Source: an uncultured delta proteobacterium (lineage in GTDB: Bacteria; Desulfobacterota; DSM-4660; Desulfatiglandales; HGW-15). From it: DNA of 64,000 nucleotides. Below, one piece after another: positions 1 through 64,000 of the stretch (positions within the stretch are counted from its first letter, which is position 1; the number at the start of each line of letters is the position of its first letter). Under the pieces are notes generated by a model. It searched no databases. It was not told where the DNA came from and saw only the letters and a list, made by a program, of their open reading frames with translations. Location of the stretch: positions 320,034-384,033 of the forward strand of contig CAVPDE010000016.1 of the NCBI GenBank assembly GCA_963702565.1. The letters are read 5' to 3'. A program made the position numbers and the translations under genes.

Positions 1-993
1 AAAGGCACAGGGATGTCCGTCATCGAGGTCAGCCACCGGTCCAAACAGTTCGAGGCTGTGCTGAACGAGGCCATTGAACGGACCAAGAGGCTGCTCAAGC
101 TGGGCGATGATTTTCACGTTCTCTTCATCCAGGGAGGGGCGAGCCTTCAGTTCACGATGGTTCCCATGAATCTCGCGGTGGACGGAAAGCCCGTGGATTA
201 CATTCATTCCGGAAACTGGGCCAACAACGCCATCAAGGAGGCCAAGCTCATCGGAAAGGACGTTCGCGTCATCGCGACTTCTCAGGACAAGAATTTCTCC
301 TACATGCCCAAAGACTTCCAGGTGGACAAGGACGCCTCCTACCTCCACATCACCTCCAACGAAACGATCCGGGGCACCCAGTGGGCGCAGTTCCCGAAGG
401 TCGGCGTTCCGCTCGTGAGCGACATGTCTTCGGATTTCATGAGTCGTCCCTTTGACGCCCGGCCGTTTGGGCTGATTTACGCAGGCGCACAGAAGAATGT
501 GGGGCCTTCCGGGTCTGCCGTGGTCATTGTCCGGAAAGACATGATCGAGAGAATCCCGGCCAATCTCCCCACCATGTTCAAATACACGACCTTTGTGGAA
601 AACAACTCCCTGCACAACACGCCGGCCTGCTTCGTGATTTACGTGATTAATCTGGTGCTGAAGTGGCTGGAGGAAAAAATCGGCGGCTTGGAAGCCATCG
701 AGAAGATCAACCGCGAAAAGGCAAAACTTCTCTATGACTTCATGGATCGATCCGGCTTCTACCGAGGAACTGCGGAAAAGGAGAGCCGGTCCTTCATGAA
801 CATTCCCTTCCGCCTTCCCACGGAAGATCTCGAAGCCAAGTTCGTGGCAGAGGCGACGAAAGCCGGGTTTGCCGGGCTCAAGGGCCACCGCTCCGTGGGC
901 GGCTGCCGGGCTTCCATTTACAACGCCACGGGCATCGATGCCGTGAAAGATCTCGTCTCCTTCATGGCTGACTTTCAGAAGAAAGCGGGCTGA
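1..993 (+). CDS. serC: phosphoserine aminotransferase, 5' end cut by window edge
   Basis: Frame is open from nt 1. The translation ([16 protein letters not shown]..., [11 protein letters not shown]-terminal [10 protein letters not shown]) matches the SerC class-V aminotransferase pattern. Confidence 0.9.
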
Positions 994-994
994 G

Positions 995-2386
995 TTGAAA
1001 AGAACACGCGTCGCCAAGGTCCTCGTTTCTGAGGAGATCGGCTCGACCTTCATGGTCATGGGCTGGGTCCGCACCAAGCGGGAATCCAAAGGGGGATTTT
1101 CTTTCATCGAACTGAACGACGGCTCCTGCATGAGCAGCCTTCAGGTGATTGCCGGTGAGAATCTGCCCAACTACAGGGACGACGTGGCAAAACTGCAGAC
1201 CGGATGCTCCGTGCGGGTGAAGGGCACTCTCGTGTCCTCGCCCGCCAAAGGGCAGAGGGTGGAGCTCAGGGCCGAGGAGATCGAAGTGCTGGGATGGGCG
1301 GATCCGGAACAGTACCCTCTGCAGAAAAAGCGCCACTCCTTCGAATTCCTGAGGACCATTGCGCATCTCAGGCCGAGAACCAACACGTTCGGTGCGGTGG
1401 CGAGGGTCAGGAATGCCCTGAGCTTCGCCATCCACAGTTTTTTCCAGGAAAGAGGCTTTGTCTATGTGCACACGCCCATCATCACCGGCAGCGACTGTGA
1501 AGGCGCCGGTGAGATGTTCAGGGTGACAAGCTTCAACCTCGATCAGATTCCCCAGAAGGAGGGTCGCACGGATTTTGCGCAGGATTTCTTCGGCGCCCCT
1601 GCAAACCTCACCGTGAGCGGCCAGCTGGAAGCCGAAGTCTATGCGCTGGCTTTGGGCGACGTGTACACGTTCGGTCCCACCTTCAGGGCCGAGAACTCGA
1701 ACACCACCCGGCACCTGGCCGAGTTCTGGATGGTGGAACCGGAGATGGCTTTCTGCGACCTCGACGGAAACGTGGAACTGGCCACCGATTTTCTCAAGTA
1801 TCTCTTTGCCTATGTTCTGAACCATTGCCAGGAGGATATGGAATTCTTCAGGCGATTCATCGATCCAACGGTCCTTTCGACTCTGGAGAAACTGGTCTCC
1901 CAGGACTTCAAGCGGATGAGCTACACCGAGGCTGTGGACCTTCTCACAAAGGCCAAGGAGCCCTTTGAGTTCCCTGTAGGCTGGGGGACCGACATCCAGG
2001 CCGAGCATGAACGTTATCTCTGCGAGAAAGTCATCGGGGGCCCCATTGTTCTCACAGACTACCCTAGAGCGATCAAACCCTTTTACATGAAGGTGAACAA
2101 GGACGGAAAAACCGTGGGGGCCATGGATGTTCTTGTTCCGAAGATTGGAGAGATTATTGGCGGAAGCCAGCGGGAAGACGATGATCAGATGCTTTCGGAG
2201 AGGATGAAAGAGACAGCCATTGACCCTTCCGGCTACTGGTGGTATCTCGAACTCAGAAGGTTCGGATCAGCGCCTCATTCCGGGTTCGGACTCGGCTTCG
2301 AGCGGCTCGTCCAGTTCGTGACGGGCATGGCCAATATTCGCGATGTGATCCCCTTCCCTCGGACGCCCGGAAACGTCGCCTTTTGA
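995..2386 (+). CDS. asnS: asparagine--tRNA ligase
   Basis: 463 aa with a TTG start 1 nt after the serC stop. Class IIb motifs are present ([33 protein letters not shown]). Confidence 0.9.
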
Positions 2387-2402
2387 AACCTGCCTGCTTT
2401 GT

Positions 2403-2744
2403 CTAGGCTGCTTTTGCAGATTCGGCCAAAGCCAACCCCACCACGTAGTGACCTCTGAATCGCCCCTGCTCTTCCTTGATGATCTGCTGGATTTTCGTGT
2501 CCATCAACTTGGTGCGGCACCCGGAGTCATTAGTGTAGTACTTCATTTTCAGGACTTCGCCGACTTTGAAGCGATCCATGATCTCCGAAGAATGTTTCAC
2601 CAATACGAACATGGGGCAGGGCTCGCCGTTCCAGATGCGGAATTGGTGAGAGCATTCAATCCCGTCAAAGGAGACTTCCACACTCTCGAATTCCCTGTTT
2701 TCGGCTGGGCTTGGAATTTTGTCTTGGCTCTTTCTGGTGAACAT
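2403..2744 (-). CDS. hypothetical protein (possibly a small beta-barrel, PilZ-like; weak)
   Basis: ATG at 2744 is preceded by an AGAGGGA Shine-Dalgarno-like sequence. The longer ORF to 2852 has an implausible N-terminus. No diagnostic motif was recognised. Confidence 0.4.
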   Translation of the reverse strand: MFTRKSQDKIPSPAENREFESVEVSFDGIECSHQFRIWNGEPCPMFVLVKHSSEIMDRFKVGEVLKMKYYTNDSGCRTKLMDTKIQQIIKEEQGRFRGHYVVGLALAESAKAA

Positions 2745-3115
2745 AGGTTCCCTCTGTATCCTCCCTTCGACTAAGGTCCCTAATGCACACGCTACAATCC
2801 TTAATCTCCCTAACAGCAACATTTGTGCCAGTTTCCGAGAGGTTACGCCCAACCACTACATCTGGGACTTCTTCCCCACTGGATATCGAGGTGTTGTGGA
2901 GAGCGCTTTAACCTGTTGTCTAGAAATTTAAAATTAGGCAGTCAAGATGCCAATTTTTGTATGCACCGGTGCCCATTTACGTCCATATTTTCATACAGGA
3001 GTGCACAAGGATTACGGCACTAAATTAGAACGCTCTGACTGGGTGTGAACCGAAGATGGAGAAGATCTGAGCTGAAAAGAGGATGGGCTATGCAAGGGAC
3101 ATAAGAGCTTTCATC

Positions 3116-3574
3116 TCATTGGACTTTGAACATAGAAGGCTTCAAATACCATTCCATGTGGTAACCCGAGCTGTCTTTCTCGACACAGACAACGCCGCCA
3201 TTCACGAATTTGACCGCACCGGCCTGATCATCGCCTGCCACCAAATAGGAAACGAGCTTTCCAAGGTGAGGCAAATGCCCCACGTACATCGTGTTGTCTC
3301 CCTTCAGGCCCGCTGCAAATTCGATCACGTTGTCATTGGGGTTCATCCCCGGCACTTCATCGATGTTCCCGTCCCCAAGGTGCTCCGCAAGGATTTGAGC
3401 CGTTTCCTTAGCTCTTGTCTTGCCGCTGTGGCAGACTCTCTTGACTGTGACTCCCGCCTTTCGCAGATGAGCCGCGATGCGCTCCACTTCCTCCCGTCCA
3501 TCTGCGGACAATGGGCAGTTGGGGTCGACATGCTCGGGCACGGCCAAACCGTGTCGAACAAAATAAAGGGGCAT
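3116..3574 (-). CDS. sixA: SixA-type phosphohistidine phosphatase (histidine phosphatase superfamily)
   Basis: 152 aa. N-terminal FVRHG catalytic motif, later HSGKTRAKETA and VGHLP, as in SixA. Confidence 0.75.
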   Translation of the reverse strand: MPLYFVRHGLAVPEHVDPNCPLSADGREEVERIAAHLRKAGVTVKRVCHSGKTRAKETAQILAEHLGDGNIDEVPGMNPNDNVIEFAAGLKGDNTMYVGHLPHLGKLVSYLVAGDDQAGAVKFVNGGVVCVEKDSSGYHMEWYLKPSMFKVQ

Positions 3575-3642
3575 TGTTGAAAAGCCTCCCGTTCTAACTC
3601 TTGATTAACCTGTGCGGCGGCACCCTGCACCTGCGGAAAGAT

Positions 3643-4545
3643 TTACTGACGTCCAATGGCTACGTGCGTGTTCCCCTGGGACAAGCGAGCCGCTGGGACT
3701 TCCTCACTCCGTCGCGCGCTGATAATGGAAACCACTGTCACTATAAGAATGATGATGCCGCCGCCTATAAGCGCATTAATGCCCGGGGTTTCTCCTATCG
3801 CGAAGAACACCCATACGGGATTAAACACAGGCTCGATGACTGCGATCAGGTTCGCTTGAACCGCGGAAACGCGTTTAATCGCGATGGAAAATAAAATCGC
3901 CGACAGGCCGATTTGAACAACGCCCAACACCGCGATTGCGGCGAGCGATTTCGCTGTCACCTGCGGCAATGGAAGAAAAAACGATAAGGCGATACAGATC
4001 CCGGCTGTGAGCCAATGGGACAGAAGAATCGATTCGAGCGGAGAACCGTCTTTTTGCATGCGCATAAACACGAAATAAAAGCTAAACGTTATAGCCGACA
4101 TGAACGCAAGGACATTGCCAAGCAACTTCCCGCCCCCGAGTTCATCAAAAAACATAAAAATCATACCTGCAGCGACGAGAGGCAATGCCATGACATGTTC
4201 CACACGAGCGCGCTCCTTAAGCAAAATAGCGCCGATAAAGACGGTCGACACCGGTGCGAAATATTGCAGGATAATGGCGTTAGCCGCAGTCGTGGTTTTA
4301 TTGGCCGAGACAAACAAAAGCATGGTGGCAGCATTGGCTATGGCCGCGGCAATCTGCGGCAATGAAAGATGAATCTTGGGATGCTTCAAATAAATGAAAA
4401 TAAGTATGGATGCGATGAGACTGCGACTACCAGCTATCGCTATGGGATTCCAATCGATTACTTTTATGAACAATCCTGCGATGCTCCAGAGGAACGCCGT
4501 GGCTGCCATTGCAAGAATGCCCATGCTTTTGCTAACATTTTCCAT
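3643..4545 (-). CDS. EamA/DMT superfamily transporter
   Basis: 300 aa with about 10 hydrophobic helices in a two-half repeat architecture typical of EamA. Confidence 0.8.
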   Translation of the reverse strand: MENVSKSMGILAMAATAFLWSIAGLFIKVIDWNPIAIAGSRSLIASILIFIYLKHPKIHLSLPQIAAAIANAATMLLFVSANKTTTAANAIILQYFAPVSTVFIGAILLKERARVEHVMALPLVAAGMIFMFFDELGGGKLLGNVLAFMSAITFSFYFVFMRMQKDGSPLESILLSHWLTAGICIALSFFLPLPQVTAKSLAAIAVLGVVQIGLSAILFSIAIKRVSAVQANLIAVIEPVFNPVWVFFAIGETPGINALIGGGIIILIVTVVSIISARRSEEVPAARLSQGNTHVAIGRQ

Positions 4546-4604
4546 TTAGTGTCCCAAACCTATTCTCCGGTCCTCCTTCTCCCCGGTCCCCTATTTGACC
4601 GACG

Positions 4605-5129
4605 TCACTCAAAATGGAATTGCACGGTGATTCTGCATTCTTCACCCTTGAACTTGAGACAGCGCCTGAGATCCGGAGTTCGAGTATATCGGAGCCCCAT
4701 CGCATCGAACCATCCCTCGATCCTCTCGAAGATCCCGCACTCATACTCGGAAAGGAGTCCAAGCTTCTTCATCCCGTTATAAGCGAAGCACTCTGAGATC
4801 CTAAAAACCTGCACGCTGTTACCCGGGTAATCGATTTGAATGGCGATGAACTCCGGCACGAAAACCCCTTTCCCAAGTTCAAACAATTCGCGGTATGCTG
4901 TAAAGTTCTTCGGGGGCAGGGCGTCGGCTGCGTTCATCAACCGCTTGAATTCAATCCGGCCCAGCTTTCTGCACACCCGGAGATTCATGGGGCTTGCCTC
5001 GGCCATGCCGAGCTTTGCCGCCACTTCGGCGTACCAAAGGGCGTCGTGGGTTAGCCAGTTTCTCAGCAGCATGTCTTTCAGCTGATTTTGATTTATTGCG
5101 AGTGCTGCCACCGTTTGTCCTATGTACAT
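4605..5129 (-). CDS. hypothetical protein
   Basis: 174-aa ORF with good coding appearance. It has a Cys pair near the C-terminus. No family was confidently recognised. Confidence 0.5.
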   Translation of the reverse strand: MYIGQTVAALAINQNQLKDMLLRNWLTHDALWYAEVAAKLGMAEASPMNLRVCRKLGRIEFKRLMNAADALPPKNFTAYRELFELGKGVFVPEFIAIQIDYPGNSVQVFRISECFAYNGMKKLGLLSEYECGIFERIEGWFDAMGLRYTRTPDLRRCLKFKGEECRITVQFHFE

Positions 5130-5161
5130 ATAAAGATGATGCCGAACATCGGCGCGTTTGG

Positions 5162-5995
5162 TTAGACGTGCGCAGCGAGCCAGGTTTCCACATCTTTGAG
5201 CACACGGCCGCGTTCCGGCTCGTTGAACACTTCGTGATAGAGCCCTTCGTAGATTCTTATGGTCTTATCTTTGGAATTGGCCTTGTCGTAGAGGGTTTGT
5301 GCCCCGCGAGGGTCGACGAGTTTATCTTCACTGCCCTGCAGGACAGTAAACGGCAGAGTGATCTTGCCCGCCTCCTCCGTGACGCGCAGCATAGCCTTCA
5401 GCAACTCCGCTGCCAACCGTGCGGGCGTCTTGCCGTGGAAGACCAGCGGATCATTGATGTAGGCCTTTACCACTTCCGGATCACGCGAGATGCTATGGGC
5501 ATCCACCGGAAGCAACCCCATCTTGGGCGCCAGTGCCGAGAGGATCTTGCCCATGAAAATGGTCGCCTGCGAAATGTTACCGCTGGCTTTGATAGCCGGT
5601 GCGGAGAGGACGGCACCCCTGAAATCGGCTTGATGGTCGAGCAGGTAACAGGAGGTGATCAGCCCGCCCATGCTGTGGCCGAGCAGAAACAGGGGATTTC
5701 CTGTCTGCCGGCCTTTGACCATTTCATAAAAGACCGTCAGCGTGTCGGTGTAATCCGCGAAGCGCTCGACGATTTCACGCATCCCCTCTGACTGGCCATG
5801 GCCGATATGGTCGAACCCGTAGACGGCGTAGCCGAGCGGGACGAAGTGGTTGACCACGTTCATGTAGCGCCCGCAGTGTTCGCCAAGCCCGTGGACGACA
5901 AGCAGTGCGGCTTTGACGTTCCCTTCAGGAAGCCAGGCTTGGTAATAAATCCTGGCGTTCCGCACGGCCTTGAGATTGCCTTCTATATGCTCCAT
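5162..5995 (-). CDS. alpha/beta hydrolase (lysophospholipase / monoacylglycerol lipase-like)
   Basis: HGLGEHCGRY oxyanion region and GHSMGG nucleophile elbow. Confidence 0.8.
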   Translation of the reverse strand: MEHIEGNLKAVRNARIYYQAWLPEGNVKAALLVVHGLGEHCGRYMNVVNHFVPLGYAVYGFDHIGHGQSEGMREIVERFADYTDTLTVFYEMVKGRQTGNPLFLLGHSMGGLITSCYLLDHQADFRGAVLSAPAIKASGNISQATIFMGKILSALAPKMGLLPVDAHSISRDPEVVKAYINDPLVFHGKTPARLAAELLKAMLRVTEEAGKITLPFTVLQGSEDKLVDPRGAQTLYDKANSKDKTIRIYEGLYHEVFNEPERGRVLKDVETWLAAHV

Positions 5996-6191
5996 GGTGC
6001 CTCCTACTAACTCAGCCGACTCCCTGAGCGACAGGTTGGGAATGGATAAAGCGTATTATGCGCCTACTTGAGATATGCTTAACGCATCATAGGCGATGAA
6101 CGGGGGAAACACAAGCTGAGGGAGGGAGGTCACCCCTTGAACCTGCCTTTATGTCGAAAATGATATAACCATTTAATATTATTAATCTTTA

Positions 6192-6220
6192 TTGACATTC
6201 CTGCCCGTGCGATATATCAG
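6192..6220 (+). promoter_or_regulatory. putative sigma70 promoter of AOR-1
   Basis: TTGACA at 6192-6197 and a TATATC/ATATCA -10 candidate at 6213-6219 (spacer 15-16 nt), about 100 nt upstream of the AOR-1 start. Confidence 0.4.
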
Positions 6221-6316
6221 TAGGTCGACAAGCCGAAAAGATCGACTCAACAAGAGGGAAGAATCTGTTTCCATCAACAACGCAGTAGGCTTAACCACCT
6301 TAAAAGGAGGGTATTC

Positions 6317-8059
6317 ATGGATAAGATTTTGAGGATCAACATGGGCGCAGCTGGCGGACCTAAAGCAACGGTAACCCCTGTCGGAGCCTATGCCGGGCTC
6401 GGCGGAAGAGCGATGACTTCCGGGATCGTTTCCAAGGAAGTGCCTCCTCTGTGTCATCCTCTTGGTGAGGACAACAAACTCGTCATAGCCCCGGGCATGC
6501 TGAGCGGAACAACGGCGGCCATGTCGGGCAGGCTTTCAGTGGGCTGCAAGAGCCCTCTCACAGGAGGCATCAAGGAAGCCAACGCTGGAGGCCAGCCCTC
6601 GCAGATGCTCGCAAGGCTCGGCTATGCCGCAATCGTTTTGGAGGGTAAGCCCAAAGAAGGCGCCCTCTACAAAGTGCTCATCAACAAGGACGGGGTGAAG
6701 ATCACCTCCGCCGACAATCTCAAGATGCTGGGCAACTACGACACGGTCGAAAAAATCAAGGCTGAATTCGGTGAGAAGATCGGCGTGATCTCCATCGGGC
6801 CTGCCGGTGAAATGAAGCTGGCCGCGGCTTCCATTGCCTGCACGGACATGGAACTCCGGCCCACACGGCATGCCGGCCGGGGCGGCGTGGGCGCGGTCAT
6901 GGGCAGCAAGGGCGTCAAGGCGATCGTGATCGACGATGCAGGGGCCAAGATGCGAAGCCCCAAGGACCCTGAAGCCTTCAAAGATGCCACGAAAAGATGG
7001 GTGGAAGGACTTCGAAAGCATCCGGTCACGGGTCAGGGCCTTCCTGCGTACGGGACCAACGTGCTCACCAACGTGATCAACGAGGCCGGTGGCTATCCCA
7101 CCAAGAACTTCATGTGGGGCCGATTCGACACCTGCTCCAAGATCAGCGGGGAAACCCAGGCAGCCCTGGAAAATCAGAGAGGCGGCGAGGGTTCCGCCAC
7201 CCATGGCTGCCACCGCGGCTGCATCATCCGCTGCTCTGGAACCTTTTACAACAAGGATGGCCAGTATCTCACCAAGCAACCCGAGTATGAGACCGTCTGG
7301 GCTCACGGCGGGAACTGCGGTATTGACGACCTGGATTCCATCGCCATGCTGGACCGCCTGGACGACGACTTCGGCGTGGATACGATCGAAATGGGAGCGA
7401 CCATCGGGGTAGCCATGGAAGCCGGATTGGCCAAGTTTGGCGATGCAAAGGCGGCCATCAACCTGGTCAAAGAAGTGGGCAAAGGCACTCCCCTCGGCAG
7501 GATTCTGGGAAGCGGTGCCGCTGTCACAGGCAAGGTGTTCGGAGTTGAGAGAGTTCCGGTGGTCAAAGGACAATCCATGCCTGCCTATGATCCCCGCGGG
7601 GTGCAGGGCATTGGCGTCACCTATGCCACAACCACTATGGGCGCGGATCACACCGCAGGATACGCAGTGGCCACCAACATCCTCGGCGTAGGAGGCAAGG
7701 TCGATCCTCTCAAGCCTGAAGGCCAGGTGGAGCTTTCGCGGAACCTTCAGATTACCACCGCAGCAGTAGATTCCACTGGCATGTGCCTGTTCATCGCGTT
7801 TGCAGCCATGGATCAGCCTGAGACCTTCCAGGCTCTCATTGACACCATCAACGCCTTCTACGGTTTGAAGCTCACGGGCAATGACGTGACTGAACTGGGG
7901 AAATCCGTCCTGAAGAAGGAAAGGGATTTCAACGCGGCGGCAGGGTTCACGTCAAAGCACGACCGTCTGCCCGACTTCTTTAAGAAAGAACCGCTTCCGC
8001 CTCACAACATCACCTTTAAAGTGACGGATAAGGATCTGGACTCAGTGTTCAACTGGTAG
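6317..8059 (+). CDS. aor: tungsten-type aldehyde:ferredoxin oxidoreductase family protein (AOR-1)
   Basis: 580 aa. N-terminal MDKILRINMG..., internal CHRGCIIRC cluster region and TTTMGADHTAGY pterin-binding region, all typical of the AOR family. GGAGG RBS is present. Confidence 0.9.
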   Translation: MDKILRINMGAAGGPKATVTPVGAYAGLGGRAMTSGIVSKEVPPLCHPLGEDNKLVIAPGMLSGTTAAMSGRLSVGCKSPLTGGIKEANAGGQPSQMLARLGYAAIVLEGKPKEGALYKVLINKDGVKITSADNLKMLGNYDTVEKIKAEFGEKIGVISIGPAGEMKLAAASIACTDMELRPTRHAGRGGVGAVMGSKGVKAIVIDDAGAKMRSPKDPEAFKDATKRWVEGLRKHPVTGQGLPAYGTNVLTNVINEAGGYPTKNFMWGRFDTCSKISGETQAALENQRGGEGSATHGCHRGCIIRCSGTFYNKDGQYLTKQPEYETVWAHGGNCGIDDLDSIAMLDRLDDDFGVDTIEMGATIGVAMEAGLAKFGDAKAAINLVKEVGKGTPLGRILGSGAAVTGKVFGVERVPVVKGQSMPAYDPRGVQGIGVTYATTTMGADHTAGYAVATNILGVGGKVDPLKPEGQVELSRNLQITTAAVDSTGMCLFIAFAAMDQPETFQALIDTINAFYGLKLTGNDVTELGKSVLKKERDFNAAAGFTSKHDRLPDFFKKEPLPPHNITFKVTDKDLDSVFNW

Positions 8060-8082
8060 AAGCATTGATTTGACTTGCTCTG

Positions 8083-8121
8083 ACGGGGAGATTGTGACTA
8101 CAGTCTCCCCGTTCTCTTTTT
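8083..8121 (+). terminator. intrinsic terminator after AOR-1
   Basis: 9-bp stem (acggggaga / tctccccgt) with a 12-nt loop, followed by the T-rich tract tctcttttt. Confidence 0.7.
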
Positions 8122-8147
8122 GCTCGAATAAAAAGGTATTCTTTTCT

Positions 8148-8215
8148 GTCATTCCGGCGGAAGCCGGAATCCAGATATGCCAAGAACCTCTGGACCCCGG
8201 CTTTCGCCGGGGTGA
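8148..8215. repeat. REP-like double-hairpin intergenic element
   Basis: Hairpin attccggc-ggaa-gccggaat (8151-8170) and hairpin ccccggc-tttc-gccgggg (8195-8212). It translates to the spurious VIPAEAGIQ...LDPGFRRGDD peptide (track ORF 8070..8291). Confidence 0.7.
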
Positions 8216-8257
8216 CGACTTGGAGACTTCTTTAGGATTCCATCAAAAACCACTTAG

Positions 8258-8860
8258 GTGCACACTATGTCCAATCCAACCCTCTCTTTGATCGCACAGC
8301 CGAAGCTTCTTGAAAGATTTCTTCACCTCCTTCAGAAGGGAGTGAAGGTAACGGGTCGGATTGGTTCAAGTGTTCTGTCGTTTCTGCGCGATGATTTGGG
8401 GCTGAGCCCTGAATACGTGGACAAGAGAATTCAGACTCTTTTTTTAAATGGCAAAGCCATAGACAATCCAGACACCTCCTTTCTCAAAGAAGACTCTACC
8501 CTTGCCCTTTCAGCAGCCATGCCCGGACTTCTGGGCGCAACCCTGCGCAAGGGAAGTTACTATGCTCGAATGCGTAACGAGATCTCCCATCAGGAGCAGA
8601 GCCGGCGCATCACTGTGCACGAAGGCATTGTTCAGCTGAAGCTTTTTAATCTTCTTCCTGCTGAGATTGGGCCGGCAGTCCTAGCACGAGGGATCTGGCT
8701 GAAAGGCGAAGAGTTAAACCGGTTTCTTAAGGGATTGCCCGACGACGTTCTCGGGATGTGTTCGGAGGCCAAAGCGGATGGTCAGGCGGTCAGTCTGAAG
8801 GATTTCGGAGAAAAAAGCTCTAGATATGAATTGGTTCTTGTAAGAATCCAAAGTACTTAA
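8258..8860 (+). CDS. hypothetical protein with a possible N-terminal beta-grasp-like segment
   Basis: 200-aa ORF. Its stop abuts the stop of the convergent MoaD-like gene. The segment TLFLNGKAIDNPDTSFLKEDSTLALS resembles ThiS/MoaD cores but lacks a terminal GG. Confidence 0.5.
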   Translation: MHTMSNPTLSLIAQPKLLERFLHLLQKGVKVTGRIGSSVLSFLRDDLGLSPEYVDKRIQTLFLNGKAIDNPDTSFLKEDSTLALSAAMPGLLGATLRKGSYYARMRNEISHQEQSRRITVHEGIVQLKLFNLLPAEIGPAVLARGIWLKGEELNRFLKGLPDDVLGMCSEAKADGQAVSLKDFGEKSSRYELVLVRIQST

Positions 8861-9103
8861 TTAACCGCCTGCAACGGGCGGGAAAACCCCTAACCGGTCC
8901 CCCTCTTTAAGAACGTCGTCATCCTTGGCGTGAACCCCGTTAACGAAGATGAGCTTCACCGTTTCAAGCGGCACCTTAAGTTCTTCAAGGAGAGCCTTGA
9001 TAGTGGTCCCCTCCTGTATTTCAAGGTAACCCGGTTTCTTCTCAAGTGGGACTTGAGGCATGTACTTACCCAAGGATGCATAAAGTTTCAATTCAATCTT
9101 CAT
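8861..9103 (-). CDS. MoaD/ThiS-family ubiquitin-like sulfur carrier (copy 1)
   Basis: 80 aa ending ...GDRLGVFPPVAGG (C-terminal Gly-Gly). Confidence 0.8.
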   Translation of the reverse strand: MKIELKLYASLGKYMPQVPLEKKPGYLEIQEGTTIKALLEELKVPLETVKLIFVNGVHAKDDDVLKEGDRLGVFPPVAGG

Positions 9104-9345
9104 TTCGCTCAGACCACCTATTTTCCAGCGACTTCAATCTACTTTTAATCACTGCGCCAAGGGATTGTCAATAACGGTAGCTTCGCATGATCCCATATTG
9201 AATACCTTGCAATATTCAAAGAAAAACATTAAGAAAATAACCGTAGGCAGCCCGTTGCCCGTGGTCCTTTGTCCCTAGTCGTATATCAGTAGTCTCAAAT
9301 CGGCGGTCTGCGGTCAGCGGTCGTATTTAAACAAACGGTTCAAGA

Positions 9346-10227
9346 ATGATTCAGGAAACCAGGACAGCACTTGAAAGGGCAATCCAAGCTAAGGCCAAGC
9401 CGATCAAGGATCTGGTCGGGAGGGATGTTTCGGTCCTCGATGAGGTACATGCCGATTCCATCGCTCTTGACCTGGGGCTCACTCTCCTCATTGTTTATAA
9501 GGCAACGCTTGGCCTGGGTATCTATCCGCGCCGCTACCTGAGAAATCGAGACAGTATCTCTCTTCAGGATCAAATCAAACTCGCTGAATCAAGAGTCGGG
9601 GTGGTTGGAGCAGGTGGGCTTGGCGGAACCGTGATTCAGCTTCTGGGACGGATCGGTATCGGCCACATGACCGTTGTCGATTGCGATGTCTTCGATGAGA
9701 CTAACCTGAATCGTCAGGCCTTCTGCACCAGGGAATGGGTCGGTCAACCCAAAGCCCTCGCTGTTCAGACTCAGCTCAACTCCATAAACCCGGCCGTGGA
9801 GGTCGCTGCCCACATTGTTCGCCTCGACTCGGCCAACGGTCCGGGGATTCTGTCCGGCTGTCAGGTGATTGTGGATGCCCTTGACAATGTCAAAGACCGC
9901 CTGGCTCTGGAAGCTCTGGCCAAGAGCATGGGAGTTCCTTTTGTTCACGGGGCCCTTGCCGGTTTCGAGGGCCAGCTCATGACCGTGTTTCCCGAGGATC
10001 CGGGGCTCAAGCAGATCTACGGAAGCGGCGATGAAAGGGGCGACGCGGCCAACCGGCCTGAATTTCTTTTGGGCGTGCCGTCTATCACCCCTTCCCTTGT
10101 AGCCACTCTCGAGGCCATGGAAGTTCTTAAAATCTTGCTCAACCGTGGGACCACCTTCAGGAACAAAATGGTTTACATAGATCTTGAGAGAGGTGAGTGG
10201 AGCCAGTTCAGTTTTCAAGCCGAGTAA
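9346..10227 (+). CDS. ThiF/MoeB/HesA-family E1-like adenylyltransferase (copy 1)
   Basis: GVVGAGGLGG nucleotide loop and DCDVFDETNLNRQ motif, with an N-terminal extension of about 85 aa. Confidence 0.8.
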   Translation: MIQETRTALERAIQAKAKPIKDLVGRDVSVLDEVHADSIALDLGLTLLIVYKATLGLGIYPRRYLRNRDSISLQDQIKLAESRVGVVGAGGLGGTVIQLLGRIGIGHMTVVDCDVFDETNLNRQAFCTREWVGQPKALAVQTQLNSINPAVEVAAHIVRLDSANGPGILSGCQVIVDALDNVKDRLALEALAKSMGVPFVHGALAGFEGQLMTVFPEDPGLKQIYGSGDERGDAANRPEFLLGVPSITPSLVATLEAMEVLKILLNRGTTFRNKMVYIDLERGEWSQFSFQAE

Positions 10228-10246
10228 GTAGGGAGAGAAGCAAACA

Positions 10247-11071
10247 ATGAATTTCATTTCTGTTGATCACGAGAAATGCAACCAGGATGGTCTCTGTGCC
10301 AGTGAATGTCCTGCCCGGATCATCGTGATGGACCCGAAGGAAGACTATCCTGTGCCCACATCGGACTTCAAGGATTTTTGCCTGAAATGCGGCCACTGTG
10401 TGAGCATCTGTCCGACGGACGCTCTTCGCCTGGATTGGCTGGGTCCGGAGAAGTGCCCGGCCATGAAGAAGGAAATGGAAGTTACTCCTGAACAGGCCGA
10501 GCAGTTTCTCTGCGGCCGCCGTTCTATCCGGACCTTCAAAGACAAAAAGGTGCCCAGAAATATGCTTGAAAAACTGCTGCAAGTCGCCTGTTCCGCCCCA
10601 TCCGCCAAGAACCAGCAACCCTGGCATTGGATCGTGATCCAGGACTCTGTTGAGGTTCGGAAAATTGCGGGCATGGTCATCGACGCGATGCGCATGGTTA
10701 TTCAGGCTGACCCTCAAAAAGCGATGACCATGGGATTTCAACGTGCGGTGGCGAGCTGGGATCAAGGGTACGATCGCATCTGCCGCGGGGCGCCCCACCT
10801 CATCGTAGCGCACGCGGACAAGAACTGGGTCTTCGGGCCTGAGGATACGGCATTGGCCTTGAGCCTGCTGGACCTCTACGCGACGAGCCTGGGATTGGGA
10901 GCCTGCTGGGCCGGCTATGTGTACAAAACCGTGAATGTCTATCCGCCCTTGTTTGAGGCCCTGGGCCTGCCTGCTGATCACCTCGCTTTCGGGGCGATGA
11001 TGATCGGATATCCCAAGTTCAAATACCGGCGTATTCCCGTGCGCAACAAGCCGCGCGTGACCTGGAAATAG
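10247..11071 (+). CDS. ferredoxin-domain / nitroreductase-family fusion protein
   Basis: N-terminal Cys motifs (GLCASECP, CGHCVSICP), then nitroreductase-like RRSIRTF and SAPSAKNQQPW. Confidence 0.8.
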   Translation: MNFISVDHEKCNQDGLCASECPARIIVMDPKEDYPVPTSDFKDFCLKCGHCVSICPTDALRLDWLGPEKCPAMKKEMEVTPEQAEQFLCGRRSIRTFKDKKVPRNMLEKLLQVACSAPSAKNQQPWHWIVIQDSVEVRKIAGMVIDAMRMVIQADPQKAMTMGFQRAVASWDQGYDRICRGAPHLIVAHADKNWVFGPEDTALALSLLDLYATSLGLGACWAGYVYKTVNVYPPLFEALGLPADHLAFGAMMIGYPKFKYRRIPVRNKPRVTWK

Positions 11072-11080
11072 GAGAGAAAG

Positions 11081-12031
11081 ATGGATCATGGATTATCACA
11101 ATACGAGGCACGGGAGCGTCTCCTCTGGTTTCTGTTCTTGCTGCTTTGCGCTCTCTTGGCCTTGCCTGCAATGTGGATTCATCTCGCCGGAGTTCCCCGC
11201 ACTCCTGTCATAGCGACGACCTCTGAGGCCCTCAAGACTTACGGGTTCTGGGCACAGCGCCACTGGATCCATGTGGGCCCCCTTGGGAAGGTGCTGGCTT
11301 ACCTGGCGTGGGCTGCAGTTTTGTTCATCGTGGCCCGTTGCTTGTGGCTCATCGCCCAGTTTATCGGGAAGGGGTTTCTTCTCAGGGACTTGCGCGAGAT
11401 GATGTCGAGCGTGAAGAGCCGCCAAGCCGCCAAACTTTCGGATTCGACAACCGATGTTCAGAACAAACCTTATGCCGGGTTTGCTCTGATGGTCAGCCGT
11501 CTGAACCGCCCCTCCCGTTTTCTGTTTCATGCTTTTAGAAGAGCTCAAACCACGCTGTCCTCCACAGCGGCAATGCCTTTCACCGACGGCCTGCTCGAGC
11601 GCCAGCAGCGCCTCTCTGATATGGATCAGCAGATATTCAGGACTTCCTGGACTGCTTTTCGCTGGATAATGCTTCTCATGCCCATCCTCGCAGCCCTGCA
11701 AAGCTTCTGGCTGATCTACTCTGAGAGGCAGCTCTTCCTTGGCAAGCAGAGTGGACTCGAACAGTTCGCCAACGCTTTTTGGCCCGCCATGCTTCCTGTG
11801 GTCCAGTTGACGGTTCTGGCGGTTTTTCTGGGACTGGTGTCTGCCTTTCTGAGTCGGGTGGAAAGCCTCTATCTGGCAAACCTCGACGCATCGCTTTACG
11901 ATCAAATGCTTTCCGAATTACCTATCCGCAGTTCAGACACTCTGATCATACTTCAATCGCTGCAGAGCCACTTCCGTGAACTTCAGGGTGGACTGAAACG
12001 CTTGGAGCTCGAAATAAAGAACAAGAAGTGA
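11081..12031 (+). CDS. hypothetical membrane protein
   Basis: 316 aa with several hydrophobic helices and a C-terminal coiled-coil-like tail. No family was recognised. Confidence 0.5.
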   Translation: MDHGLSQYEARERLLWFLFLLLCALLALPAMWIHLAGVPRTPVIATTSEALKTYGFWAQRHWIHVGPLGKVLAYLAWAAVLFIVARCLWLIAQFIGKGFLLRDLREMMSSVKSRQAAKLSDSTTDVQNKPYAGFALMVSRLNRPSRFLFHAFRRAQTTLSSTAAMPFTDGLLERQQRLSDMDQQIFRTSWTAFRWIMLLMPILAALQSFWLIYSERQLFLGKQSGLEQFANAFWPAMLPVVQLTVLAVFLGLVSAFLSRVESLYLANLDASLYDQMLSELPIRSSDTLIILQSLQSHFRELQGGLKRLELEIKNKK

Positions 12032-12129
12032 CAAGACGTTTCGGCTTTTGAACTGGTCACTAGAAAAGGTCATGGCCCATGCACTCAGCCAGAAGCGTTC
12101 AGGTTCCAAAAGCCAGAATCCTGCGGGAA

Positions 12130-13299
12130 CTATTTTTCCAGGAAATCCCTGCGGCTGAGTGACAGGTCAATGGTGGTTTCCATGACCAGTCCGCCCCGCA
12201 GGAATTTCACCGGCAGCCGATCCGAGGCGCCGAAACGCTTATTGGCGTCCACAAGGCAATCACTGCTGCACGCCTCCTCTTCGCCGAAGGAAATCACCAG
12301 ATCCCCTCCCAAGAGAAATTCGCGGCCCAGCATCCGCGCCTGCACAGAGCCGCCCTGTAAGCCCGCTTTGTCCGCAGGGCTGCCTTTGGCCACCCGTTCG
12401 ATGAGCAACCCCCCTTTCAGATCGCGGTTCAGCAACCTGGCCACCCCTTCTGCGTTCAGATAAATCCCTTCAATGCCGAGCCAGAAACGATCTTTGAAGG
12501 AAAGGAGCGCCTTGGCCGTGTTGATGGGCACAACGAAGCCGATGCCCTGAAAACCGCCACTCACCGAAAGGATCCGGGACGCGATGCCGACCACTTGTCC
12601 CTTGGAGTTCAGCAAAGGTCCGCCGCTGTTCCCCACATTGATGGCGGCATCGGTCTGGATGAATTTTGCCGGAATCGTGCCGTCGTAGAAGCGGCCGAAG
12701 TCGCGAAACCCGCTGATATGCCCCACGGAAAAGGAATTTTCAAGGCCGTAGGGGCTCCCTATGGCATAGGCCGCCTGCCCGACGACCAAACGGTCCGAAT
12801 CTCCGAGTTCCGCATGCGGATGGCCAGGCACCGGCTCGATGAACCTGATCAGGGCAATGTCCGCACCGGTCTCACTAAAGAGAAATTCCGCCGGGTGCAA
12901 CTTCTCGTCCTGAGTCTTCACCATGATTTCTTCTGCGCCGCTGACCACGTGGGCCGCGGTGAGGACATGGCACTGCGCCGAGATCAACACCCCGCTTCCA
13001 ACCGCCTTCTGCTGCACCTCCCTCCCATCCTGAAAGGCCCTCTGGGAAGTCAAGATGGTGACTACAGAAGGCAGGATTCTACGGTAAACGCGGGCCGATT
13101 GAACCTCATCCCCGGTGAGATAATCAGGGAGGGTTCGTTCCTTGGGACCGGCGCCAACTTCGGTCGAACAGGAAGCAGTCACAAAGGCACACAAAAAACC
13201 AGCCAGGACAAGAAGCAGATGGTTCACGGTCTCCGAATGCTTCCGCGGCCTTGTCGTCATAGCGGCATTCCCTGTCATGAGCAATTCTCCTCTTTTCAA
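12130..13299 (-). CDS. HtrA/DegP-like trypsin-family serine protease with PDZ domain
   Basis: TAAHVV (His), GNSGGPL (Ser) and a C-terminal PDZ-like GSPADKAGLQ. The N-terminal hydrophobic segment ends ...TASC (possible lipobox). Confidence 0.8.
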   Translation of the reverse strand: MKRGELLMTGNAAMTTRPRKHSETVNHLLLVLAGFLCAFVTASCSTEVGAGPKERTLPDYLTGDEVQSARVYRRILPSVVTILTSQRAFQDGREVQQKAVGSGVLISAQCHVLTAAHVVSGAEEIMVKTQDEKLHPAEFLFSETGADIALIRFIEPVPGHPHAELGDSDRLVVGQAAYAIGSPYGLENSFSVGHISGFRDFGRFYDGTIPAKFIQTDAAINVGNSGGPLLNSKGQVVGIASRILSVSGGFQGIGFVVPINTAKALLSFKDRFWLGIEGIYLNAEGVARLLNRDLKGGLLIERVAKGSPADKAGLQGGSVQARMLGREFLLGGDLVISFGEEEACSSDCLVDANKRFGASDRLPVKFLRGGLVMETTIDLSLSRRDFLEK

Positions 13300-13371
13300 C
13301 TATACCAGTCCGCTGAAGCACAATCAAAGCAGATTTGCGCCCAGGGCAACCCGCGTGGTCGCAGTTCGTGC

Positions 13372-14754
13372 TCACTTTTTCTTGAGCTCGTACTCCTTGA
13401 TCTTGGCGTCCAGCGTCGGTCGGCTGATCTCCAGGATCTTGGCCGCCTGAGTGAGGTTGCCTCCTGTGCGTTCAAGGGCTTTCTGGATGAGATCCCTTTC
13501 CAGCCAGGTGGACGCCTTGCGGATGGAGAGACTGTCCTCCGGAAAGCGGGCCGGCATGGAGGTATAATCCGAGGGGATGTGAGTTCTGATGTGGGTGGGG
13601 AGATCCTCCGGCGTGATAAACCGGCCTTTTGCAAGCAGCACAGCCCGTTCGATCACGTTCTCCAACTCACGGATGTTGCCGGGCCAGGGGTATCGCGTGA
13701 GAATCGGCATGGCCTCGGAAGAGAGCGCTTCCAGGTCTTTTTGAAGTTTCTTATTGAACATGTCGATGAAGTATCCGACCAGAAGCGGGATATCCCCTGT
13801 CCTCTCCCTGAGAGGGGGCAGGTGAATGGTCATCACGTTGATGCGATAGAAAAGATCTTCCCGAAATCTCCCCTCTTCAATTTCCTTTCGGAGATCTTTG
13901 GACGTGGCAGCGATCACTCTCACGTCGATCTTCTTGGCCCCCACCCCTCCGAGCGGGGTGATTTCCTCTTCCTGGAGCACCCGAAGCAGTTTCACCTGAA
14001 GAGGAAGGGGCAGTTCTCCGATCTCGTCGAGGAACATGGTGCCGGTGTTTGCCTCTTCGAACCTGCCTGGCTTGTCCTTTACCGCATCCGTGAAAGCGCC
14101 CCGCTTGTAGCCGAAAAGCTCGCTTTCAAGAAGGTTCTCGGGAATGCTGCCGCAGTTGATGGACACCATGGGGGCGGAGGCTCTTGCTCCGCTGCTGTGA
14201 ACCTCCCTTGCGATCAGATCTTTTCCCGTGCCGCTCTCCCCCGTGATCAGGACCGTGGTCTTGTGGTCCGCCACTTTCTTGACGAGATCAAACACATGGC
14301 GCATGGGTTCACTTCGGGCCTTGATGTTTTCGAAGGAGTACCGCTGGCTCTTCTCTTCCTTGAGTTTTATGTTTTCCGCCTTGAGACGCTCGCGCTCCTC
14401 AGCCTTCTTCAGGGTTAGAAGAACCTCATCGGTCTTGAAGGGCTTTGAGATGTAGTCATAGGCTCCGATTTTCATCGCTTCAAGGGCATCGTCCATATTG
14501 CCGAAGGCGGACATCATGATGAAGGTCTTTTCCGGGTATTTCTCGTGAGCGCTCTTCAGGAAAGCCATGCCGTCCATTTTCGGCATGCGGAGATCGCAGA
14601 GGATAAAATCAAACTCCGCCTTACTCATCTTTTCCAGGCCTTCCGCCCCGTTTGAAGCCGTCTCAGCGGCATAGCCGGCCTTTTTGAGCATGATCTGGAG
14701 CATATGGCGCATGTTCTTTTCATCGTCAATGACGAGCACGCGATTGCCGGACAT
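13372..14754 (-). CDS. sigma54-dependent response regulator (NtrC/PilR class)
   Basis: Receiver domain (DDEKNM...D...K), AAA+ sigma54-interaction domain (GESGTGK, GAFTDA, ESELFGY) and a C-terminal Fis-type HTH. Confidence 0.9.
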   Translation of the reverse strand: MSGNRVLVIDDEKNMRHMLQIMLKKAGYAAETASNGAEGLEKMSKAEFDFILCDLRMPKMDGMAFLKSAHEKYPEKTFIMMSAFGNMDDALEAMKIGAYDYISKPFKTDEVLLTLKKAEERERLKAENIKLKEEKSQRYSFENIKARSEPMRHVFDLVKKVADHKTTVLITGESGTGKDLIAREVHSSGARASAPMVSINCGSIPENLLESELFGYKRGAFTDAVKDKPGRFEEANTGTMFLDEIGELPLPLQVKLLRVLQEEEITPLGGVGAKKIDVRVIAATSKDLRKEIEEGRFREDLFYRINVMTIHLPPLRERTGDIPLLVGYFIDMFNKKLQKDLEALSSEAMPILTRYPWPGNIRELENVIERAVLLAKGRFITPEDLPTHIRTHIPSDYTSMPARFPEDSLSIRKASTWLERDLIQKALERTGGNLTQAAKILEISRPTLDAKIKEYELKKK

Positions 14755-14821
14755 GGTGTCTATCCCTCGACTCTCTCGCTTTAGAATCTTAGTCTGTACC
14801 TTCCACGCAAACTGCTTAGAA

Positions 14822-14970
14822 GTTCAAAAGCGAACCCGCCCGAGGCGGATAAACCGCAGAATATCGAATAACGAATGTCGAATTCCGAAGGCAACTGCAG
14901 GAGGGGTTAACTTCATCCTTCGAAGTTTCTTGTTCGATATTCGACATTCGGGCTTCGTGCTTTCTTTTGG
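14822..14970. repeat. CGAA-word mosaic hairpin repeat, copy A (between HK and RR genes)
   Basis: Shares exact blocks gttcaaaagcgaacc (14822-14836) and gcagaatatcgaataacgaat (14856-14876) with the reverse complement of 42081-42116. Internal nested inverted repeats are present (cgaatgtcgaat / attcgacattcg). Confidence 0.75.
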
Positions 14971-14989
14971 TTGCGGCCAAAGGCCCGCA

Positions 14990-16528
14990 TTACGCTTCAT
15001 ACAGAGGAAGGGACACGATGATCGTCGCCCCTTCACCGGACTTGCTTTCCGCCCGGATCGCCCCCCCCATCCCTTCCACAATCCTGTAGCAAACAGACAA
15101 TCCCAGGCCGGTCCCTTTGCCCGGCTCTTTTGTGGTGTAGAAGGGATCAAAGATACGGACAAGTTCCTTGTCCGGTATGCCCGGACCGTTGTCGGAAAAT
15201 CTCAGCTCGATGGATCCTTCGATCTTCTCGCTCCGGATGGTGAGTTGCTTTATGGTCCCTTCTCCCTTGCCTCCGGCAAGAGCATCCGCAGCGTTCATGA
15301 TAAGGTTCAGAAACACCTGCTGCAACTGGTTCGGATCTGCAAGGACCGTGTCCTTATGAGCTTTGAGCTCCAGCACCGTCCGAACGCCCTCCATCATGGG
15401 CTGCGGCTCCAGCATCGCCAAGGTCATTCTCACCAGGTCATGAACCCGGGTTTTTTCAGGTTCCCCGTTGGAGGGCCGGGAGAAATCGAGCAACTGGCGG
15501 ATGATCCGGTTGACCCGGACGATCTCGGACTCAATTCGGCTCAGGAAGTCCTTTTTGTCCGCCTCGGTGATGTCCCCGGAGTTGAGCAGGTCCAGATACC
15601 CGAGGATAATGCCGATGGGATTGCCGATCTCGTGAGCGATCCCTGCGGCAAGCCTGCCCACAGAAGCGAGTTTTTCCGACCGGATGATTTCGTCCTGCGC
15701 CTGACGGAGATCCCGATTCACCTTTTCGAGAGACGAAATATGGGATTGGAGATCCCGCTTGTTCTCGTCGAGGCGCCTTAGCATGTGGCTCAGCGACCGG
15801 GTCAGGTCACCGATCTCGTTTTTGGAGGACTCAGGCAAGGAAGGGACCATAAAGCCGTCCTTGTAAGCTCCGGTCATGGCGAGAAGCTTGTCGATCGGTT
15901 TGACCACGATTCGCGAAAGAAGGACGTAGCCCACAAGGACGAGGACCACCGTATCCATGAGGATATAGAAAAGAATCACCATCTGCGAACTTCTGAGGGT
16001 CTCGTAGAGCGGAAGGAGGGAGCCGGAAACCGTGATGGCCCCGAGCGGTCTGCCGTCCAGGGAAAGGGGAGCCGAGATCCTCACGTCGCTCTTGCTCAGC
16101 CAGATGACACTCCAAGCCGTGCCGCTGAAATGATGGGACCAGATTCCGGTAGAGAGCGCTTCCCTGGCAGAGACGAGGTACTGCTCCTCGGCATCCGAGG
16201 AGAAGTCGGTCGTGAAGATTCTGTTCCCCTCCGAATTGATGATCAGGATATCCGAGAAGCCGGAGTCCCCCAGCATGCGGCTGACCCCTTTTCGGAAATC
16301 AAAGTCCAGGTCCGCTTCGGTGATCCTCTTGGTCTTGCCCGCCACCTGGGGCCCGAGGGTCTGCTCCACCGCCCGGATGAGAAGACGGCCGTTGAGGAGC
16401 TTTTCCTGAGTGAGGTCTCTTTCTGCGAACTTGACCATGACCACGTTGATCAAGAGCATGGCAGCAATGATCAAGAAGGTGAGTTGCGCCAGGATCCCTG
16501 TTCTCAGGCTATAGACCGGGAATTTCAA
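14990..16528 (-). CDS. membrane sensor histidine kinase (HAMP-HisKA-HATPase)
   Basis: Two N-terminal TM segments, H-box AAGIAHEIGNP, N/G boxes (NLIMNAADA, DNGPGI, GTGLGLS). Confidence 0.85.
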   Translation of the reverse strand: MKFPVYSLRTGILAQLTFLIIAAMLLINVVMVKFAERDLTQEKLLNGRLLIRAVEQTLGPQVAGKTKRITEADLDFDFRKGVSRMLGDSGFSDILIINSEGNRIFTTDFSSDAEEQYLVSAREALSTGIWSHHFSGTAWSVIWLSKSDVRISAPLSLDGRPLGAITVSGSLLPLYETLRSSQMVILFYILMDTVVLVLVGYVLLSRIVVKPIDKLLAMTGAYKDGFMVPSLPESSKNEIGDLTRSLSHMLRRLDENKRDLQSHISSLEKVNRDLRQAQDEIIRSEKLASVGRLAAGIAHEIGNPIGIILGYLDLLNSGDITEADKKDFLSRIESEIVRVNRIIRQLLDFSRPSNGEPEKTRVHDLVRMTLAMLEPQPMMEGVRTVLELKAHKDTVLADPNQLQQVFLNLIMNAADALAGGKGEGTIKQLTIRSEKIEGSIELRFSDNGPGIPDKELVRIFDPFYTTKEPGKGTGLGLSVCYRIVEGMGGAIRAESKSGEGATIIVSLPLYEA

Positions 16529-16540
16529 CGATGTCTTCCT

Positions 16541-17389
16541 CTACCTCCCCAAGCGATAAAACCACAGGGCAATCTCATCCCCAGAAAACAGGAAAAGCAA
16601 GGCCCCCAGAGCCAGGAACGGCCCGAAAGGAATGCGGGACCTCATCCCTTGCCGGCTGACCACCAGGGAAAACCCGCCGATCACCGCACCGGTGAAAGAG
16701 GAAATGAGAATGATGAACGGCAGGGCCTTCCAGCCCATCCATGCGCCGATCATGGCAAGAAGCTTCACATCTCCTCCTCCCATCCCTTCCCGGCCAGTCA
16801 CCTTCTCAAAGGCCATGCCCACCAAAAGCAGAAAGGCGGCTCCGCCTGCGGCTCCGATCAGCGCATCGAGAGGGGAGATCCCTGCGGAAGGGAAAAAGGA
16901 AAAGGCCAGCCCCACAAGGATTCCCGGAAGGGAGATCACATCCGGGATGATCTTGTGATCGAGGTCGATGAAAGCGACCGTGACCAGGGCCGCCGCGAAA
17001 AGAAAGAGAAAAAGGTACTGAAGGCTCGGCCCGCACTGAATGAACAGAACGACGCTCAACAACCCGACGATCACTTCCACGACCGGATATCTGGGAGAAA
17101 TGCGGGCGCGGCATTGCCGGCACCGGCCCAGGAGCACGATGTAGCTGAGCACCGGGATGTTGTCGTAGAATCGGATTCGGCTGCCGCACAGCGGGCAGCT
17201 CGACGGAGGGTGCACAATGGATTTCTTGAGAGGGATGCGGTAAATGCAAACGTTGAGGAAGCTCCCCACCGCCAGGCCGAACAAGAATGCGAACACGATT
17301 CCCACCGTCAACTGGAACTCCTCCCTAGGAAGCGTAGAGCATGGAGCCAAGAGCAAAGAGAAAGCCTTCCCCCCCTCGCGCAGGTTCAC
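16541..17389 (-). CDS. pilD: prepilin peptidase (A24 family); start uncertain
   Basis: GSFLNVCIYRIP, the zinc-finger pairs CPLCG...CRQC and Asp motifs (IDLD, GGGDVKL). The true start may be a TTG/GTG near 17305-17311. Confidence 0.8.
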   Translation of the reverse strand: MNLREGGKAFSLLLAPCSTLPREEFQLTVGIVFAFLFGLAVGSFLNVCIYRIPLKKSIVHPPSSCPLCGSRIRFYDNIPVLSYIVLLGRCRQCRARISPRYPVVEVIVGLLSVVLFIQCGPSLQYLFLFLFAAALVTVAFIDLDHKIIPDVISLPGILVGLAFSFFPSAGISPLDALIGAAGGAAFLLLVGMAFEKVTGREGMGGGDVKLLAMIGAWMGWKALPFIILISSFTGAVIGGFSLVVSRQGMRSRIPFGPFLALGALLFLFSGDEIALWFYRLGR

Positions 17390-17436
17390 AGAACAAGATT
17401 GACAGACCGCACCGTTTGGGGCACTATGACGGCACC

Positions 17437-18027
17437 ATGATCCTGTCCATCAATCCAGATAACCCGCAAAAGCGCCTGATCACGCGGGTTTGTGAAGTCC
17501 TTGAGCGAGGAGGCCTCATCGCTTATCCGACCGACACCTTTTACGGCATCGGGTGCGATCTGGTGAACAAGAAGGGAATCCAGCTCATCCACAAGCTCAA
17601 GAACAGGCCTCTCAAGCAGCCCTTTTCGATCCTCTGTGACAGTCTGAAGGAGATCAGCCTCTACGCCCAGGTCTCCAACTATGCCTACAAGACCATGAAG
17701 CGGTGTCTTCCCGGACCCTACACGTTCATCCTGGAAGCGAGCCAGCTCGTTCCCAAGATCATGCTCACGAAGCGCAAAACCATCGGCATCCGCGTGCCGA
17801 ACAACGAGATCTGCCTGGCCATTGTGAGGACCCTCGGCAGGCCCATTATCAGCACCAGTGCCGGCAAGGATGAACCCTACGCGATAGAAGAAGCGTTTTC
17901 ACCGCACCTGAGCCTGATCGTCGACGGAGGCCCCATCTATCCCGAACCTTCCAGCGTGATCTCTCTCATCGGAGATATGCCCGAGGTCATCCGCGAGGGT
18001 AAAGGGGACGTGAGCCTCTTTGTTTGA
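17437..18027 (+). CDS. tsaC: Sua5/YciO/YrdC/TsaC-family L-threonylcarbamoyladenylate synthase
   Basis: ATG at 17437. The sequence (IAYPTDTFYGIGCD, KNRPLKQPFSIL, GIRVPN, STSA) is typical of YrdC-domain proteins. Confidence 0.8.
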   Translation: MILSINPDNPQKRLITRVCEVLERGGLIAYPTDTFYGIGCDLVNKKGIQLIHKLKNRPLKQPFSILCDSLKEISLYAQVSNYAYKTMKRCLPGPYTFILEASQLVPKIMLTKRKTIGIRVPNNEICLAIVRTLGRPIISTSAGKDEPYAIEEAFSPHLSLIVDGGPIYPEPSSVISLIGDMPEVIREGKGDVSLFV

Positions 18028-18030
18028 TCT

Positions 18031-18927
18031 TCAGGGAACTCCCTCCCACCGGTATTCCAGACGCACCCTTAAGGCATCTTGAACAGCCCTGACCACAGCC
18101 TGTGACGTGTCTTGAAGGAAAAGGTCCCACCACTTTCCCCGGGGTTTCTTGGGGTACACCAGGGTCACTTCGCCCTTGATCCCCGCCACGGTCCTGGCAA
18201 GCTCCACCGCGTCTTCGAAATTTCCGAGCTGATCCACGAGGCCCAGATCCTTGCACTGAGCGCCTGACAGAACACGGCCGTCGGCGATCTCGCGAACCTT
18301 TTCTACAGGAAGATTTCTCCCCTGGGCGACGGCCTCCACGAATTGCCGCTGAACATCAAACACCAGGGTCCTAATCATTTCCCGGTCCCGCTCGGAGAGC
18401 TTTCGATGGAAGGATCCGATGTCCTTGAACTCCCCGGTCTTGAGCACTTCCACGCTCACACCGACCTTCTTGAGCAGCTCTTCAACCTGCACGAACTCCA
18501 TGATCACGCCGATACTGCCGGCCAGGGTGCCCGGATTGGCGACAATCTGGTTCGCTGCCGAAGCCACGTAGTACCCTCCCGAGGCGGCAAGGCTCCCCAG
18601 AGAGGCAATCACTTTTTTCTTTTCGATGGTTTTCCTGATTTCCCGGTAGATTTCCTGGGACGGCCCCACGCTCCCGCCCGGCGAGTTGACTCTCAGGATG
18701 ATCGCCTTGATCCTGCGGTCTTTCCTGAACTCAACCAGTTGGGCGACAAGGGTGTCTGATTGGGTGATGGTTCCGTCGATAGGCAGGACGCCGATCTTCT
18801 CTTTGAAGGAAAACGCCTCGGAAGGACCGGCCACGAAAAAAAAGAGGGTCAGAACAAGGCCCAGAAAAAGACCGACCGCTACCAGGATGATGAGAACCGC
18901 AAGTATGGGATGCTTTTTCCCTGACAT
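18031..18927 (-). CDS. sppA: signal peptide peptidase SppA (36K type)
   Basis: N-terminal TM, NSPGGSV and SLAASGGYY motifs. Confidence 0.85.
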   Translation of the reverse strand: MSGKKHPILAVLIILVAVGLFLGLVLTLFFFVAGPSEAFSFKEKIGVLPIDGTITQSDTLVAQLVEFRKDRRIKAIILRVNSPGGSVGPSQEIYREIRKTIEKKKVIASLGSLAASGGYYVASAANQIVANPGTLAGSIGVIMEFVQVEELLKKVGVSVEVLKTGEFKDIGSFHRKLSERDREMIRTLVFDVQRQFVEAVAQGRNLPVEKVREIADGRVLSGAQCKDLGLVDQLGNFEDAVELARTVAGIKGEVTLVYPKKPRGKWWDLFLQDTSQAVVRAVQDALRVRLEYRWEGVP

Positions 18928-18999
18928 AGGTCTGAGTGATCCTTTTAGCTCCCCGCTTCTTGTTTCACATCCCTGCGGTTATTCTCCTCTGCTCGTCTC

Positions 19000-20844
19000 T
19001 TACTCATCCCCTTCTTTAGCGGGCTTGCTTTCTGCGGCAGATCCCTGGGCTTCCAGCCCCAGCATCTCCTTTTTCAGGATCTCCCCGAGATTCGACGTGG
19101 CGCCATTTCGGCTGTCGGTGTAGCTCTTGTAGATCTCTCTCTCTTCGCTCTCCTCAAGCCGCTTGATCGAGAGCCCGATCTTTTTCTCACCCCTGGCGAC
19201 ATTGATGACCTTGGCCTGGATCACGTCATCCACGTTGAAACGGCTCAAGGGGTTGCCGCTCTTGTCTTTGCTGAGTTCTGAAACATGGATGAGTCCTTCA
19301 ATGCCTTCTTCGAGTTCCACGAACACGCCGAAATCCGTGACGTTCGTCACCGTGCCGGTCACCCGCGTTCCGGGTTTGTATTTACTGGGAACCTCATCCC
19401 ACGGATCCGTTGTGAGCTGTTTGACGCCCAGGGAGAAACGCTCGTTTTCTTTGTCGATGTTGAGGACGACCGCCTGAACCGTCTGTCCCTTCTTGTAGAG
19501 CTCCGAAGGGTGCTTGATTCGCTTGGTCCAGGAGATGTCCGAGATGTGAACCAGGCCGTCAATCCCTTCGTCAATACCGATGAAAATCCCGAAGTCCGTG
19601 ATGTTCTTGATCCTGCCCTCGATCGTGGTTCCCACAGGATAGCGTTGCCCGATGACATCCCAGGGGTTGGGCTCCACCTGCTTCAGTCCAAGGGAGATGC
19701 GTTTGTTTGCCGTGTCAAGATTCATGACCATGGCTTCGATCTCATCCCCCACCTTCACGATCTGGGAGGGATGCCGGACCTTTCTGGTCCAGGACATTTC
19801 CGAGACATGAACCAGCCCTTCGATCCCCTCCTCGATCTCCACGAATGCGCCATAGTCTGCAAGGCTGACCACGCGGCCCTTTAGCTTCGACCCGACGGTG
19901 TACCGCTCATTGGCTTGGAGCCACGGATCCGGCTTGAGCTGCTTGAGACCCAGGGAGACTCGGCCGGAGCCCGCATCGAAGTTCAGGACCTTGACATTGA
20001 TTTTGTCCCCCACCCTGAAGAGTTCAGAGGGATGGCCCACACGGCCCCAGGACATGTCCGTAATGTGGAGGAGCCCGTCGATGCCTCCCAGGTCGATAAA
20101 CAGGCCGTATTCCGTGATGTTCTTGACCGTGCCTTCCATGACGGCCCCGACCTGGAGGTGTTGAAGGGTTTTCTCCCGCATGGTCGCCCGCTCAGACTCG
20201 AGGATGGCCCTTCGGGAAAGGACGATGTTGGCGCGCCGCTTGTTGTACTTGAGAATCTTGAACTCCTGGACACTGCCGATGTGGGAGTCGAAGTCTTTGA
20301 TGGGTTTCAGGTTGATCTGAGATCCAGGCAGGAACGCCGGAAGGCCGATGTCCACGGACATGCCGCCCTTGACGCGGGCGATGATCTTGCCGCGGATCGT
20401 TCCCCCCTTCTCATAGATTTCTCTGATCTCATCCCAGATCCTGATTTTGGCAGCCTTCTCCTTGGATAGAATAATGATCCCTTCGTCGTCTTCCCTTCTT
20501 TCCAGGAGAACATCCACCGGGTCCCCCACCTGAGCCGTCACATTTCCGCCGGCATCGATGAATTCGCCGATGGGAATCTGCCCCTCCGACTTGTAGCCGA
20601 TATCCACCAGGACAAACTCCTTGTCCACGTGAACGATGGTTCCCCGAACCAATCCTCCTTCCTGGATGCTCTTGAGGCTCTCCTCATAGAGTTCCATGAA
20701 GTTCTTGCCCTCGGAACCGGCCCGCGTCTGTCCCGCGCCCTCGTGATCCGGTTTTCTGAATGGTTCGCGCTGCGAAGTTTCCGTGCCCGGCTGGTTATTG
20801 GTTCCTGTATTTTTCCCACCTGTTTTGTCTGTTTGTTTCTCCAT
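19000..20844 (-). CDS. rpsA: 30S ribosomal protein S1
   Basis: Six repeated S1 domains (G..V.G.V..I..FG.FV). It lies downstream of cmk, as in many bacteria. The N-terminal start is uncertain. Confidence 0.9.
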   Translation of the reverse strand: MEKQTDKTGGKNTGTNNQPGTETSQREPFRKPDHEGAGQTRAGSEGKNFMELYEESLKSIQEGGLVRGTIVHVDKEFVLVDIGYKSEGQIPIGEFIDAGGNVTAQVGDPVDVLLERREDDEGIIILSKEKAAKIRIWDEIREIYEKGGTIRGKIIARVKGGMSVDIGLPAFLPGSQINLKPIKDFDSHIGSVQEFKILKYNKRRANIVLSRRAILESERATMREKTLQHLQVGAVMEGTVKNITEYGLFIDLGGIDGLLHITDMSWGRVGHPSELFRVGDKINVKVLNFDAGSGRVSLGLKQLKPDPWLQANERYTVGSKLKGRVVSLADYGAFVEIEEGIEGLVHVSEMSWTRKVRHPSQIVKVGDEIEAMVMNLDTANKRISLGLKQVEPNPWDVIGQRYPVGTTIEGRIKNITDFGIFIGIDEGIDGLVHISDISWTKRIKHPSELYKKGQTVQAVVLNIDKENERFSLGVKQLTTDPWDEVPSKYKPGTRVTGTVTNVTDFGVFVELEEGIEGLIHVSELSKDKSGNPLSRFNVDDVIQAKVINVARGEKKIGLSIKRLEESEEREIYKSYTDSRNGATSNLGEILKKEMLGLEAQGSAAESKPAKEGDE

Positions 20845-20934
20845 TCAACCCGTTACCCCCTGATCAAAAGCTTCTTCATCTCCCCAAAACTTATTTTAAT
20901 AGCAGAGAGGAAAGCAAAACTCAACCTATTCCTT

Positions 20935-21609
20935 TTAAGTTTTTTTGCTCCCTTTCTCGACGGTTTTGATCATTTTTTCGACGACCTCCTCCACGGTCAT
21001 GTTGGTCGTGTCCATGATGACGGCATCCTTGGCAGGGACCAGGGGAGCCAGGGCACGCGTCGTGTCCTGATCATCCCTTTTCCTGAGTTCTTTTTCAACT
21101 TCTCCCATGGAAACCGCCTCGCCCCTTTCCAGTCTCTCGCGGTATCTTCGGCCGGCTCTCACCCCTAAATCGGCATCGACAAAAAATTTACAATCCGCAT
21201 CGGGAAACACCACGGTTCCCATGTCTCTTCCTTCAGCCACGACCCCGCCTTGCCCTGCCATTTTCCTCTGCAGCAGGGTCATCGCCTGCCTGACTTCTTT
21301 AATGGCTGAAATAGCCGAGGAGAGCATGTCCATCTCCGGGCTTCGAATGGCTGCAGAGATATCCTCTGAGCCCAGGAAGATCCGTGTTTTTCCGTCCACC
21401 GTCTTGAAGTGAAGATCCAGGTCCCTGCAAAGCCTGCTGATTTTTTCTCTGTCCTTCAAATCAACGCTTTCCCTTTTTGCCTGGAGAGCCACTGCACGGT
21501 ACATCGCTCCCGTATCGAGATAGAGGTATTTGAGCCTCTTGGCAAGAAGGCGGCTGACCGTGCTCTTTCCTGAACCCGCGGGGCCATCAACGGTGATGAT
21601 TCTAGCCAC
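20935..21609 (-). CDS. cmk: cytidylate kinase
   Basis: ITVDGPAGSGKST P-loop and YLDTGAMYRA. GTG at 21609 is favoured; the ORF is open to 21648. Confidence 0.85.
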   Translation of the reverse strand: MARIITVDGPAGSGKSTVSRLLAKRLKYLYLDTGAMYRAVALQAKRESVDLKDREKISRLCRDLDLHFKTVDGKTRIFLGSEDISAAIRSPEMDMLSSAISAIKEVRQAMTLLQRKMAGQGGVVAEGRDMGTVVFPDADCKFFVDADLGVRAGRRYRERLERGEAVSMGEVEKELRKRDDQDTTRALAPLVPAKDAVIMDTTNMTVEEVVEKMIKTVEKGSKKT

Positions 21610-21920
21610 AGCCTCTGCTCCGATTGAAAACCAATGGAATTGCACCACTTCTTAAATCAAAAGCGGAAATATATCAAGGAGTTTTAGACCGATGGAACCT
21701 CACATCAGAGATCCCTTTGCGACACGGGAGGAGCGAGTTTACTCGCGCAGAACCGGGATCAAGGGCCGCCACTTTTTCACTCACAACCTATTATTAAGAC
21801 TTGACTTAAAGGATTGAATTCATTATTTTCATGTTCAATCTGCGCTCGTCGCATGAGCTCTTTTTATTGCTCATAGGCCTAAGGGAATCTTGAAACGTTC
21901 TTAGACTGGAGAGGAGACCC

Positions 21921-22196
21921 ATGAATAAATCACAATTGATAGAGGCCCTTGCCAAGGCTGAAAACCTAGCCCTCAAAAAAGCGGAAGAAGTTGTGAACAC
22001 GGTTTTCGGTGACATGGAAAAAGCGCTGATTCAGGGGGAACGAGTCGAGATCCGAGGCTTTGGTAGTTTCAAGATCAAGAACTACGAGGGGTACCAGGGA
22101 AGAAATCCCAAGACAGGCGAAATCATCAATGTCGCCTCCAAGAAACTCCCGTTCTTCAAGGTCGGAAAAGAGCTCAAGGACAGAGTCGATATTTAA
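21921..22196 (+). CDS. ihfB: IHF/HU-family DNA-binding protein (IHF-beta-like)
   Basis: 91 aa. GERVEIRGFGSF and RNPKTGE motifs are present. It is adjacent to cmk-rpsA. Confidence 0.7.
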   Translation: MNKSQLIEALAKAENLALKKAEEVVNTVFGDMEKALIQGERVEIRGFGSFKIKNYEGYQGRNPKTGEIINVASKKLPFFKVGKELKDRVDI

Positions 22197-22211
22197 TCAC
22201 TGTTTGAACGT

Positions 22212-22484
22212 CCTTGGTCGTGCTAGATGGGGAGCTAGCGGTGCCCTGTAACCCGAGATCCGCTTATGCGGGGTCGAAAGTCCTTTCAGAGAACCCCTCA
22301 TCAGTGCTGACCCTGACCGGTTCTGACGGTCGAGTGGACCTCACGTGACAGACGGTTGCGAACCCCGTCAGGTCCGGAAGGAAGCAGCGGTAAGTAATGC
22401 GGTCTGTGTCGTGCTGCTCTCTACTCTTTCTCAGGCCGGTTAAGACAGACTCCTGAGGATTCGAGAAGGGATGCACGACCAAGG
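22212..22484 (+). ncRNA. ffs: signal recognition particle RNA, long form with Alu domain
   Basis: The 12-nt ends are exactly complementary (ccttggtcgtgc 22212-22223 / gcacgaccaagg 22473-22484). The 5' part cgtgctagatggggagctagcggtgccctgtaacc resembles, from memory, the Bacillus scRNA Alu region. The universal domain IV motif gtcaggtccggaaggaagcagc lies at about 22367-22388. Confidence 0.85.
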
Positions 22485-22548
22485 CTTATTTCTCCTATCC
22501 CTTGCCTTTTCGCTTCCGCACCCGAAATCCTGATCTCTATTTGAGTCC

Positions 22549-23364
22549 ATGCTGCAAAGACACTCTTTCCACATATCCGAGCCGAAAGCTGAAGATCACC
22601 CGCCGGTGGCCCGCGAGGTGCCTTTTTTTCAATTTCCCGGTCTCTCGCTTTGTCCTGACCTCGCACACTTTGTTTTCACAAGACATGGGGGCGTGAGCGA
22701 CTCCGCTTTCCGAAGCCTCAATGTGAGCGTCAGCACAGGGGACAGCCCCGCGAACGTGGAGGCCAATCTCTCCCTGATCCGGGAACTCACCGGCGCCAGG
22801 GCTCTCCGGTCCATGAACCAGGTTCATGGCAAGAACATCCTGATCTTGCGGGACCGTGCCCTTCAGGACGGCAAAGGCCCTTTCACGGCGGACGCGATGG
22901 TCACCGATGTGGCCGGTGTGGCCCTTCTCGTGAAACAGGCGGATTGCCAGGCCGTGATCCTTTACGACACTGCAAGACAAGTGGTTGCCAACGTTCACTG
23001 CGGCTGGAGAGGAAACGCTCAAGGCCTTCTCAGCGACGTCATCGCCGCCATGAAAGCGGAATTCGGCTGCGACCCCTCCCGGCTGAAAGCGGCCATAGGA
23101 CCCTCGCTGGGACCGTGCTGCGCGGAATTCGTCACCCACCGGGAAATCTTTCCGGAAAGCCTCAGGCCCTTCATGATACGGGACAATTACTTCGACCTCT
23201 GGGCCGTCAGCCGCTCCCAGCTTGTGCGGTCGGGGCTAAAAGAGGCGCACATTGAATCGGCGGATTGGTGCACCCGCTGCAGGACCGACCTCTTTTACTC
23301 TTACAGGGGTGAAGGCCGGACCGGAAGGTTTGCCACGGTCGTGATGCTTAAGCCTCAAGTCTGA
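22549..23364 (+). CDS. pgeF: YfiH/PgeF-family (DUF152) laccase-domain protein / purine nucleoside phosphorylase
   Basis: FTRHGGVS, NQVHG, VKQADC and HCGWRG motifs. Confidence 0.8.
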   Translation: MLQRHSFHISEPKAEDHPPVAREVPFFQFPGLSLCPDLAHFVFTRHGGVSDSAFRSLNVSVSTGDSPANVEANLSLIRELTGARALRSMNQVHGKNILILRDRALQDGKGPFTADAMVTDVAGVALLVKQADCQAVILYDTARQVVANVHCGWRGNAQGLLSDVIAAMKAEFGCDPSRLKAAIGPSLGPCCAEFVTHREIFPESLRPFMIRDNYFDLWAVSRSQLVRSGLKEAHIESADWCTRCRTDLFYSYRGEGRTGRFATVVMLKPQV

Positions 23365-23421
23365 TGACTTCTCGATACCTTCATTAGGAATTCCTTCCAA
23401 AGCAGGAAGAAGAATTCACCA

Positions 23422-25352
<1,931 letters not shown>

Positions 25353-25504
25353 CGAAAACATAAAAGGACGAAATCATGAAAAACTTCTTTTTTTCGTGCT
25401 TTCGTGATCGGCTTTGGGTTTTTCCCCTAGCGGATTCCTCCTCAAAATGCTAAAGGCACCCAACACCCTTCTCAGAGTGAAATCAGGTCCGGAGACTGGA
25501 TACG

Positions 25505-26077
25505 ATGAAGATTTTTCCCCACGAAATCGCTTTTGATGTGGACGGGGTCTTCGCCGACACCTTCCACCTTTTTGTCGCCAAAGCACGCAGCGAGTACGGG
25601 TACCGGTTCGAATACGAAGACATCACAGAATACGATTTCATGAAGGTTCTCGATATGGATGCGGAGGCGAGTGACGCCATCGTTCAGACCCTGATCGAGT
25701 CTCCTCTGGAGAGCGGGGTGATGCCCATCTCCGGTGCTGTGGAAGTCCTGACCCGACTCTCTCTTCTCGCCCCTCTTCACTTTGTCACTGCAAGGCCTCA
25801 AAAAAAACCTATCCTGGACTGGGTCGAACACCAGCTTCCGGAAGTGGACAGGGGCAGGATCCGGATCGAGGTGACCGGCGTTCACACGGAAAAGATTCCG
25901 GTGCTGATGGAGATGGGATTCAAGTTCTTTGTGGAGGACCGGCTGGACACCTGCCCCCTGCTCGAGCAGAACGGCATCACCCCGATCCTCTTCGAACAAC
26001 CCTGGAATCGGAAACCTCATCCCTATTATGTGGTCAGGGACTGGGACGATATCTCCAGGCTCATCGACTGGCCCTGA
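25505..26077 (+). CDS. HAD-superfamily hydrolase (5'(3')-deoxyribonucleotidase-like)
   Basis: N-terminal FDVDGV (DxDG/V) HAD motif I; 190 aa. Confidence 0.65.
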   Translation: MKIFPHEIAFDVDGVFADTFHLFVAKARSEYGYRFEYEDITEYDFMKVLDMDAEASDAIVQTLIESPLESGVMPISGAVEVLTRLSLLAPLHFVTARPQKKPILDWVEHQLPEVDRGRIRIEVTGVHTEKIPVLMEMGFKFFVEDRLDTCPLLEQNGITPILFEQPWNRKPHPYYVVRDWDDISRLIDWP

Positions 26078-26164
26078 GCAGAGCCTCTGATGCCGGTTGA
26101 CAAAAAGCAGAAAAATATTATCATCTAGAACCTGGACCCATGTCTCACTTGGAGGAATTCAACC

Positions 26165-26329
26165 ATGCCCAGCTACGATTTCAGGTGTGAAAAGTGCGGC
26201 GGCAAGTTCAACCTCATGCTGTCCCTTTCAGAATATGACAAGATGAAGTTCCGGTGCCCCAAGTGCAAGAGCACCAAGGTGAAACAGGAAATCATGCCCT
26301 TCCAGGTCAAGACTTCCAAAAAAAGCTAG
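26165..26329 (+). CDS. FmdB-family zinc-ribbon protein (54 aa, below ORF-track cutoff)
   Basis: Read by hand: MPSYDFRCEKCGGKFNLMLSLSEYDKMKFRCPKCKSTKVKQEIMPFQVKTSKKS, the CxxC...CxxC FmdB signature. GGAGG lies upstream and a TTGACA/TATCAT promoter candidate sits at 26097-26124. Confidence 0.7.
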   Translation: MPSYDFRCEKCGGKFNLMLSLSEYDKMKFRCPKCKSTKVKQEIMPFQVKTSKKS

Positions 26330-26344
26330 CCGAGAAGATTGAAT

Positions 26345-26599
26345 ATGGAATGTCCTCACTGTCAGCAAGAGATCCCTGGCAAGATGTGCCCGGAGTGTGG
26401 AACCCAAGTTCCGGGAGAGAGCCGCTATTGCATGGCCTGCGGAGCATTGTTCAAAGCAGAGGCAGGCGGAGGGAGCGATGCGGAAGATGGACTGGACCTC
26501 GAAACCCGCGTGCTCTGCCCTGACGGAAACTGCACGGGCATTATCGTGGACGGCAAGTGCACCGAGTGCGGAAAGCCCTACCCTGAGTCCGCTTCCTGA
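26345..26599 (+). CDS. double zinc-ribbon hypothetical protein
   Basis: MECPHCQQEIPGKMCPECG...YCMACG...CPDGNC...CTECG. Multiple CxxC pairs. Confidence 0.5.
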   Translation: MECPHCQQEIPGKMCPECGTQVPGESRYCMACGALFKAEAGGGSDAEDGLDLETRVLCPDGNCTGIIVDGKCTECGKPYPESAS

Positions 26600-26617
26600 T
26601 CCGCCGGGGTGGCCCCC

Positions 26618-26989
26618 ATGTATGAACTGAAGATCATCGCCCAGATGGCCTGCGCTCACCAGCTCCGGGAATTTGAAGGCCGATGCGAGAATCTGCACGG
26701 CCATAACTGGAAGATCGAAGTCTTTGTGAGCGGTGAGGATCTGGAGCCCAACGGCATCTTGATCGACTTCAAGAAAGTCAAGACCGCCACGGAAAAAGTG
26801 ATCGACGAATTGGATCACAAGTTCCTGAACGACATGGACTACTTCAAGGAAGTGAATCCTTCGTCGGAAAACATCGCCCGCTACATCTTCAAAGCCCTGG
26901 GGCACACCCTGGACAGCAGGAAGGTCAGGGTGAACAGGGTCACGGCCTGGGAGTCGGACACCGCGTGCGCCTCTTACACGGAGCCTTGA
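26618..26989 (+). CDS. queD: 6-carboxy-5,6,7,8-tetrahydropterin synthase
   Basis: CAHQL, ENLHGHNW and DHKFLND motifs of the QueD/PTPS family. Confidence 0.85.
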   Translation: MYELKIIAQMACAHQLREFEGRCENLHGHNWKIEVFVSGEDLEPNGILIDFKKVKTATEKVIDELDHKFLNDMDYFKEVNPSSENIARYIFKALGHTLDSRKVRVNRVTAWESDTACASYTEP

Positions 26990-26998
26990 GTCGAGGGA

Positions 26999-27760
26999 AT
27001 GGCTCAATCCCTTATGAAAAAGATCATCGCCTTCATTCCTTCCCGATATGAATCCACACGGTTTCCGGGCAAGCCCTTAGCCCTCATCGCCGGAAAGCCC
27101 ATGATCCAGCATGTCTATGAACGCACCCTGTCTTCCGCGCATGTGGAGGACGCTTTTGTCGCAACCGATGACGAGCGAATTGCTCACTGCGTTCAGGGTT
27201 TCGGCGGCAAGGCCGTCATGACCGGGCCGACCCATCCCTCGGGCACGGACCGCATTGCCGAAGCCGCTCTGAAGCTGGGGCTGCAAGATCACGATCTGGT
27301 CGTCAATGTACAAGGCGACCAACCGGCCTTTGATCCCTCCTGCATCCCTGAGTTGCTCAAGCCTTTCCAGGATGATCCCGAGCTCCCCATGACCACGCTG
27401 ATGATCCGGATACGCGAGAAGGAAGAGATCGAGAACCCGAACAACGTGAAGGTGGTCAGCGACAGGAAGGGATTTGCTCTCTACTTTTCGCGTTCTCCCA
27501 TCCCCTTCTATCGCGACACCGGAGAAAACCAGGGCGTTTACAAACATCTCGGATTCTACGCCTACCCGGTTCGGTTCCTGAGGATTTTCGTAAGCCTTTC
27601 CCCGGGGCCGCTCGAGTCCGCAGAAAAACTGGAACCGCTCAGGGCACTGGAACACGGCTTCAAGATTAAAGTGGTGGAGACCCGCTTCGATTCGACCGAG
27701 GTGGATACCCCGAAGGACATCAAGAAAGCAGAACACATGATCCGCTGGCAGGAGACATGA
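26999..27760 (+). CDS. kdsB: 3-deoxy-manno-octulosonate cytidylyltransferase
   Basis: IIAFIPSRYESTRFPGKPL, and NVQGDQP. An alternative start lies at 27014. Confidence 0.85.
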   Translation: MAQSLMKKIIAFIPSRYESTRFPGKPLALIAGKPMIQHVYERTLSSAHVEDAFVATDDERIAHCVQGFGGKAVMTGPTHPSGTDRIAEAALKLGLQDHDLVVNVQGDQPAFDPSCIPELLKPFQDDPELPMTTLMIRIREKEEIENPNNVKVVSDRKGFALYFSRSPIPFYRDTGENQGVYKHLGFYAYPVRFLRIFVSLSPGPLESAEKLEPLRALEHGFKIKVVETRFDSTEVDTPKDIKKAEHMIRWQET

Positions 27761-29502
27761 AAAAGATCTGGAACCTGAAGGCCTCTTCTCCCCATGCCGC
27801 GACCCTTTCAGAATCGTCCGGTCTCTCCCGCCTGGAGGCTCAGATCCTCATCCATCGCGGCCTTCTTGACCCTCGTGACGTCGCTTCTTTTCTCCTTCCC
27901 CGACTGACCCACCTCCTGGACCCTTATCTCATGAAGGACATGTCCTCCGCCATAGACCTTATCCTGTCGGCTATGGACAGAGAGGACCCGATCACCATTT
28001 ACGGGGACTATGACGCGGATGGGCTCACGGCCACAGCCCTTCTTTTCAACTTCCTTTCATCCCTCGGCGTCCCGGTGCATGCCTATATCCCCAATCGGCT
28101 GACCGAAGGATACGGACTCCATGTCAAAGCGGTAGAGCGAATCGCCCGGCGCGGCCCGGGGTTGATCGTCACCGTGGACTGCGGCGTCTCCAACAACCAG
28201 GAGATCGCCTTTGCCGCAGGCCTCGGCCTGAAAGTGGTGGTCACCGATCACCATCAGGTGGACGAGTCCTTCACTCCCCTTTGCGCTGTTGTCAATCCGC
28301 ACCGAGCGGACTGCCCTTTCCCTTTCAAGCATCTGACCGGCGTGGGGTTGGCCTTTTTCCTGGCCGTAGCCTTGAGGGCGGCCCTGCGGGGACGAGGGCG
28401 GTTCGACACACATCCTGAACCGGACCTGAAGGACTATCTCGACCTCGTGGCGCTTGGAACCGTGGCGGACATGGCCCCGCTCCTTGATCAGAACCGGCTT
28501 CTCGTCAAGACAGGCCTGGACAAGATCCGGACCACCCGGTGGCCGGGGATTGCGGCCATCGCGGAACTGGCAGGCCTCTCGCTTGCCACTCTCACCGCCC
28601 AGGATCTCGCCTTCAGGATTGCGCCCCGATTCAACGCCTCCGGAAGATTGGGTGATGCGGAAATAGCGCTCACCGCTCTCACCACCTGTGTTCCCGGCCA
28701 TGCCAAAGGCCTCGCGCTGCAACTCGACAGGATAAACGGCGAAAGGCAACGCCTTGAGCGGAAGATCCTGGATGAAATTGAAGCAACGCTTCCCTCCACG
28801 GCGGACCTCTCCTCTCAAAGGGCTCTGGTGGTCACCGGAGCCGGCTGGCACCGGGGAATCCTCGGGATCGTGGCGTCCAAACTGCTGGAGAAACATCGAC
28901 GGCCGGTGCTTGTCCTGGGTGTGGAAAACGGGACAGCGGTCGGCTCCGGCAGGAGCATACCCGGATTCAATCTTTACAGGGCATTGAGAAGACTCGAGCC
29001 GCTGCTCGACCGGTTCGGGGGTCACAAGCACGCGGCGGGATTGGCTCTTAAAGCGTCTCACGTGGAGAGGCTCAGGCAGGAATTCGAAAACCTTGCTCGC
29101 GAGGAGCTTTCAGAGGAAGACCTTGTTCCCTCCGTCGATGTGGATGCGGAAGTGTATCTTAAGGACATGACGCTTGAGACCCTTCGCCGTCTTAACTCCT
29201 TTTCGCCCTTTGGATCAGGAAACCCCGAGCCCCTGTTCTATTCAGGCCCTTGTGACGTGGTGGAGTCGAGAGTGGTGGGAGAAAGACATCTAAAAATGAA
29301 GGTTCGGCAGAACGGAACGGTTTTCGAGACGATCGGCTTCGAGTTGGCGGAGCACACCTCCCTCCTTCGCGGCCCGATCAACTTCATTTTCACCCCTGAA
29401 ATCGATCGATGGCAGGGCCAGGAGAAAGTCAAGCTCCGCATGATCGATCTGGAGCCCAGCGACCAACCCTGCAAGTTGCAGAGGCAGCCGGCTAATCCTT
29501 GA
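27757..29502 (+). CDS. recJ: single-stranded-DNA-specific exonuclease RecJ
   Basis: DHH motifs (IYGDYDADG, VTVDCG, VTDHH) and GGHKHAAG (DHHA1). There is a 4-nt overlap with kdsB. Confidence 0.9.
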   Translation: MKKIWNLKASSPHAATLSESSGLSRLEAQILIHRGLLDPRDVASFLLPRLTHLLDPYLMKDMSSAIDLILSAMDREDPITIYGDYDADGLTATALLFNFLSSLGVPVHAYIPNRLTEGYGLHVKAVERIARRGPGLIVTVDCGVSNNQEIAFAAGLGLKVVVTDHHQVDESFTPLCAVVNPHRADCPFPFKHLTGVGLAFFLAVALRAALRGRGRFDTHPEPDLKDYLDLVALGTVADMAPLLDQNRLLVKTGLDKIRTTRWPGIAAIAELAGLSLATLTAQDLAFRIAPRFNASGRLGDAEIALTALTTCVPGHAKGLALQLDRINGERQRLERKILDEIEATLPSTADLSSQRALVVTGAGWHRGILGIVASKLLEKHRRPVLVLGVENGTAVGSGRSIPGFNLYRALRRLEPLLDRFGGHKHAAGLALKASHVERLRQEFENLAREELSEEDLVPSVDVDAEVYLKDMTLETLRRLNSFSPFGSGNPEPLFYSGPCDVVESRVVGERHLKMKVRQNGTVFETIGFELAEHTSLLRGPINFIFTPEIDRWQGQEKVKLRMIDLEPSDQPCKLQRQPANP

Positions 29503-29974
29503 AGATCCGGGCGGCCGCGTCTATGTCTTCGGGGCAAAAGACGAAGAGAGATTTTTTCTCCGAGGGCATGGCCGAACCGTAAACGTAGCTGATGTTGATT
29601 CCCTCTTCTCCGAACTTCTTGGCCATGGCTGCAAGGGTTCCCGGCGTGTTGTCGATCTCAAGGGCGATCACGGGCATGATGTCGAAGAGGTACCCCTTCT
29701 TGGAAAGCAGATCGATGGCCTTGTCCGTTTGGTTCACCAGCAGCCGGATGAGCGCGAAGTCCGCAGAGTCCTTCTGCATGGAGCCGTAAGAGGCGGCGGG
29801 TGCTATCCGTTTCAGCGTTTTTCCCCTGGCCTTGAAAAGCTCCTTCACATACGCCGAAGCATCCTGGATCGTCAGCGCATCGATGTTGACCCCTTCCCCG
29901 CCGAGGAGGGTGGCCAGTTTTCCCAGCTCACCCGGCACGTTTTCAAGAAAAAGCTGGATCTCCGTTCTCACCAT
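29492..29974 (-). CDS. ACT-domain (amino-acid-binding) protein, tandem ACT
   Basis: Two repeats of the ENxPG(E/T)L...L pattern. 160 aa. Confidence 0.7.
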   Translation of the reverse strand: MVRTEIQLFLENVPGELGKLATLLGGEGVNIDALTIQDASAYVKELFKARGKTLKRIAPAASYGSMQKDSADFALIRLLVNQTDKAIDLLSKKGYLFDIMPVIALEIDNTPGTLAAMAKKFGEEGINISYVYGSAMPSEKKSLFVFCPEDIDAAARIFKD

Positions 29975-29994
29975 CGCTCAACTCCCGCAGAAAG

Positions 29995-30945
29995 CTATTT
30001 CCCTTTTTGCTTCACTTCGTAGCCCTTGAAAAACCTCAACAGCTCCGAATCCGTGGAAAGCACGAGAGAAGTGCTTTTGTCCATGGTGTCCTTGTAAATG
30101 TCGAGAGTTTGAATAAAGGAGTAGAACTCCGGATCTTTCCCCAAGGCCCGGGCATAAATGAGAGTCGCCTCGGCGTCGGCCTTTCCGCTGAGCTCTTGCG
30201 CCGTCCTGTAAGCCCCGGACTCGATCTCTTTCAGGTCCTTTTCCATGTCGCCCTCGATTTTCCGCGCCTCCCCCTTGCCTTCGGAACGAAATTTCTCGGC
30301 GATTTGCTTCCTCTCCGCGATCATTCGGCCATAGACCGTTTTCTGCACCTCTTCCACATAGTTCAGCATCTTGAACTTCACATCCACGAGCTCGATGCCG
30401 AATTCCCTGAGCTTGGGTTGGGCCTGTTCGAGAATGCCTTTGGTAATATTGCTTCTTCCGAACTTTACTTCACCCAGCGGGCTCGTATCCTTTACCACCT
30501 CCACGCCTACTTCGGCAACATCGAGTTCACGGTTGGTCATCCTCACCGTTTCGATCAGGGGGTAGGAGGTGACGAAATTCCGAACTGCGGAATCGATGAT
30601 ATCGTCAAGACGGCCCAAAGCGCTTGTCATGTTGTTGACGGTCTGGAAGAACTTGAGGGGATCCACGATCTTCCAACGGGCAAAGGTATCCACCAGGATA
30701 AACGTCTTGTCCAGGGTAGGCACCTCCCCGCGATCCCCATCCCACGCCTGGAGATTCTTGGGAAAGTAGTTGGCCTGCTGAATCATCGGGATCTTGAAAT
30801 AAAGGCCGGGCGTGATCTTGGCATCACCCACCGCTTTACCGAACTGGGTGAGGACCACCTGCTCGGTTTCATCGACCACATAGGCCGAACTGAAAACGGC
30901 AATCAGAATAATCGCAACAAGGACGAGTAACCCTTTAGATTTCAT
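29995..30945 (-). CDS. hflC: protease modulator HflC (SPFH/band-7)
   Basis: N-terminal TM plus SPFH domain. It has a 4-nt overlap with upstream hflK. Confidence 0.85.
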   Translation of the reverse strand: MKSKGLLVLVAIILIAVFSSAYVVDETEQVVLTQFGKAVGDAKITPGLYFKIPMIQQANYFPKNLQAWDGDRGEVPTLDKTFILVDTFARWKIVDPLKFFQTVNNMTSALGRLDDIIDSAVRNFVTSYPLIETVRMTNRELDVAEVGVEVVKDTSPLGEVKFGRSNITKGILEQAQPKLREFGIELVDVKFKMLNYVEEVQKTVYGRMIAERKQIAEKFRSEGKGEARKIEGDMEKDLKEIESGAYRTAQELSGKADAEATLIYARALGKDPEFYSFIQTLDIYKDTMDKSTSLVLSTDSELLRFFKGYEVKQKGK

Positions 30946-31994
30946 TGCTGCCCTCCTTTCGGTCCCGCGAGATTGAGGAGGGGAAGAAGGTTCCTCTGCT
31001 CCGCATCCACGATGTATTTGTCTCCCATCTTGGGCAGGATCTCCCGAATCGCTTCAAGATACATGCGCCGCCGCGTGACATCCTGCGCTTTCGCGTACTC
31101 CTCGTAAAGCGACAGGAATCTCGAAGCATCTCCCTTGGCCCGGTTGATCCGTTGAAGGGCATACCCTTCGGCCTCCCGGATGGTCTTTTCCGCGGAACCT
31201 CTTGCCTGAGGAATGCGCTTGTTGTACTCCTCGCGAGCCTGGTAGATCATTTTTTCTTTTTCCTGGACAGCCTGGTTCACCTCATTGAAGGAGGGCTGGA
31301 CCGCCTCAGGCACGTTGGTCCTCTTCATTTCAATGGTGCTCACGGCGATGCCTGTCTCCGCCTCGTCCAGTTCCTTCTGAAGCAGGGTCTGGGCCTGTGC
31401 GGCAATCTCCTCCCGTTTGCTGATCACCTCATTGATGCTCCGGTCGCCAACCACCAGCCGCATCGCCGCTTCCGAAAGGTCCCGCAAGGTGCCGCGCGAA
31501 TCTTTCACTTTGAACAGATAGGCATAGGGGTCGCGAATGCGGTACTGCACAATCCAGGGGACCACGGCCACGTTGAGGTCGCCTGTGAGCATCAGGGACT
31601 CCTGGAGATAGGCGTCTCCTGTGGCAAACCGAGACCTGGAATCCGGCTTCGTGGTGCTGGTGCGAAAACCGAATTCCTCCTTGTACACAAACGTGACCTT
31701 GACGTTGGTCGCCTTCTCGATGCCGGAAGGCAGCTTGAAGTTCAATCCTTGAGTGGTTGTTCTGTCGTATTTCCCAAACCTCTGCACAATTCCGACTTCA
31801 TCTACGGCCACCGTGTAAAAACACGAGGAGCCGAGATAAATCAGGAACAGGGCGATCACGATCAGCCAGAGGGCCGGGAACCGACCGCGCACGCCTTTGA
31901 TTTTGTTGAAAACCTCGCCCATCTGGGGTGGCACCCCGCCGCCCCCGCCGCTGCCTCTCTTCTGTTGCTGCAATTTGTCCCAATCCCAGGCCAT
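30942..31994 (-). CDS. hflK: protease modulator HflK (SPFH/band-7)
   Basis: Gly-rich N-terminus, TM, SPFH domain, and pairing with hflC. Confidence 0.85.
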   Translation of the reverse strand: MAWDWDKLQQQKRGSGGGGGVPPQMGEVFNKIKGVRGRFPALWLIVIALFLIYLGSSCFYTVAVDEVGIVQRFGKYDRTTTQGLNFKLPSGIEKATNVKVTFVYKEEFGFRTSTTKPDSRSRFATGDAYLQESLMLTGDLNVAVVPWIVQYRIRDPYAYLFKVKDSRGTLRDLSEAAMRLVVGDRSINEVISKREEIAAQAQTLLQKELDEAETGIAVSTIEMKRTNVPEAVQPSFNEVNQAVQEKEKMIYQAREEYNKRIPQARGSAEKTIREAEGYALQRINRAKGDASRFLSLYEEYAKAQDVTRRRMYLEAIREILPKMGDKYIVDAEQRNLLPLLNLAGPKGGQQ

Positions 31995-32092
31995 CTAATT
32001 CTCCATTTCATAAAAGGTTCTTTTTTGCTACCATATAAGCAAATCCCGATGTCGTCAAGCGTTAACGGGAATCAAGCATTCCGGGTAACCCC

Positions 32093-32407
32093 ATGGAAGC
32101 GAAACGAAGAAAAGACTCCCTCACCCCTCTCGGGGACATCCTCTCGGCCCTCCTGGCCGACTCGAAGCTCCCCTTCAACCCCCGGGACGCCGCGATCTGG
32201 AAGATCTGGGACGAGGTGGTCGGTCCTGCCATCGCACGAAACGCCCAGCCCCTCTGGATAAAAGACAGGCGCCTGCGGGTCAAGGTCTCGGACCCCATCT
32301 GGCTTCAGGAGCTTTCTTATCTGGAAGTCAGCATAAGGGAGAAGTTAACTGCCCGACTGGGCAGGCAGGCTGTGGAAAAAATCGAATTCCGGCTCAGCTC
32401 ACGATAG
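32093..32407 (+). CDS. DUF721/DciA-like protein
   Basis: 104 aa. The pattern LGDIL...W..W..VVG..IA......L.V.V.....QEL is typical of DUF721. Confidence 0.65.
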   Translation: MEAKRRKDSLTPLGDILSALLADSKLPFNPRDAAIWKIWDEVVGPAIARNAQPLWIKDRRLRVKVSDPIWLQELSYLEVSIREKLTARLGRQAVEKIEFRLSSR

Positions 32408-33116
32408 AGAACTCTCCCTGATCCATCAAGGGGGGAAGGATCTTCACCCCTCCTTTTCCGCCTCGCGCCCCTTCCACAAGAACCAGTTTTGACTCTTCCT
32501 CCATGGACGGATAGACAACCTGCATTCGCTTGGGCTCAACATCAAAGGCTCTCATTCGCACCAGGAGATCCACGAGACGGCCCGCCGGATAGATCAAGGC
32601 CAATCTCCCCTTGGGTTTGAGCACAGCGCTCGCTGCGCTCAGGATATCGTTGAGCGAGGCCATGATCTCGTGCCTGGCTATCGCCCTCCCAAAATCCGGA
32701 TTGACTCTGCCGCTCCCGGGTCGGCGAAAGGGCGGGTTGCAGACCACGACGTCCGCCACGGGCTTCCGTAAGGGCACCTGGCGGAGGTCTGCGAGCAGCA
32801 CTCCCATCCGCTCCGTGACACCGTTCAGAGCCGCATTGCGGACCGCCTGGTCCGCAAGGTTCCTTTGAATCTCCAGGGCTATGGCATAGGCGACCGGCTT
32901 TTCGAGAAGCAGAAGAAGGGAAATGATGCCGCAGCCCGCACCCAGATCCACGACCACTTCTCCGGGCTTGACGGTCACGAATTGGGCAAGAAGTACGGCA
33001 TCGATGGAAAACCGGTAACCCCTGGCGGACTGAATCAGGCGCAGCCTGCCGTCCAGAAAGTCGTCCAGGGTTTCACCTGGCCGGAGGTTGACCTCATGGG
33101 ACCTGGATGATTTCAT
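32394..33116 (-). CDS. SAM-dependent methyltransferase (TrmN6/YfiC-like, N6-adenine class)
   Basis: DLGAGCG SAM motif and NPPF catalytic motif. The ORF is open to 33140. Confidence 0.7.
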   Translation of the reverse strand: MKSSRSHEVNLRPGETLDDFLDGRLRLIQSARGYRFSIDAVLLAQFVTVKPGEVVVDLGAGCGIISLLLLLEKPVAYAIALEIQRNLADQAVRNAALNGVTERMGVLLADLRQVPLRKPVADVVVCNPPFRRPGSGRVNPDFGRAIARHEIMASLNDILSAASAVLKPKGRLALIYPAGRLVDLLVRMRAFDVEPKRMQVVYPSMEEESKLVLVEGARGGKGGVKILPPLMDQGEFSIVS

Positions 33117-34449
33117 AAGGATCGATCTTGTTAAAGACAAGACCGGTAATCGCCTTGGGATAGAAGTAAGTTGACTTTCTCGGCATGATCAGCCGGCTGC
33201 CGGCGACCTCTTTGACTTGCTCGATCCTTGTGGGATTGAGGAAGAAGGCCATCCGGTACATGCCCGATTCGACCATGCCGACGGCTTTGGTCAGGCTGCT
33301 CTGGTAATGGAAGATCTCCTCGTTGTTCAGATCCTCCAGCGTAAAGCCCAGGGTCCTCTGCAAAAGAAAGCGGGAGAGCACGAGCACATCCAGCTGCTTG
33401 AGCGAAGGATGCAGGTCGTCCCCCATCTCGTCTCTCTTTTCCGGCTTCAGGGAAAGCAAGGAAAAGCTTTCTCCTCCCTTGTGGAAAAACCCGATGGTGG
33501 AGCGGCTCCTCCCCCTGTCGGCCAGCGCCTTCTTAAAGGATGCCACGGCGGTAGTGCCGTGAGCCTTTGAGACAGGTATCTCCTCGATATCAAACCACTG
33601 CCCGATCTTCTCGAAAAAGGCTCCTGGACTGAAGGTGTCGCATCTCTTGATCACGCGATGGGAAGAAAGGATCATCAACCCCTCATCGTCTATGCTCGTC
33701 AGAACCATCATGACGAATTCGTAGGATCGGTTAGGAGGCCTGTGCCCGTACCTGGCTCTCATGCTGTTCCGGTAGTTTCTCGCCGTCTCATAGCGGTGAT
33801 GCCCGTCCGCAATAAAGATCCGCTTGTCGAGGAGCGCATCCGCCACCTTCTTGAACATCGGACGATGTGGCACGGTCCAGAGCGCGTGATGCGATCCATC
33901 CTTGAAATCAAAGGAGAGCAGGGGCTGTCCCTCGATGATTTCTCTCATGGATTCCATGACCCTGTTTTCAGGGTCTTCGTAGAGGCTGAAGATTTGGCTG
34001 AACTGGGCGTTACAGGCCCGCATGAGTTTGAGCCGATCGTCCTTGTGGGCGGAGAAGGTCTTCTCATGGGGAAGAATCACCCCGGAGCCTTCCTCTTCAA
34101 TGCGCACCAAAGCGATCAACCCCAATCTCGTTTTGGGTTCTGACCCGTCGTTGGAATCAAAGGTGTGGGAAGTGATGTACATACAGGGGAAATCCGATCG
34201 GACGAGCACATCCTCTGTTTCCCACCGCTTAAAGCAATCGGCTGAGCGCGTGTAGCGGTTATCCCAGTCCGAATCCCCGGTCTTTCTCTTACCGAGAATA
34301 AGGCGGATCACGTTGTTCGGATGAGCCCGATAAAACGCGTCCTGTTCCTCTTCGGAGATCACGTCGTAAGGGGGAGCCACCAGGCTTGACGGGTTCCCGA
34401 GAGTTTTAAAGTCGTACATGAGGCCTTTGAAAGGGGCTACGATCGCCAT
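33094..34449 (-). CDS. DUF1015 family protein
   Basis: Start MAIVAPFKGLMY (ATG 34449) and the FIADGHHRYETA motif. Confidence 0.8.
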   Translation of the reverse strand: MAIVAPFKGLMYDFKTLGNPSSLVAPPYDVISEEEQDAFYRAHPNNVIRLILGKRKTGDSDWDNRYTRSADCFKRWETEDVLVRSDFPCMYITSHTFDSNDGSEPKTRLGLIALVRIEEEGSGVILPHEKTFSAHKDDRLKLMRACNAQFSQIFSLYEDPENRVMESMREIIEGQPLLSFDFKDGSHHALWTVPHRPMFKKVADALLDKRIFIADGHHRYETARNYRNSMRARYGHRPPNRSYEFVMMVLTSIDDEGLMILSSHRVIKRCDTFSPGAFFEKIGQWFDIEEIPVSKAHGTTAVASFKKALADRGRSRSTIGFFHKGGESFSLLSLKPEKRDEMGDDLHPSLKQLDVLVLSRFLLQRTLGFTLEDLNNEEIFHYQSSLTKAVGMVESGMYRMAFFLNPTRIEQVKEVAGSRLIMPRKSTYFYPKAITGLVFNKIDPYEIIQVP

Positions 34450-34622
34450 TTTTGCTAAATCAACACTCCCGTCTTTCTGTACCCCAAAATTTATAACAGT
34501 TAACAGATAGGGAGGTCCTGTCAAGCAAATTTCAGGGGCTTGACGCGGCCTTTGCTATTGAGTAACGTGCGTTTTTCTGAGCACTTCCCTATCGGGACAT
34601 TCGAAGACACAGGGCCCTTTCC

Positions 34623-35939
34623 ATGTTACAGCCGGATCTGATCATCCAAGGCGGCACGCTTCTGACCCTGGTCGAAGGTGAAAAACCTCTTCGCCATGCC
34701 ACTCTCCTGATTCAGGGGGACAGGATCGCGGGTGTCCTGGCTCCGGGCGAGGAGAGGCCTCCCTTCAAAGGAGTCCAAGTTCTCGACGCCACGGACAGCC
34801 TCGTCATGCCCGGCCTGGTCAATGCTCACGGCCACACGGCCATGACCCTCTTTCGCGGACTGGCCGATGATCTCCCCCTCAAGCAATGGCTGTTCGAGAA
34901 GATCTTCCCTGCTGAAGCAAAGCATTTGAGCGAAGAAACCGTGTACTGGGGGGCGCTCCTGGGATGCCTGGAGATGATCGCTTCAGGCACGACCACGGTG
35001 TCGGACGGGTATTTCTTCCAGGATGCGACGGCCCGTGCTTTTCAGAAAGCCGGGCTCAGGGCCCTCATTGCCCAGGGGGTGATTGACTTTCCGGCGCCCG
35101 GGGTTCCGGACCCGGCACAAAACCTTGCCGTGGGCAAAGCGTTCATCGAGCGGTGGAATCATGCATCAGACCTGATCCGACCCGGCCTGTTCTGCCACAG
35201 TCTCACCACCTGCTCCGACAAGACGCTCCAGGAGGCCATGGCCCTCTCTCAGGAGTTTTCGTTGCCTCTTCAGGTGCACCTCTCCGAGACGGAAGAGGAA
35301 GTGGAAGAAGTGATCCGCCGATCCGGGGAACGGCCGGTTCTGCATCTCGCTCACCTCGGCCTTCTGAACGAAAGCTTGATAGGCGTGCATGCGGTTCATC
35401 TGGAGGATGAGGAGATCGAACTCCTTGCCCGGAACAGGGTGGGGGTCGTCCACTCTCCGGAGAGCAACATGAAGCTGGCATCCGGAATGGCCAGAGTCTC
35501 GGAAATGATGAAAAAAGGCATTGTCCTAGGGCTGGGCACGGACGGGTGCGCGTCGAACAACAACCTGGATCTCTTCAAGGAGATGGACACTGCGGCCAAG
35601 CTCAGCAAAGTCGCAACCCTTGATCCGGTGAACATGGGAGCGGCCACGGTTCTCAGAATGGCGACGGTCTGGGGCGCAAAGGTCCTGGGCCTGGAAAAGC
35701 AGATCGGCACCATCGAGGTCGGCAAGCAAGCGGATATCATCACCATCGACCTCAGAAAACCTCACCTGGTGCCCCTCTACAACCCCATGTCCACGATTGT
35801 GTATTCAGCAAGCGGCTCGGATGTGAAGGATGTGATCGTCAACGGCAGGGTGTTGATGAAGGACCGGACCTTCACCGCCCTCGATGCGGAGGAAGTGATG
35901 GCCAGGGTCCGCGAGATCAGCGAAAAGATCAGATGCTAG
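34623..35939 (+). CDS. mtaD: amidohydrolase, 5-methylthioadenosine/S-adenosylhomocysteine deaminase-like
   Basis: PGLVNAHGH metal motif, HLSET, GTDG.ASNN. Confidence 0.8.
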   Translation: MLQPDLIIQGGTLLTLVEGEKPLRHATLLIQGDRIAGVLAPGEERPPFKGVQVLDATDSLVMPGLVNAHGHTAMTLFRGLADDLPLKQWLFEKIFPAEAKHLSEETVYWGALLGCLEMIASGTTTVSDGYFFQDATARAFQKAGLRALIAQGVIDFPAPGVPDPAQNLAVGKAFIERWNHASDLIRPGLFCHSLTTCSDKTLQEAMALSQEFSLPLQVHLSETEEEVEEVIRRSGERPVLHLAHLGLLNESLIGVHAVHLEDEEIELLARNRVGVVHSPESNMKLASGMARVSEMMKKGIVLGLGTDGCASNNNLDLFKEMDTAAKLSKVATLDPVNMGAATVLRMATVWGAKVLGLEKQIGTIEVGKQADIITIDLRKPHLVPLYNPMSTIVYSASGSDVKDVIVNGRVLMKDRTFTALDAEEVMARVREISEKIRC

Positions 35940-35948
35940 AGTGGCTTT

Positions 35949-36203
35949 GTGGGCCATTGGTCTCTTTTCTGCAGTGACTGGCGGGAGGCCTTCCTCATTT
36001 CATGGAGTTACGGAATGGGGGACCCGATGGCCCCGAGCGAACGCGAGGGGAACAGCGAGGGGGGAGGCGCTGCCCGCCGATTCGCGAGCCATTCGGCGAA
36101 GCGGGCGGGCATCACCCGTCCGCAACTCCTTGAAATGAGCAGGCCGGGAGACTAGGCCGCTTCTGGCGGCCTTGGAACGAAAGAAAAGAGACCAATGGCC
36201 CAC
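35949..36203. repeat. 255-bp palindromic (MITE-like) element with 21-bp perfect terminal inverted repeats
   Basis: gtgggccattggtctcttttc (35949-35969) is the exact reverse complement of 36183-36203. Inner arms also pair (ctcatttcatggagtt vs aactccttgaaatgag). It generates mirror ORFs that both start MGHWSLF. Confidence 0.85.
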
Positions 36204-37003
36204 TACGAGCCTCTTGCGGGCACGGGGTTCTTAAAGCTGCAGGGCATGAGGGCCGCGCACTTGCCGCAGACATGCGTGGACTCGGGCAAGTCAAAGAACC
36301 CTTCCAGGGTGCTGCGGTTTTCCTTTAAGCGTTTCCAGCACCCCTGCCGGTCAAAGTCCTTCTCGCTGAGCGCACTCACCGGACAAACCTCGATGCACTT
36401 GCCGCACTTGAAACCGGCTTTGAGCAGGCAAGCCTCCTGGGTCTCGATCAAAGGAGCGTCCTCCAAGTCCGCCTCGGTCACGAGGCTCCCCAGCCTGCCC
36501 GTGCAGCCTGCAGGAGTGATCAGCATCCGGTGAGTGCCGAAACGCCCCAACCCCGCAAGATATCCCAGGTGCTTGTGAGACCAGCGCGCCATGAGTTTGA
36601 CTTCATCGAAATTGTGAGTGGCAGGCGTCAACCCCGACTTGAACCCGTGGCGGCTAAGCAGATCCCCCAGGGCCTGGCTCACCCGGCCGATGAGATCATT
36701 GGTCTGGACATAAGCAACCCCCCAGTTTCTGCAGGGTCTGTCGCCTTTCTTGTTTTCTTTGATCAGTTCCTCTTTGAAGGGGATGAAAAAAACGATCACG
36801 GACTTTGCCGTCGCAAGAAGATCCTTCGGGTGCCAGTGCTCTTCAAAAGCAATCTTAGGGAGGATCTCAAACCTCTCGTCCGCCGGCGCCGTGACCAGCA
36901 GTGGCGTCCGCCACCACCCCTCGGTCCCCAACCTGGACGGCTCCTCAGAGACACACTTTTCAGCAAGTTCCCTCAAGTCTCCCACGCCAACGGCTTTCTT
37001 CAT
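36203..37003 (-). CDS. 4Fe-4S protein, epoxyqueuosine-reductase (QueG)-like family
   Basis: C-terminal CGKCIEVCP and CGKCAALMPC motifs, with a QueG/RdhA-like N-terminal region. ATG at 37003 is favoured. Confidence 0.55.
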   Translation of the reverse strand: MKKAVGVGDLRELAEKCVSEEPSRLGTEGWWRTPLLVTAPADERFEILPKIAFEEHWHPKDLLATAKSVIVFFIPFKEELIKENKKGDRPCRNWGVAYVQTNDLIGRVSQALGDLLSRHGFKSGLTPATHNFDEVKLMARWSHKHLGYLAGLGRFGTHRMLITPAGCTGRLGSLVTEADLEDAPLIETQEACLLKAGFKCGKCIEVCPVSALSEKDFDRQGCWKRLKENRSTLEGFFDLPESTHVCGKCAALMPCSFKNPVPARGS

Positions 37004-37092
37004 GAGGTTGCCCCTCTTCCTATCATCATGAGAGTTAATTGACACAGCGAAACCAAAAAGTCAAACTTGGGCTCAAAGGTTTATTCTATAAG

Positions 37093-37122
37093 TTGACACC
37101 CCTTAACCCACCAGTTTATATT
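37093..37122 (+). promoter_or_regulatory. putative sigma70 promoter of the ABC operon
   Basis: TTGACA (37093-37098), 17-18 nt spacer, TTATAT/TATATT (37116-37122). This implies a leader of about 250 nt. Confidence 0.45.
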
Positions 37123-37376
37123 CCATCTGTCTCTTGCCGCCTTTCCAAGCGAAATGCTCGAATATTCGTGGGCGTGACCGGGCGTTTTGGCTTTAACAGG
37201 ATCCTGAAAAAGACCCTGTTTGCGGGTTGCTCAAGAACGCTCAGCTACAAGGCGCCCTAAATCCCGAAGAGTGAGTCGTAAGTTCCAGTACGTCGCAACG
37301 ACGAGGGGTGAGGGCAACGCCGTAGATGAGCGTTTTTCAGCAACCTGCTAATTCGATTCCAAAAGGAGGATCACCG

Positions 37377-39008
37377 ATGAAGCTAATGAAAGGGTTGTGT
37401 GTGTTCACAATGGTAGTAGCGTTGTCCCTGTTCGCCGGCTCGCTTTATTCCCAGGAAAAGCTCGAACCGGTCCCTGAAATCGATTTCCTGACCTGGGTGC
37501 CGGCGAAATTCATGGCCTATTACGAAACCAGCAACTACATCGCGGAAGAGTGGAAAAAGTTGGGCCTCAAGGTCAACCTCAATCAGCAGAACATGCCCAA
37601 CCCTTTACTCACCCTGTGGTTCAAAGAACACAAGTTCGACTGTGTGGTCTCGGTTCTCTCGGGGCTGCCCTACCGCATGGAACCTGACTTTTTCACCTAC
37701 TCCCAGTTCAACTCCAAGAACACCGCGCCCGGGGACTGGAACGTGGGCGAGTGGTCCAACGCCGAGTTCGACGAGGTCGGCGCAAAGCAACTGGGTCTTT
37801 ACGATCCTGAAAAGCGACGGCCCCTCATCTACAGACTTCAGGAAATCCTTCAGGAACAACAACCGGACACCGTGGTGTACTACGAAGTCCAGAACATGGG
37901 GATCAATACCAAGAACTGCGACCTGGACTACATAGAAGCTCCGGACGGCTTGCGCTCCATATGGAACCAGGTTCGGTTCGCTCCCAAAAGCAATGTGAAG
38001 GTCCTCAAGGCGGGAAGGATCTCCGACCAGCAGACCTGGAACCCCGTTGCCGCGATCCAGTCCGATGACTTTGAAGTGCTCAGGATGGTTTACGACTACG
38101 TGGTGCAGATCGGCCCCAAAGGCCAGGTCGAGATGTGGGCCGCGGAAAAGGTGGACACGATCAACGACGTGACCATCGAGGTGACCATGAAAAAGGGGCG
38201 CAAATTCTCGGACGGCAAGCCTCTGACGGCCAAGGATGTCAAGTTCACCTACGAGTACATGAAGCAGTGGAATGCTCCCTACTTCACGAAATACCTGGCT
38301 CCGATCAAGACCATCGACCTGGTGGACGAGTACAAGCTGCGCTTCAACCTGGACAAGCCTTTCGCGCCCTTTATCATGAACACCCTGGGACAGGTACCCA
38401 TTCTTCCGGAGCACGTGTGGAAAGACGTGGTGGAGAGGGAAAAGCTGACCAAGCCCCAGGACTACCGGAACATTCCCGTTGTGGGGAGCGGCGCTTACAT
38501 CATGGAGTACTGGAAAGAAGCCGCTGAATACCTTCTCAAGGCCAACAAAGACCACTTTGCCGCTCCCAAGGCGGACCTGCTCTTCATCGTCTTTGGCTCC
38601 AGGGAACTCTGCAACAACGCGCTCAAGAAAGGGGAAATCGACATCAACATCCAGAATCTTCCCCCTGAAGTGGTGAAGGACTTCTCGACCGACAAGAACA
38701 TCAAGATCTTCAAGGTGCCCTCCAACGGCTACACGGGCATTCGCTTCCAGTGCAACAGGCCGGTGTTCAAGCACAAGGCGCTTCGGGTGGCCCTCTCCCA
38801 CGCCATCCCCTACCAGAAGATCGTTGATGAAGTGCTCGGCGGATATGCCGCTCCAAGTGCCACTCCGATCACACCGGTCAATGCCTTGTGGCACAACAAG
38901 AATCTCAAGGTGAGAGAATTCAATTTCGAAAAAGCCAGGCAGATTCTCAAGGATGCCGGTTTCAAGTGGGACAAGGACGGGAGACTCTGTTTCCCTCCAA
39001 CAAAATGA
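37377..39008 (+). CDS. ABC transporter substrate-binding protein, family 5 (peptide/nickel/glutathione type)
   Basis: ATG 37377 follows AAAGGAGG. It has a signal peptide and the length and composition of the DppA/OppA family. Confidence 0.85.
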   Translation: MKLMKGLCVFTMVVALSLFAGSLYSQEKLEPVPEIDFLTWVPAKFMAYYETSNYIAEEWKKLGLKVNLNQQNMPNPLLTLWFKEHKFDCVVSVLSGLPYRMEPDFFTYSQFNSKNTAPGDWNVGEWSNAEFDEVGAKQLGLYDPEKRRPLIYRLQEILQEQQPDTVVYYEVQNMGINTKNCDLDYIEAPDGLRSIWNQVRFAPKSNVKVLKAGRISDQQTWNPVAAIQSDDFEVLRMVYDYVVQIGPKGQVEMWAAEKVDTINDVTIEVTMKKGRKFSDGKPLTAKDVKFTYEYMKQWNAPYFTKYLAPIKTIDLVDEYKLRFNLDKPFAPFIMNTLGQVPILPEHVWKDVVEREKLTKPQDYRNIPVVGSGAYIMEYWKEAAEYLLKANKDHFAAPKADLLFIVFGSRELCNNALKKGEIDINIQNLPPEVVKDFSTDKNIKIFKVPSNGYTGIRFQCNRPVFKHKALRVALSHAIPYQKIVDEVLGGYAAPSATPITPVNALWHNKNLKVREFNFEKARQILKDAGFKWDKDGRLCFPPTK

Positions 39009-39021
39009 AAACGGACAAATG

Positions 39022-39059
39022 AAAACGAACCCGGGAAATGAATCTCCCGGGTTCGTTTT
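39022..39059 (+). terminator. intercistronic hairpin (attenuator/partial terminator) after the SBP gene
   Basis: Perfect 15-bp stem aaaacgaacccggga / tcccgggttcgtttt with an 8-nt loop. Confidence 0.6.
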
Positions 39060-39114
39060 GGAAAAAATCAAGAAAAGGCCCCATGGGTTGACATGACCCG
39101 TGGGCAAACACATC

Positions 39115-40101
39115 ATGATCTCCGTTGTTGCCCTCAAGAAATACTTTCCTGTCGTCTCCGGTATCCGCTCTCTTCTTTCCAGATCAAGGGGGAAAACCGT
39201 CAAGGCCGTCGATTCTGTCAGCTTCGAGATCCCTTCCGGAAGCGTCCTGGGTCTGGTAGGCGAAAGCGGGTGCGGAAAAACAACGGCAGGGAGGATTCTC
39301 GTCGGCCTGGACCAGGCCACTTCCGGAGAGGTTTTCATCAACGGGGAAAGCGGTCAGGAACTCCGTAAAAAGGACCTCAAGGGGTTTTATCGCAAGGCCC
39401 AGATGATTTTTCAGGATCCTTACGGTTCCATCAACCCTCAGCACAACGTAGCCAGGATCCTATCCAAACCCTTGTGGTACCAGGGGGTTCGTGACCGGGC
39501 CGCCGTCCGGCGAAAGACTCTGGAAACTCTTGATCTCGTTGGGCTGAGCCCGCCGGAGGATTTCCTCGAGAAATACCCCCACCTTCTCAGCGGAGGCCAG
39601 CGCCAAAGGCTTTGCATTGGAAGGGCGATTATCCTGGATCCCCAGTTCCTTGTGGCCGACGAGCCCATCTCCATGCTGGACGTCTCCATCAAGGCCGGCA
39701 TCATCGCTCTGCTCAAGACCCTGGTTCGCCGGAAAGGCCTTTCCCTGCTTTACATCACCCATGACCTCGCCACGGTGGGCCACATCTGCGACAGGATCGC
39801 CATCATGTACCTGGGAAAAATCGTGGAAATCGGCCCGGTGGACACGGTTCTCGACCATCCTCTTCATCCCTACACGAGAGCGCTGATTTCGGCGATTCCC
39901 ATCCCTGATCCCGACACCCATCGGGAAGAGCTCCGAATTGCCGGGGCCATCCCAGACCCGATTAATCTCCCTCCAGGATGCCGCTTTGCACCGCGCTGTC
40001 CCAAGGTGGAAAACGCCTGCTGCCAAAAAGAGCCCGGGTTGATCCCAAGCGCTGCAGACCCCGAGCACCAGGTCGCCTGCTTCAGGACGGTTGAACCATG
40101 A
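39115..40101 (+). CDS. ABC transporter ATP-binding protein (DppF/OppF-like)
   Basis: Walker A GESGCGKTT, signature LSGGQRQR, Walker B LVADEP and the C-terminal oligopeptide-type extension. A GTG alternative lies at 39100. Confidence 0.85.
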   Translation: MISVVALKKYFPVVSGIRSLLSRSRGKTVKAVDSVSFEIPSGSVLGLVGESGCGKTTAGRILVGLDQATSGEVFINGESGQELRKKDLKGFYRKAQMIFQDPYGSINPQHNVARILSKPLWYQGVRDRAAVRRKTLETLDLVGLSPPEDFLEKYPHLLSGGQRQRLCIGRAIILDPQFLVADEPISMLDVSIKAGIIALLKTLVRRKGLSLLYITHDLATVGHICDRIAIMYLGKIVEIGPVDTVLDHPLHPYTRALISAIPIPDPDTHREELRIAGAIPDPINLPPGCRFAPRCPKVENACCQKEPGLIPSAADPEHQVACFRTVEP

Positions 40102-41072
40102 TCAAGTACCTCATGAACCGAATCCTCCTCATGGTCCTGACGCTCTTCGTCCTGGCGACCCTCATGTTCTTCATGTTCCGTATGCTGCCGGGCGATCCCA
40201 CCATGACGGTCATCAGCTCCGCGCTCAATCCCAAGGCCCAGGAGGAAATGAAGCGCCAGTATGGCTTGGACAAACCCCTGCATGAGCAATATGCCGCTTA
40301 CATGAGGAACATCGTCCACCTGGATTTCGGGTACTCCTTTCAGCACAACAGAAAAGTGAGCGACATGATCTCCGGCCGTCTGCTCAACACGATCCTTCTC
40401 ATCCTCCCTTCCATGGTTGCGGCTTATGCTCTCGGAGTCGTGGGCGGAGCCCTCATCGCCTGGAAACGAGGCGGCAAGCTGGAGATCGGAACCGTCATTG
40501 TGAGCACTGCCTTTCAATCCGCCCCTGTCTTCTGGTTGAGCATGCTGGCGATTTTCGTCTTCTCCGTTCACCTGGACCTCTTCCCCCTGGGGCACATTGT
40601 CTCCCCCGGCATGCACCACGGGAAAAGCGAATGGGCGATTTACTTCAGCCTGGATTTCCTTCACCATCTTGCCCTTCCCTTCATTGTGAACACGCTCTAC
40701 AATCTCTGCTTCCCCCTCCTTCTCATGAGAAGCAGCATGCTCGAAACCTTCGGTGAGGATTACATCGAGCTCTGCCGGATGAAAGGCTTGCCCGAAAGAA
40801 CAATCATCTACAAGCATGCCATGAGAAACTCCTTCCTCCCCATCGCCACCACCCTGCCGCTGATTCTCGGTTGGGCCGTGGCAGGATCGGTTGTGATCGA
40901 GACGGTGTTCTCGTGGCCGGGTCTGGGGCTTCTCATGGTCGAGGCGGTTCAGCGGAGCGATTACCCGCTGGTTCAGGCCTGTTTCCTGCTCATTGCCGTG
41001 CTGACCATTGTGGGAAACTTCGTGGCCGACCTGCTCTATGGGGTCCTGGACCCAAGGATTGTCTATGAATAA
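40098..41072 (+). CDS. ABC transporter permease (DppB/OppB-like)
   Basis: N-terminal ...RILLMVLTLFVLATLMFFMFRMLPGDP, typical of the family. 6 TM. Confidence 0.85.
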   Translation: MIKYLMNRILLMVLTLFVLATLMFFMFRMLPGDPTMTVISSALNPKAQEEMKRQYGLDKPLHEQYAAYMRNIVHLDFGYSFQHNRKVSDMISGRLLNTILLILPSMVAAYALGVVGGALIAWKRGGKLEIGTVIVSTAFQSAPVFWLSMLAIFVFSVHLDLFPLGHIVSPGMHHGKSEWAIYFSLDFLHHLALPFIVNTLYNLCFPLLLMRSSMLETFGEDYIELCRMKGLPERTIIYKHAMRNSFLPIATTLPLILGWAVAGSVVIETVFSWPGLGLLMVEAVQRSDYPLVQACFLLIAVLTIVGNFVADLLYGVLDPRIVYE

Positions 41073-41097
41073 TTGCACACCGAGAGGCTGGGAATAG

Positions 41098-41952
41098 ATG
41101 CTGCGCGATTTCCTTCGATTCATCGCTCGATCCAAACTCGGGATGTTCGGCATGATTATTTTCGCCGCGTGCGTGCTGGTCGCCGTCTTCGCGCCGGTTT
41201 TGGCCCCTTACGAACCCATGCAGAAGCACTATGATGCCTCCGGGAAGCTGATGAAACTCAAACCTCCTTCCCAAGAGCACCTTCTTGGAACCACGATTCT
41301 GGGCCGGGACGTGTTCAGCCAGCTCCTCTGGGGAGGGAGGCCCGCCCTCATGATCGGACTCCTCACGGCCATAGGAGTCGTGCTCATCGGGGTCAACATC
41401 GGCCTGATCGCAGGCTATTACGGCGGATGGATCGACAACCTGCTCATGAGGATCACAGACATCTTCATGGGCCTTCCCTTCCTGCCCTTCATCATCGTGG
41501 TGCTCTCCCTGACAGGGAGAAGCCTGTGGACGATCATTCTGGCTCTGGTCATCATCATGTGGCGCTCCACGGCACGGGTCATCCGCTCCCAGGTGCTCTC
41601 CCTCAGGGAACGTTCTTTCGTGGATGCAGCCCGCGTGTCCGGGGCGAGCAGTCTCAAAATCATTTATGTCGAGATTGCGCCCAACATCTTCCCCGTCGCC
41701 CTGGTCAACGTCGTGTTCGCCCTGGCATGGGCGATCATCACAGAGGCGAGCATCGGGTTCCTGGGTTTCGGGGATCCCAATGTGCTCAGCTGGGGATCCA
41801 TCATCTATGAGGCCTTTGCCTCTGAGATGTCCTACAAGGCCTGGTGGTGGGTGATCCCGCCGGGCGCTGCGATCATGATTCTTGTCACCGCGGTTTACTT
41901 CATCGGCCGTGCTTATGAAGAGATGATCAACCCGAGATTGAAAAGGTGGTAA
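41098..41952 (+). CDS. ABC transporter permease (DppC/OppC-like)
   Basis: HLLGTTILGRDVFS motif and EAA-loop region. Confidence 0.85.
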   Translation: MLRDFLRFIARSKLGMFGMIIFAACVLVAVFAPVLAPYEPMQKHYDASGKLMKLKPPSQEHLLGTTILGRDVFSQLLWGGRPALMIGLLTAIGVVLIGVNIGLIAGYYGGWIDNLLMRITDIFMGLPFLPFIIVVLSLTGRSLWTIILALVIIMWRSTARVIRSQVLSLRERSFVDAARVSGASSLKIIYVEIAPNIFPVALVNVVFALAWAIITEASIGFLGFGDPNVLSWGSIIYEAFASEMSYKAWWWVIPPGAAIMILVTAVYFIGRAYEEMINPRLKRW

Positions 41953-41976
41953 TGCTTAACGTTGGTCTTTGACGAC

Positions 41977-42116
41977 AAGCGAAAACCCGAGGCGGATCAA
42001 GAAACCGAATGTCGAATGTCGAACAGGGAATTTCGAATGACGAAGTGCAATGCCCTTGGATTCTTCCTTCGGCGTTCATTATTCGTTATTCGATATTCTG
42101 CGGTTCGCTTTTGAAC
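41977..42116. repeat. CGAA-word mosaic hairpin repeat, copy B (inside the ABC operon)
   Basis: The reverse complement of 42081-42116 equals gttcaaaagcgaacc+gcagaatatcgaataacgaat of copy A. It contains cgaatgtcgaatgtcgaa and a cccgaggcgg hairpin. Confidence 0.75.
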
Positions 42117-42168
42117 CTATTGGCAAAACGCAGAGAAATGGCAAGCCGTGATTCCGAAGAGATGTGAC

Positions 42169-43188
42169 ATGCTGGTCCTGGAAATCGAAAAGCTGAACAC
42201 GGTCTACCGAACCCAGCGGGGAGATGTGCGGGCTGTGGAGGATGTTTCTTTTAGCGTCAAGGAAGGGCTCAATTTCGGGCTCGTCGGGGAGTCGGCCTGC
42301 GGAAAGTCCACGGTCTTGAAATCCGTGATCGGCGTGTTGCCGCCCAACGCGTTTGTGGCAGGAGGCCGGATCCTCTTCAAAGGACGGGATCTCACCGCCC
42401 TGGACGAAGAGGAGAGGCGAAAGCTGAGGTGGAAACAAATCTCCATGATCACGCAGAGCGCTTTGAACTCCCTCGATCCGGTGCACAAGGTGGGGGATCA
42501 GATCGTCGAATCGATTCAGATCCACGAAACCATGGATCGCACCACTGCAAAACACAGGGTGGAGGAGATGTTCGCCCTTGTGGGGATCGACAGCAAGCGA
42601 TTCCGGGAGTACCCTCATCAGTTCAGCGGCGGAATGAGGCAGAGGGCCATCATCGCCATGAGCCTGATCCTCAAACCCTCCCTTGTCATTGCCGACGAAC
42701 CGACCACCTCCCTGGATGTGATCGTGCAGGATCAGATTCTCAAGAATATGAGAAGGCTTCAGGACATGCTGGGCTTTTCCATGCTGCTCGTCACCCATGA
42801 CATGGCTCTGGTCATCGAGAACTGCGACCACGTGGGAGTCATGTACGGCGGCAAGATCATGGAGCTGGGGCCCAAGAGAGGAGTGATCCTTCAGCCCTTC
42901 CATCCCTACACCATGGGCTTGAAGAACTCCTTCCCGAACATTCTGGACCGTCGCTCCGAACTCATCTCCATCCCAGGAGTTCCACCGGTCCTGATGGGCG
43001 AACTCCGGGGCTGCCGCTTCTTCTCGCGGTGCCCCTTCGGCACGGAGCGGTGTTCAAGGGAGATTCCGCCCCTGATCGAGGTAGGACCTGAGCACAGGGC
43101 GGCCTGTCATTACGCGGACCGTGCAGAAGAAATGCGAAACAAGGCCGCTCTGGCTGAGACCTGGCTGAACATGGCAAGGGTTCCTTGA
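42169..43188 (+). CDS. ABC transporter ATP-binding protein (DppD/OppD-like)
   Basis: Walker A GESACGKST, signature FSGGMRQR, Walker B VIADEPTT. A GTG alternative lies at 42148. Confidence 0.85.
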   Translation: MLVLEIEKLNTVYRTQRGDVRAVEDVSFSVKEGLNFGLVGESACGKSTVLKSVIGVLPPNAFVAGGRILFKGRDLTALDEEERRKLRWKQISMITQSALNSLDPVHKVGDQIVESIQIHETMDRTTAKHRVEEMFALVGIDSKRFREYPHQFSGGMRQRAIIAMSLILKPSLVIADEPTTSLDVIVQDQILKNMRRLQDMLGFSMLLVTHDMALVIENCDHVGVMYGGKIMELGPKRGVILQPFHPYTMGLKNSFPNILDRRSELISIPGVPPVLMGELRGCRFFSRCPFGTERCSREIPPLIEVGPEHRAACHYADRAEEMRNKAALAETWLNMARVP

Positions 43189-43258
43189 TCATTGGACATT
43201 GAACATGGATCATTGAAGGGCGATCATTTGATATTCGCGTTTTAAGGAGGACAAGCAC

Positions 43259-43732
43259 ATGACGCATTCTACAAGAAGCAAGCGAGCGGTCTACTTTGCC
43301 TACGGCACTCTGCTGGACATCAACGGCATGAAGAAGTACTGCCCTTCGGCAGAACCCCTCGGAGTGATGAGTTTGAAAGGATACCGGATGGGATTTGCTT
43401 TGTGTGGTGCAGATCCGGCCGTCGGCGGGTGCACGCTCGTCGAAGATGCGGGCAACACGATGTATGGTGTTCTCTACAGCCTTCCTGAAAAAGAATTGGC
43501 CGACCTGGATGCGGCATCCGGCGTGGACAAGGGGCTGTGGGCGACCATCAAAATCACGTTGACCAATGCCAAGGGGCAAAAGGTCCCTGCGAACACTCTC
43601 ACCATCCCTGACCCGGCCGGCCCCTACCGGCCGCCTGAAACTTACACGAACCCCATCCTAGCCGGTGCCAGAGCCTGGCCTCTGCCTGAAGGGTACATCA
43701 AGCAACTCGTAGAGATCATCGGCAAAGCGTAG
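43259..43732 (+). CDS. gamma-glutamylcyclotransferase (AIG2/GGCT-like) family protein
   Basis: N-terminal YFAYGTLL motif and fold-typical length of 157 aa. Confidence 0.65.
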   Translation: MTHSTRSKRAVYFAYGTLLDINGMKKYCPSAEPLGVMSLKGYRMGFALCGADPAVGGCTLVEDAGNTMYGVLYSLPEKELADLDAASGVDKGLWATIKITLTNAKGQKVPANTLTIPDPAGPYRPPETYTNPILAGARAWPLPEGYIKQLVEIIGKA

Positions 43733-43752
43733 GGGAAGATGACCTTCTCGCT

Positions 43753-44361
43753 CTATCCTTGACCAAGGCCCTTGACCATCTCTTCGACGACGAGGAGATC
43801 CGAAGGGGTTCCTCTCTCCCTGAGCTTTTCGGCTATTCGCCTGCGGTCCTCTTCGCTTTTCTGCTGAGCGAATTTGAATTTTCCGGTCATGGTCTCAGGG
43901 ATAAGCGCAAAAACGCCCGTAGCCCGCAAAACTTTTTTGTACATCTCGTCTTCAGGACTCAGTCTTCTGTATCTTCCCTCGGGTTGGTACTTCTCCATCA
44001 GGAGATTAAGCACCGCGCATTTCTCTTCGGGGTCCTCTATGAACCGGCATCGTCCTCGCACCGCGACCGACTTATAAGCCACGGACGACCCGGTCGCGTT
44101 CTCCTCTGAGAGGAAATGCGACGGCAGATAGGTCTGCAAGGACACGGCAAAAAAACTTGCGCGAGGATCCTTTTTCAAAGATTCGAAGCGCTCCCCGGCA
44201 ACCGCCCCGTGCCAAAGGATCCGGCCGTCATAAGCGTAATTGAGCGCCGTCACTCTGGGCCAGCCGTCGGACCCGTTGAACCCGAGGGTCCCGATCTCAG
44301 CCCTCCTCAACACCTCTTCCATTCGACTCTGATCCACCACCTCAAATTCTTTTCTGCGCAC
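43753..44361 (-). CDS. pyridoxamine 5'-phosphate oxidase-like FMN-binding protein
   Basis: The split-barrel family pattern is present (PRVTALNYAYDGRILWHGA, GRCRFIEDPEEK). GTG 44361 follows AAGGGGGA. The upstream part of the ORF runs into a repeat. Confidence 0.6.
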   Translation of the reverse strand: MRRKEFEVVDQSRMEEVLRRAEIGTLGFNGSDGWPRVTALNYAYDGRILWHGAVAGERFESLKKDPRASFFAVSLQTYLPSHFLSEENATGSSVAYKSVAVRGRCRFIEDPEEKCAVLNLLMEKYQPEGRYRRLSPEDEMYKKVLRATGVFALIPETMTGKFKFAQQKSEEDRRRIAEKLRERGTPSDLLVVEEMVKGLGQG

Positions 44362-44473
44362 CGCTGCTCCCCCTTTCCCTTGCAAGGGTTGGACATCTTG
44401 CCTATCATGTAGTATATGACCCTTCCTGTGTCCAGAAAATGATTTAAACCGCTGTCGGCTGGAGCCGACAGCT

Positions 44474-44576
44474 AGAGGGACAAAGGGACAGAGGGGCAAA
44501 GGCACAAAGGCAATTCACTCTTTGCGTTGTTCGACCCTTTGTGCCTATGTGCCTTTGTACCTTTGTGCCTCCCTCT
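44474..44576. repeat. word-repeat hairpin (GGCACAAAG words)
   Basis: The left arm agagggacaaagggacagaggggcaaaggcacaaaggca pairs imperfectly with the right arm ccctttgtgcctatgtgcctttgtacctttgtgcctccctct. Confidence 0.7.
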
Positions 44577-45960
44577 CGCCGAGAGGGATCCTATTGGAGG
44601 AACTTTGGATCTCAGAAAGATTGTCTTATGGATTGGTTTCGCATTTGTCTTGGGCCTCCTGGGCGTCGTGGGATGGTTCGTCGCATTTGTGTATGAGGGC
44701 GAAGCCCCTTCTGCGAGCCTCCAACCTCTTCCCGAGTACATTTCCAAGGCTCAGAAGTTCACGGTCACAGCAGAGGACAAAAAGCGGGGGCTCAGAGCCG
44801 TCAAACTCTCCATCACTCAAGGAGGCAAAGAGACGGTTCTCCTGGACGAGAAGTTCCCCTACCAAGGGATTCTCAACCGCGACGGGGTTCATCAGGTGAA
44901 GAAAGATATCTCCATTGATCCTACAGCGCTGAAACTCGTCCAGGGCGAGTTCAACATCACCCTCCGGGTGTGGGATCATTCAAGGAGAGGAGAGGGAAAT
45001 CCTGCCGGCCTTGAGCACAAGAGCATCGTGGACACGGTTCCCCCGTCGCTTCGCGCGGTCAGCCGCATGCACAACGTGAATGTGGGCGGGGTCGGGTTCG
45101 CGGTCTATCAAACTTCCCGGGATGCGGCTTCGAGCGGTGTGTTCGTCGATGAGCTTTTCTTCCCCGGTTACCCGGATAAGGATCAGAGGGAAAAAGGAAT
45201 TCACCACTGCTACTTCGCAATCCCTTATGACAACACAGCGAATCCCAAAATCAACCTGTGGGCCAAGGACCAGGCAGGAAATGAGGCGAGAACTTCTTTT
45301 TATTATCACGTGATCCGAAAGAAGTTCCGCGAGGACAAAATGGAAATTTCGGACCGCTTCCTCCAAAACCTTCTCCCTTACTTCTCCTTTTACCCCCTCG
45401 AGTCCGAGGAGAGCGACATCAGGAAATTTCTCAAGATCAATACCGAGCTGCGCCGCGAAAACCACAACACCCTCTCTCAACTGAAAGACCAAACCAGCCC
45501 GGAGAGACTCTGGGACGGGGTGTGGCTCTCTCACTGGAACGGCCAGACCATGGCCCGATTTGCCGATCATCGGGTTTACCTTTATAAGGGACAGAGAGTG
45601 GACGACAAGTTCCATCTCGGCGTCGATCTCGCATCCCTCAGCAACGCTCCGGTGCTTGCGTCAAACAACGGAAAGGTCCTCTTTGCCGACAGGCTCGGAA
45701 TCTACGGGCTTGCCGTGGTCATCGATCACGGGCAGGGGCTTGCCTCGGTTTACGGGCATTTGAGCAAGATCGAAGTGAGCCCGGGACAAGCCGTAAACAA
45801 AGGAGAGGTCATTGGTCTGACCGGTGACACCGGACTTGCAGGCGGAGACCATCTTCATTTTTCCGTCATGCTCCAGGGAATTTTCGTGAACCCTGTCGAG
45901 TGGTGGGACCGGCACTGGATCATGGACAATGTGACCAAGAAACTTTCATTGGTCGAATGA
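44527..45960 (+). CDS. M23 (LytM-domain) peptidase; 5' end uncertain
   Basis: C-terminal HLGVDLA...GDTGLAGGDHLHFSV zinc motif. The annotated N-terminus overlaps the repeat, so the true start is probably a TTG/GTG near 44600. Confidence 0.8.
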   Translation: MFDPLCLCAFVPLCLPLAERDPIGGTLDLRKIVLWIGFAFVLGLLGVVGWFVAFVYEGEAPSASLQPLPEYISKAQKFTVTAEDKKRGLRAVKLSITQGGKETVLLDEKFPYQGILNRDGVHQVKKDISIDPTALKLVQGEFNITLRVWDHSRRGEGNPAGLEHKSIVDTVPPSLRAVSRMHNVNVGGVGFAVYQTSRDAASSGVFVDELFFPGYPDKDQREKGIHHCYFAIPYDNTANPKINLWAKDQAGNEARTSFYYHVIRKKFREDKMEISDRFLQNLLPYFSFYPLESEESDIRKFLKINTELRRENHNTLSQLKDQTSPERLWDGVWLSHWNGQTMARFADHRVYLYKGQRVDDKFHLGVDLASLSNAPVLASNNGKVLFADRLGIYGLAVVIDHGQGLASVYGHLSKIEVSPGQAVNKGEVIGLTGDTGLAGGDHLHFSVMLQGIFVNPVEWWDRHWIMDNVTKKLSLVE

Positions 45961-46610
45961 CCTCCATCATGGTTCTTACCCTGGAAGATATCATAGGATA
46001 TGCGAAGGAATGCTTCGCTGCCGCTCGCAACAGCCACGGCTGGGATCACACGGAGCGGGTCTACAGACTGTGCATGCACATCGGACAGGTGGAGGGGGCT
46101 GATCTGGAGGTTCTCGCCGCAGCGGCTTATCTCCATGATGTGGGGCGATCTTACCAAGACGAATCAAAGGGTGCGATCTGTCATGCGGCGAAGGGAGCGC
46201 AGATCGCCAGTACCCTGCTGGCGAGCTATCCCCTTTCCGACGAAAAAAAACGGGCCATCGTCCACTGTATCGAATCCCACAGGTTTCGCGGCATTCACGC
46301 GCCCGAATCCCTGGAAGCCAGAACCCTTTTTGACGCGGACAAGCTCGATTCCATCGGCGCCATCGGTATCGGCAGAGCTTTTCTGTTTGCCGGAGAGGTA
46401 GGAGCCAAGCTCCACAATCCTGAAGCGGACCTCCACAACACCCGGCCCTACACCGAAGAGGACACGGGGTACAGGGAGTTCAAACTCAAGCTCTCCAACA
46501 TCAAAGACCGGATGCTCACTGCCGAAGGAAGGCGCATCGCCGAGGAGCGTCACGCGTTCATGGAAGGATTCTTTCAAAGGCTCCAGGAGGAGTATGAAGG
46601 AAGGAAATGA
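45957..46610 (+). CDS. HD-domain phosphohydrolase
   Basis: HGWDHTERV and YLHDVGR motifs. ATGA overlap with the M23 gene stop. Confidence 0.75.
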   Translation: MTSIMVLTLEDIIGYAKECFAAARNSHGWDHTERVYRLCMHIGQVEGADLEVLAAAAYLHDVGRSYQDESKGAICHAAKGAQIASTLLASYPLSDEKKRAIVHCIESHRFRGIHAPESLEARTLFDADKLDSIGAIGIGRAFLFAGEVGAKLHNPEADLHNTRPYTEEDTGYREFKLKLSNIKDRMLTAEGRRIAEERHAFMEGFFQRLQEEYEGRK

Positions 46611-46634
46611 TTTCGCAGAGCGCCCTGCGCTTCC

Positions 46635-47414
46635 TTATCCCATAGGGCCGACGCGCTGTCGTTCGATTCTGAGGTCGATGGCCCGGGCAGCGTCCACCGC
46701 ATACTGCGAGACCAGCTTCATTCTCTCTTCGTCAAGGCTTGCCTTGAGCCCCACGACCCAAATGGCCGACATGAGGGGTTCAGCCTTTTTGATCGGGGCT
46801 GCAACCGCCCTGACTCCCATGATGTATTCCTCATCATCCGTGGCAAAGCCGTTCTCTCTGGCCGCCCGGATCTCCTGAAGATAGCGCTCGGTGCTGGTGA
46901 TGGAATTCTCCGTAAACCGAGTGAGCCCCTTGGTCTTGATGATCCGCCTGACCTCTTCCTCATCCATTTTTGAAAGAAAGACCTTGCCCACGGCGCCTGC
47001 CAGCAGCGGCAGGGTCGTTCCGATCGGCGCTGTGATCTTAAGCTCAGTCCTGGGATCCACCACGTCCAAGACAGTGACGTGATCCCAGTTCAGGACTCCA
47101 AGGAAGACCGACGCGCTGGTCCTTTCCATCAGCTCCTCAGCCACAGGTCTTGCAAGGTCTTTGAGGTCTATCTGCGAATAGGCTTTCTTGCCCAGTTCGA
47201 AGAGCGTGAACCCGAGGGTGTACCGCTTTGTCACAGGATCCCTCAAGACCACGCCCACCTCTTCCAGGGCAGAGGTCATCCCGTGGACCGTGCTTTTGGC
47301 AATGCCCAGGCCCCTCGCAATCTCGCTGATTCCCACTCCGTCCTTGCTCGTGGAAATAAGCTTCAGAATTTCGAAGGCTCTCTTAACCGATGGGGCAAAG
47401 TATCCTTTACTCAT
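46635..47414 (-). CDS. IclR-family transcriptional regulator
   Basis: N-terminal wHTH (AFEILKLIS...GISEIARGLGIAKSTVHGM) and a C-terminal IclR effector domain. Confidence 0.85.
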   Translation of the reverse strand: MSKGYFAPSVKRAFEILKLISTSKDGVGISEIARGLGIAKSTVHGMTSALEEVGVVLRDPVTKRYTLGFTLFELGKKAYSQIDLKDLARPVAEELMERTSASVFLGVLNWDHVTVLDVVDPRTELKITAPIGTTLPLLAGAVGKVFLSKMDEEEVRRIIKTKGLTRFTENSITSTERYLQEIRAARENGFATDDEEYIMGVRAVAAPIKKAEPLMSAIWVVGLKASLDEERMKLVSQYAVDAARAIDLRIERQRVGPMG

Positions 47415-47415
47415 T

Positions 47416-47431
47416 GTTCACCATATTGAAC
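47416..47431. promoter_or_regulatory. operator palindrome site 1 (GTTCA-N6-TGAAC)
   Basis: gttcaccatattgaac, immediately upstream of the iclR start codon. Confidence 0.6.
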
Positions 47432-47540
47432 TGCTCAATGAGTTTACAGATATCCGGAGGCTCCTGTCAACAGGATTCTGGTTTTGCAATGGGGTCGTGG
47501 TTCGAACATATCGATCGTCTTTGTTAGAACGATTTTCTCC

Positions 47541-47568
47541 TTGACAAAAAACAACCTCCCGATATCAT
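47541..47568 (+). promoter_or_regulatory. putative sigma70 promoter of the membrane FeS gene
   Basis: TTGACA 47541-47546, 16-nt spacer, TATCAT 47563-47568. Confidence 0.5.
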
Positions 47569-47581
47569 AGACGCCATTGCT

Positions 47582-47597
47582 GTTCATTTACATGAAC
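47582..47597. promoter_or_regulatory. operator palindrome site 2
   Basis: gttcatttacatgaac, 14 nt downstream of the -10 candidate. Confidence 0.6.
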
Positions 47598-47634
47598 TCC
47601 GCTTTGTTTGGTTGACCAATGGCAGGAGGCCAGT

Positions 47635-48654
47635 ATGGATTTAAGCCTATTTGCAGAGGGCCCTCTACTCTGGATCGTGTTTTTGCTGTTTCTTGCCGGT
47701 GTGACTGCCAGGCTCGTCTTCTTCGGAATCAAGATTCTCACCAACCCTAAAGGAGACCAGACACGATGGGGATTTAGCGTGCCCATCTTCGGCCGCTTTC
47801 TTCTGCCCTTTCACAAGGCGATTGCCAAGAAGCCCCTTTACGCGGTCATCCGTTACCTCTTTCACCTCTGCCTTTTCATCGTACCCATCTGGCTCGGCGG
47901 CCATATCAGCCTGTGGGAGGAATCCAGGCTCGGCTGGGCCTGGTCTTCTATCCCTGACAAGCTCGCTGACTGGATGACCCTCCTGGTGATCATCCTTGCT
48001 GCGTTTTTTCTGGCTCGGAGGCTCGTTTGGCCCGAGGCGCGAACTGGAACATCTTGGACGGATTTCCTCGTCATTGTCATTGCAGGACTTCCTTTTCTCA
48101 CCGGCTGGTTTCTGACTCACGGCACCTTGGATAAAGTCGCTTTTTTAGGGGACAACATGCGGCTGATCCACGTTCTGAGCGGGGAAGCCATGATCCTCAT
48201 GGCGGTCTTCCTCTTTTGCAGAACCAGGATGAATCCCAGCCGGTGCACGGGGTGCGCTGCCTGCGAGATCAGCTGCCCCACGGGCACACTCGAATCCCGG
48301 GACAAAGGCGCTTTCAGGATTTTCAATTACTCCCACTATCAGTGCATCTGCTGCGGGGCCTGCGTGAATACCTGCCCGGAAAATGCAGCCGAGCTCAGGC
48401 ACGACATCAGTCCGCGAAAATTCTTCCAGATCCTCTCCAAGCAGGAGATCCGCGCGGTTGAGATGAAGCCCTGCCAAAAATGCGGCGCCCTGTTTATGCC
48501 CGAGCCGCTTTTCACCAAAATCAGCAAGACCTTTGCAGACGACTATCTCCACCTCTGCCCGAACTGCAGAAAAGCAAATGTGGTGGAGCTTTATCGCCGC
48601 ATGGCGCCGTGGATCAAGAAACAGGGCGCGCCAGCCCAAAGCAAGAAATCATGA
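47635..48654 (+). CDS. NarI/DsrM-like polytopic membrane protein fused to a 2x[4Fe-4S] ferredoxin domain and a C-terminal CxxC...CxxC ribbon
   Basis: ATG 47635 follows GGCAGGAGG. There are about 5 TM helices with conserved His (FHLCLF, GGHISLW, LIHVLSG), then CTGCAACEISCP, CICCGACVNTCP, CQKCG...CPNC. Confidence 0.7.
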   Translation: MDLSLFAEGPLLWIVFLLFLAGVTARLVFFGIKILTNPKGDQTRWGFSVPIFGRFLLPFHKAIAKKPLYAVIRYLFHLCLFIVPIWLGGHISLWEESRLGWAWSSIPDKLADWMTLLVIILAAFFLARRLVWPEARTGTSWTDFLVIVIAGLPFLTGWFLTHGTLDKVAFLGDNMRLIHVLSGEAMILMAVFLFCRTRMNPSRCTGCAACEISCPTGTLESRDKGAFRIFNYSHYQCICCGACVNTCPENAAELRHDISPRKFFQILSKQEIRAVEMKPCQKCGALFMPEPLFTKISKTFADDYLHLCPNCRKANVVELYRRMAPWIKKQGAPAQSKKS

Positions 48655-48659
48655 CAATC

Positions 48660-48675
48660 GTTCATCATATTGAAC
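48660..48675. promoter_or_regulatory. operator palindrome site 3
   Basis: gttcatcatattgaac, 5 nt after the stop of the membrane FeS gene. Confidence 0.6.
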
Positions 48676-48775
48676 GATTTTGGAAGCAGCTTTCCGCTTT
48701 AGCGGTTTGGTCAAAATAGCCATAAGACGGGCATAAATACAGCAAGCGCATTTTATCAGTGCTATGATTTTTCCC

Positions 48776-48804
48776 TTGACAAGGGAGAGCATTCTGGTTA
48801 CATT
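48776..48804 (+). promoter_or_regulatory. putative sigma70 promoter of the zinc-ribbon/AOR-2 operon
   Basis: TTGACA 48776-48781, 17-nt spacer, TACATT 48799-48804. Confidence 0.5.
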
Positions 48805-48814
48805 CGCCAGGGTT

Positions 48815-48830
48815 GTTCATGATAATGAAC
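48815..48830. promoter_or_regulatory. operator palindrome site 4
   Basis: gttcatgataatgaac, 10 nt downstream of the -10 candidate. Confidence 0.6.
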
Positions 48831-48933
48831 TGCCGGATATGCCAGCTTCCGGTTGTTGAAATTGAAATTCTTCCCGAGTTGGTAACCATCAAAATGATTT
48901 CTGCCGCATGTAGAGATCAGAAAGGAGAGCGTC

Positions 48934-49206
48934 ATGGTTGATGAAAAAGATAACCTCTCGACAGCGGAGAGCTTGCGCGCAACCAGAACCTACGGCAAAT
49001 TCCGATGTCACAATCCCACTTGCATGGAAAGACTCGAGCCGAAGAAGGGGGACAAGACCATCAAGTGCCCGACGTGCGGAATGGAATTCCGCGTGGCGTG
49101 GGTCAAAGATGGACTCCCCAGAATCAGGGGACCGGTCTGGGAAGTGAACAGAAAAATTGCCGAAGCGGAATTAGCCAGAAAGATGAAGGCGAAGGAGGGG
49201 AAGTGA
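48934..49206 (+). CDS. small zinc-ribbon protein, translationally coupled to AOR-2
   Basis: 90 aa. CHNPTC...CPTCG, with a Lys-rich C-terminal helix. AAAGGAGAG RBS. The stop lies 1 nt before the AOR-2 ATG. Confidence 0.6.
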   Translation: MVDEKDNLSTAESLRATRTYGKFRCHNPTCMERLEPKKGDKTIKCPTCGMEFRVAWVKDGLPRIRGPVWEVNRKIAEAELARKMKAKEGK

Positions 49207-49207
49207 C

Positions 49208-51149
49208 ATGCCGTTAGACAGTAAAATTGCTTATATCGATCTTACCACAGGAGACATCCAGATAAAACCCATTCCTCTCGATGTGAGAAAGAAGTTCCTC
49301 GGAGGCAGAGGGCTGGATGCATACCTTCTTTACAACAACACCAAGAAGGGCTGTGATCCCATCGGGCCGGACAACGCGCTCATGGTGAGCGGTGGGCTTC
49401 TGTGTGCCACCTGCGCCTCTGCGACAGCCAGGACCCACGTGATGGCAAAGTCCCCCCTGACCGGACTCTTGGGCAGCTGCAACATGGGCGGATTCTTTGC
49501 CCCTGAAATGACCTGGGCCGGGTTTAATCACCTGGTGATCAAAGGCAAGGCCAAGCATCCCGTGTACCTCTACATCCACAACGGCGAAATCGAAATTCGC
49601 GACGCTCGCGACATCTGGGGCCGGAGCGTCACCGAAGCCCAGTGGGCCATCCGGGACGACCTCGGCGACCAGGAAGTCAAGAGCATGGTCTGCGGTCCTG
49701 CGGGCGAGAACCTGGTCCGATACGCCAATGTGATGACGGGAATCAAGAATGCGGGCGGAAGGACGGGCATGGGTTGTGTCATGGGCTCCAAGAACCTCAA
49801 AGCCGTGGCCGCCAGAGGGACCATGGACGTCAAAATCGCCCATCCGGTCGAGGCCCTTGAATTCAACAAGCGCTTTATCGAGCAGATCACTAGCGCTAAA
49901 GTCAACCAGACCCAGGGAGCCATCGGAACCCCCTTCATCTGGGGCGCCACCAACTCCTGGGGCGGAATCCGGAACAGGAACTTCCAGTACAACCAGTGCG
50001 AGTATGCGGACGACATGGAACCCGAGCATCTCGACGAAATCGCAACGGAAACCATCGGACCTTACCACATGACCGGGTGTTTCGGGTGCCAGGTGCACTG
50101 TCGGGCACAGTACAAGATTCCTTTCGGCCCCTACGCCGGGAAGTACGATGAAGGTCCGGAGTACACCTCCCAGGGCGCATTCGGCGGAGAGACCGACACC
50201 CCGAGAGCCATCACGGTTCTGACAGGAAACCATCTTGTGGACCAGTACGGGGTGGATAACCTGGAGATAGGAAGCCTTATTTCGTGGGCCATGGAACTCT
50301 ATGAACTGGGGATTATCACCAACAAAGAGACCGACGGCCTGGATCTCCGGTGGGGGAACGATGATGCAGTGCTTGAAATGATCCACCGCATCTGCCAGAG
50401 GAAGGGATGGCTTGGAGACACCTTGGCCGACGGCGGCGTTGCCGCCTCCAAGAAGATCGGCAAGAACTCCTTCAGCTACCTCATCCAGGTCAAAGGCATG
50501 AGCAACCTCCATTCCGATGAGCGGGCGACCCCGGGGCTGGCCCTGAACATTGCCCTGTCCTCAAGGGGTTCCGACCACCTGCGGAGCAGGCCGGCCATCG
50601 ACCTTTACCATCTCCCCGAACCGGTCATGCGGAAGATTTACAGCAGCCCGGTTCCCTACAATGGGCCTCTTGAGCTCCGAGCATACGGAGTACATCGGCA
50701 AACCCTGGCAGGTCTTCTGGCACGAGAACTGTTACATGGCCGTGGACTGCCTCGGGATCTGCAAGTACCACACCACCTTCCTGGGAGCTACCCTCCCTAA
50801 CTTCGAAGACTGGGTCAAGGTCGTTTACTACAACACGGGCCTCCAGTTGACCCCCCAGGAGATCTGGACGATCGCCGAGAGGTGTAACAACATGGAGCGG
50901 CTCTTCAACCTGAGGGAGGGGTTGTCCAAGGATGATCCTGAAAAGGGCGATGTGCTCAACCATCGTTATCACGACGAACCCACAAGGCGCGGGGCGCCGG
51001 ATGTCGTCGGTCGAGTCATTGAAAAGGACAAGTTCATCAAGATGCGCTCTGAGATATACGGGCACAAGGGTTGGGATGAAAACGGAATTCCCAAACCTGA
51101 GACCCTGAAGAGACTCGGCATCGATAACGAGCCATCCCACCTGGTATGA
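49208..51149 (+). pseudogene. aor: tungsten-type aldehyde:ferredoxin oxidoreductase family (AOR-2), interrupted by a +1 frameshift near 50663-50667
   Basis: ORF 49208..50800 carries the N-terminal and central AOR regions up to ...LSSRGSDHLRSRP...SSPVPYNG. The conserved C-terminus (LSSEHTEYIGKPWQVFWHENCYMAVDCLGICKY...) continues in the +1 frame (ORF 50550..51149). It could be a real pseudogene, a sequencing error or recoding. Confidence 0.75.
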
Positions 51150-51171
51150 TGCTTTTGAAAGGAGTCAATCA

Positions 51172-51678
51172 ATGGAACAAATGGGTAAAGTTCTTGTGGT
51201 GAATCAGGAAAAATGCACCGGATGCAGACTTTGCGAGCTGGTCTGTGCGGTGAAGCATGACGGCATCTCGAATCCTGCTCGAAGCCGCATCAAGGTGATG
51301 AAATGGGAGGCTGAGGGGCTCTACATCCCCATGTCCTGCCAGCAGTGCCAGGACGCCCCTTGCACGAATGTCTGCCCTGTGAAAGCGATTTCCAGGGACG
51401 AGGATCTGGCCAGGGTCATGGTGGACTATGACAAGTGCATCGGCTGCCGATCCTGCGTTGCCGTGTGTCCTTTCGGCGCCATGAGCTTCAATGTCATCGA
51501 TCGAAAGGTCTTCAAGTGCGACCTGTGTGACGGCGACCCTCAGTGCGTCCGTTTCTGCGACATGAAAGCCGTGGATTACATGAGCGCCGATGAGGTGAGC
51601 ATCATGAAGAAAAGGGATGCTGCCGCAAGGGTATCCCGGGCAAGCAAAGAGGGCGCAGCCCTCATGGCTCAGCTCTAG
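51172..51678 (+). CDS. 4x[4Fe-4S] polyferredoxin (DmsB/AorA-like electron-transfer subunit)
   Basis: Four Cys clusters are present: CTGCRLCELVC, CQQCQDAPCTNVCP, CIGCRSCVAVCP, CDLCDGDPQCVRFC. GAAAGGAG RBS. Confidence 0.85.
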   Translation: MEQMGKVLVVNQEKCTGCRLCELVCAVKHDGISNPARSRIKVMKWEAEGLYIPMSCQQCQDAPCTNVCPVKAISRDEDLARVMVDYDKCIGCRSCVAVCPFGAMSFNVIDRKVFKCDLCDGDPQCVRFCDMKAVDYMSADEVSIMKKRDAAARVSRASKEGAALMAQL

Positions 51679-51697
51679 ACCCACACCCCCTGTTCAG

Positions 51698-51733
51698 AGA
51701 GGTTTCCGGTTTCGGCCGGAAACCTCTTTTTTT
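51698..51733 (+). terminator. intrinsic terminator after the polyferredoxin gene
   Basis: 12-bp perfect stem agaggtttccgg / ccggaaacctct, 6-nt loop, then a T7 run. Confidence 0.8.
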
Positions 51734-51787
51734 GACCTAAGGGAGCCGGATGGCACAAGAACGCCGTGCTCCGGCGCCATATATCAT

Positions 51788-51816
51788 TTGACACATAAGG
51801 TGAAACTGTCTAGTAT
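51788..51816 (+). promoter_or_regulatory. putative sigma70 promoter of the EutA-like gene
   Basis: TTGACA 51788-51793, 17-nt spacer, TAGTAT 51811-51816. Confidence 0.5.
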
Positions 51817-51908
51817 TTCGCAGCAAAAAAAGCTTTGCACTCCCCTGACCGGCTCCAGTATCGTTTGAATTCCTCAGCCAAACCCAGGGGGCTTCTTGAG
51901 ATCGGGCA

Positions 51909-53339
51909 ATGGGAATAAACAAAATTGAACTCCTTTCTGTCGGCATCGATGTCGGCAGCGCGACAAGTCATTTGGTCTTTTCAAACCTCGTGTTGGTACG
52001 GGACGAGATGTCTCCCACGCTCCGGTTCAATATCGAGGAAAGAAAGGTGATCTATGAAGGCAAGATCATTCACACCCCTCTTCTTGAAGACAAGACGATT
52101 GATATCGATAAACTGACCGCCTTTTTCAAACAAGAATATCAGCATGCCGGGATTGACCCCGCCGACATTCACACGGGCGCGGTGATCATCACCGGAGAGT
52201 CGGCCAAGAAACAAAACGCGCCCCAGATCGCAGAGGCTTTGTCCAAGGATGCAGGGAAGCTCGTGGCAGCTACGGCAGGACCCAATTTCGAGAGTCTCCT
52301 CTCTGCCATGGGATCAGGCGCAACCGCACGATCAAGGGATCATCACAAAACTATTATGTCCTGCGATATCGGCGGCGGCACGTCCAACCTCGCCATCTCA
52401 AGAGAAGGTGAGGTTCTCTCCACCAGCTGCATCGCTGTGGGCGGCCGATTGATGGCCATGGATTCCGAGATAAGAATTCGCCAGCTTGCCGAACCAGCGG
52501 TCAAAGTCATGCAGGCTATCGGTTTGAACTACAGACTTGGGGATCCAATTCCAAAACCGGACATTGAAAAAATCGCGACCAAAATGGCCGAAGTGCTCAT
52601 TGAAGTGATGACGGGCCCTGCGACGTCCCCTTTAGCCAAGGAACTCATGATGACCGGTGATCTGGATTTCTCAACGCCCATCGATGAATACATGTTTTCA
52701 GGAGGCGTGGCCGAGATCATCTACGCCGGGAAGGGCCGCTACAACGATATCGGGAGCATACTTGCAAAGAAGATCCGTTCCCTGGCTTCTGAACTCGGCT
52801 CTCCCGTGGTAGAGCCGATCAACAAGATCAGAGCCACGGTCATCGGAGCAGGCGCTTACTCCCTGTCCGTTTCAGGCTCATCGGGTTTTATGGACGACAA
52901 GCTCAAACTTCCCATCAGGAACATCCCTGTGCTCCGGGTGGACGTGGAATACGCCAAACTGAGCTTGGAACACGTGGTTTCCAGGGTGAACATGGCCTTC
53001 CAGAGGCACGACTTAGTCGAGGGGCAGGAGATCGTCGCCCTGTACTTCAAGGACCCTGTTCGAGTCAACTATCCTGCTTTGGAGTTGTTCGCGAAGTCCA
53101 TGGAGGCGGCCCTCCCCAACGCTATTGCCAAGAAGATGCCGATTATCCTGATCTTTCAGAAAGATATTGCCTGCAGTGTGGGGAATGTCATTCGGCGGGA
53201 AACAGGCTTGCACACCAATCTGCTCTCTCTCGATGAATTGTCCTTGAATGACGGGGATTGGATCGATATCAGCGAACCCTTGGTCGGCCGGCAGGTGTTT
53301 CCGGTTACCGTGAAGTCTCTGGTCTTCCCTGCAACTTAG
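51909..53339 (+). CDS. eutA: EutA-family (ASKHA-fold) reactivating-factor-like ATPase, orphan
   Basis: LLSVGIDVGSATSHLVFS, GAVIITGESAKKQNA, AGPNFESL and DIGGGTSNLA closely parallel E. coli EutA as recalled. Confidence 0.8.
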   Translation: MGINKIELLSVGIDVGSATSHLVFSNLVLVRDEMSPTLRFNIEERKVIYEGKIIHTPLLEDKTIDIDKLTAFFKQEYQHAGIDPADIHTGAVIITGESAKKQNAPQIAEALSKDAGKLVAATAGPNFESLLSAMGSGATARSRDHHKTIMSCDIGGGTSNLAISREGEVLSTSCIAVGGRLMAMDSEIRIRQLAEPAVKVMQAIGLNYRLGDPIPKPDIEKIATKMAEVLIEVMTGPATSPLAKELMMTGDLDFSTPIDEYMFSGGVAEIIYAGKGRYNDIGSILAKKIRSLASELGSPVVEPINKIRATVIGAGAYSLSVSGSSGFMDDKLKLPIRNIPVLRVDVEYAKLSLEHVVSRVNMAFQRHDLVEGQEIVALYFKDPVRVNYPALELFAKSMEAALPNAIAKKMPIILIFQKDIACSVGNVIRRETGLHTNLLSLDELSLNDGDWIDISEPLVGRQVFPVTVKSLVFPAT

Positions 53340-53812
53340 CAGGCAACCTCGGCAGCCTTTTCCAGAGCGACAGCCGCCATCTCTCGCACGTGCTCATCGT
53401 CGGAGATCAGGTAATCTGCGACTCCCTCCTTGAAGGAGGCGGTAAAGAGTTCCAGCCCGTCGAACAGCTCTTCTTTCTCCTCCTTTTCGCGAAGACACAC
53501 GATTTTTGGAAACAGGCTTTCCTTCTTGAACCCTTCCACAAGGACCACGTCACAATCGGAGCAATACCGGAGCATGTCCTTTAGGCTCCTCTCTCCCTTG
53601 ACAATGATTTCCGCTTCCACGGCAGAGGCGGCTGCCACCACCGAGGCAAAGGCCCGGTACCGGGAGGAGTCCGCATCCACAAACTGAAGTTCGCAGGAGA
53701 CGTGCTTCACTACCCCCACACGCAACCCTTTGCTCGCCAGCTCCTTGCAGAGTTTTACCCCGAGCGTCGTCTTACCGCTTTTGTGATACCCGATAATGCC
53801 GACCGCCTTCAC
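53336..53812 (-). CDS. mobB: molybdopterin-guanine dinucleotide biosynthesis adapter protein MobB
   Basis: N-terminal GIIGYHKSGKTTL P-loop and VGVVKH. Confidence 0.85.
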   Translation of the reverse strand: MKAVGIIGYHKSGKTTLGVKLCKELASKGLRVGVVKHVSCELQFVDADSSRYRAFASVVAAASAVEAEIIVKGERSLKDMLRYCSDCDVVLVEGFKKESLFPKIVCLREKEEKEELFDGLELFTASFKEGVADYLISDDEHVREMAAVALEKAAEVAC

Positions 53813-53818
53813 CTGATC

Positions 53819-54091
53819 CTAGCCTCCGGAAAGCATCATGGTGAGGTGAATCTCATCCCCGTCCTTGACCGGCTTGGCGAGCTCGTTGGGATAGGCGCTC
53901 TGGAGATTCAAGTAGATTTCAACGATATTGGAGAGTTTTCCATTCTTGCCAAAAATGGAAGACTCCATTGCAGGATATTTTTTTACCAGGTTCTTCAAGC
54001 ATTCTCCCACGGTCTTCCCGTCCAATTCTACGATTTCCTGACCGTTCGTGAATTGCCGGAGTGTCAAATGAAGATGTACTTTGACAGCCAA
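53819..54091 (-). CDS. MoaD/ThiS-family ubiquitin-like sulfur carrier (copy 2)
   Basis: 90 aa with a TTG start after AAGGAGGG. It ends ...DGDEIHLTMMLSGG (Gly-Gly). Confidence 0.75.
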   Translation of the reverse strand: MAVKVHLHLTLRQFTNGQEIVELDGKTVGECLKNLVKKYPAMESSIFGKNGKLSNIVEIYLNLQSAYPNELAKPVKDGDEIHLTMMLSGG

Positions 54092-54170
54092 TTGTTCTCC
54101 CTCCTTATGCCATCCTCAAGAGTATGCGGCCTGACTCCTTGAAAACACCCGGATACAAGGCGCGCTTTTC

Positions 54171-54236
54171 AGTGACGAGTGACGAGTAACACGTGCCGAG
54201 ATAAAGACATGGAGTTGTTGCTCGTTACTTGTCACT
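54171..54236. repeat. word-repeat hairpin (GTGACGAGT words) between moeB-like and moaD-like genes
   Basis: agtgacgagtgacgagtaac (54171-54190) pairs with gttgctcgttacttgtcact (54217-54236). Confidence 0.7.
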
Positions 54237-54304
54237 TGCCCCTTCCATGTGACGATGAGCGCAACGCCGCTGAAAGGCGTTTTGCAGCATCCTGCCGCAC
54301 TAAA

Positions 54305-55036
54305 TCACAGGTGAGCACAATGCTCACACTCTGGATTTCGCTGCACCTTGAACTCGGTGAACTTCAGGTTCAGCCCGTCGTAGGCCAGCAACCGGTTTGC
54401 AAGAGGGTCTCCGATTCCCACCAGGACCTTGATCACTTCCGTTGCCTGGATGCAGGCGATCACTGCAGGCGTCACTCCGATCACCGGAAATTTCGATTCC
54501 GGCACCGGGCCGCGGTAAAGGCATCTCAAGCAGGCTGTTTTGCCGGGGATCACGGTCATGGCCCGTCCTTCAAAACCGTTGACGGCCCCATGGACAAAGG
54601 GGACCCCCTGGCCGATCGCCGTTTTGTTCAGCACATAGCGGGTGGGTAAATTGTCCATAGCATCGACGATCAGATCAAATCCCGCAGTGAGTTCCGAAGC
54701 ATTCTCCTCCGAAATCGTCACACTCAACGTCTCGACGGTCACATTCGGATTGAGTTTATTAAGCTTCTCCTGGGCCGACTCCACCTTTTGTCTTCCCACG
54801 TCGGCTGTCCAGTGGGCCACCTGTCGATTCAGGTTCGTGAGGTCCACCTTGTCGTGGTCCACGATCCGGAGGTGGCCTACCCCCGCCGCGGTCAGATAGA
54901 TCGAAACAGGGGAACCAAGACCCCCTGCCCCGGCAATGAACACTTTGGCCCTTTTCAGCTTCTCCTGGCCTTTTTCCCCGATTTGAGGGATCATGATCTG
55001 GCGGCCGTATCGTTCAAGCTCTTCACCCGTTAACAT
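54305..55036 (-). CDS. moeB: MoeB/ThiF/HesA-family adenylyltransferase (copy 2)
   Basis: ERYGRQI, FIAGAGGLGS, DHDKVDLTNLNRQ. A C-terminal CLRC...CEHC zinc site is present. Confidence 0.85.
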   Translation of the reverse strand: MLTGEELERYGRQIMIPQIGEKGQEKLKRAKVFIAGAGGLGSPVSIYLTAAGVGHLRIVDHDKVDLTNLNRQVAHWTADVGRQKVESAQEKLNKLNPNVTVETLSVTISEENASELTAGFDLIVDAMDNLPTRYVLNKTAIGQGVPFVHGAVNGFEGRAMTVIPGKTACLRCLYRGPVPESKFPVIGVTPAVIACIQATEVIKVLVGIGDPLANRLLAYDGLNLKFTEFKVQRNPECEHCAHL

Positions 55037-55237
55037 GACCTCTCCTTGCTTTTGCGGGGGCGGTGATTACTTTCCGGCATTGACGCTGTTTTTCTTTACA
55101 CGACAGAACAAGCTGTTGCGACTTGAGCCGCGACGCTCCACCAAATTGTTGTGTTTTCAAATTAAGACAAGTTGGCTCCGTTTTCAAGCCCTATCAAGGC
55201 GCTTGAAAAAAGGCTGCTCCAGATGAAAAGAGAGGGC

Positions 55238-56599
55238 ATGGTCATTGTAACCGGCTACGTGGAAGGGGAGAGCTACGGTCTGCTCGGCCCCCAACTGGCC
55301 GCAAGCATCATTCAAGAAAACTCGATCTACGACTGCATCGTGGTAACTCTCCCCAGGCAGTTTGACAAGAACATCTTCAAAAAGACCCTGCAGGATTACT
55401 TCGGCAACGAACGGCCGGTCATCGGTTTCTCTTATCTCGCCGGTCGAACCGATCTTTTCTCCCTTGCCCGCGAACTCAAAGAAGAGGGCTCTTTCACTAT
55501 TCTCGCAGGCCCCCAGGCAGACGTCGACTTCGGGGGGGAGCAGGGCCGGCAAGATCATCCCCACTATTTCCAAGGCCTTTCGGATTGCTTTTCCACGGCC
55601 ATTCACGGACCGGCTGAGCAGATTCTTCCTTTCCTGAACCGTCCGATAGATCACAAAAGGTTCTCGGACCCGGGCCTCCTCAGAACCTCTTTCACCTGGA
55701 ACGAAGAATTCCTGACAAAGGTCCGATGGGACAATCTGTACAGGCTAGGCGACGCCGGGCTCACTCCTTTGCCCGTTACAACAGGTCAGGTGCTTCAGCA
55801 GATCGGCTGCCCTCATGCGAGTCGAACACGGACGATTGAGATCGACTACCCTGTCGCCTTCAGAAAGACCGAAAAGGACAAAGTGGGCCTTTCCCTGAAA
55901 GGATGCAGTTTTTGTGATGTGGCAATCGACAAGGGGTTTCATGGAGCCTTGAGCCTCGACGCGGTCATGGAACAGATTCAGAGACTCCCGGACGGCGAGG
56001 AGGACCGCAAGATCCCTTTTGAACTGATCAACGAAAATGCCGCTCCAGGCCTTCCGGCCCTTCTGGCCGGAGTTCGAGCGAAGGGGATCCGCCTTTCCCG
56101 GATCAGCCTGACCCTGCGGGCGGATTGGTTTGTCTTGGGGGAAAAGGATCTGAGGGAAACGCTTGCTCTGGCCGGCGCCTTGGATGTCCAGGTTCTCTTG
56201 GGTTCCATGGGTTTCGAATCTTTCGACGACCGCATTCTCTCCAATCTTCACAAAGGGCTCGATGCGGAGACCAACCTGCGAGCCGTGAAACTCATGAGGG
56301 GTCTCAAGAGCGAGTTCCCCCGCCAATGGGCTTATGCCAGGCAGGAAGGCGCGATTCACGGTTTCATTCACCCCACACCGTGGGACACGCCTGAAACGGA
56401 ATCGAACAACGCAAGAATCATTTCTCTCTACGGATTGCTCAACGACATTCTCCCGGAGCACAGCGTCCCTCTCATCATCCATCATGCCTCGGCACTGGGG
56501 GACTGGGCCAGGGAGATCGAGAAGAGAGAAGACGTCCAGTTCAAGCGGGAGGGCTCGACCATAGGCTGGTGGCAGGTGGGAGAGAGGTTTATTATATAA
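55238..56599 (+). CDS. B12-binding-domain/radical-SAM-like protein with degenerate cluster motif
   Basis: N-terminal Rossmann-like region (VIGFSYLAG...FTILAGPQAD), then LSLKGCSFCDV where the first Cys of CxxxCxxC is Ser. The nearest upstream Cys is 31 residues away (C at 55808-55810). ATG 55238 follows GAGAGGG; the ORF is open to 55172. Confidence 0.5.
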   Translation: MVIVTGYVEGESYGLLGPQLAASIIQENSIYDCIVVTLPRQFDKNIFKKTLQDYFGNERPVIGFSYLAGRTDLFSLARELKEEGSFTILAGPQADVDFGGEQGRQDHPHYFQGLSDCFSTAIHGPAEQILPFLNRPIDHKRFSDPGLLRTSFTWNEEFLTKVRWDNLYRLGDAGLTPLPVTTGQVLQQIGCPHASRTRTIEIDYPVAFRKTEKDKVGLSLKGCSFCDVAIDKGFHGALSLDAVMEQIQRLPDGEEDRKIPFELINENAAPGLPALLAGVRAKGIRLSRISLTLRADWFVLGEKDLRETLALAGALDVQVLLGSMGFESFDDRILSNLHKGLDAETNLRAVKLMRGLKSEFPRQWAYARQEGAIHGFIHPTPWDTPETESNNARIISLYGLLNDILPEHSVPLIIHHASALGDWAREIEKREDVQFKREGSTIGWWQVGERFII

Positions 56600-56685
56600 T
56601 GGAGTATTGGAGTGATGGAGTACTGGAGTAATGGTAAACAGAAGAATCCATTGGCCGAACCTCCCCATTCTCCAACCCTCCAGCA
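56600..56685. repeat. 8-bp tandem word repeat (TGGAGTRN x4) with degenerate inverted partner
   Basis: tggagtat tggagtga tggagtac tggagtaa at 56600-56631. The partner ccattctccaaccctccag lies near 56663-56685. Confidence 0.65.
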
Positions 56686-56722
56686 GTTGAACGGTTTACA
56701 AAATCAATTCAGGAGGAATTTC

Positions 56723-56917
56723 ATGAGAGTGAAGATTGATTACGATCTTTGTATGGGAGACAGGAACTGCAACAAGGTTTGCCCGGAGGTCTTTCAGTAC
56801 GATGAGGACAAACTCCTGTCCCGGGTTCTCGTGGATGTGGTCCCGAAGCATCTCGAGGCTCTGGTCGAGAAAGCCGCCAGAGAGTGCGCGCCCGGAGCGA
56901 TTGTTATTCTCGGATGA
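56723..56917 (+). CDS. fdx: small monocluster ferredoxin with CxxDxxC...CP motif (Pyrococcus-Fd type)
   Basis: 64 aa with ATG after AGGAGG. CMGDRNCNKVCP ... ECAP. The Asp sits at the second ligand position. Confidence 0.75.
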   Translation: MRVKIDYDLCMGDRNCNKVCPEVFQYDEDKLLSRVLVDVVPKHLEALVEKAARECAPGAIVILG

Positions 56918-56974
56918 CCTCAGACCGCTGAGCTGGACTCCCTGCTGAACATGGATACGAAATAGATGCCTGAT

Positions 56975-57050
56975 GGTACACGGGTCACGGCGCACGGTAC
57001 ACGGGAAAACCCCGAGGCAAATTGGTGTCGGCCGTGCGCCGCGCACCGTC
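56975..57050. repeat. word-repeat hairpin (GGCGCACGG/GTACACGGG words) between convergent genes
   Basis: ggtacacgggtcacggcgcacggtacacggg pairs with gtcggccgtgcgccgcgcaccgtc. It is a likely bidirectional terminator. Confidence 0.6.
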
Positions 57051-57051
57051 T

Positions 57052-57681
57052 CTATTCCGTCGTCACCTTCATTTTCCACGTTCTCTGACCGGACTTGAAC
57101 GAAACGTAGTCTTTTCCGATGTCGGTCACTGAAATCCCCTCGATCATGCCGCCCGGCCGTACAATGACCCCGTTGATGACGGCAAAGCGGCTCTCCGGGG
57201 CATCAGACCAGACAATCGCCTGGAGTTGGAACTCCGGATCCTGGAGCGAGGGACCTTCCTCTTGACCTGTGGTGGAATCAGGGGAGCCCTTCTTTTCTTT
57301 CTTGGGCGAGGCTTGGTACGGTGAACGTTCTTCCTTCGCAGGAGCCGCGCTCGGAGAAGCCGCTTCGCTGCGCTTTCGTCTGTCTTCCAAAAGCGGATCC
57401 TTAGCCTTTGCCACTGGTTTTGAAGGCGACGGGTTTGACTTCACCGCCGCAGTGGACGACTTGGGGATCAGAAAGGGTTTGTAACTGAACACCACCCATA
57501 ACACCACCGCCAGCGTCAGCAGAGGCAAGAGGACGATCAAAACCTCTTGAGTCGTCCAGCTTCTTTTGTACTGTTCCCGGATCGCTTTCCTGGCGTCGAG
57601 TTTCTTCGGAACCGGCAGGGTCTCACTCCGCTGCACCGACTCGTTTTCAACTCTTCGCAATGCCTTCAGGATTGCACTCAC
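57052..57681 (-). CDS. GspB/ExeB-like bitopic protein
   Basis: N-terminus MSAILKALRRVENE (GspB-like), one TM, a Pro/Ser/Lys-rich linker and a C-terminal FAVINGVIVRPGGMIEGISVTDI region like the T2SS-B C-domain. Confidence 0.6.
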   Translation of the reverse strand: MSAILKALRRVENESVQRSETLPVPKKLDARKAIREQYKRSWTTQEVLIVLLPLLTLAVVLWVVFSYKPFLIPKSSTAAVKSNPSPSKPVAKAKDPLLEDRRKRSEAASPSAAPAKEERSPYQASPKKEKKGSPDSTTGQEEGPSLQDPEFQLQAIVWSDAPESRFAVINGVIVRPGGMIEGISVTDIGKDYVSFKSGQRTWKMKVTTE

Positions 57682-57725
57682 AGTTGCGCCCTCGTGTCAC
57701 CACAACCCATTTGCAGGCCGACGAT

Positions 57726-59501
57726 CTAATCTGAGAGACGGGGGATGTTGAGCGCCGCTTTTTCATTGTAAAGAGCGATCTTGGTCAGGGGCCCCACCAC
57801 CCCGTCAACAGGGATGCCGTGCCTTCGTTGCACCTGCTTGATCGCTTTTGCCGTCTTGTCGTCATAGGTCGGCGTGATGTCCAGCTCCTTGTGGCCCAGG
57901 TCGTGCATGAACATCTTCAGCGTCAGGACGGCGTCTCCCGAATTCTGAGAAGACAGAGTCGCGGGCAGGTTGAGGAAATCCTTCCACGCCACGTAAGCGA
58001 CGCGCGACCAGTAGGAGGTGAGCTGCTCCCTGTCCACCTGGATGCCTTCCTCCAACGCTCCACCCAGGAGGACCGCATCCTCCTCGTTGGTTTTGGCGAG
58101 GGTCAGATATCGGGGCGTGCCTCCTCCCTGTAGATAGAACTCCAGAACAGCAGGCAGATTCCGCTTGAGAAGGGAATCAAAATCTCCTTCCACACGCTGG
58201 ATCAAGAGCCCGTTTTGTCGAGCCGCCACTTTGAAAAAAGCTTGGTCATCCTCCATATCATTGAGCAGTGTACTGTTCTCAGGGGTCCCTGACCACAGAT
58301 CGATGACCGCCTTCATGGCGAGCGCCCGCGAGGAACGGCGGTTGAACTTTGCCAGGATCCCTCCAAGATCTGAAACGGCCAAGGGAGAGAACTGCTTGTG
58401 TGATTTCTGGCCTCCACTTCCCTCTCCGCTTTCCCTGCTCAGATCCGAGCTTTCCTGGGTCATGGCGAAGGCGCCTCCACCGGGCACCGGTTTATCCGCG
58501 GAATCGACTTTCTGCGTCACCTTGGGTCTTTCGATCTCTCCCGACTCGATCAGGCTGTTGATCTTCAGATCCACGGAGCGATGAATGATGAGGAACAGAG
58601 AGGCCAGATAGAGCACAGCCACGAAAACACCGAGGACCACCCCCATGGACAGAGAGAGCCTCTTTCTCTTTTGCAGGGTCAGGCGCTTCACATCCCCCCG
58701 CGCCGCCAATTCCCTGATCGAGGCTCTGGCAATCGGGCCTGTGATCTTTTTCCGGTTCAGCCCGTAGGCGGTCAAGAGGGCTCGATCGCAGGAGATGTTG
58801 ATCAGCCTGGGGATACCGCCCGAGTATCTGTAGATCGCCCGCAAGGCCCCTCGCGTAAACCGGACTTCCGCTTTTTGAGAGGCCACCTGAATGCGGTGGT
58901 CAATGTACTCTTTGGTCTCCTTATGGCTGAGCGGGGTCAAGTAACAGCTCAGGGTAATTCGCTGGCCCAGTTGTCGGAGCTCGTGGGAGTCCAGCATCTC
59001 CCCCAGCTCTGGCTGGCCCACCAGAATGATCTGGATCAATTTGCTCGTCGTGGTCTCGAGATTGGAAAGAAGCCGAAGCTGTTCCAGAACATCCTTGTTC
59101 AGATTCTGGGCCTCATCGATGATCAGGACCACCTTGGTGCCTTCCATTCTTTTTTTTATCAGGAAGGCATTCAGTTCATCGATGAGTTCTTTGACACTGC
59201 TCCCGCTGGAGGCAACTCCAAACTCATCGTTAATGGCTTTCAAGAGTTGAAGGGAATCGAGCTTGGGATTGAAAATGTAAGCGGCTTCGGTGTGCTCATC
59301 CAGATTCTCAAGCACGGCCCTGCAGAGCGTGGTTTTACCGGTTCCCACCTCGCCCGTGATTTGCACAAAGCCGTCCCCCTGAGAGATGGCGTAAACCAAG
59401 TGGGCCATGGCCTCTTCGTGACTGCGGCTGAGGTAAAGGTAAGCCGGGTTCGGCACCAGCTGAAAGGGTCTTTCCTTGAATCCGTAGAAGCTGTTATACA
59501 T
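57726..59501 (-). CDS. ExeA/GspA-like AAA+ ATPase with TM segment and C-terminal peptidoglycan-binding domain
   Basis: MYNSFYGFKERPF, Walker A GEVGTGKTT, Walker B LIIDEAQ, TM, and C-terminal GIPVDGVVGPLTKIALY (PG_binding_1-like). The ORF is open to 59531. Confidence 0.8.
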   Translation of the reverse strand: MYNSFYGFKERPFQLVPNPAYLYLSRSHEEAMAHLVYAISQGDGFVQITGEVGTGKTTLCRAVLENLDEHTEAAYIFNPKLDSLQLLKAINDEFGVASSGSSVKELIDELNAFLIKKRMEGTKVVLIIDEAQNLNKDVLEQLRLLSNLETTTSKLIQIILVGQPELGEMLDSHELRQLGQRITLSCYLTPLSHKETKEYIDHRIQVASQKAEVRFTRGALRAIYRYSGGIPRLINISCDRALLTAYGLNRKKITGPIARASIRELAARGDVKRLTLQKRKRLSLSMGVVLGVFVAVLYLASLFLIIHRSVDLKINSLIESGEIERPKVTQKVDSADKPVPGGGAFAMTQESSDLSRESGEGSGGQKSHKQFSPLAVSDLGGILAKFNRRSSRALAMKAVIDLWSGTPENSTLLNDMEDDQAFFKVAARQNGLLIQRVEGDFDSLLKRNLPAVLEFYLQGGGTPRYLTLAKTNEEDAVLLGGALEEGIQVDREQLTSYWSRVAYVAWKDFLNLPATLSSQNSGDAVLTLKMFMHDLGHKELDITPTYDDKTAKAIKQVQRRHGIPVDGVVGPLTKIALYNEKAALNIPRLSD

Positions 59502-59521
59502 GCACTGCTCTCTCGAGAGGA

Positions 59522-60682
59522 TTAGGTCCACCTACCGGGTATCACATGATTGCAGAATTTGCAATGTCCCTTGTTCAAGTTGACCTGTTTGAGCGAATAC
59601 CCGTTTCGTTCCACAAGGATTCTCCTGCAGTTCGGGCAGTAGGTATTGCAGCCCTGGTGGCCGGGCACATTCCCCAGGTAGACAAAATGGATCCCTTCCG
59701 ATAAGGCCACGTCTCTCAGTTTCTCCAGGGTTGCCACGGGCGTCGGAGGCAGCCGCGTCAGCCGGTATTGGGGAAAGAACCGGAGCAGGTGAAGAGGATA
59801 GTCCGGACCGAGTTCCCTCAATATCCATCCACACATTCTTTTGATCATCTCGGGGTCTTCCACATACGTCGGCACCACGAGAGTGGTTATTTCGAGCCAG
59901 ACCCCCTGCTCGTGGAGGATCTGGAGCGTGTTGAGCACAGGCTGGAGCGTTCCCCCGTTCAGAGACCGATAGAGGCGGTCATCGAAAGACTTGAGATTGA
60001 TGTTTGCACCGTCCAGGACGTTGCAGAGTGCAAGGAGAGGCTCGCGATTGATGTAGCCGTTGGACACGAGAACGTTCTTGAGTCCTGCCTCTTTTCCGAG
60101 CCTGGCCGTATCCACCATATACTCGTAGTACGTGATGGCCTCCGAATACGTGAAGGCAATCGACGGGCTTTCCCTCCTGATGGACTCCCGTACCACCTCT
60201 TGCGGGAACAACTCGATGGACTGAACCTCCTCGGGTTTTTTCTGGGAGATTTCCCAGTTCTGGCAATTCAGACACCGGAAATTGCAGCCCGTGGCGGCGA
60301 CGGAAAAGATGGATGTGCCCGGATGAAAGTGGTTGAGAGGCTTTTTCTCAATGGGGTCCACGTGAACCGAGCAGGGGTTTCCATAAGTCAGAGAATAGAG
60401 CTTGCCGTCAATATTGACCTTGGATCGGCAGACGCTGCGATCTCCCGGTTCCAAGAGGCAGAGGTTGGGGCACACCTGGCACTGAACGCTCTTGCCGTCC
60501 GAGGTGTAGTAAAAACCTTCTACAGACCACTTCCAGGGCCTTGCCGGCGCATCTTTTCTGAAGATCTCGCCCCGGATACTCTCCCCCTTGGTCTGACCGA
60601 AGCAGAGCCCGGTGCCGGCACAAAGAACTCCTGAGAGGCCGAGCCCCAGAGTCTTCACAAATTCTTTACGGCTCATCCTCAT
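59522..60682 (-). CDS. AmmeMemoRadiSam-system radical SAM enzyme with N-terminal Tat-like signal
   Basis: CQVCPNLCLLEPGDRSVCRSK, AATGCNFRCLNCQNWEISQ and a C-terminal CPNC...CKFC ribbon. The N-terminus is MRMSRKEFVKTLGLGLSGVLCAGTGLCFG. Confidence 0.8.
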   Translation of the reverse strand: MRMSRKEFVKTLGLGLSGVLCAGTGLCFGQTKGESIRGEIFRKDAPARPWKWSVEGFYYTSDGKSVQCQVCPNLCLLEPGDRSVCRSKVNIDGKLYSLTYGNPCSVHVDPIEKKPLNHFHPGTSIFSVAATGCNFRCLNCQNWEISQKKPEEVQSIELFPQEVVRESIRRESPSIAFTYSEAITYYEYMVDTARLGKEAGLKNVLVSNGYINREPLLALCNVLDGANINLKSFDDRLYRSLNGGTLQPVLNTLQILHEQGVWLEITTLVVPTYVEDPEMIKRMCGWILRELGPDYPLHLLRFFPQYRLTRLPPTPVATLEKLRDVALSEGIHFVYLGNVPGHQGCNTYCPNCRRILVERNGYSLKQVNLNKGHCKFCNHVIPGRWT

Positions 60683-62787
60683 GAAGCGGTCCGCCCACGC
60701 GGAAAGAGTACGATGATGTTACTTGAAATCTTGACGAGGATCAAAAAAATTATGGCCATCTGGATCCCCAGCATAGGGATAAGGATCGCTCCCGTGGCCA
60801 AGGTCCCCACTGCAGCGCCCGTAAGATCCGCTGCCAGGCACCCGGCTGCCGGGCTCTCCTTTTCACCGATGAGGCCGGTGGCAAGGGGAAACTGATACCC
60901 GCAGAAAAAGGAGAAGACAACGCCATAGCCCAAAAAATAAAACTGCGGGATATCCCCCTCGGAAAAGCTGATTCCCACATAGAAGACGACCAAAAGGCTG
61001 AAAAGAATGATCTCAGAGACGATAAAAGGAATCCATCCTCTCCCTTTGAAAAGGCTGCCGAACAGGGCCCCGGGAAGCAAGCCCATGAGAAAAGCGGTCA
61101 CAATGGCTCCGAGCTTCAGGTAGATGTATCCGTACATCACCTGGAACGTAAAGATCACCAGCATCTCCACCCCCATGTTCGCAAGACCCGTGGTAAAGAG
61201 CACGACCTCCTCCCTGCGCAGAAAGATCAGGTACAGCATCGTGAGGCACAAGGCCACGAGGCCGAAGACTTTGGGTGAGGAGCCGTGCTTGGCGAACCAC
61301 TCCTGAAACAAGGCGGTCATGATCCTGGGCTCAAAGTCGGTATTGGCCGGAGCCTTCGGGTCCAGCTTTTTCTTGAGCTCTTCGATTCGTTCTTGCGTCA
61401 CATTGCCGTGAAAGAAGCCCTCCACATAGGACGTGGTCACGGATTTCAGGGCGAGTCGCGCCGGCACGTCCGTCCACAGTTCACCGTCTCTGCAGAGAAA
61501 GTAAGCCTTTTCCCCCGGAAGGATGACCACGTTTCGAAAATGCTGTCTGGCCGTATTGTAGAGGACGGAAAGCTTGCTTCTCTGGATATCGCTCAGGTAG
61601 TTCGGCGAGGTGTCCACGCTGAAAGAAAGAATTCCCTCGTTTTGAAGGACCTTCTTGACCAGAGAGAAAAACTCGGAGGTGAAAAACCGGTTGAGTTGAA
61701 AGGTGTCAGGCTCAGGAAGATCCACGATAACCGCATCATACTTCTTGGAAGCCCCTTTGATGTAATGCCGTCCGTCATCATGGATGATGGCAAGAGACGG
61801 AGACTGAACAATCAAACCGAGCTCCTGCGCAACCCTTGTAAGATTCGGATCCAGTTCCACGTAGTCCACGGAAGACGGGGCATACTTGGCCACTTCTGCA
61901 AGCGTTTCCCCCAAACCCCCGGAGACGAGCAGAACGCTTCTCACCTCCTCCAGCTGGCTCAGGGCATAGTGGATTTTCTCCTCGCTGTTCACGATATCCG
62001 CGTCGGAATAAAAGGGGGTTCCCGACTCCCAGAAAGTGTGCTGGGGTCCTTCCTTGGTGATGACGATTCTGCCATAGGGTGACTCTACATACCGAACGAT
62101 CTCTCCGTACTGCGGGGACAGGGTGACCTTCTCAAAATGGCTGTTGAGAGAAAACAAGCAGAAAAGGCCGGTGAACACAAGGGTCAAGAAAAAAAACACG
62201 TATCGCCTAAAAGCGAGAAAAAGCAGAAGCACAGCCACAATCAGGAGCCCTGAAGTGATCGCGACGGTCACAAAGGGGCTAAAGGAGTAAACGAGGACAA
62301 AGCTGAACAGGATTCCACCCGTGATGTCCCCGATGCTGTCTGTGACATAGAGGCCGCCGGACGTGAAGTCCTCCCACCGTTCGTTCAGCACCCTCAGGGA
62401 ATAAGGAAGGATGAATCCGAGCAGCAGACCATAGGGGGATATGGTCGCGAGGATGTAAAGGGCCGTTTGATTGAATCCCGGTGAAGCCCCATGCACAAAA
62501 ACACTTTCTCTCAAGGTGCGGATCAGAATGAGCTGAGGGAGAGGCCACAAAGCGAGAAGGCCGGAGGCAAGGGCAAAAACCGTTACGGAAGGCCGGCGAA
62601 AGGCCCTGGCCATGAAGCTTCCAAGGCCGGTGAGCAGCAACCAAGAAAAAAGGACTAGGGAAATGGTGATCTCATTGCCGTGGAACTGAGACAGGAACTC
62701 GCGCACGGTCACCAGTTGGACCGCAATGGAAGAAACACCGGTCCCTATGATCGCCCAAAGGATGAATAGTTTCAGATGCCTTTTCAC
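60679..62787 (-). CDS. polytopic membrane protein with central spermidine-synthase-like domain
   Basis: 702 aa. About 7-8 N-terminal and 5-6 C-terminal TM helices flank VLLVSGGLGETL ... YVELDP ... DAVIVDLPEPDT (SpeE-like SAM/dcSAM fold). Confidence 0.75.
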   Translation of the reverse strand: MKRHLKLFILWAIIGTGVSSIAVQLVTVREFLSQFHGNEITISLVLFSWLLLTGLGSFMARAFRRPSVTVFALASGLLALWPLPQLILIRTLRESVFVHGASPGFNQTALYILATISPYGLLLGFILPYSLRVLNERWEDFTSGGLYVTDSIGDITGGILFSFVLVYSFSPFVTVAITSGLLIVAVLLLFLAFRRYVFFFLTLVFTGLFCLFSLNSHFEKVTLSPQYGEIVRYVESPYGRIVITKEGPQHTFWESGTPFYSDADIVNSEEKIHYALSQLEEVRSVLLVSGGLGETLAEVAKYAPSSVDYVELDPNLTRVAQELGLIVQSPSLAIIHDDGRHYIKGASKKYDAVIVDLPEPDTFQLNRFFTSEFFSLVKKVLQNEGILSFSVDTSPNYLSDIQRSKLSVLYNTARQHFRNVVILPGEKAYFLCRDGELWTDVPARLALKSVTTSYVEGFFHGNVTQERIEELKKKLDPKAPANTDFEPRIMTALFQEWFAKHGSSPKVFGLVALCLTMLYLIFLRREEVVLFTTGLANMGVEMLVIFTFQVMYGYIYLKLGAIVTAFLMGLLPGALFGSLFKGRGWIPFIVSEIILFSLLVVFYVGISFSEGDIPQFYFLGYGVVFSFFCGYQFPLATGLIGEKESPAAGCLAADLTGAAVGTLATGAILIPMLGIQMAIIFLILVKISSNIIVLFPRGRTAS

Positions 62788-62860
62788 GCCGGTGTCCTGC
62801 TCCGGAAATCCGCTCCTGAAATGATCTCGCTAGGGCGCCTCCTCGGCTTTGCCTTGCGCA

Positions 62861-63586
62861 TCATTCTTCTTCGAACGCCTGAACCTGGTACGTGTGGACT
62901 TCGAGCTTGTCATAGGCCCATGCATCTCCTGCCAGCCCTGCCTTGAGGCAAAGATGGCTCAGGAAGTCTTTCTTGTTGGGGAGCTGTTCCCAGACCTGAG
63001 GAAGAAAGGTGGCCTGATGATATCCTTGGCGGATGATCAGGCCGTCCGTCCCGGGTCTCAGCTTGGCAAGGAGATCATTGGCATCGGTATACGGCAGCGG
63101 CTTTGGCGCCGTGAGAATGCTCACCTCAACTTTGATCTTTTCAAACTCATTTTGACTGAGAGGCCTGAATCGCGGATCTCGAAAGGCCGCGTTCATGGCA
63201 TTGACTCTCACCCCTTCGATCAGAGACTCCTGAGGAATGATGTGGCCGATGCACCCTCTCAGAGCGCCGTTGAGGGTGAGGGTCACAAAGGTCCCGCGCC
63301 TTTCCTGAAATTTTGGGGAACTCAACGAGTCCTGATCGCTCGTGTCTTTCGGATGGAACAGGGCTTTTTGAATGGTCTTTCTCGCCGTCTCCACAAGGTG
63401 TTTCCCTTCTTCCCCCGTCAGCTTGTCGGTTTCGCTCATCGCCCCCTCCTTGACCTTTTCTTTGATCCTGTGCGCTCCCCTCTCTTCAGCGCCCGCTCCC
63501 ACGCTCATCGCAAGGACAAGAATCCAGGACGCCAGGATCATCGAGACAGATCGAGCAACGCCGTGAGAGAATTGAGCAGGTCGCAT
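62861..63586 (-). CDS. AMMECR1-domain protein (AmmeMemoRadiSam system protein A) with N-terminal signal/anchor
   Basis: RGTFVTLTLNGALRGCIGHI and AFRDPRF motifs. N-terminal hydrophobic segment MILASWILVLAMSVGAGA. Confidence 0.85.
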   Translation of the reverse strand: MRPAQFSHGVARSVSMILASWILVLAMSVGAGAEERGAHRIKEKVKEGAMSETDKLTGEEGKHLVETARKTIQKALFHPKDTSDQDSLSSPKFQERRGTFVTLTLNGALRGCIGHIIPQESLIEGVRVNAMNAAFRDPRFRPLSQNEFEKIKVEVSILTAPKPLPYTDANDLLAKLRPGTDGLIIRQGYHQATFLPQVWEQLPNKKDFLSHLCLKAGLAGDAWAYDKLEVHTYQVQAFEEE

Positions 63587-63652
63587 CCACTCGCCTCCTG
63601 CTATTATTCTCCCCTGATTCCAAGGGGTTTGTCAAAAACATTCGTGGAAGTC

Positions 63653-63683
63653 TCAACTTCTCTCAAGTTTAGAGAGAAGTTGA
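63653..63683. promoter_or_regulatory. perfect 12-bp stem hairpin upstream of the AMMECR1 operon
   Basis: tcaacttctctc (63653-63664) / gagagaagttga (63672-63683) with a 7-nt loop. No U-tract on either strand. Confidence 0.5.
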
Positions 63684-63826
63684 AAATCCGAAATCCGAAG
63701 CACGAAATCCGAAACAAGCACGAAGCTCAAATGACCAAAATTCGAAACAAAACCCATGCGAAGCATAGATCTGCATTCGTTTTGGTCATTCGAATTTTGA
63801 ATTTTGAAATTGTTTCGAGTTTCGGC
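63683..63826. repeat. CGAA-word hairpin repeat, copy C
   Basis: aaatccgaaatccgaagcacgaaatccgaaac words. aatgaccaaa (63730-63739) pairs with tttggtcatt (63781-63790). The right arm is ttcgaattttgaattttgaaattgtttcgagtttcgg. Confidence 0.65.
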
Positions 63827-64000
63827 CTGCCCCGGCGCGACATCACCAGCGCGTAACGGAGTTACATAGGCTCACCGGTTCCTGTTCAAATGACACTATC
63901 CTGCACGCCGGGTCTGGGCTGGGGATTTTTAATTTCGAATTTGTTTGCGAGCAAGCGCCCCACGTGCGCTCAGCAATCTGCTAGACAAGGCGGTACAATG

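Follow-up and report, generated by a model that had tools for sequence, protein, structure and literature searches.

Gene content of the locus

The analysed stretch of DNA (64 kb, here called the window) contains genes for an IclR-family regulator, a membrane/FeS fusion protein (the anchor), a Zn-ribbon protein, AOR-2 (an enzyme of the tungsten-type aldehyde oxidoreductase, or AOR, family) and a polyferredoxin (Table 1), which confirms the five-gene set described in an earlier note on this DNA. The module is conserved among sediment Desulfobacterota-like bacteria, and its membrane protein is listed as a 'ferredoxin' in database annotation. Most related loci also carry the EutA-like ATPase gene, either after the polyferredoxin gene or adjoining iclR. 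The MobB-, MoaD/ThiS- and MoeB/ThiF-like genes are kept downstream of the module in related loci and probably function in pterin-cofactor maturation.

Table 1. Genes and putative regulatory sites of the module and its surroundings (positions in the window)
Feature	Position	Strand	Remarks
iclR-family regulator (259 aa)	46635..47414	-	divergent from membrane gene
Operator copy O1 GTTCACCATATTGAAC	47416..47431		abuts iclR start codon
Promoter-like site, membrane gene	47541..47568	+	TTGACA, 16 nt, TATCAT; 11/12 matches
Operator copy O2 GTTCATTTACATGAAC	47582..47597		14 bp past -10 of membrane-gene promoter; 0 mismatches
Membrane anchor/FeS fusion (339 aa)	47635..48654	+	ATG preceded by AGGAGG
Operator copy O3 GTTCATCATATTGAAC	48660..48675		6 bp past membrane-gene stop; 155 bp upstream of O4
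Promoter-like site, Zn-ribbon/AOR/polyferredoxin operon	48776..48804	+	TTGACA, 17 nt, TACATT
Operator copy O4 GTTCATGATAATGAAC	48815..48830		10 bp past -10 of AOR-operon promoter
Zn-ribbon protein (90 aa)	48934..49206	+	CxxxxC...CxxC, basic C-terminal tail
AOR-2, AOR/WOR-family catalytic subunit	49208..51149	+	646 aa when intact; split in window
4x[4Fe-4S] polyferredoxin, AorA/Wor1S-like	51172..51678	+	168 aa, 16 Cys
EutA-like ASKHA ATPase	51909..53339	+	PF06277 E 2e-135; below NCBIfam EutA cut-offs
MobB-, MoaD/ThiS-, MoeB/ThiF-like genes	53336..55036	-	PF03205; Pfam marks ThiS and ThiF (L164)

AOR-2 appears in the window as two open reading frames (49208-50800 and 50550-51149) because an additional T at position 50668 breaks the frame. 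The earlier note overlooked this caveat. The extra base is missing from the 98%-identical locus L002 and from all eight near-identical contigs, one of which (L169) shows no other difference over 1.9 kb, and AOR-2 is intact in L002 and L165-L168. Because eight near-identical public contigs lack it, the insertion is probably an assembly error.

The enzyme matches AFOR_N (E 9e-72) and, in two pieces, AFOR_C in Pfam, its top PDB matches are 1aor (3e-90), 9mqx_D (4e-89) and 8c0z_A (1e-71), and the cysteines of its [4Fe-4S] cluster are invariant. Two second-shell residues of the Pyrococcus furiosus AOR are replaced in the AOR-2 clade, Glu313 by Thr and Tyr427 by Ser, and this loss is invariable in the clade, so that aldehyde oxidation is not assured and AOR-2 may act on a substrate other than an aldehyde. 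The 16 cysteines of the polyferredoxin are enough for four clusters. Its PDB matches are 9mqx_E (4e-45) and 8c0z_C (AorA, 8e-41), and its gene lies directly 3' of the AOR gene in every related locus. Subunits of this AorA/Wor1S type link an exchangeable third module to the tungsten subunit (PMC12096430). The Zn-ribbon protein found no family match in Pfam and NCBIfam searches; its gene ends 1 nt ahead of the AOR-2 start and, in the related loci, always lies directly 5' of clade-A AOR genes.

A shared palindrome downstream of three promoter-like sites

The iclR product is recognised by PF09339 (HTH_IclR, E 2e-14) and PF01614 (IclR_C, E 3e-35), while its top NCBIfam matches (BhcR, KdgR and IclR) all fall under the cut-offs; an orthologue adjoins the module in most related loci. 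Four copies of the 16-bp palindrome GTTCA-N6-TGAAC lie just downstream of three sigma-70-like promoters, those of iclR, the membrane gene and the AOR operon. A search with GTTCATNNNNATGAAC, allowing at most one mismatch, gave 3 matches in 64 kb, none of them outside the module locus, where 0.15 were expected, and this count was reached in none of 100 shuffles. The fourth copy (GTTCACCATATTGAAC at 47416) comes in addition to these three and follows a promoter-like site on the minus strand (-35 at 47470, -10 ending at 47441); its position is kept in L002-L007, L010, L012, L013, L016, L017, L022 and L023. Both plus-strand promoters are duplicates of each other (GATTTT(C/T)CCCTTGACAA at 47531 and 48766) with a TTGACA -35 element, a -10 element of 4-5/6 matches and the palindrome 10-14 bp further on, the duplication taking in the upstream context of the membrane-gene promoter (families D5, D6 and D14).

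Since each duplicated promoter has its own palindrome, the membrane gene and the Zn-ribbon/AOR operon have separate promoter-like sites, and the earlier proposal of two transcription units with a common operator is borne out as far as sequence can tell. Orthologous loci with iclR keep the palindrome too. Of 48 such loci, 37 have an exact copy in the 250 bp ahead of the membrane gene, compared with 1 of 15 loci without iclR; for the Zn-ribbon gene, 44 of 60 iclR-containing loci have one in the preceding 350 bp. A pair of palindromes 155-166 bp apart precedes the Zn-ribbon gene in L002, L003, L004, L007, L012 and L013. In related loci with the arrangement Memb/EutA/IclR, the anchor gene is without a palindrome. 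A regulatory link is suggested by the palindrome count above expectation, the duplicated promoters and a conservation that is tied to the presence of iclR.

The membrane anchor

The fusion protein consists of five transmembrane helices of the TmcC/HmcE type (NarI superfamily), a 2x[4Fe-4S] domain with Fer4 Pfam matches, whose eight cysteines (C204-C214 and C237-C247) form two CxxCxxCxxxCP motifs, and a C-terminal four-cysteine knuckle (C280xxC283...C308xxC311). Residues 5-192 match the NCBIfam models TmcC (E 8e-37) and HmcE (E 4e-25), the score of 127 bits staying below the 240 needed for the TmcC equivalog. The AF2 model (pLDDT 81.7) has five long helices and was matched by Foldseek to NarI (1q16_C, probability 1.0, 215-226 columns) and also to EtfD (9ojn), and its FeS domain to HycF (7z0s_F, E 2e-5). 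The NarI-like identity given in the earlier note is thus upheld by the TmcC/HmcE models and the fold, but not by Pfam, which gave no NarI match, nor by hhalign against E. coli NarI (13% probability). Relatives of the transmembrane domain match Pfam PF02665 (NarI) and have cytochrome c3 domains at their N-termini, which places the anchor's N-terminus outside and its C-terminus inside, so that the fused FeS domain is cytoplasmic. The fusion family has no periplasmic domain in the AF2 model, and AOR-2 and the polyferredoxin have no signal peptides.

Conservation of the heme ligands holds for three of the four NarI-type histidines: all 42 fusions have His77, His90 and His179, as do at least 92% of the stand-alone TmcC/HmcE proteins. 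This leaves the distal bis-His pair of His90 and His179 intact, whereas 40 of 42 fusion-length relatives lack the equivalent of NarI His205. In the fusion family the 'PFTKLSH' segment, which bears the fourth histidine in TmcC/HmcE, is deleted, and a family-specific His60 is seen instead. As a result, the proximal heme may be absent or differently ligated.

Association with AOR genes in other genomes

The expected co-occurrence of the fusion with AOR genes was found: among 27 informative species-level genomes, 24 have the fusion gene beside an AOR and an AorA-like polyferredoxin gene. The pairing involves at least three gene orders (Memb-ZnR-AOR-Fd, (ZnR-)AOR-Fd-Memb and Memb/EutA/IclR/ZnR-AOR-Fd) and four AOR clades, with the polyferredoxin present each time, and the neighbouring AORs are from 98% to 32% identical to AOR-2. 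Among 63 AOR-anchored metagenome loci, 45 carry the fusion gene; since it is not nearby in the other 18, the membrane gene is an optional module for the AOR clade. Locus L023 keeps iclR and the anchor beside an AOR remnant, L021 has the anchor next to formate-dehydrogenase-like genes without an AOR, and in L020 no AOR was found within the contig's 9.5 kb upstream or 0.9 kb downstream of the anchor. In L161 and L162 the same AOR clade is accompanied by GltD/HdrA/HdrC-like soluble genes in the anchor's stead, and in L119 a stand-alone copy of its cytoplasmic domain follows a polyferredoxin paralogue; these three loci may represent module swapping.

Comparison with known systems

AorABC of Aromatoleum aromaticum (8c0z) and the AOR of Moorella thermoacetica have the same core of a W-pterin subunit and a 4x[4Fe-4S] polyferredoxin, as well as the nearby MoaD-like maturation genes. 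The module differs by a membrane cytochrome-b-like/FeS protein in place of the FAD/NAD subunit AorC, by the added Zn-ribbon protein and EutA-like ATPase and by the two second-shell residues. WOR1 (Wor1LS with a HydABC-like module; 9mqx, 'electron-bifurcating tungstopyranopterin aldehyde oxidoreductase') provides the closest or nearly the closest structural relative for each core subunit; in it, an AOR-polyferredoxin protomer is likewise plugged into an exchangeable output module, there a soluble NADH/ferredoxin flavoprotein and here a predicted membrane-integral one. E. coli ydhYVWXUT, an uncharacterised cluster, also combines an AOR-family protein (YdhV) with polyferredoxins and, by RefSeq annotation, a putative membrane cytochrome b. 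The polyferredoxin of the module shares 30% identity with YdhY, and AOR-2 shares 24% with YdhV, but a Cys metal ligand of YdhV is absent from AOR-2, and YdhU, a cytochrome b of PF01292 (HyaC/FdnI-type), is not related to the anchor.

NarGHI follows the same plan: its catalytic subunit carries a pterin, its FeS subunit has four clusters, and its anchor is a cytochrome b of five helices (N-out/C-in). Its catalytic and FeS subunits are non-homologous (DMSO-reductase instead of AOR family), the present anchor has two extra fused clusters and lacks the His205 equivalent, and the electron direction is likely opposite. TmcC and HmcE of the TmcABCD and HmcABCDEF complexes of sulfate reducers are the nearest sequence family of the transmembrane domain, with His77, His90, His179, Pro84, Gly157 and other residues in common; unlike these complexes, the module lacks both a cytochrome c subunit and an HdrD-like partner of the TmcB/HmcF kind, and has a fused Fer4 domain instead. 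EMO/EtfD (9ojn; S. aciditrophicus EMO) similarly unites a NarI-like five-helix domain and cytoplasmic [4Fe-4S] clusters in one polypeptide, but contains a CCG/non-cubane (HdrD-like) domain that the anchor lacks and takes its electrons from ETF, where the donor here would be polyferredoxin-AOR; the transmembrane domain of the anchor belongs to the TmcC branch. EMO/EtfD proteins, which differ in heme content, pass electrons from a cytoplasmic donor to (methyl)menaquinone (10.64898/2026.08.18.745454; PMC13083937). By analogy, they would offer a precedent for electron flow into menaquinone.

A possible route of electrons into the membrane

On balance, it is narrowly probable that the module encodes a NarGHI-like three-part complex linking a cytoplasmic AOR-family enzyme to the membrane. 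AOR-2, a pterin enzyme with W or Mo, would oxidise an aldehyde or related carbonyl compound in the cytoplasm, and electrons would pass from its own [4Fe-4S] cluster through the four clusters of the AorA-like polyferredoxin and the two of the HycF-like cytoplasmic domain at the anchor's C-terminus to heme b of the five-helix domain and into the membrane pool, most likely menaquinone. The anchor would thereby take the place of AorC in the Aromatoleum enzyme or of WOR1's HydABC-like module. A repressor of the IclR type that binds GTTCA-N6-TGAAC would let an effector induce iclR, the membrane gene and the AOR operon together. Gene content, protein families, predicted fold and topology, gene neighbourhood and palindromes speak for such a complex, as would the apparent module swapping; we infer that its subunits make contact, and likewise its heme count, electron acceptor, direction of flow, substrate and repression. 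Counted against it are the optional nature of the anchor, the L021 and L020 contexts, the missing fourth histidine, the TmcC score below the cut-off, the frameshifted AOR-2 in the window, the loss of Glu313 and Tyr427 and the palindrome-free anchor arrangement. Delivering electrons of about -0.5 V to menaquinone would also waste much energy, an odd design. The coupling of AOR to membrane proposed earlier survives the refuting conditions set out in the earlier note and is partly supported, by the TmcC/HmcE matches, fold, three histidines, co-occurrence and the palindromes of orthologous loci, and weakened by the missing Pfam match and fourth ligand.

The same parts could instead form a quinol-oxidising respiratory reductase, truly NarGHI-like, in which menaquinol is oxidised on the periplasmic side, electrons travel inward via FeS clusters, the pterin enzyme reduces a fairly high-potential substrate and a redox loop conserves energy. 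To our knowledge, the characterised NarI-family anchors except EMO/EtfD (NarI, HdrE and DsrM) oxidise quinol or methanophenazine and send electrons inward, which fits this direction, as do the intact distal bis-His pair and the loss of two residues tied to aldehyde oxidation, which makes a different reaction possible. The family is described in 10.64898/2026.08.18.745454, according to which the EMO loop can run forward. The reversal is nevertheless unlikely: no member of the AOR family is known to act on a high-potential acceptor as substrate, the AOR-2 clade, in which Thr243 and His448 are retained, has its best alignment with AOR sensu stricto, and the known reductions by the AOR family, of acid to aldehyde (about -580 mV) and of benzoyl-CoA (about -620 to -650 mV), lie far below menaquinol (-74 mV). 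Acid reduction by menaquinol, the other option in the earlier note, is thermodynamically implausible at these potentials.

Equally doubtful is an indirect coupling, with the fusion as a free-standing ferredoxin (or polyferredoxin):menaquinone oxidoreductase that forms no stable complex with AOR and is co-regulated with it since it re-oxidises the low-potential carrier that AOR reduces. The absence of the anchor from 18 of 63 AOR loci, its separate predicted transcription unit in the window and the formate-dehydrogenase-like neighbours in L021 would suit this arrangement, which is at odds with the tight AOR-Fd-Memb operons (gaps of 31-88 bp in L011, L014, L025, L027 and L028), the association with four AOR clades that always includes the polyferredoxin and the lack of a separate small ferredoxin gene within the module.

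TmcC/HmcE-family complexes connect periplasmic multiheme cytochromes and the cytoplasm. That this is the anchor's closest family, and that relatives of its transmembrane domain are fused to cytochrome c3, could indicate a transmembrane wire without quinone reductase activity, through which AOR electrons would reach a periplasmic c3 pool and hydrogenases or formate dehydrogenases in syntrophy or extracellular electron transfer; with no cytochrome c gene in or beside the module (in the window and the related loci examined) and no periplasmic domain in the fusion family, this is less likely still. Inherited synteny without a functional link, the palindromes controlling only iclR and the AOR operon, would agree with the many related Desulfobacterota MAGs and the one palindrome-free arrangement but is very improbable, given that the adjacency outlasts at least three rearrangements, recurs in MAGs labelled Fischerbacteria, Aminicenantes, Clostridia and Pseudomonadota and with partner AORs down to 32% identity, and that O2, kept in 37 of 48 iclR-containing loci, lies between the -10 element and the anchor start codon.

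With the three-part complex as the preferred reading, the analysis suggests that the module is an undescribed route from the AOR family into the membrane.

Gene content of the locus

The genes that the earlier note had grouped into one module, namely iclR, a gene for a membrane protein fused to a 2x[4Fe-4S] part (hereafter the anchor), a small Zn-ribbon ORF, the AOR-family gene AOR-2 and a polyferredoxin gene, were all recovered by ORF listing and domain scans. The note overlooked that AOR-2, the AOR-family gene starting at 49208, is present in the window as two overlapping ORFs. When the gene was aligned with locus L002 (98% identical) and with eight contigs that encode an identical polyferredoxin, the cause proved to be an extra T at 50668. 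One contig, L169, has no such T and shows zero other differences from the window over 1.9 kb. The relatives of AOR-2 are all in frame (646 aa). Since the reading frame is intact in L002 (11578-13515) and the eight near-identical contigs, the gene is, judging from these alignments, intact in the population. The extra T is probably an assembly error, or else a private mutation. Programmed frameshifting was rejected on account of the in-frame relatives and the otherwise identical contig, and the 530-aa product of the frameshifted gene has no database record anywhere. If an assembly error, the extra T hints at further indel errors in the contig.

Features of the AOR-2 locus (window positions)
Feature	Position	Strand	Evidence or remark
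iclR	46635-47414	-	HTH_IclR and IclR_C domains
Sigma-70-like site, iclR	47470-47441	-	consensus scan
Sigma-70-like site, membrane gene	47541-47568	+	consensus scan, 11/12
Anchor, 339 aa	47635-48654	+	AGGAGG before ATG; two CxxCxxCxxxCP motifs in C-terminal half
Sigma-70-like site, Zn-ribbon/AOR operon	48776-48804	+	consensus scan, 10/12
Zn-ribbon ORF, 90 aa	48934-49206	+	ORF listing
AOR-2, AOR family	49208-51149	+	two overlapping ORFs in the window, 49208-50800 and 50550-51149
Polyferredoxin, 168 aa, 16 Cys	51172-51678	+	4x[4Fe-4S]
EutA-like ATPase gene	51909-53339	+	downstream of the polyferredoxin gene
MobB-, MoaD- and MoeB-like genes	53336-55036	-	downstream of the EutA-like gene

No informative homologue of the Zn-ribbon protein was found in Pfam, NCBIfam or PDB, and an Rfam scan of 46-56 kb returned no riboswitch, the Moco/Wco riboswitch included. 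A second AOR-family gene, AOR-1 (6317-8059), encodes a 580-aa protein that is only about 26% identical to AOR-2.

The AOR-polyferredoxin core

AOR-2 carries an AFOR_N domain (PF02730, E 9e-72) and, in two pieces, PF01314 (AFOR_C). Its best PDB alignments are to Pyrococcus furiosus AOR (3e-90), the WOR1 catalytic subunit (9mqx_D, 4e-89) and Aromatoleum AorB (1e-71). All of 102 sequences retain the four cysteines of the [4Fe-4S] cluster (C291, C294, C298 and C518). The second-shell residues of AOR sensu stricto are Thr243, Glu313, Tyr427 and His448 in P. furiosus numbering (PMC12096430). Equivalents of Thr243 (T241) and His448 (H457) are kept in AOR-2, while Glu313 is replaced by Thr320 and Tyr427 by Ser436, so that the AOR sensu stricto set is incomplete. 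Both replacements are invariant in 96 sequences of clade A, to which the closest AORs belong, and in three of the more distant clade B; a histidine, His435, precedes Ser436 in 94 of the 96 clade-A sequences. The metal-ligating cysteine of BamB (Cys322) and YdhV (Cys336) is likewise missing: the YdhV residue aligns with a 'DEGPEY' segment that holds no cysteine. Because of these replacements and the missing ligand, the substrate of this uncharacterised clade need not be a simple aldehyde. A BamB-like benzoyl-CoA reductase was rejected, as AOR-2 is devoid of the Cys ligand, BamB is only its ninth PDB match and bamD-I are missing.

The polyferredoxin matches Wor1S (9mqx_E, 4e-45) and AorA (8c0z_C, 8e-41), and wherever a locus continues beyond the AOR gene, the polyferredoxin gene adjoins it. 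With an AorA-like 4x[4Fe-4S] subunit gene adjoining the catalytic gene, the module has a two-subunit core of the AorAB/Wor1LS type.

The membrane anchor

The earlier note had called the membrane protein NarI/DsrM-like. This assignment is borne out by the TmcC and HmcE models and by the predicted fold, but not by Pfam or by profile alignment. Residues 5-192 match the NCBIfam models TmcC (NF045723, E 8e-37) and HmcE (NF045716, E 4e-25), both below the equivalog cut-offs. As the TmcC score reaches 127 bits against a cut-off of 240, the anchor is a relative of TmcC and not an orthologue. Pfam detected Fer4 domains only and gave no match, PF02665 (Nitrate_red_gam) included, for the TM part. An hhalign comparison of the anchor family profile with the single E. 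coli NarI sequence returned a probability of 13% and aligned only the TM3-loop-TM4 stretch with its 'RRxxxxxxR...D' motif, and a profile search of PDB sequences, dominated by ferredoxin matches, did not reach NarI. More distant relatives of the TM domain do reach PF02665, P0262 with 25.8 bits (cut-off 22.9).

An alignment of 27 sequences gave an unusable AF2 model (pLDDT 59), whereas one of 121 sequences raised the pLDDT to 81.7. The predicted helices span residues 3-36, 67-96, 108-131, 141-162 and 169-191 and are followed by an alpha/beta domain. In Foldseek, the N-terminal part matched NarI chains (probability 0.92-1.0, E 0.02-0.09, TM(target) 0.37-0.49, 213-226 columns) and the C-terminal part HycF of formate hydrogenlyase (E 2e-5); the match to mycobacterial EtfD (9ojn) was weak (E 0.45). 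The anchor is thus predicted to be a NarI-fold five-helix bundle with its N-terminus outside and its C-terminus inside. Some relatives of the TM domain, P0192 and P0267 among them, carry an N-terminal class III cytochrome c (c3) domain in a TmcA-TmcC-like fusion, which would place the N-terminus of the anchor in the periplasm; with five helices, its fused FeS domain would therefore be cytoplasmic.

The family of such fusions yielded 981 matches at E <= 0.001, and the best 120 of the 981 are nearly all full-length (57-99% identity). Members that bear a name are usually called 'ferredoxin' or 'PFOR delta subunit'. An exhaustive search of 1.84 billion proteins with residues 1-200 gave only 340 clusters at 50% identity, which comprise fusion-length proteins (about 320-350 aa) and stand-alone, bona fide TmcC/HmcE proteins of ~220 aa.

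Conservation of the heme-ligand histidines, expected of a NarI-like protein, holds at three of four positions and fails at the fourth. All 42 fusion-length proteins have His77 and His90 in TM2 and His179 in TM5, as do no fewer than 92% of 62 stand-alone ones. The remaining NarI-type ligand, a histidine 18 residues past His179 in a 'PFTKLSH' segment, occurs in 51 of 56 stand-alone proteins and in two of 42 fusions. In the fusions this segment of TM5 is deleted, and the window anchor, missing the equivalent of NarI His205, does not have the two TM2 and two TM5 histidines of the NarI superfamily. In 29 of the 42 fusions, including the window anchor and all its close relatives, there is another histidine, His60, which belongs to a 'PFHK' motif immediately ahead of TM2; among 104 relatives, His60 and the TM5 'PFTKLSH' histidine are almost mutually exclusive. 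By position, a distal heme would be held by His90 and His179, and a proximal heme by His77 either together with His60 or with no partner. NarI-like domains vary in their hemes, from one in Mycobacterium smegmatis EtfD to three in Syntrophus aciditrophicus EMO (10.64898/2026.08.18.745454). With its 339 aa and relocated histidine, the anchor adds a compact case to the NarI-like domains with variable heme sets.

Co-occurrence and gene order

Co-occurrence of the anchor with AOR genes in related genomes, which the earlier note had named as a check, was confirmed. In a survey based on the membrane gene (one genome per species, 29 loci, anchor identity 40-85%), an AOR-polyferredoxin pair lies beside the anchor in 24 of 27 informative loci. 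These AORs share 98-76% (clade A), 62-58% (clade B), 37% or 32% identity with AOR-2, and the MAGs bear the labels Desulfobacteraceae, Syntrophobacterales, Fischerbacteria, Aminicenantes, Clostridia and Pseudomonadota. Several gene orders occur: membrane gene-Zn-ribbon-AOR-polyferredoxin; (Zn-ribbon-)AOR-polyferredoxin-membrane gene, with gaps of 31-88 bp; membrane gene/EutA/IclR/Zn-ribbon-AOR-polyferredoxin; and a divergent arrangement. In L023, iclR and the anchor stand beside an AOR remnant of 49 residues. An anchor orthologue (59%) in L021 (4063-5070) neighbours SelB, response regulator, MTHFR-like and NuoG-type formate-dehydrogenase-like genes, with no AOR within 4 kb upstream and 10 kb downstream; none was found in the 9.5 kb upstream and 0.9 kb downstream of the anchor held by contig L020.

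In the converse survey of 80 metagenome loci, from wetland and sediment samples, with an AOR of at least 81% identity, the Zn-ribbon-AOR-polyferredoxin set was found wherever the contig was long enough. Of the 63 informative loci, 45 have the anchor and 18 do not; in eight of these 18, the sequence reaches 4.5 kb or more upstream. The anchor is thus almost always accompanied by AOR, but AOR not always by the anchor, an asymmetry that fits an optional electron-output module. L161 (2397-7452) and L162 carry an AOR of the AOR-2 clade (82% identity) and no membrane gene. There the AOR is preceded by a GltD/NfnB-like flavoprotein (906 aa), an HdrA-like FAD/FeS protein (564 aa) and an HdrC-like FeS protein (164 aa), which may form an alternative, soluble output module. 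A mini-module in L119 (7244-9264) and L140 consists of paralogues of IclR (43%) and of the polyferredoxin (59%), the latter followed by a soluble 149-aa protein that is a stand-alone copy of the cytoplasmic Fer4 and CxxC domain of the anchor. Over 100 environmental loci contain the module, which is widespread in uncultured sediment Desulfobacterota.

Two further features of these loci were observed. In the first 2 kb of L110, L125, L126, L128 and L131, a clade-B AOR-polyferredoxin pair (55-59%) lies about 4 kb upstream of iclR, and the membrane gene thus sits between two such pairs. The EutA-like protein, an ASKHA ATPase with just 3 Cys, matches PF06277 (E 2e-135) but stays under the EutA cut-offs of NCBIfam. 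Its gene accompanies the AOR module in dozens of loci, where it follows the polyferredoxin gene or lies beside iclR, and eutBC are not nearby. A role as reactivase or chaperone of the pterin enzyme is conceivable.

Putative operators and regulation

The palindrome GTTCATNNNNATGAAC, allowing at most one mismatch, has three matches in 64 kb, every one inside the module locus, where 0.15 would be expected; no shuffled sequence reached three. A fourth copy, at 47416, abuts the start codon of iclR. Each of the three promoter-like sites is followed by a palindrome after 10-14 bp, and the remaining copy lies 155 bp upstream of the one at the AOR operon; the two plus-strand promoters are clear duplicates, upstream context included. 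A regulator with HTH_IclR and IclR_C domains, together with four palindromes at three promoter-like sites, suggests that the copies are putative IclR operators and the module an IclR regulon.

In a phylogenetic footprint comparison, related loci with an iclR orthologue have the exact core GTTCA-N6-TGAAC at the four corresponding positions, again with 155-170 bp spacing, and those without iclR lack it. Upstream of the membrane gene, the core is found in 37 of 48 loci with iclR and in one of 15 without; for the Zn-ribbon gene, the figure is 44 of 60 loci with iclR. The proposal that the membrane gene and the AOR operon are separate units sharing one operator palindrome agrees with the three promoter-like sites and their palindromes in the window, but does not extend to a sub-lineage ordered membrane gene/EutA/IclR/Zn-ribbon-AOR, whose membrane-gene promoter region has no palindrome; common regulation is therefore frequent and not universal. 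A fifth exact core, GTTCAGCATCTTGAAC, lies off-locus at 30361-30376 inside overlapping ORFs (29995-30945) and may be a chance match or another IclR target. An HD-domain gene (45900-46610), convergent with iclR, is kept in closer relatives (L002, L004, L005, L016, L084, L090-L094 and others).

Proposed electron flow and comparison with known systems

In AorABC and WOR1 the polyferredoxin wires the tungsten subunit to a third module, which is either FAD/NAD-dependent (AorC) or HydABC-like (PMC12096430). Neither is encoded at the module (44-55 kb), which leaves the membrane protein as the sole additional redox protein of the putative regulon. The simplest interpretation is therefore a chain into the membrane of the NarGHI kind, in which electrons would pass from the pterin centre to the AOR cluster, through the four polyferredoxin clusters and the two clusters of the anchor to heme b, and from there to the membrane pool. 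That a NarI-like domain combined with FeS domains can carry electrons from a cytoplasmic donor to menaquinone is known from EMO/EtfD (10.64898/2026.08.18.745454, PMC13083937). The anchor is like these proteins in its TM and Fer4 parts but has no CCG/non-cubane domain, its C-terminus being a 4-Cys knuckle; it may work in an EMO-like manner without being a member of EMO/EtfD.

With aldehyde/acid couples at about -580 mV and menaquinone at about -74 mV, aldehyde oxidation with quinone would be strongly downhill, and acid reduction by quinol, which the earlier note had considered as the alternative direction, is not credible. Operation as a quinol-oxidising reductase on a higher-potential substrate is improbable in our estimate, and we give just as little credence to an indirect coupling of AOR and anchor via a soluble carrier. 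Export of electrons to periplasmic cytochromes, as in Tmc/Hmc, is the least likely of these three; no cytochrome c gene accompanies the module in the window or in the related loci that were inspected.

Assignment of the module to Tmc/Hmc, AorABC, EMO or E. coli ydhYVWXUT was ruled out in each case by missing or unrelated parts. Tmc/Hmc complexes are encoded together with an HdrD-like (CCG) cytoplasmic subunit and a multiheme cytochrome c, and neither partner was found at 44-55 kb of the window or in the related loci that were inspected; the module differs from these complexes in this respect, in its scores below the cut-offs and in its neighbours, which are iclR and the Zn-ribbon, AOR and polyferredoxin genes. 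From AorABC it differs by the absence of AorC. The cytochrome b of ydhYVWXUT is a PF01292 protein unrelated to the anchor, hhalign of the anchor profile against YdhU found nothing, and YdhV, which has the Cys ligand that AOR-2 does not, is 24% identical to AOR-2.

The most far-reaching interpretation, offered tentatively and with somewhat less than even confidence, is that the module represents the first membrane-anchored member of the AOR/WOR family, a NarGHI-like complex built independently from AOR-family and TmcC-family parts. It would deliver electrons from a cytoplasmic, carbonyl-oxidising tungsten enzyme straight to menaquinone, with a re-wired proximal heme (His60 in place of the TM5 histidine) and a Thr/Ser clade acting on a substrate beyond simple aldehydes.

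Implications

According to a review of tungsten enzymes from 2025, electrons from enzymes of the AOR type go either to ferredoxin or to NAD+; it lists as quaternary types homodimers or monomers, AorABC and the WOR1/HydABC-like complex, and makes no mention of a membrane-bound form (PMC12096430). Full-text literature searches turned up no prior description of an AOR with a TmcC/HmcE-type membrane or menaquinone partner. The parts of the module (AOR-polyferredoxin core, NarI-superfamily anchor, IclR control) are known and their combination is undescribed, with good support from comparative genomics. The conserved operator and the IclR regulator offer a route toward the inducing substrate. Since the anchor family goes under the wrong names 'ferredoxin' or 'PFOR delta subunit', the module is overlooked when the metabolism of sediment Desulfobacterota is reconstructed. 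A membrane-linked, probably quinone-linked output would, if true, constitute a fourth type of AOR. It would also extend the idea of the AOR-polyferredoxin protomer as a plug-in unit for different electron sinks, and would link the oxidation of carbonyl compounds at very low potential directly with anaerobic respiratory chains.

What the first reader, a model, noticed from the sequence alone, without database searches (positions are those of the whole stretch)
55238..56599. Radical-SAM/B12-binding-like protein whose CxxxCxxC is SxxxCxxC, with a distant upstream Cys (C-x31-C-x2-C)
The N-terminal half looks like the Rossmann-type cobalamin-binding domain of class B radical SAM enzymes. The core then reads QQIGC(213)PHASRTRTIEIDYPVAFRKTEKDKVGLS(241)LKGC(245)SFC(248)DV (residues numbered from 55172), followed by a typical post-motif region (SLDAVMEQIQRL...FELINEN). 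The canonical first Cys is Ser, and the only candidate replacement is 31 residues upstream. Insertions within the motif are known (for example CX14CX2C in one QueE) but are rare. The gene is divergent from moeB-moaD-mobB and is followed by a ferredoxin. This recalls the radical-SAM cofactor-modifying gene (cmo) next to Pyrococcus aor, so a role in tungstopterin maturation is plausible but unproven.
Basis: partly seen in the sequence, partly recalled or inferred. Interest (0 to 1): 0.65.

Follow-up and report, generated by a model that had tools for sequence, protein, structure and literature searches.

The report
Split-motif radical SAM protein beside tungsten AOR
This gene encodes a conserved, unnamed relative of radical SAM enzymes in which the first iron-sulfur cysteine has moved 31 residues upstream, and it almost always sits beside one clade of bacterial tungsten aldehyde oxidoreductase genes, so it is probably a dedicated helper of that enzyme.

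Summary
The ORF (best start ATG 55223, stop 56599, 458 aa) reads S224-x3-C228-x2-C231 where CxxxCxxC is expected. The next upstream Cys is C196, giving C-x31-C-x2-C. This is a family trait and not decay. C196, C228, F230 and C231 are invariant down to 25% identity across more than 1,000 homologs, all unnamed, while position 224 varies freely.

AlphaFold gives a confident model (pLDDT 90). Its closest solved structures are the methylthiotransferases MiaB and MtaB, not class B cobalamin enzymes. The N-terminal domain is a generic flavodoxin-like fold. It has no PF02310 hit, no auxiliary-cluster cysteines and no TRAM domain.

Gene linkage runs both ways. 38 of 61 family loci carry a zinc-ribbon/AOR/polyferredoxin module. 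14 of 16 well-flanked modules found independently carry this gene. The link holds across two gene orders and down to about 40% identity.

Most likely this is a divergent radical SAM enzyme with a split cluster motif that serves as an accessory or maturation factor for this tungsten AOR clade. The substrate, SAM cleavage, and the 3D proximity of C196 to the CxxC were not tested. It is a new variant of a known kind. Interest is moderate to high.

The parts
55223..56599 (+). Gene for the 458-aa split-motif radical SAM-like protein (alternative starts TTG 55172 and ATG 55238)
   Evidence: ORF. 458-aa homologs at 98-76% identity with 100% coverage. The exact sequence is present in public collections as 'hypothetical/uncharacterized protein'.
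55223..55735 (+). N-terminal flavodoxin/Rossmann-like domain (residues 1-171). It carries an S70-x-L72 and A95-G96-P97 fingerprint. It has no His ligand motif and no Cys triad.
   Evidence: AF2 domain model, pLDDT 87. Foldseek gives only generic flavodoxin-like hits, including the MetH B12 fragment and MMCP at E about 5e-3. No PF02310 hit. Conserved residues.
55808..55810 (+). Proposed displaced first ligand of the [4Fe-4S] cluster.
   Evidence: Invariant in all alignments. Retained in distant relatives at variable spacing. The neighbouring residues H198 and Q193 co-vary with the ends of barrel strands beta2 and beta3, which is weak support.
55811..55903 (+). 31-residue insertion between C196 and C228. 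It is predicted as a short helix plus a beta-hairpin (strands 202-208 and 220-226) and contains the conserved D208-Y209-P210. S224 (55892-55894) occupies the canonical first-Cys position.
   Evidence: AF2 secondary structure, with pLDDT 81-88 over this stretch. Hairpin pairing recovered by co-variation: T204-G222 ranks #6 and T204-S224 ranks #17. S224 is variable.
55904..55915 (+). C228-S-F230-C231, equivalent to the second and third Cys of CxxxCx(aromatic)C
   Evidence: Aligned to OxsB C317/C320, to RimO GCTFC and to PF04055 model positions 10 onward. C228, F230 and C231 are invariant.
56210..56221 (+). G330-F-E332-S333, the GxES motif shared with class B and methylthiotransferase-type radical SAM enzymes
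   Evidence: E332 and S333 are invariant. Aligned to iGvES of OxsB. Its role in SAM ribose binding rests on established knowledge of the superfamily and was not tested here.
56357..56398 (+). H379-G-F-I-H-P-T-P-W-D-T-P-E-T, a strongly conserved block at the position of the GxIxGxPGET-type motif
   Evidence: H379, I382, P384, T385, W387 and D388 are invariant. The equivalence to the known motif is inference from sequence.
48934..49206 (+). Conserved 90-aa zinc-ribbon protein (CHNPxC...CPxC, PRIRGPVW). Its stop codon lies 2 nt before the AOR start.
   Evidence: No Pfam or NCBIfam hit. Present in 38 of 61 family loci. Used as the seed for the reverse association test.
49208..51149 (+). Tungsten-type aldehyde:ferredoxin oxidoreductase (AFOR_N + AFOR_C). 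In this window it is split by a 1-nt insertion near 50669.
   Evidence: Pfam. Alignment to the intact 646-aa ortholog in L059 shows a single gap.
51172..51678 (+). 168-aa polyferredoxin carrying multiple 4Fe-4S binding motifs, by position an AorA-like electron-transfer subunit
   Evidence: Pfam and NCBIfam. Co-occurs with AOR in 39 of 61 loci.
51909..53339 (+). EutA-family ATPase paralog. It is found in type-1 clusters only.
   Evidence: PF06277 at E 2e-135. It scores below the NCBIfam EutA equivalog cutoffs. Present in 26 of 61 loci and absent from type-2 clusters.
53336..55036 (-). mobB (53336-53812), moaD-like (53819-54091) and moeB (54305-55036), divergent from the target gene
   Evidence: Pfam and NCBIfam. 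MoaD is in 31 of 61 loci and MoeB in 16 of 61.
56726..56917 (+). 63-aa single-cluster ferredoxin downstream. A possible local reductant, but not conserved with the family.
   Evidence: Pfam Fer4_13/Fer4_15. Present in only 5 of 80 loci. A terminator-like hairpin follows at 57034-57046.

Best explanation
The gene encodes a member of an unnamed family in the radical SAM superfamily. Its layout resembles methylthiotransferases and class B enzymes: an N-terminal flavodoxin-like domain, a partial TIM barrel and a short C-terminal helix plus hairpin. About 28 residues, forming a helix and a beta-hairpin, have been inserted between the first and second cysteine of the cluster loop.

Proposed mechanism: C196, C228 and C231 bind a [4Fe-4S] cluster. 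The free iron binds SAM, consistent with the retained aromatic residue F230, the G-F-E-S motif and the HGFIHPTPWDT block. A ferredoxin reduces the cluster. The resulting 5'-deoxyadenosyl radical acts on a substrate that belongs to the adjacent tungsten aldehyde oxidoreductase system. That substrate could be the AOR polypeptide, its 90-aa zinc-ribbon partner or the tungstopterin.

Shown here: the motif and its conservation, the predicted fold, and the two-way gene linkage to the ZnRib-AOR-polyferredoxin module. Inferred: cluster ligation by C196, SAM cleavage, and the maturation or accessory role. Unknown: the substrate and the chemistry.
For: Motif and conservation: C196, C228, F230 and C231 are invariant to 25% identity, and the canonical first-Cys position varies.

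Homology and fold: C228 and C231 align with the second and third Cys of OxsB and RimO, and GFES aligns with GVES. PF04055 is sub-threshold in the window protein but above threshold in the homolog P0131, at 39 bits. The AF2 model has pLDDT 90 and pTM 0.88. Its only significant PDB matches are MiaB/MtaB, at E 1e-9 to 6e-9 and TM 0.50-0.55 over about 450 columns.

Position of the C196 loop: co-variation pairs H198 with T297 (#2), D336 (#25) and A273 (#28), and Q193 with N270 (#22), out of 15,576 pairs. This places the loop at the barrel top beside the beta2 and beta3 ends.

Linkage: 38 of 61 family loci carry ZnRib-AOR-Fer4. 14 of 16 well-flanked ZnRib-AOR modules from an independent metagenome scan carry the gene. 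The linkage holds in two gene orders and down to about 40% identity. AOR-linked MoaD and MoeB paralogs are frequent neighbours, and that pairing is already known as a tungsten-cofactor cluster (PMC1779556).

Precedent for an AOR-linked radical SAM 'maturase': NCBIfam TIGR04317.
Against: The window protein scores only 14.3 bits on PF04055, against a cutoff of 29.5. No structure coordinates were available, so the distance from C196 to C228/C231 is unmeasured. The co-variation analysis has only about 125 effective sequences and could reflect clade structure.

No biochemical data exist for any member. About a third of family loci with adequate flanks show no AOR nearby. The roughly 30%-identity sister subfamily is not AOR-linked, so the scaffold itself is not AOR-specific.

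Gene linkage cannot separate a maturase from a pathway partner or a subunit. Aromatoleum AOR is matured without such a gene; its aorD and aorE are MoaD-like (PMC6365974).
Confidence: 0.45

Rival explanations
1. It is a cobalamin-dependent (class B) radical SAM methyltransferase. The N-terminal domain binds cobalamin, and the neighbouring EutA-family ATPase acts as its cobalamin reactivase or activase. The enzyme methylates AOR, the zinc-ribbon protein or the pterin.
For: The N-terminal domain has a flavodoxin/Rossmann fold, with MetH and corrinoid-protein domains among its best (weak) matches. An SxL...(A/G)G fingerprint is conserved. The family profile weakly matches OxsB and the GGPH-type N-domain of 4q37. 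An EutA paralog lies next to the gene in type-1 clusters.
Against: No PF02310 hit, even at E<=10. No class B structure appears among the top 50 Foldseek matches for the whole chain, whereas MiaB/MtaB score 1e-9. The cobalamin-domain matches (E about 5e-3, TM 0.43-0.47) are no better than those to type II dehydroquinase. EutA is absent from type-2 clusters, which keep the gene-AOR link.
Confidence: 0.15
2. It is a catabolic radical enzyme that acts on a small-molecule substrate upstream or downstream of AOR in an aldehyde/acid pathway. On this reading it is not a maturation factor.
For: The clusters carry an IclR regulator (31 of 61 loci). In type-2 loci they sit among beta-oxidation genes and a Zn-alcohol dehydrogenase. 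This looks like a catabolic operon.
Against: Alcohol to aldehyde to acid conversion needs no radical step. The gene tracks the ZnRib-AOR module and the MoaD/MoeB/MobB cofactor genes rather than any particular catabolic gene set, and the surrounding catabolic genes differ between loci.
Confidence: 0.15
3. It is a non-radical derivative (a pseudo-radical-SAM protein). The three Cys bind a cluster used only for electron transfer, sensing or structure, or the protein is a chaperone, scaffold or subunit of the AOR complex.
For: The HMM score is sub-threshold and the cluster loop is remodelled. Pseudo-SAM families are a recognised category in NCBIfam, for example TIGR04347. The gene sits directly after AOR and the polyferredoxin, on the same strand, in many loci.
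Against: The SAM-associated elements (F230 before the last Cys, GFES, the HGFIHPTPW block) are invariant or nearly so across deep divergence. That conservation is hard to explain without a ligand-binding active site.
Confidence: 0.15
4. The SxxxCxxC is a decayed or mis-sequenced copy of a normal CxxxCxxC enzyme.
For: TCC (Ser) is one base from TGC (Cys). The adjacent AOR gene in this window carries a frameshift.
Against: Position 224 is non-Cys in all but one of about 350 homologs and takes more than 10 different residues. The protein is otherwise highly conserved.
Confidence: 0.01

Closest known systems
Methylthiotransferases MiaB / RimO / MtaB (radical SAM MTTase family)
   Same: They are the best structural match for the whole chain (E about 1e-9, TM 0.50-0.55). 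For a family member they are also the best PDB sequence match: RimO at E 0.03, with GCTFC aligned to GCSFC. The domain order is the same: an N-terminal flavodoxin-like domain followed by a radical SAM barrel.
   Different: The UPF0004 Cys triad for an auxiliary cluster is missing: only C38 is conserved, and only within the close family. There is no TRAM domain. The first cluster Cys is displaced by 28 extra residues. The genomic context is AOR, not translation or tRNA genes.
Class B cobalamin-dependent radical SAM enzymes (e.g. OxsB, PF02310 + PF04055)
   Same: The N-terminal alpha/beta domain precedes the barrel. There is weak profile similarity to OxsB around CxFC and GxES. The N-domain carries an SxL/(A)G fingerprint.
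   Different: No PF02310 hit. No class B structure is among the top fold matches. Cobalamin binding is untested. The cluster motif is non-canonical.
   Same: It is a precedent for an insertion between the first and second Cys of the radical SAM motif with radical SAM activity retained.
   Different: The insertion is much shorter (11 extra residues against 28). The fold subclass and function are unrelated. It was not compared here with any tool.
TIGR04317 'tungsten cofactor oxidoreductase radical SAM maturase' and Pyrococcus cmo
   Same: These are radical SAM genes defined by their adjacency to AOR-family genes and presumed to act in maturation. Their function is likewise not established.
   Different: They are not homologous at the family level. 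The target has no TIGR04317 hit. TIGR04317 proteins are MoaA/SPASM-like with a canonical CxxxCxxC. No such gene was found in the 80 family loci; the only canonical radical SAM neighbours were two MoaA, one at the far end of a 17-kb locus (L058) and one directly upstream of the target in a Chloroflexota MAG (L074, PF04055, subfamily not identified).
AOR-linked MoaD/MoeB gene clusters (Iyer, Burroughs & Aravind 2006, PMC1779556)
   Same: The window's moaD-moeB pair next to AOR and a 4Fe-4S ferredoxin is the cluster type described there as tungsten-cofactor specific.
   Different: That description lists no radical SAM-like gene, no zinc-ribbon protein and no EutA paralog.

Membership tests
Radical SAM superfamily (PF04055) | CxxxCxxC cluster-binding motif after beta1 | tested here: not met
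   The sequence reads S224-x3-C228-x2-C231. The conserved alternative is C196-x31-C228-x2-C231.
Radical SAM superfamily (PF04055) | Pfam model score above the gathering threshold | tested here: not met
   14.3 bits against 29.5 for the window protein. Homologs range from no hit to 39.2 bits, with P0131 above threshold. A few close homologs carry a precomputed PF04055 label.
Radical SAM superfamily (PF04055) | Partial TIM-barrel core resembling solved radical SAM enzymes | tested here: met
   AF2 model with pLDDT 90. Foldseek returns MiaB/MtaB at E 1e-9 with probability 1.00, and Elp3 and HydE further down the list. This rests on a predicted structure, not a solved one.
Radical SAM superfamily (PF04055) | SAM-binding elements: an aromatic residue before the last Cys and the GxES / GxIxGxxE-type motifs | tested here: met
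   F230, E332, S333, H379, I382 and P384 are invariant. GFES aligns with OxsB GVES. This shows sequence-level presence only.
Radical SAM superfamily (PF04055) | [4Fe-4S]-dependent reductive cleavage of SAM | not testable with these tools
   Requires anaerobic biochemistry.
Class B (cobalamin-dependent) radical SAM | N-terminal cobalamin-binding domain (PF02310) | tested here: not met
   No PF02310 hit at E<=10. NCBIfam gives only chance-level hits to B12-rSAM families, at E 0.16-0.26.
Class B (cobalamin-dependent) radical SAM | Fold of the N-domain matches cobalamin-binding Rossmann domains | tested here: inconclusive
   The MetH fragment and MMCP appear at E about 5e-3 and TM 0.43-0.47, but rank alongside type II dehydroquinase and other flavodoxin-like folds.
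Methylthiotransferase (MiaB/RimO/MtaB) | UPF0004 domain with three Cys binding an auxiliary [4Fe-4S] cluster | tested here: not met
   The N-domain has only C38 (conserved in the close family only) and the variable C122.
Methylthiotransferase (MiaB/RimO/MtaB) | C-terminal TRAM domain | tested here: not met
   No Pfam TRAM hit. The C-terminal 35 residues are modelled as one helix plus a two-strand hairpin.
Methylthiotransferase (MiaB/RimO/MtaB) | Overall fold similarity | tested here: met
   TM 0.50-0.55 over 438-478 aligned columns.
TIGR04317 tungsten cofactor oxidoreductase radical SAM maturase / cmo | Match to the family model (MoaA/SPASM-like, canonical motif) | tested here: not met
   No NCBIfam hit other than two chance-level ones.
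TIGR04317 tungsten cofactor oxidoreductase radical SAM maturase / cmo | Conserved adjacency to AOR-family genes | tested here: met
   38 of 61 loci in the forward direction and 14 of 16 in the reverse direction.

The most novel reading that the evidence does not exclude
This family is a new radical SAM subclass with a split cluster motif, C-x(24-47)-C-x2-C, built by a hairpin insertion. Its AOR-linked branch would carry out an undescribed maturation step for one clade of bacterial tungsten aldehyde oxidoreductases. Candidate steps are a post-translational modification of AOR or its zinc-ribbon partner, or a modification or sulfuration of the tungstopterin using the co-encoded MoaD/MoeB sulfur relay.
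Probability: 0.3. Interest if true: 0.8.

Novelty: new variant of a known kind. Interest (0 to 1): 0.62.

Why it matters
Radical SAM enzymes are usually recognised by CxxxCxxC, and annotation pipelines therefore miss this family. Its members, found here in at least 191 species-level genomes, are almost all labelled 'hypothetical' (a few 'radical SAM protein' or YgiQ-like). A 28-residue insertion would be the longest I know of within the motif, and that comparison rests on my own knowledge, not on a systematic check. If C196 is a cluster ligand, the definition of the cluster loop becomes wider, and the wider pattern gives a search rule for the larger clade, which includes 600-1300 aa fusion proteins.

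How tungsten AORs are matured beyond pterin synthesis is poorly understood. A gene that tracks one AOR clade in both directions, together with an unannotated zinc-ribbon protein, gives a concrete candidate that can be tested genetically. These AORs are also of interest as biocatalysts for acid reduction, so a missing maturation factor could matter for expressing them in other hosts.

Tried and rejected
- **Sequence searches against named families.** Pfam, NCBIfam and PDB searches with the single protein gave no usable assignment. Profile searches against PDB gave only marginal hits: OxsB at E 0.34 and RimO at E 0.03.
- **Cys-Cys distance.** The structure tools return no coordinates, so the C196 to C228/C231 distance could not be measured. 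I substituted a home-made mean-field DCA. The first run over the full length timed out. The run restricted to residues 165-345 has only about 125 effective sequences, so I treat it as weak evidence.
- **EutA as a universal partner.** I considered the EutA paralog as a cobalamin reactivase and constant partner. I rejected that because type-2 clusters lack it.
- **Downstream ferredoxin as a conserved partner.** Rejected: it is in 5 of 80 loci.
- **AOR linkage across the whole superfamily.** Rejected: the roughly 30%-identity subfamily and a UGA-recoded homolog, probably from a candidate-phyla-radiation bacterium, have unrelated contexts.
- **A TIGR04317-type or other alternative radical SAM gene in the loci.** I looked in family loci and in the two ZnRib-AOR loci that lack the target. 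I found two MoaA, one canonical radical SAM ORF at the far end of a 17-kb locus (L058) and one directly upstream of the target in a Chloroflexota MAG (L074, PF04055, subfamily not identified), and none in the two target-less loci.
- **Literature.** Searches for CX31CX2C-type motifs, for AOR plus radical SAM, and for AOR plus EutA found nothing on this family.
- **Promoter and terminator scan.** Uninformative.
Full report
**Observation.** The ORF runs from 55172 (TTG) to 56599. In-frame ATGs lie at 55223 and 55238. The protein has five Cys: 38, 122, 196, 228 and 231. The codons for C196, S224, C228 and C231 are tgc 55808, tcc 55892, tgc 55904 and tgt 55913.

**Is it more than chance or decay?** A search of 5.8 billion proteins found more than 1,100 relatives. 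Nearly all are labelled 'hypothetical' and come from Deltaproteobacteria/Desulfobacterota metagenome bins. In the 120 closest, C196, C228 and C231 are present in all, while position 224 takes 12 different residues. An exhaustive HMMER scan of 1.8 billion cluster representatives added full-length relatives at 25-41% identity. In alignments that include them, C196, C228, F230 and C231 stay invariant.

The spacing is exactly x31 in 117 of 120 close hits and 110 of 117 profile hits. Distant relatives, including 600-1300 aa multidomain proteins, also keep a distal Cys, at spacings from x24 to x47 and mostly as G-C-P-[HYF]. Only one full-length member has regained a Cys at position -4, and it still keeps the distal Cys. 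Both fail.

**What kind of protein is it?** On sequence alone it is barely recognisable:
- PF04055 scores E 0.047 and 14.3 bits, against a gathering score of 29.5. There is no PF02310 hit.
- NCBIfam gives no meaningful hit.
- PDB gives no hit by phmmer.
- Some homologs pass PF04055, for example P0131 at 39 bits.
- Profile and pairwise searches against PDB give marginal matches to OxsB (class B) and to RimO (a methylthiotransferase). These align C228 and C231 with the second and third motif Cys, and GFES with GVES. S224 therefore sits at the canonical first-Cys position.

AlphaFold2 with a 103-sequence alignment gives a confident model, with pLDDT 90 and pTM 0.88. Foldseek against PDB returns only six significant matches, all MiaB or MtaB, at E 1e-9 to 6e-9 and TM 0.50-0.55 over the whole chain. 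Elp3 and HydE appear far lower. No class B structure is in the top 50.

The N-terminal 171 residues, modelled alone (pLDDT 87), match only generic flavodoxin-like folds at E about 3e-3 or weaker. These include type II dehydroquinase, the MetH cobalamin fragment and a corrinoid protein. The three auxiliary-cluster Cys of methylthiotransferases and the TRAM domain are also absent.

**Anatomy of the split motif.** The model places a strand at 188-191, then G195-C196, a short helix at 197-200, a hairpin at 202-208 and 220-226, and then G227-C228-S-F-C231. A low-confidence loop and helix alpha1 follow. I could not obtain coordinates, so the Cys-Cys distances are unmeasured.

As a substitute I ran a mean-field co-variation analysis on 348 family sequences (about 125 effective) over residues 165-345. 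It recovers the hairpin: T204-G222 ranks #6 and T204-S224 ranks #17. It also couples H198 with T297 (#2), D336 (#25) and A273 (#28), and Q193 with N270 (#22), out of 15,576 pairs. This pattern fits strand 188-194 lying next to beta2, as beta1 does, with the C196 loop at the barrel top where the cluster and SAM sit. On that reading the hairpin is an insertion inside the cluster loop. The alignment is shallow and clade effects are possible, so I count this as weak support only.

**Genomic context.** The window carries the following genes in order:
- an IclR regulator;
- a TmcC/HmcE-like membrane anchor fused to a ferredoxin domain;
- a 90-aa zinc-ribbon protein;
- an AOR;
- a 168-aa polyferredoxin;
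- an EutA-family ATPase;
- mobB, moaD and moeB on the opposite strand;
- the target gene;
- a 63-aa ferredoxin.

A scan of one genome per species found the family in 191 stretches. All were metagenome-assembled genomes, mostly Desulfobacterota with some Dehalococcoidia/Chloroflexota. Of 61 loci with at least 4 kb on one side:
- 38 contain the ZnRib-AOR-polyferredoxin trio;
- 31 contain the MoaD paralog;
- 31 contain IclR;
- 26 contain EutA;
- 16 contain MoeB.

I then ran the reverse test, seeding a metagenome scan with the zinc-ribbon protein. Of 16 loci with at least 3 kb upstream and 7 kb downstream, 14 contain the target gene.

Two gene orders exist. In type 1, as in the window, the order is ZnRib-AOR-Fer4-EutA, then mobB-moaD-moeB on the other strand, then the target, at 55-98% identity. 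In type 2 the target lies directly upstream of ZnRib-AOR-Fer4 on the same strand, at about 40% identity, and EutA is absent. Linkage that survives rearrangement and 60% sequence divergence is strong evidence of functional coupling with this AOR clade.

The coupling is not a property of the whole superfamily. The roughly 30%-identity sister subfamily and a UGA-recoded homolog, probably from a candidate-phyla-radiation bacterium, have unrelated neighbours. Loci without AOR show varied contexts.

**Mechanism.** The best-supported reading is a radical SAM enzyme whose [4Fe-4S] cluster is held by C196, C228 and C231, and which works for the adjacent tungsten AOR. The invariant F230, GFES and HGFIHPTPWDT blocks argue for a preserved SAM and active-site pocket. 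The substrate is unknown. Candidates are the AOR polypeptide, the zinc-ribbon protein whose gene abuts the AOR gene, or the tungstopterin.

The methylthiotransferase-like fold, together with the neighbouring MoaD/MoeB sulfur-carrier pair, makes sulfur chemistry an attractive possibility, but it is untested. The AOR-MoaD-MoeB association is already described as a tungsten-cofactor cluster (PMC1779556). Aromatoleum AOR has two MoaD-like accessory genes and no radical SAM gene (PMC6365974). NCBIfam recognises a different AOR-linked radical SAM 'maturase', TIGR04317, to which this protein is unrelated.

**Rivals.**
- A class B cobalamin methyltransferase with EutA as its reactivase. This is weakened by the lack of any specific B12-domain signal and by the EutA-less type-2 clusters.
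- A catabolic pathway enzyme. IclR and beta-oxidation neighbours favour it, but the gene tracks AOR and cofactor genes rather than any one catabolic set.
- A non-radical Fe-S protein, chaperone or subunit. This is weakened by deep conservation of the SAM-associated motifs.
- Decay or sequencing error. This is refuted by the alignments.

**Novelty.** Searches of the paper library found nothing on long C-x(n)-C-x2-C radical SAM motifs, on AOR plus radical SAM maturases, or on AOR plus EutA that describes this family. It has no dedicated Pfam or NCBIfam model among those searched. I rate it a new variant of a known kind: the superfamily and general architecture are familiar, but the cluster-loop arrangement and the AOR-specific association are undescribed. 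No biochemistry exists, so function remains inferred.

**Verdict.** The radical SAM relation, the conserved distal Cys and the AOR link all hold, and the AOR link is stronger than proposed. The specific class B/cobalamin assignment and the cmo homology do not hold.

Noticed in passing
window 49208-51149 (near 50669): The AOR gene is split into two overlapping frames (49208-50800 and 50550-51149). The cause is a single extra base relative to the intact 646-aa ortholog in L059: GGGCCTCTTGAG against GGGCCT-TTGAG, with 94% DNA identity and one gap. It is either an assembly error or a recent pseudogene.
   Followed up: partly
window 48934-49206: A 90-aa protein with a zinc-ribbon pattern (RCHNPxCM...KCPxCG) and an invariant PRIRGPVW motif. 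It has no Pfam or NCBIfam hit. Its stop lies 2 nt before the AOR start. It was found in 38 of 61 family loci and in at least 578 metagenome stretches. It may be an unrecognised small subunit, assembly factor or substrate for this AOR clade.
   Followed up: partly
window 51909-53339: An EutA-family ATPase (PF06277, E 2e-135) that scores below all NCBIfam EutA equivalog cutoffs. It is embedded in AOR clusters (type 1 only), and no ethanolamine ammonia-lyase genes were seen among the neighbours I annotated. Its role is unknown.
   Followed up: partly
L084 941-2398 (protein P0161): This distant family member has 32 in-frame TGA codons and only 7 GGN codons, at 27% GC. The database translation shows W where the family has conserved Gly (for example KWCSFC). 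The gene therefore comes from a UGA=Gly recoded organism, of the Gracilibacteria/Absconditabacteria type, and the deposited protein sequence is mistranslated.
   Followed up: yes
proteins P0205, P0211, P0218, P0220, P0223, P0239, P0265 (no window coordinates): These are 600-1300 aa proteins. Their N-terminal half has the same split motif (GCP[FYW]-x~26-GCxFC). In P0205, P0218, P0223, P0239 and P0265 it is fused to a second, canonical radical SAM domain (HxsC-, MoaA- or twitch/SPASM-like); P0211 and P0220 showed no such second domain in the NCBIfam and Pfam scans. None of the N-terminal halves has a named family.
   Followed up: partly
window 47608-48654: A fusion of a TmcC/HmcE-like membrane anchor with a 4Fe-4S ferredoxin domain lies upstream of the AOR module and is conserved in 24 of 61 loci. 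It suggests this AOR clade is wired to the membrane.
   Followed up: no
window 59522-63586 (minus strand): An AmmeMemoRadiSam radical SAM enzyme (TIGR04337, 59522-60682) and an AMMECR1 protein (62861-63586). This is a separate radical SAM system in the same window. Its radical SAM gene recurs near the target in 7 of 80 loci.
   Followed up: no
L087 5961-11919: A ~30%-identity relative (P0153) sits with several small ORFs, a canonical radical SAM protein and a B12-binding radical SAM protein. This looks like a peptide-modification (RiPP-like) cluster and hints that the scaffold can act on peptides.
   Followed up: no

Follow-up and report, generated by a model that had tools for sequence, protein, structure and literature searches.

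AmmeMemoRadiSam systems comprise an AMMECR1-like protein A (TIGR04335), a Memo-like protein B (TIGR04336) and a radical SAM enzyme (TIGR04337). In the window studied here, a stretch of 64,000 nucleotides (64 kb) from an uncultured delta proteobacterium, the first and third of these are encoded in one operon, with a gene for a polytopic MFS/SpeE-like protein between them and two ExeA- and GspB-like genes downstream. This raises the question which of the five genes form one system and on which side of the membrane their products would act. Five minus-strand open reading frames were found at the coordinates given in a first-pass annotation, and its family calls were upheld for all of them by HMM searches, for the GspB-like protein as a borderline case:

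62861..63586, minus strand: long form (241 aa) of AMMECR1, protein A of the AmmeMemoRadiSam system (TIGR04335, PF01871)
60679..62787, minus strand: SpeE-like protein, polytopic, 702 aa, of the 'fused MFS/spermidine synthase' type (PF01564, NF037959)
59522..60682, minus strand: AmmeMemoRadiSam-type radical SAM enzyme (rSAM), 386 aa (TIGR04337)
57726..59501, minus strand: ExeA-like AAA+ protein containing a TM segment, with PG_binding_1 at its C-terminus (AAA_22, PG_binding_1); ATG 59501 (MYNSFYGFKERPF)
57052..57681, minus strand: GspB-like protein of 209 aa with a single TM segment, partner of the ExeA-like protein (PF16537)

AMMECR1 scored 214 bits against TIGR04335 (cutoff 99; domain at residues 63-238) and 175 bits against PF01871, and rSAM reached 350 bits against TIGR04337 (cutoff 220; core at residues 57-385), with the activases YjjW, PflA and NrdG as its next-best NCBIfam matches. 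The SpeE-like protein matched PF01564 (Spermine_synth, 66.5 bits) and NF037959 (52 bits, cutoff 40). For the ExeA-like protein, AAA_22 (99 bits) and PG_binding_1 (45 bits) were recognised, and TIGR03015 was narrowly missed (316.9 bits, cutoff 324.5); the GspB-like protein scored 27.7 bits, just below the cutoff of PF16537 (28.4) and also below that of NF037978 (100). The junctions described earlier agreed with a nucleotide-level reading: AMMECR1 and the SpeE-like gene are 73 nt apart, the SpeE-like stop overlaps the rSAM start in an ATGA, and 44 nt lie between the ExeA-like and GspB-like genes. Of the two starts proposed for the ExeA-like protein, ATG 59501 was retained, being conserved in the relatives L004 and L008, and GTG 59531 was dropped. 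Only about 20 nt separate the rSAM stop from this ATG and a convincing terminator is absent between them; the ExeA-like gene is probably co-transcribed with the genes before it.

Possible control elements were located upstream of AMMECR1:

63606..63635, minus strand: promoter-like site, TTGACA, 18-nt spacer, GAGAAT (10/12 match), 20 nt upstream of the AMMECR1 start
63653..63683, no strand assigned: 12-nt inverted repeat without mismatch, TCAACTTCTCTC / GAGAGAAGTTGA, located shortly before the -35 element
63689-63749, no strand assigned: three 14-nt direct repeats, CGAAATCCGAAGCA

The promoter-like site is weak evidence, because such sites occur in this region at chance frequency (two found, 3.3 expected). 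The inverted repeat is a possible candidate operator.

The extent of the conserved unit was assessed in a neighbourhood survey of SpeE-like family loci from about 80 uncultured Desulfobacterota species, with SpeE-like identities of 50-90%. AMMECR1 lay upstream of the SpeE-like gene in 66 of 67 evaluable loci and rSAM downstream in 63 of 69, and no other universal neighbour was found in this survey. Linkage is thus far beyond chance for AMMECR1, the SpeE-like protein and rSAM and not for ExeA/GspB, and the conserved unit is this trio, not five genes. The proposed joining of an AmmeMemoRadiSam core to a polytopic SpeE-like protein was supported; conservation of the linkage in relatives held for the trio and failed for ExeA (3/49 loci).

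Memo, already reported missing locally, was found by two validated probes neither in the window nor in 83 related loci (1.07 Mb in total), and none lies within +/-8 kb of the locus in about 80 related species. In other phyla, the rSAM/SpeE-like pair is accompanied by DUF362 with a Tat signal and by a Memo-AMMECR1 fusion that also bears a signal. Among 25 Tat-type loci with at least 3 kb on both sides, 18 contained the SpeE-like gene, 16 Memo and 12 both, and in L163 and L168 the TIGR04335, TIGR04336 and TIGR04337 families all scored above their curated cutoffs. Since the SpeE-like family accompanies Memo there, it is an extra member and not a Memo substitute; the idea of a stand-in was not supported, as SpeE-like protein, Memo, AMMECR1, rSAM and DUF362 are combined in other phyla. 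The pairing with rSAM recurs in Desulfobacterota, Planctomycetia, Aminicenantes and many metagenomic lineages at 28-31% identity and with rearranged gene order. From these distributions, the window lineage is read as a Memo-less derivative of a broader system.

Whether this system faces the envelope was judged from the N-termini of its soluble members:

63440..63586, minus strand: AMMECR1 N-terminal extension, residues 1-49, with the signal-peptide-like hydrophobic segment SMILASWILVLAMSVGAGA
63437..63457, minus strand: internal AAGGAGG ribosome-binding site and ATG (M50 at 63439) in AMMECR1
60590..60682, minus strand: Tat-like signal of rSAM, residues 1-31, S-R-K-E-F-V-K (residues 4-10) followed by GLGLSGVLCAGTGLCFG

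The frame upstream of the AMMECR1 domain was open for at least 35 codons in 66/67 loci (25/134 control frames) and the extension was hydrophobic in 66/67 (5/134 controls); its amino-acid sequence itself is not conserved, but the signal-like extension is under selection. The internal start codon is also kept (68/71 loci; SD core in 61/71), with Lys always AAG and Glu nearly always GAG in the SD region and variable codons following. This would predict a short, signal-less, cytoplasmic form, which counts against export. The 56-residue N-extension of rSAM lies beyond the TIGR04337 model and carries [ST]-R-K-x-F-[LIVM]-[KRQ] in 72/73 loci. Like Tat-exported Fe-S and cofactor proteins, such as hydrogenase small subunits and the Rieske proteins with their uncleaved Tat signal anchors, it shows the S/T-R-(R/K)-x-F-L-K motif followed by a mildly hydrophobic, G/A/S-rich h-region. 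In contrast to these proteins, the window subfamily has RK where RR would be expected (72/73 loci); this speaks against export, as does the lack of an obvious AxA cleavage site. Canonical RR motifs occur on related rSAMs of other phyla; they were present in about 25 of 150 rSAM representatives and in 80 of 119 close profile matches, and most rSAM relatives have canonical SRRxFLK signals with AxA sites. In L087, tatC, rSAM, the SpeE-like gene and Tat-DUF362 are consecutive. Memo bears a signal or lipobox in 35/39 loci. DUF362 lacks a signal in L085 and seven Desulfobacterota loci, against the export reading. The export signals previously suggested for both soluble core proteins are real, conserved features.

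The SpeE-like protein, a family with more than 1100 homologues, was modelled with AF2 (pLDDT 79.9, pTM 0.79) and divided as follows:

62149..62784, minus strand: TM1-TM7, residues 2-213; the first MFS-like repeat comprises TM1-6, and TM7 takes the chain outward
61288..62106, minus strand: soluble SpeE-fold domain, residues 228-500, predicted extracytoplasmic, with structure matches
60706..61272, minus strand: TM8-TM14, residues 506-694; TM8 takes the chain inward and TM9-14 form the second MFS-like repeat

TM1-5 align with TM9-13 as a parallel repeat (hhalign, E 3e-5), and the 14 helices represent an MFS-like 6+6 repeat plus two extra helices, TM7 and TM8, which, because the repeat is parallel, serve to place the SpeE domain outside. 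No Pfam MFS model was matched in the HMM search; the TM1-TM7 block alone matched MFS transporters in Foldseek (TMq 0.45-0.60, probability at least 0.97) with weak E-values of 0.07-0.7. A topology bias of K+R (16.5 versus 4.7) was seen in 87/87 sequences, including cross-phylum homologues, and a complete SpeE fold is predicted on the outer face. With membrane-bound polyamine aminopropyltransferases (PRK03612, NF037959) the protein shares an N-terminal polytopic domain followed by a SpeE fold, whose best PDB matches are the aminopropyltransferases 1uir, 6o64 and 1inl; it differs from them in its second seven-helix block after the SpeE domain and in the constant linkage of its family to TIGR04337 rSAM. 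The remaining acids of cofactor binding and catalysis are retained (E311, D338, D356 and E359). Motif I reads SGGLGE instead of the GGG(D/E)G of true SpeE, and the acidic residue that selects dcSAM is Leu in the window and Leu, Val or Phe across the family. Such a change to Leu is of the type seen in the SAM-using putrescine N-methyltransferase, and a domain devoid of this residue therefore probably binds SAM. In cross-phylum homologues, N or Q replaces the first catalytic Asp, which counts against the explanation given next.

As our best guess, this is a radical SAM system that faces the envelope and is supplied by way of the MFS/SpeE-like protein. Tat would move or anchor the folded, cluster-loaded rSAM at the outer face, and AMMECR1, with its Sec-type signal or anchor, would follow via Sec. 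The MFS-like part might carry SAM or else the substrate through the membrane and hand it to the protein's own outward adenosyl-binding domain, which probably binds SAM, and radical and group-transfer chemistry would then act on an envelope or periplasmic substrate. A point against this explanation is that neither SAM nor a low-potential reductant is known to be accessible outside the cytoplasm. We know of no radical SAM enzyme that is exported by Tat, and the literature searched contained none. As a conceptual analogue only, AT3/TmAT transmembrane acyltransferases are described as presenting cytoplasmic acyl-CoA to an extracytosolic acceptor (PMC12423673); these polytopic proteins make a cytoplasmic cofactor available at the outer face, with an unrelated fold and a different cofactor, and the analogy is ours.

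Originally, all five proteins were proposed to form one envelope- or peptidoglycan-directed modification machine, a reading now considered improbable. The tight packing described above fits it, as do the PG_binding_1 domain of the ExeA-like protein, periplasmic and on the side of the membrane where the trio products are predicted to be, and the position of ExeA directly after rSAM in L008 and after the SpeE-like gene in L012. The ExeA-like protein shares AAA+, one TM segment and periplasmic PG_binding_1 with the secretin-assembly pair ExeA/ExeB (GspA/GspB) of Aeromonas/Vibrio T2SS and the XrtA/PEP-CTERM-associated ATPase TIGR03015, and, as in ExeA/ExeB, a small bitopic GspB-like partner follows. 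As had been noted, no secretin, T2SS or T4P genes were present among the window's large ORFs, a difference from ExeA/ExeB that also suits the five-gene reading. However, L012 apart, ExeA accompanies the trio in only 3 of 49 loci with enough downstream sequence. Its occurrence is limited to a single small subclade and to L021, in which 2.3 kb lie between; the GspB-like gene goes with ExeA in L004, L008 and L021. In the closest, 90%-identical relative L004 an insertion of ~235 nt separates it from rSAM, and it is absent from every cross-phylum version. By gene order, ExeA/GspB is thus a subclade-specific downstream neighbour outside the conserved system. The envelope-directed part of the proposal remains reasonable; its peptidoglycan-directed part came from the non-conserved ExeA neighbour only.

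Another reading, unlikely but to be taken seriously, holds that rSAM works at the cytoplasmic face, its N-terminus being a membrane tether and its catalytic domain not exported, and that it modifies AMMECR1 or Memo pre-proteins, or else a substrate bound to the membrane protein, ahead of their export, much as anaerobic sulfatase-maturing enzymes act on sulfatases that have yet to be exported. SAM is cytoplasmic, the related glycyl-radical activases act on protein substrates, and the window's motif, invariably RK, also fits. In a minority of related systems (L107, L110, L122, L130, L136, L143), rSAM lacks any N-extension beside a Memo-AMMECR1 with a lipoprotein-type signal, and in L095, L101, L113, L160 and P0399 it has a plain hydrophobic N-segment, which counts against export because Sec is unusable for an Fe-S protein. 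On the other hand, the canonical signals with AxA sites in most relatives and the adjoining tatC of L087 point to Tat, a Tat or Sec signal-anchor puts the following domain outside, and the same location is predicted for DUF362, Memo-AMMECR1 and the adenosyl-binding domain of the SpeE-like protein. That the SpeE-like gene encodes an ordinary membrane-bound polyamine aminopropyltransferase, next to AMMECR1 and rSAM through inherited synteny without shared function, is very improbable: its soluble domain has the complete fold, D356 and E359 occupy the positions of the Thermus SpeE catalytic acids and PRK03612 is its best NCBIfam match, but all SpeE equivalog cutoffs were missed widely (141 vs 472, 67.5 vs 260, 56 vs 249.55), the dcSAM-selecting residue is lost, the domain is predicted outside the cytoplasm and the rSAM pairing recurs across phyla despite the divergence. 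Scarcely credible is a misprediction of the export signals with an entirely cytoplasmic system, as in canonical AmmeMemoRadiSam systems. The internal start of AMMECR1 and the RK motif would agree with it, but the Tat motifs (rSAM, DUF362), the Sec or lipobox signals (Memo, AMMECR1), and the K+R bias and extra helices of the SpeE-like protein oppose it; it is disfavoured because four independent components, each conserved across deep divergence, indicate the same side.

We hold with high confidence what the conserved unit is and how far it extends, and that it belongs to an export-tagged AmmeMemoRadiSam branch. The full mechanistic chain of export, SAM passage and outer-face chemistry is tentative; within it, we infer that the proteins are in fact exported, that SAM crosses the membrane and what kind of substrate is acted on. 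Combining both parts, it is about evenly balanced that the window may represent a Memo-less, reduced member of a widespread, uncharacterised branch of AmmeMemoRadiSam systems targeted to the cell envelope.

The first-pass annotation had placed five open reading frames on the minus strand, and all five were found exactly as placed. Reading of the junctions confirmed its gap of 73 nt from the AMMECR1 stop to the GTG that opens the gene of the 702-aa protein, the ATGA overlap in which the gene of the 702-aa protein and that of the radical SAM enzyme (rSAM) share stop and start, and the 44-nt spacing from the ExeA-like to the GspB-like gene. For the ExeA-like frame, two starts had been offered, 59531 or 59501. 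A three-way DNA alignment with two relatives (L004 and L008) identified the ATG at 59501 (MYNSFYGFKERPF), about 20 nt past the rSAM stop, as the conserved start, which rules out the GTG at 59531. Curated models agreed with the family calls for all genes, with the following scores:

62861–63586, minus strand: AMMECR1; PF01871, and TIGR04335 with 214 bits (cutoff 99, passed).
63437–63457, minus strand, inside the AMMECR1 gene: internal ribosome-binding site AAGGAGG with ATG (residue 50, 63439).
60679–62787, minus strand: 702-aa SpeE-like membrane protein; PF01564, and NF037959 ('fused MFS/spermidine synthase') with 52.3 bits over residues 56–422 (cutoff 40, passed); the SpeE equivalogs were all missed (PRK03612, 140.9 against 472; PRK00811, 67.5 against 260; TIGR00417, 56 against 249.55).
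59522–60682, minus strand: rSAM; TIGR04337 with 350.1 bits over residues 57–385 (cutoff 220, passed), runners-up being glycyl-radical activases.
57726–59501, minus strand: ExeA-like protein; AAA_22 with 99 bits (residues 51–180) and PG_binding_1 with 44.6 bits (residues 531–587); TIGR03015 narrowly missed (316.9 against 324.5).
57052–57681, minus strand: GspB-like protein; PF16537 a borderline miss (27.7 against 28.4), NF037978 missed (27.7 against 100).

By curated cutoff, rSAM and AMMECR1 are both members of the AmmeMemoRadiSam families, and the AMMECR1 gene lies in the same operon as the rSAM gene with one gene between. At the level of the system, which is defined as AMMECR1 plus Memo plus rSAM, the window departs locally from the definition because Memo is missing. 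Two validated probes, human MEMO1 (TIGR04336, 180 bits) and the bacterial Memo of locus L088, gave no phmmer match at E ≤ 10 or E ≤ 0.01 in the window and 83 related loci (1.07 Mb), as had been claimed for operon and window. Viewed through the relative L001, the sequence past the point matching nucleotide 64000 consists of a gap of about 690 nt and then unrelated genes, without Memo. The membrane protein lies inside the NF037959 subfamily and outside the SpeE equivalogs. The ExeA-like protein shares the AAA+ ATPase, the transmembrane segment and the periplasmic peptidoglycan-binding domain with the ExeA/ExeB (GspA/GspB) pair of type II secretion (T2SS), but the genomic tie of that pair to a secretin/T2SS operon is not seen within the window. 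In agreement with the first pass, no secretin, T2SS or pilus gene was found among the large reading frames of the window, nor a secretin/T2SS link in the flanks of L001.

The remaining large reading frames of the window are housekeeping or metabolic (aldehyde:ferredoxin oxidoreductases, a sigma-54 two-component pair, S1, RecJ, an M23 peptidase and HflK/C-type proteins). On the plus strand at 55172–56599 lies a 475-aa frame with a CSFCDV motif and no Pfam or NCBIfam match, followed by a small ferredoxin gene (56612–56917, plus strand). Clustering of flanking frames showed that eight loci keep this 475-aa frame, which is encoded on the strand opposite to the SpeE-like gene and about 4 kb downstream of it. 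ThiS- and ThiF/MoeB-like genes occur a few kilobases from the system both in the window (53819–55036) and in the unrelated locus L087 (3287–4881), which is probably a coincidence.

Upstream of AMMECR1, positions 63587–64000 form a 414-nt intergenic region which is repeat-rich and free of long open reading frames. It holds a promoter-like site (TTGACA-18-GAGAAT), a perfect 12-nt inverted repeat (63653–63683) immediately next to the -35 element, and, at 63689–63749, three direct repeats of 14 nt (CGAAATCCGAAGCA-like); several longer, imperfect inverted repeats were seen as well. These repeats may be sites for a regulator. Rfam gave no match in 56900–64000. Scans for intrinsic terminators and promoters performed at chance level; they neither back nor oppose a single transcript and leave its ends undefined.

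The 702-aa protein belongs to a family of proteins of about 700 aa with more than 1100 matches. A pattern scan, with one genome taken per species, yielded 80 loci with a SpeE-like identity of 50–90%, nearly all from uncultured Desulfobacterota (Desulfatiglandales, 'Desulfobacteraceae' MAGs and Ca. Desulfacyla), and linkage was counted by tblastn with the five proteins of the window. Of the evaluable loci, 66 of 67 have AMMECR1 directly upstream of the SpeE-like gene, and 63 of 69 have rSAM directly downstream. ExeA is present in just 3 of the 49 loci having at least 4.5 kb of downstream sequence. The ExeA-positive loci (the window, L001/L004, L008 and L012) form one small cluster on the SpeE-like tree, with L021 nearby, and in the 90%-identical relative L004 an insertion of about 235 nt separates rSAM from ExeA. 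Therefore, the conserved unit is the trio of AMMECR1, SpeE-like protein and rSAM, which also occurs in the complete genomes CP070840.1, OY762721.1 and CP070657.1. Downstream of the trio, ExeA/GspB are a neighbour specific to the lineage; in this genome they are probably transcribed together with it. All-against-all clustering of the flanking reading frames revealed no other universal partner; the next clusters consisted of antisense shadows and of housekeeping genes in synteny, endonuclease III among them.

The first-pass annotation had read the five genes together as an envelope- or peptidoglycan-directed machine and had proposed a survey of their neighbourhoods. From this reading the AMMECR1/SpeE-like/rSAM unit stands, both of its linkages being conserved, whereas ExeA/GspB as conserved members are ruled out by the 3/49 linkage and the restriction to one small subclade. 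A machine of five genes is thus considered very unlikely in general, and could still hold as an elaboration specific to that subclade.

Some loci deviate in detail. The insertion in L004 (L004:11264–11500, aligned to about 59502–59521 of the window) starts with a tandem CATTGAACATTGAACA, has no counterpart in the window or in L008, and looks like a small inserted element. L011, L016, L027, L042, L076 and L012 keep the SpeE-like gene and mostly also AMMECR1, but their available downstream sequence contains no rSAM; ExeA directly follows the SpeE-like gene in L012, and in L027, AMMECR1 has no signal extension.

An AlphaFold2 model of the SpeE-like protein, computed from a 15-sequence alignment (pLDDT 79.9, pTM 0.79), has seven helices (residues 2–213), a soluble domain (230–500) and seven further helices (506–694). 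In Foldseek, the soluble domain matches the SpeE fold, an N-terminal beta-hairpin domain followed by a Rossmann domain, and its best 50 PDB matches are all aminopropyltransferases (1uir, 6o64, 1inl; E 1e-8 to 1e-5, TMt 0.53–0.63). Sequence alignment to the Thermus and Synechococcus SpeE proteins indicated that E311 (the acid that binds ribose), D338 (the aspartate of DDGR) and the two catalytic acids of D-L-x-E-P, D356 and E359, are retained, VDLPEP aligning with IDLTDP of 1uir in the D-x-x-(D/E)-P segment. The homologues from other phyla in L084, L085 and L087 have N or Q in place of the first catalytic aspartate. The acidic residue of GGG(D/E)G, however, which, going by what is established for SpeE and plant putrescine N-methyltransferase, selects decarboxylated SAM and shuts out SAM, is replaced by leucine (SGGLGE, aligned with GGGEGA of 1uir and GGGDGG of 6qmm), and across the family this position is L, V, F or S. 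The protein thus has the fold and the catalytic acids in common with polyamine aminopropyltransferases, but lacks the selecting acid and misses the equivalog cutoffs. Because this acid is lost, the alignment suggests that the ligand is SAM.

Lysine and arginine are distributed very unevenly over the loops, with 16.5 ± 1.9 on the side of the N- and C-termini against 4.7 ± 0.9 on the side of the domain. This bias holds in 87 of 87 sequences, including the three cross-phylum homologues (20:2, 18:5 and 22:4). In a profile–profile comparison (hhalign), TM1–5 align with TM9–13 (E 3e-5, probability 73%, 147 columns), the helices running in the same direction. MFS transporters are parallel 6+6 repeats with cytoplasmic termini, and the register found here therefore points to a parallel 6+6 repeat of the same kind; a 7+7 inverted-repeat transporter fold is ruled out by it. 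TM7 and TM8 are evidently two extra helices that bring the inserted domain to the other face. By two independent arguments, the positive-inside rule and the repeat register, the SpeE-like domain is predicted to lie outside. Modelled alone (AlphaFold2, pLDDT 85), the N-terminal block has PDB matches that are nearly all MFS proteins (PepT/POT, OATP, FLVCR, STP10, NorA, DgoT), with TMq of 0.45–0.60 and a probability of at least 0.97, yet E-values of only 0.07–0.7, and no Pfam MFS model matches the SpeE-like protein. Given strong probabilities and weak E-values, assignment of the membrane part to the MFS is likely but not proven. The polytopic SpeE-like partner of the first pass is thereby specified as a 6+1/SpeE fold/1+6 protein with a strong charge bias.

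Export signals had also been claimed for both soluble proteins, and both were found to carry signal-type N-termini conserved among the relatives. In rSAM, the 56 residues ahead of the TIGR04337 model are conserved at the protein level: M-T-R-K-E-F-L-K followed by a hydrophobic stretch rich in G, A and S is common to about 120 cluster representatives (69–89% identity), and the motif [ST]-R-K-x-F-[LIVM]-[KRQ], in its RK form, occurs in 72 of 73 genome loci (S-R-K-E-F-V-K in the window). An exhaustive search of 50%-identity representatives recovered similar extensions with canonical twin-arginine motifs (SRRDFIK, SRREFLK, TRREFLQ) in about 25 of the nearest 150 families. A profile built from these RR-type families matched 119 proteins from WOR-3, Aminicenantes, Planctomycetia, Brocadiales, Calditrichota and Chloroflexota, of which 80 carry RR, 14 KR, 8 RK and 17 none of these. 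The subfamily of the window always has RK and lacks a clear cleavage site. A tatC gene adjoins the system in L087 as the single case, a contextual hint that a Tat route may be used; with the TatC probe, none was found in the Desulfobacterota or metagenome loci.

In AMMECR1, the in-frame region upstream of the domain is open over at least 35 codons in 66 of 67 loci (against 25 of 134 control frames) and contains a strongly hydrophobic 11-residue window in 66 of 67 (against 5 of 134). The sequence of this extension itself is not conserved, and an open, hydrophobic and variable extension is as expected of a signal peptide or anchor. Inside the gene, AAGGAG(G) is kept 6–9 nt ahead of the residue-50 ATG in 61 of 71 loci and the start codon in 68 of 71. 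The site is conserved at the nucleotide level, Lys always being AAG and Glu nearly always GAG, with codons after it varying freely. Such a conserved ribosome-binding site makes a short isoform likely too, so that a signal-less cytoplasmic AMMECR1 is probably made beside the signal-bearing long form.

The membrane protein is also found beyond the Desulfobacterota. In L084 (a planctomycete), L085 (Aminicenantes) and L087 (a JGI contig), rSAM adjoins a protein of 729–792 aa which is a full-length homologue (28–31% identity over about 700 residues, E 1e-63 to 1e-86), and a DUF362 protein is encoded nearby, with Tat signals on two of the three (TRREFIR, SRRDFLK). L087:7250–12541 has tatC, an RR-signal rSAM (after a 32-nt gap), the SpeE-like gene and a Tat-signal DUF362 gene in this order on one strand. 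A metagenome scan with the RR-type alignment added 80 further loci. Of the Tat-type loci, 25 have flanks of at least 3 kb on either side; SpeE-like genes are present in 18 of these, DUF362 in 12, Memo in 16, AMMECR1 in 16, and SpeE-like together with Memo in 12. A typical order is DUF362, rSAM and Memo-AMMECR1, with a convergent SpeE-like gene. By curated HMMs, L163 and L168 encode DUF362, rSAM (TIGR04337, 384 and 356 bits), a single Memo-AMMECR1 fusion (TIGR04336, 263 and 274 bits; TIGR04335, 181 and 185 bits) and a SpeE-like protein of 812 or 852 aa. In 35 of 39 loci, Memo, the N-terminal part of the fusion, is provided with a signal peptide or lipobox; on DUF362, an RR motif is usual. DUF362 is known just as a clan-mate of the LarA N-terminal domain.

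Since SpeE-like genes stand beside Memo across phyla, an export-tagged branch of the AmmeMemoRadiSam system has the polytopic SpeE-like protein as a recurrent additional member; a replacement of Memo by this protein is ruled out by the many loci having both. The Desulfobacterota trio is a derivative without Memo locally, with the signal peptide retained on a free-standing AMMECR1. Two further observations concern gene arrangement. In one Desulfobacterota subclade (L014, L015, L024, L025, L026, L033 and L068), a signal-less DUF362-like gene of about 435 aa lies convergent and directly downstream of rSAM, echoing the DUF362 partner of other phyla. In L106 (about 6000–8029), the frame upstream of the rSAM core continues out of Memo C-terminal sequence (…KYANSGDITGDKNQVVGYAAF…), which suggests a Memo-rSAM fusion protein in this lineage.

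The conserved trio, the signal-type N-termini, the 6+1/SpeE/1+6 architecture with its charge bias and the cross-phylum association with Memo-AMMECR1 and DUF362 are directly established. Built on these, a possible chain of events would be that folded rSAM is moved or anchored to the outer face by Tat, that AMMECR1 follows by Sec, that the membrane protein, through its MFS-like part, hands SAM or a substrate to the outward adenosyl-binding domain, and that the enzymes then act on an envelope substrate. The complete chain is proposed only tentatively. That the whole AmmeMemoRadiSam branch works outside the cytoplasm, with Tat-exported rSAM, exported AMMECR1/Memo and DUF362, and SAM delivered by the MFS-like protein and captured by the outward SpeE-fold domain, is conceivable but doubtful as well.

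Several observations fit poorly with a purely periplasmic rSAM. The rSAMs of the metagenome loci L107, L110, L122, L130, L136 and L143 have no N-terminal extension, and the adjacent Memo-AMMECR1 carries a lipoprotein- or Sec-type signal, which suggests a maturase-before-export scheme in these lineages. They are part of the evidence for the main rival, in which an activase-like rSAM works at the cytoplasmic face, either on pre-proteins of AMMECR1/Memo or on a substrate held at the membrane; this is judged rather improbable. The rSAMs of L095, L101, L113, L160 and P0399 have a plain hydrophobic N-terminal segment, a misfit because the Sec route is unusable for an Fe-S enzyme. DUF362 is without signal in L085 and in the seven Desulfobacterota loci where it is convergent after rSAM. 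The RK motif without a clear cleavage site and the internal start of AMMECR1 in the subfamily of the window also count against the purely periplasmic model, and neither SAM nor a strong reductant is known to occur outside the cytoplasm.

Conservation of AMMECR1 and Memo extends from bacteria to humans, and both are linked to disease, yet no biochemical function is known for either. The chief lead on their role comes from the three-gene AmmeMemoRadiSam system of bacteria. Our literature searches found no link of AMMECR1/Memo systems to SpeE-like membrane proteins, DUF362 or Tat export of radical SAM enzymes, and nothing relevant on AmmeMemoRadiSam, periplasmic radical SAM, fused MFS/spermidine synthase or AMMECR1 with spermidine synthase; the one study likely to bear on this is Burroughs et al. 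2019 (JBC 294:10211, PMC6664185), which is cited in PMC7159879 for 'Memo-Ammecr1 systems', reportedly ties contexts of Memo to nucleotide-base and isoprenoid modification, and may already have described the present context.

The variant reached from the window is coherent and widely distributed, with export tags on rSAM, AMMECR1/Memo and DUF362, and is tied to a transporter-like membrane protein whose SAM-type binding domain is predicted to face outward. The observation is solid, and the wider pattern, in which a radical SAM system bearing export tags has a transporter-like partner with a SAM domain, is surprising. Should the localisation be other than predicted, another explanation of the conserved signals is needed, for example a maturase-plus-export pathway. 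If the prediction is right, the system would provide the first example of radical SAM chemistry outside the cytoplasm and overturn the assumption that such chemistry is purely cytoplasmic; it would indicate an envelope substrate for Memo and AMMECR1, and provide a tractable bacterial entry point to their functions.
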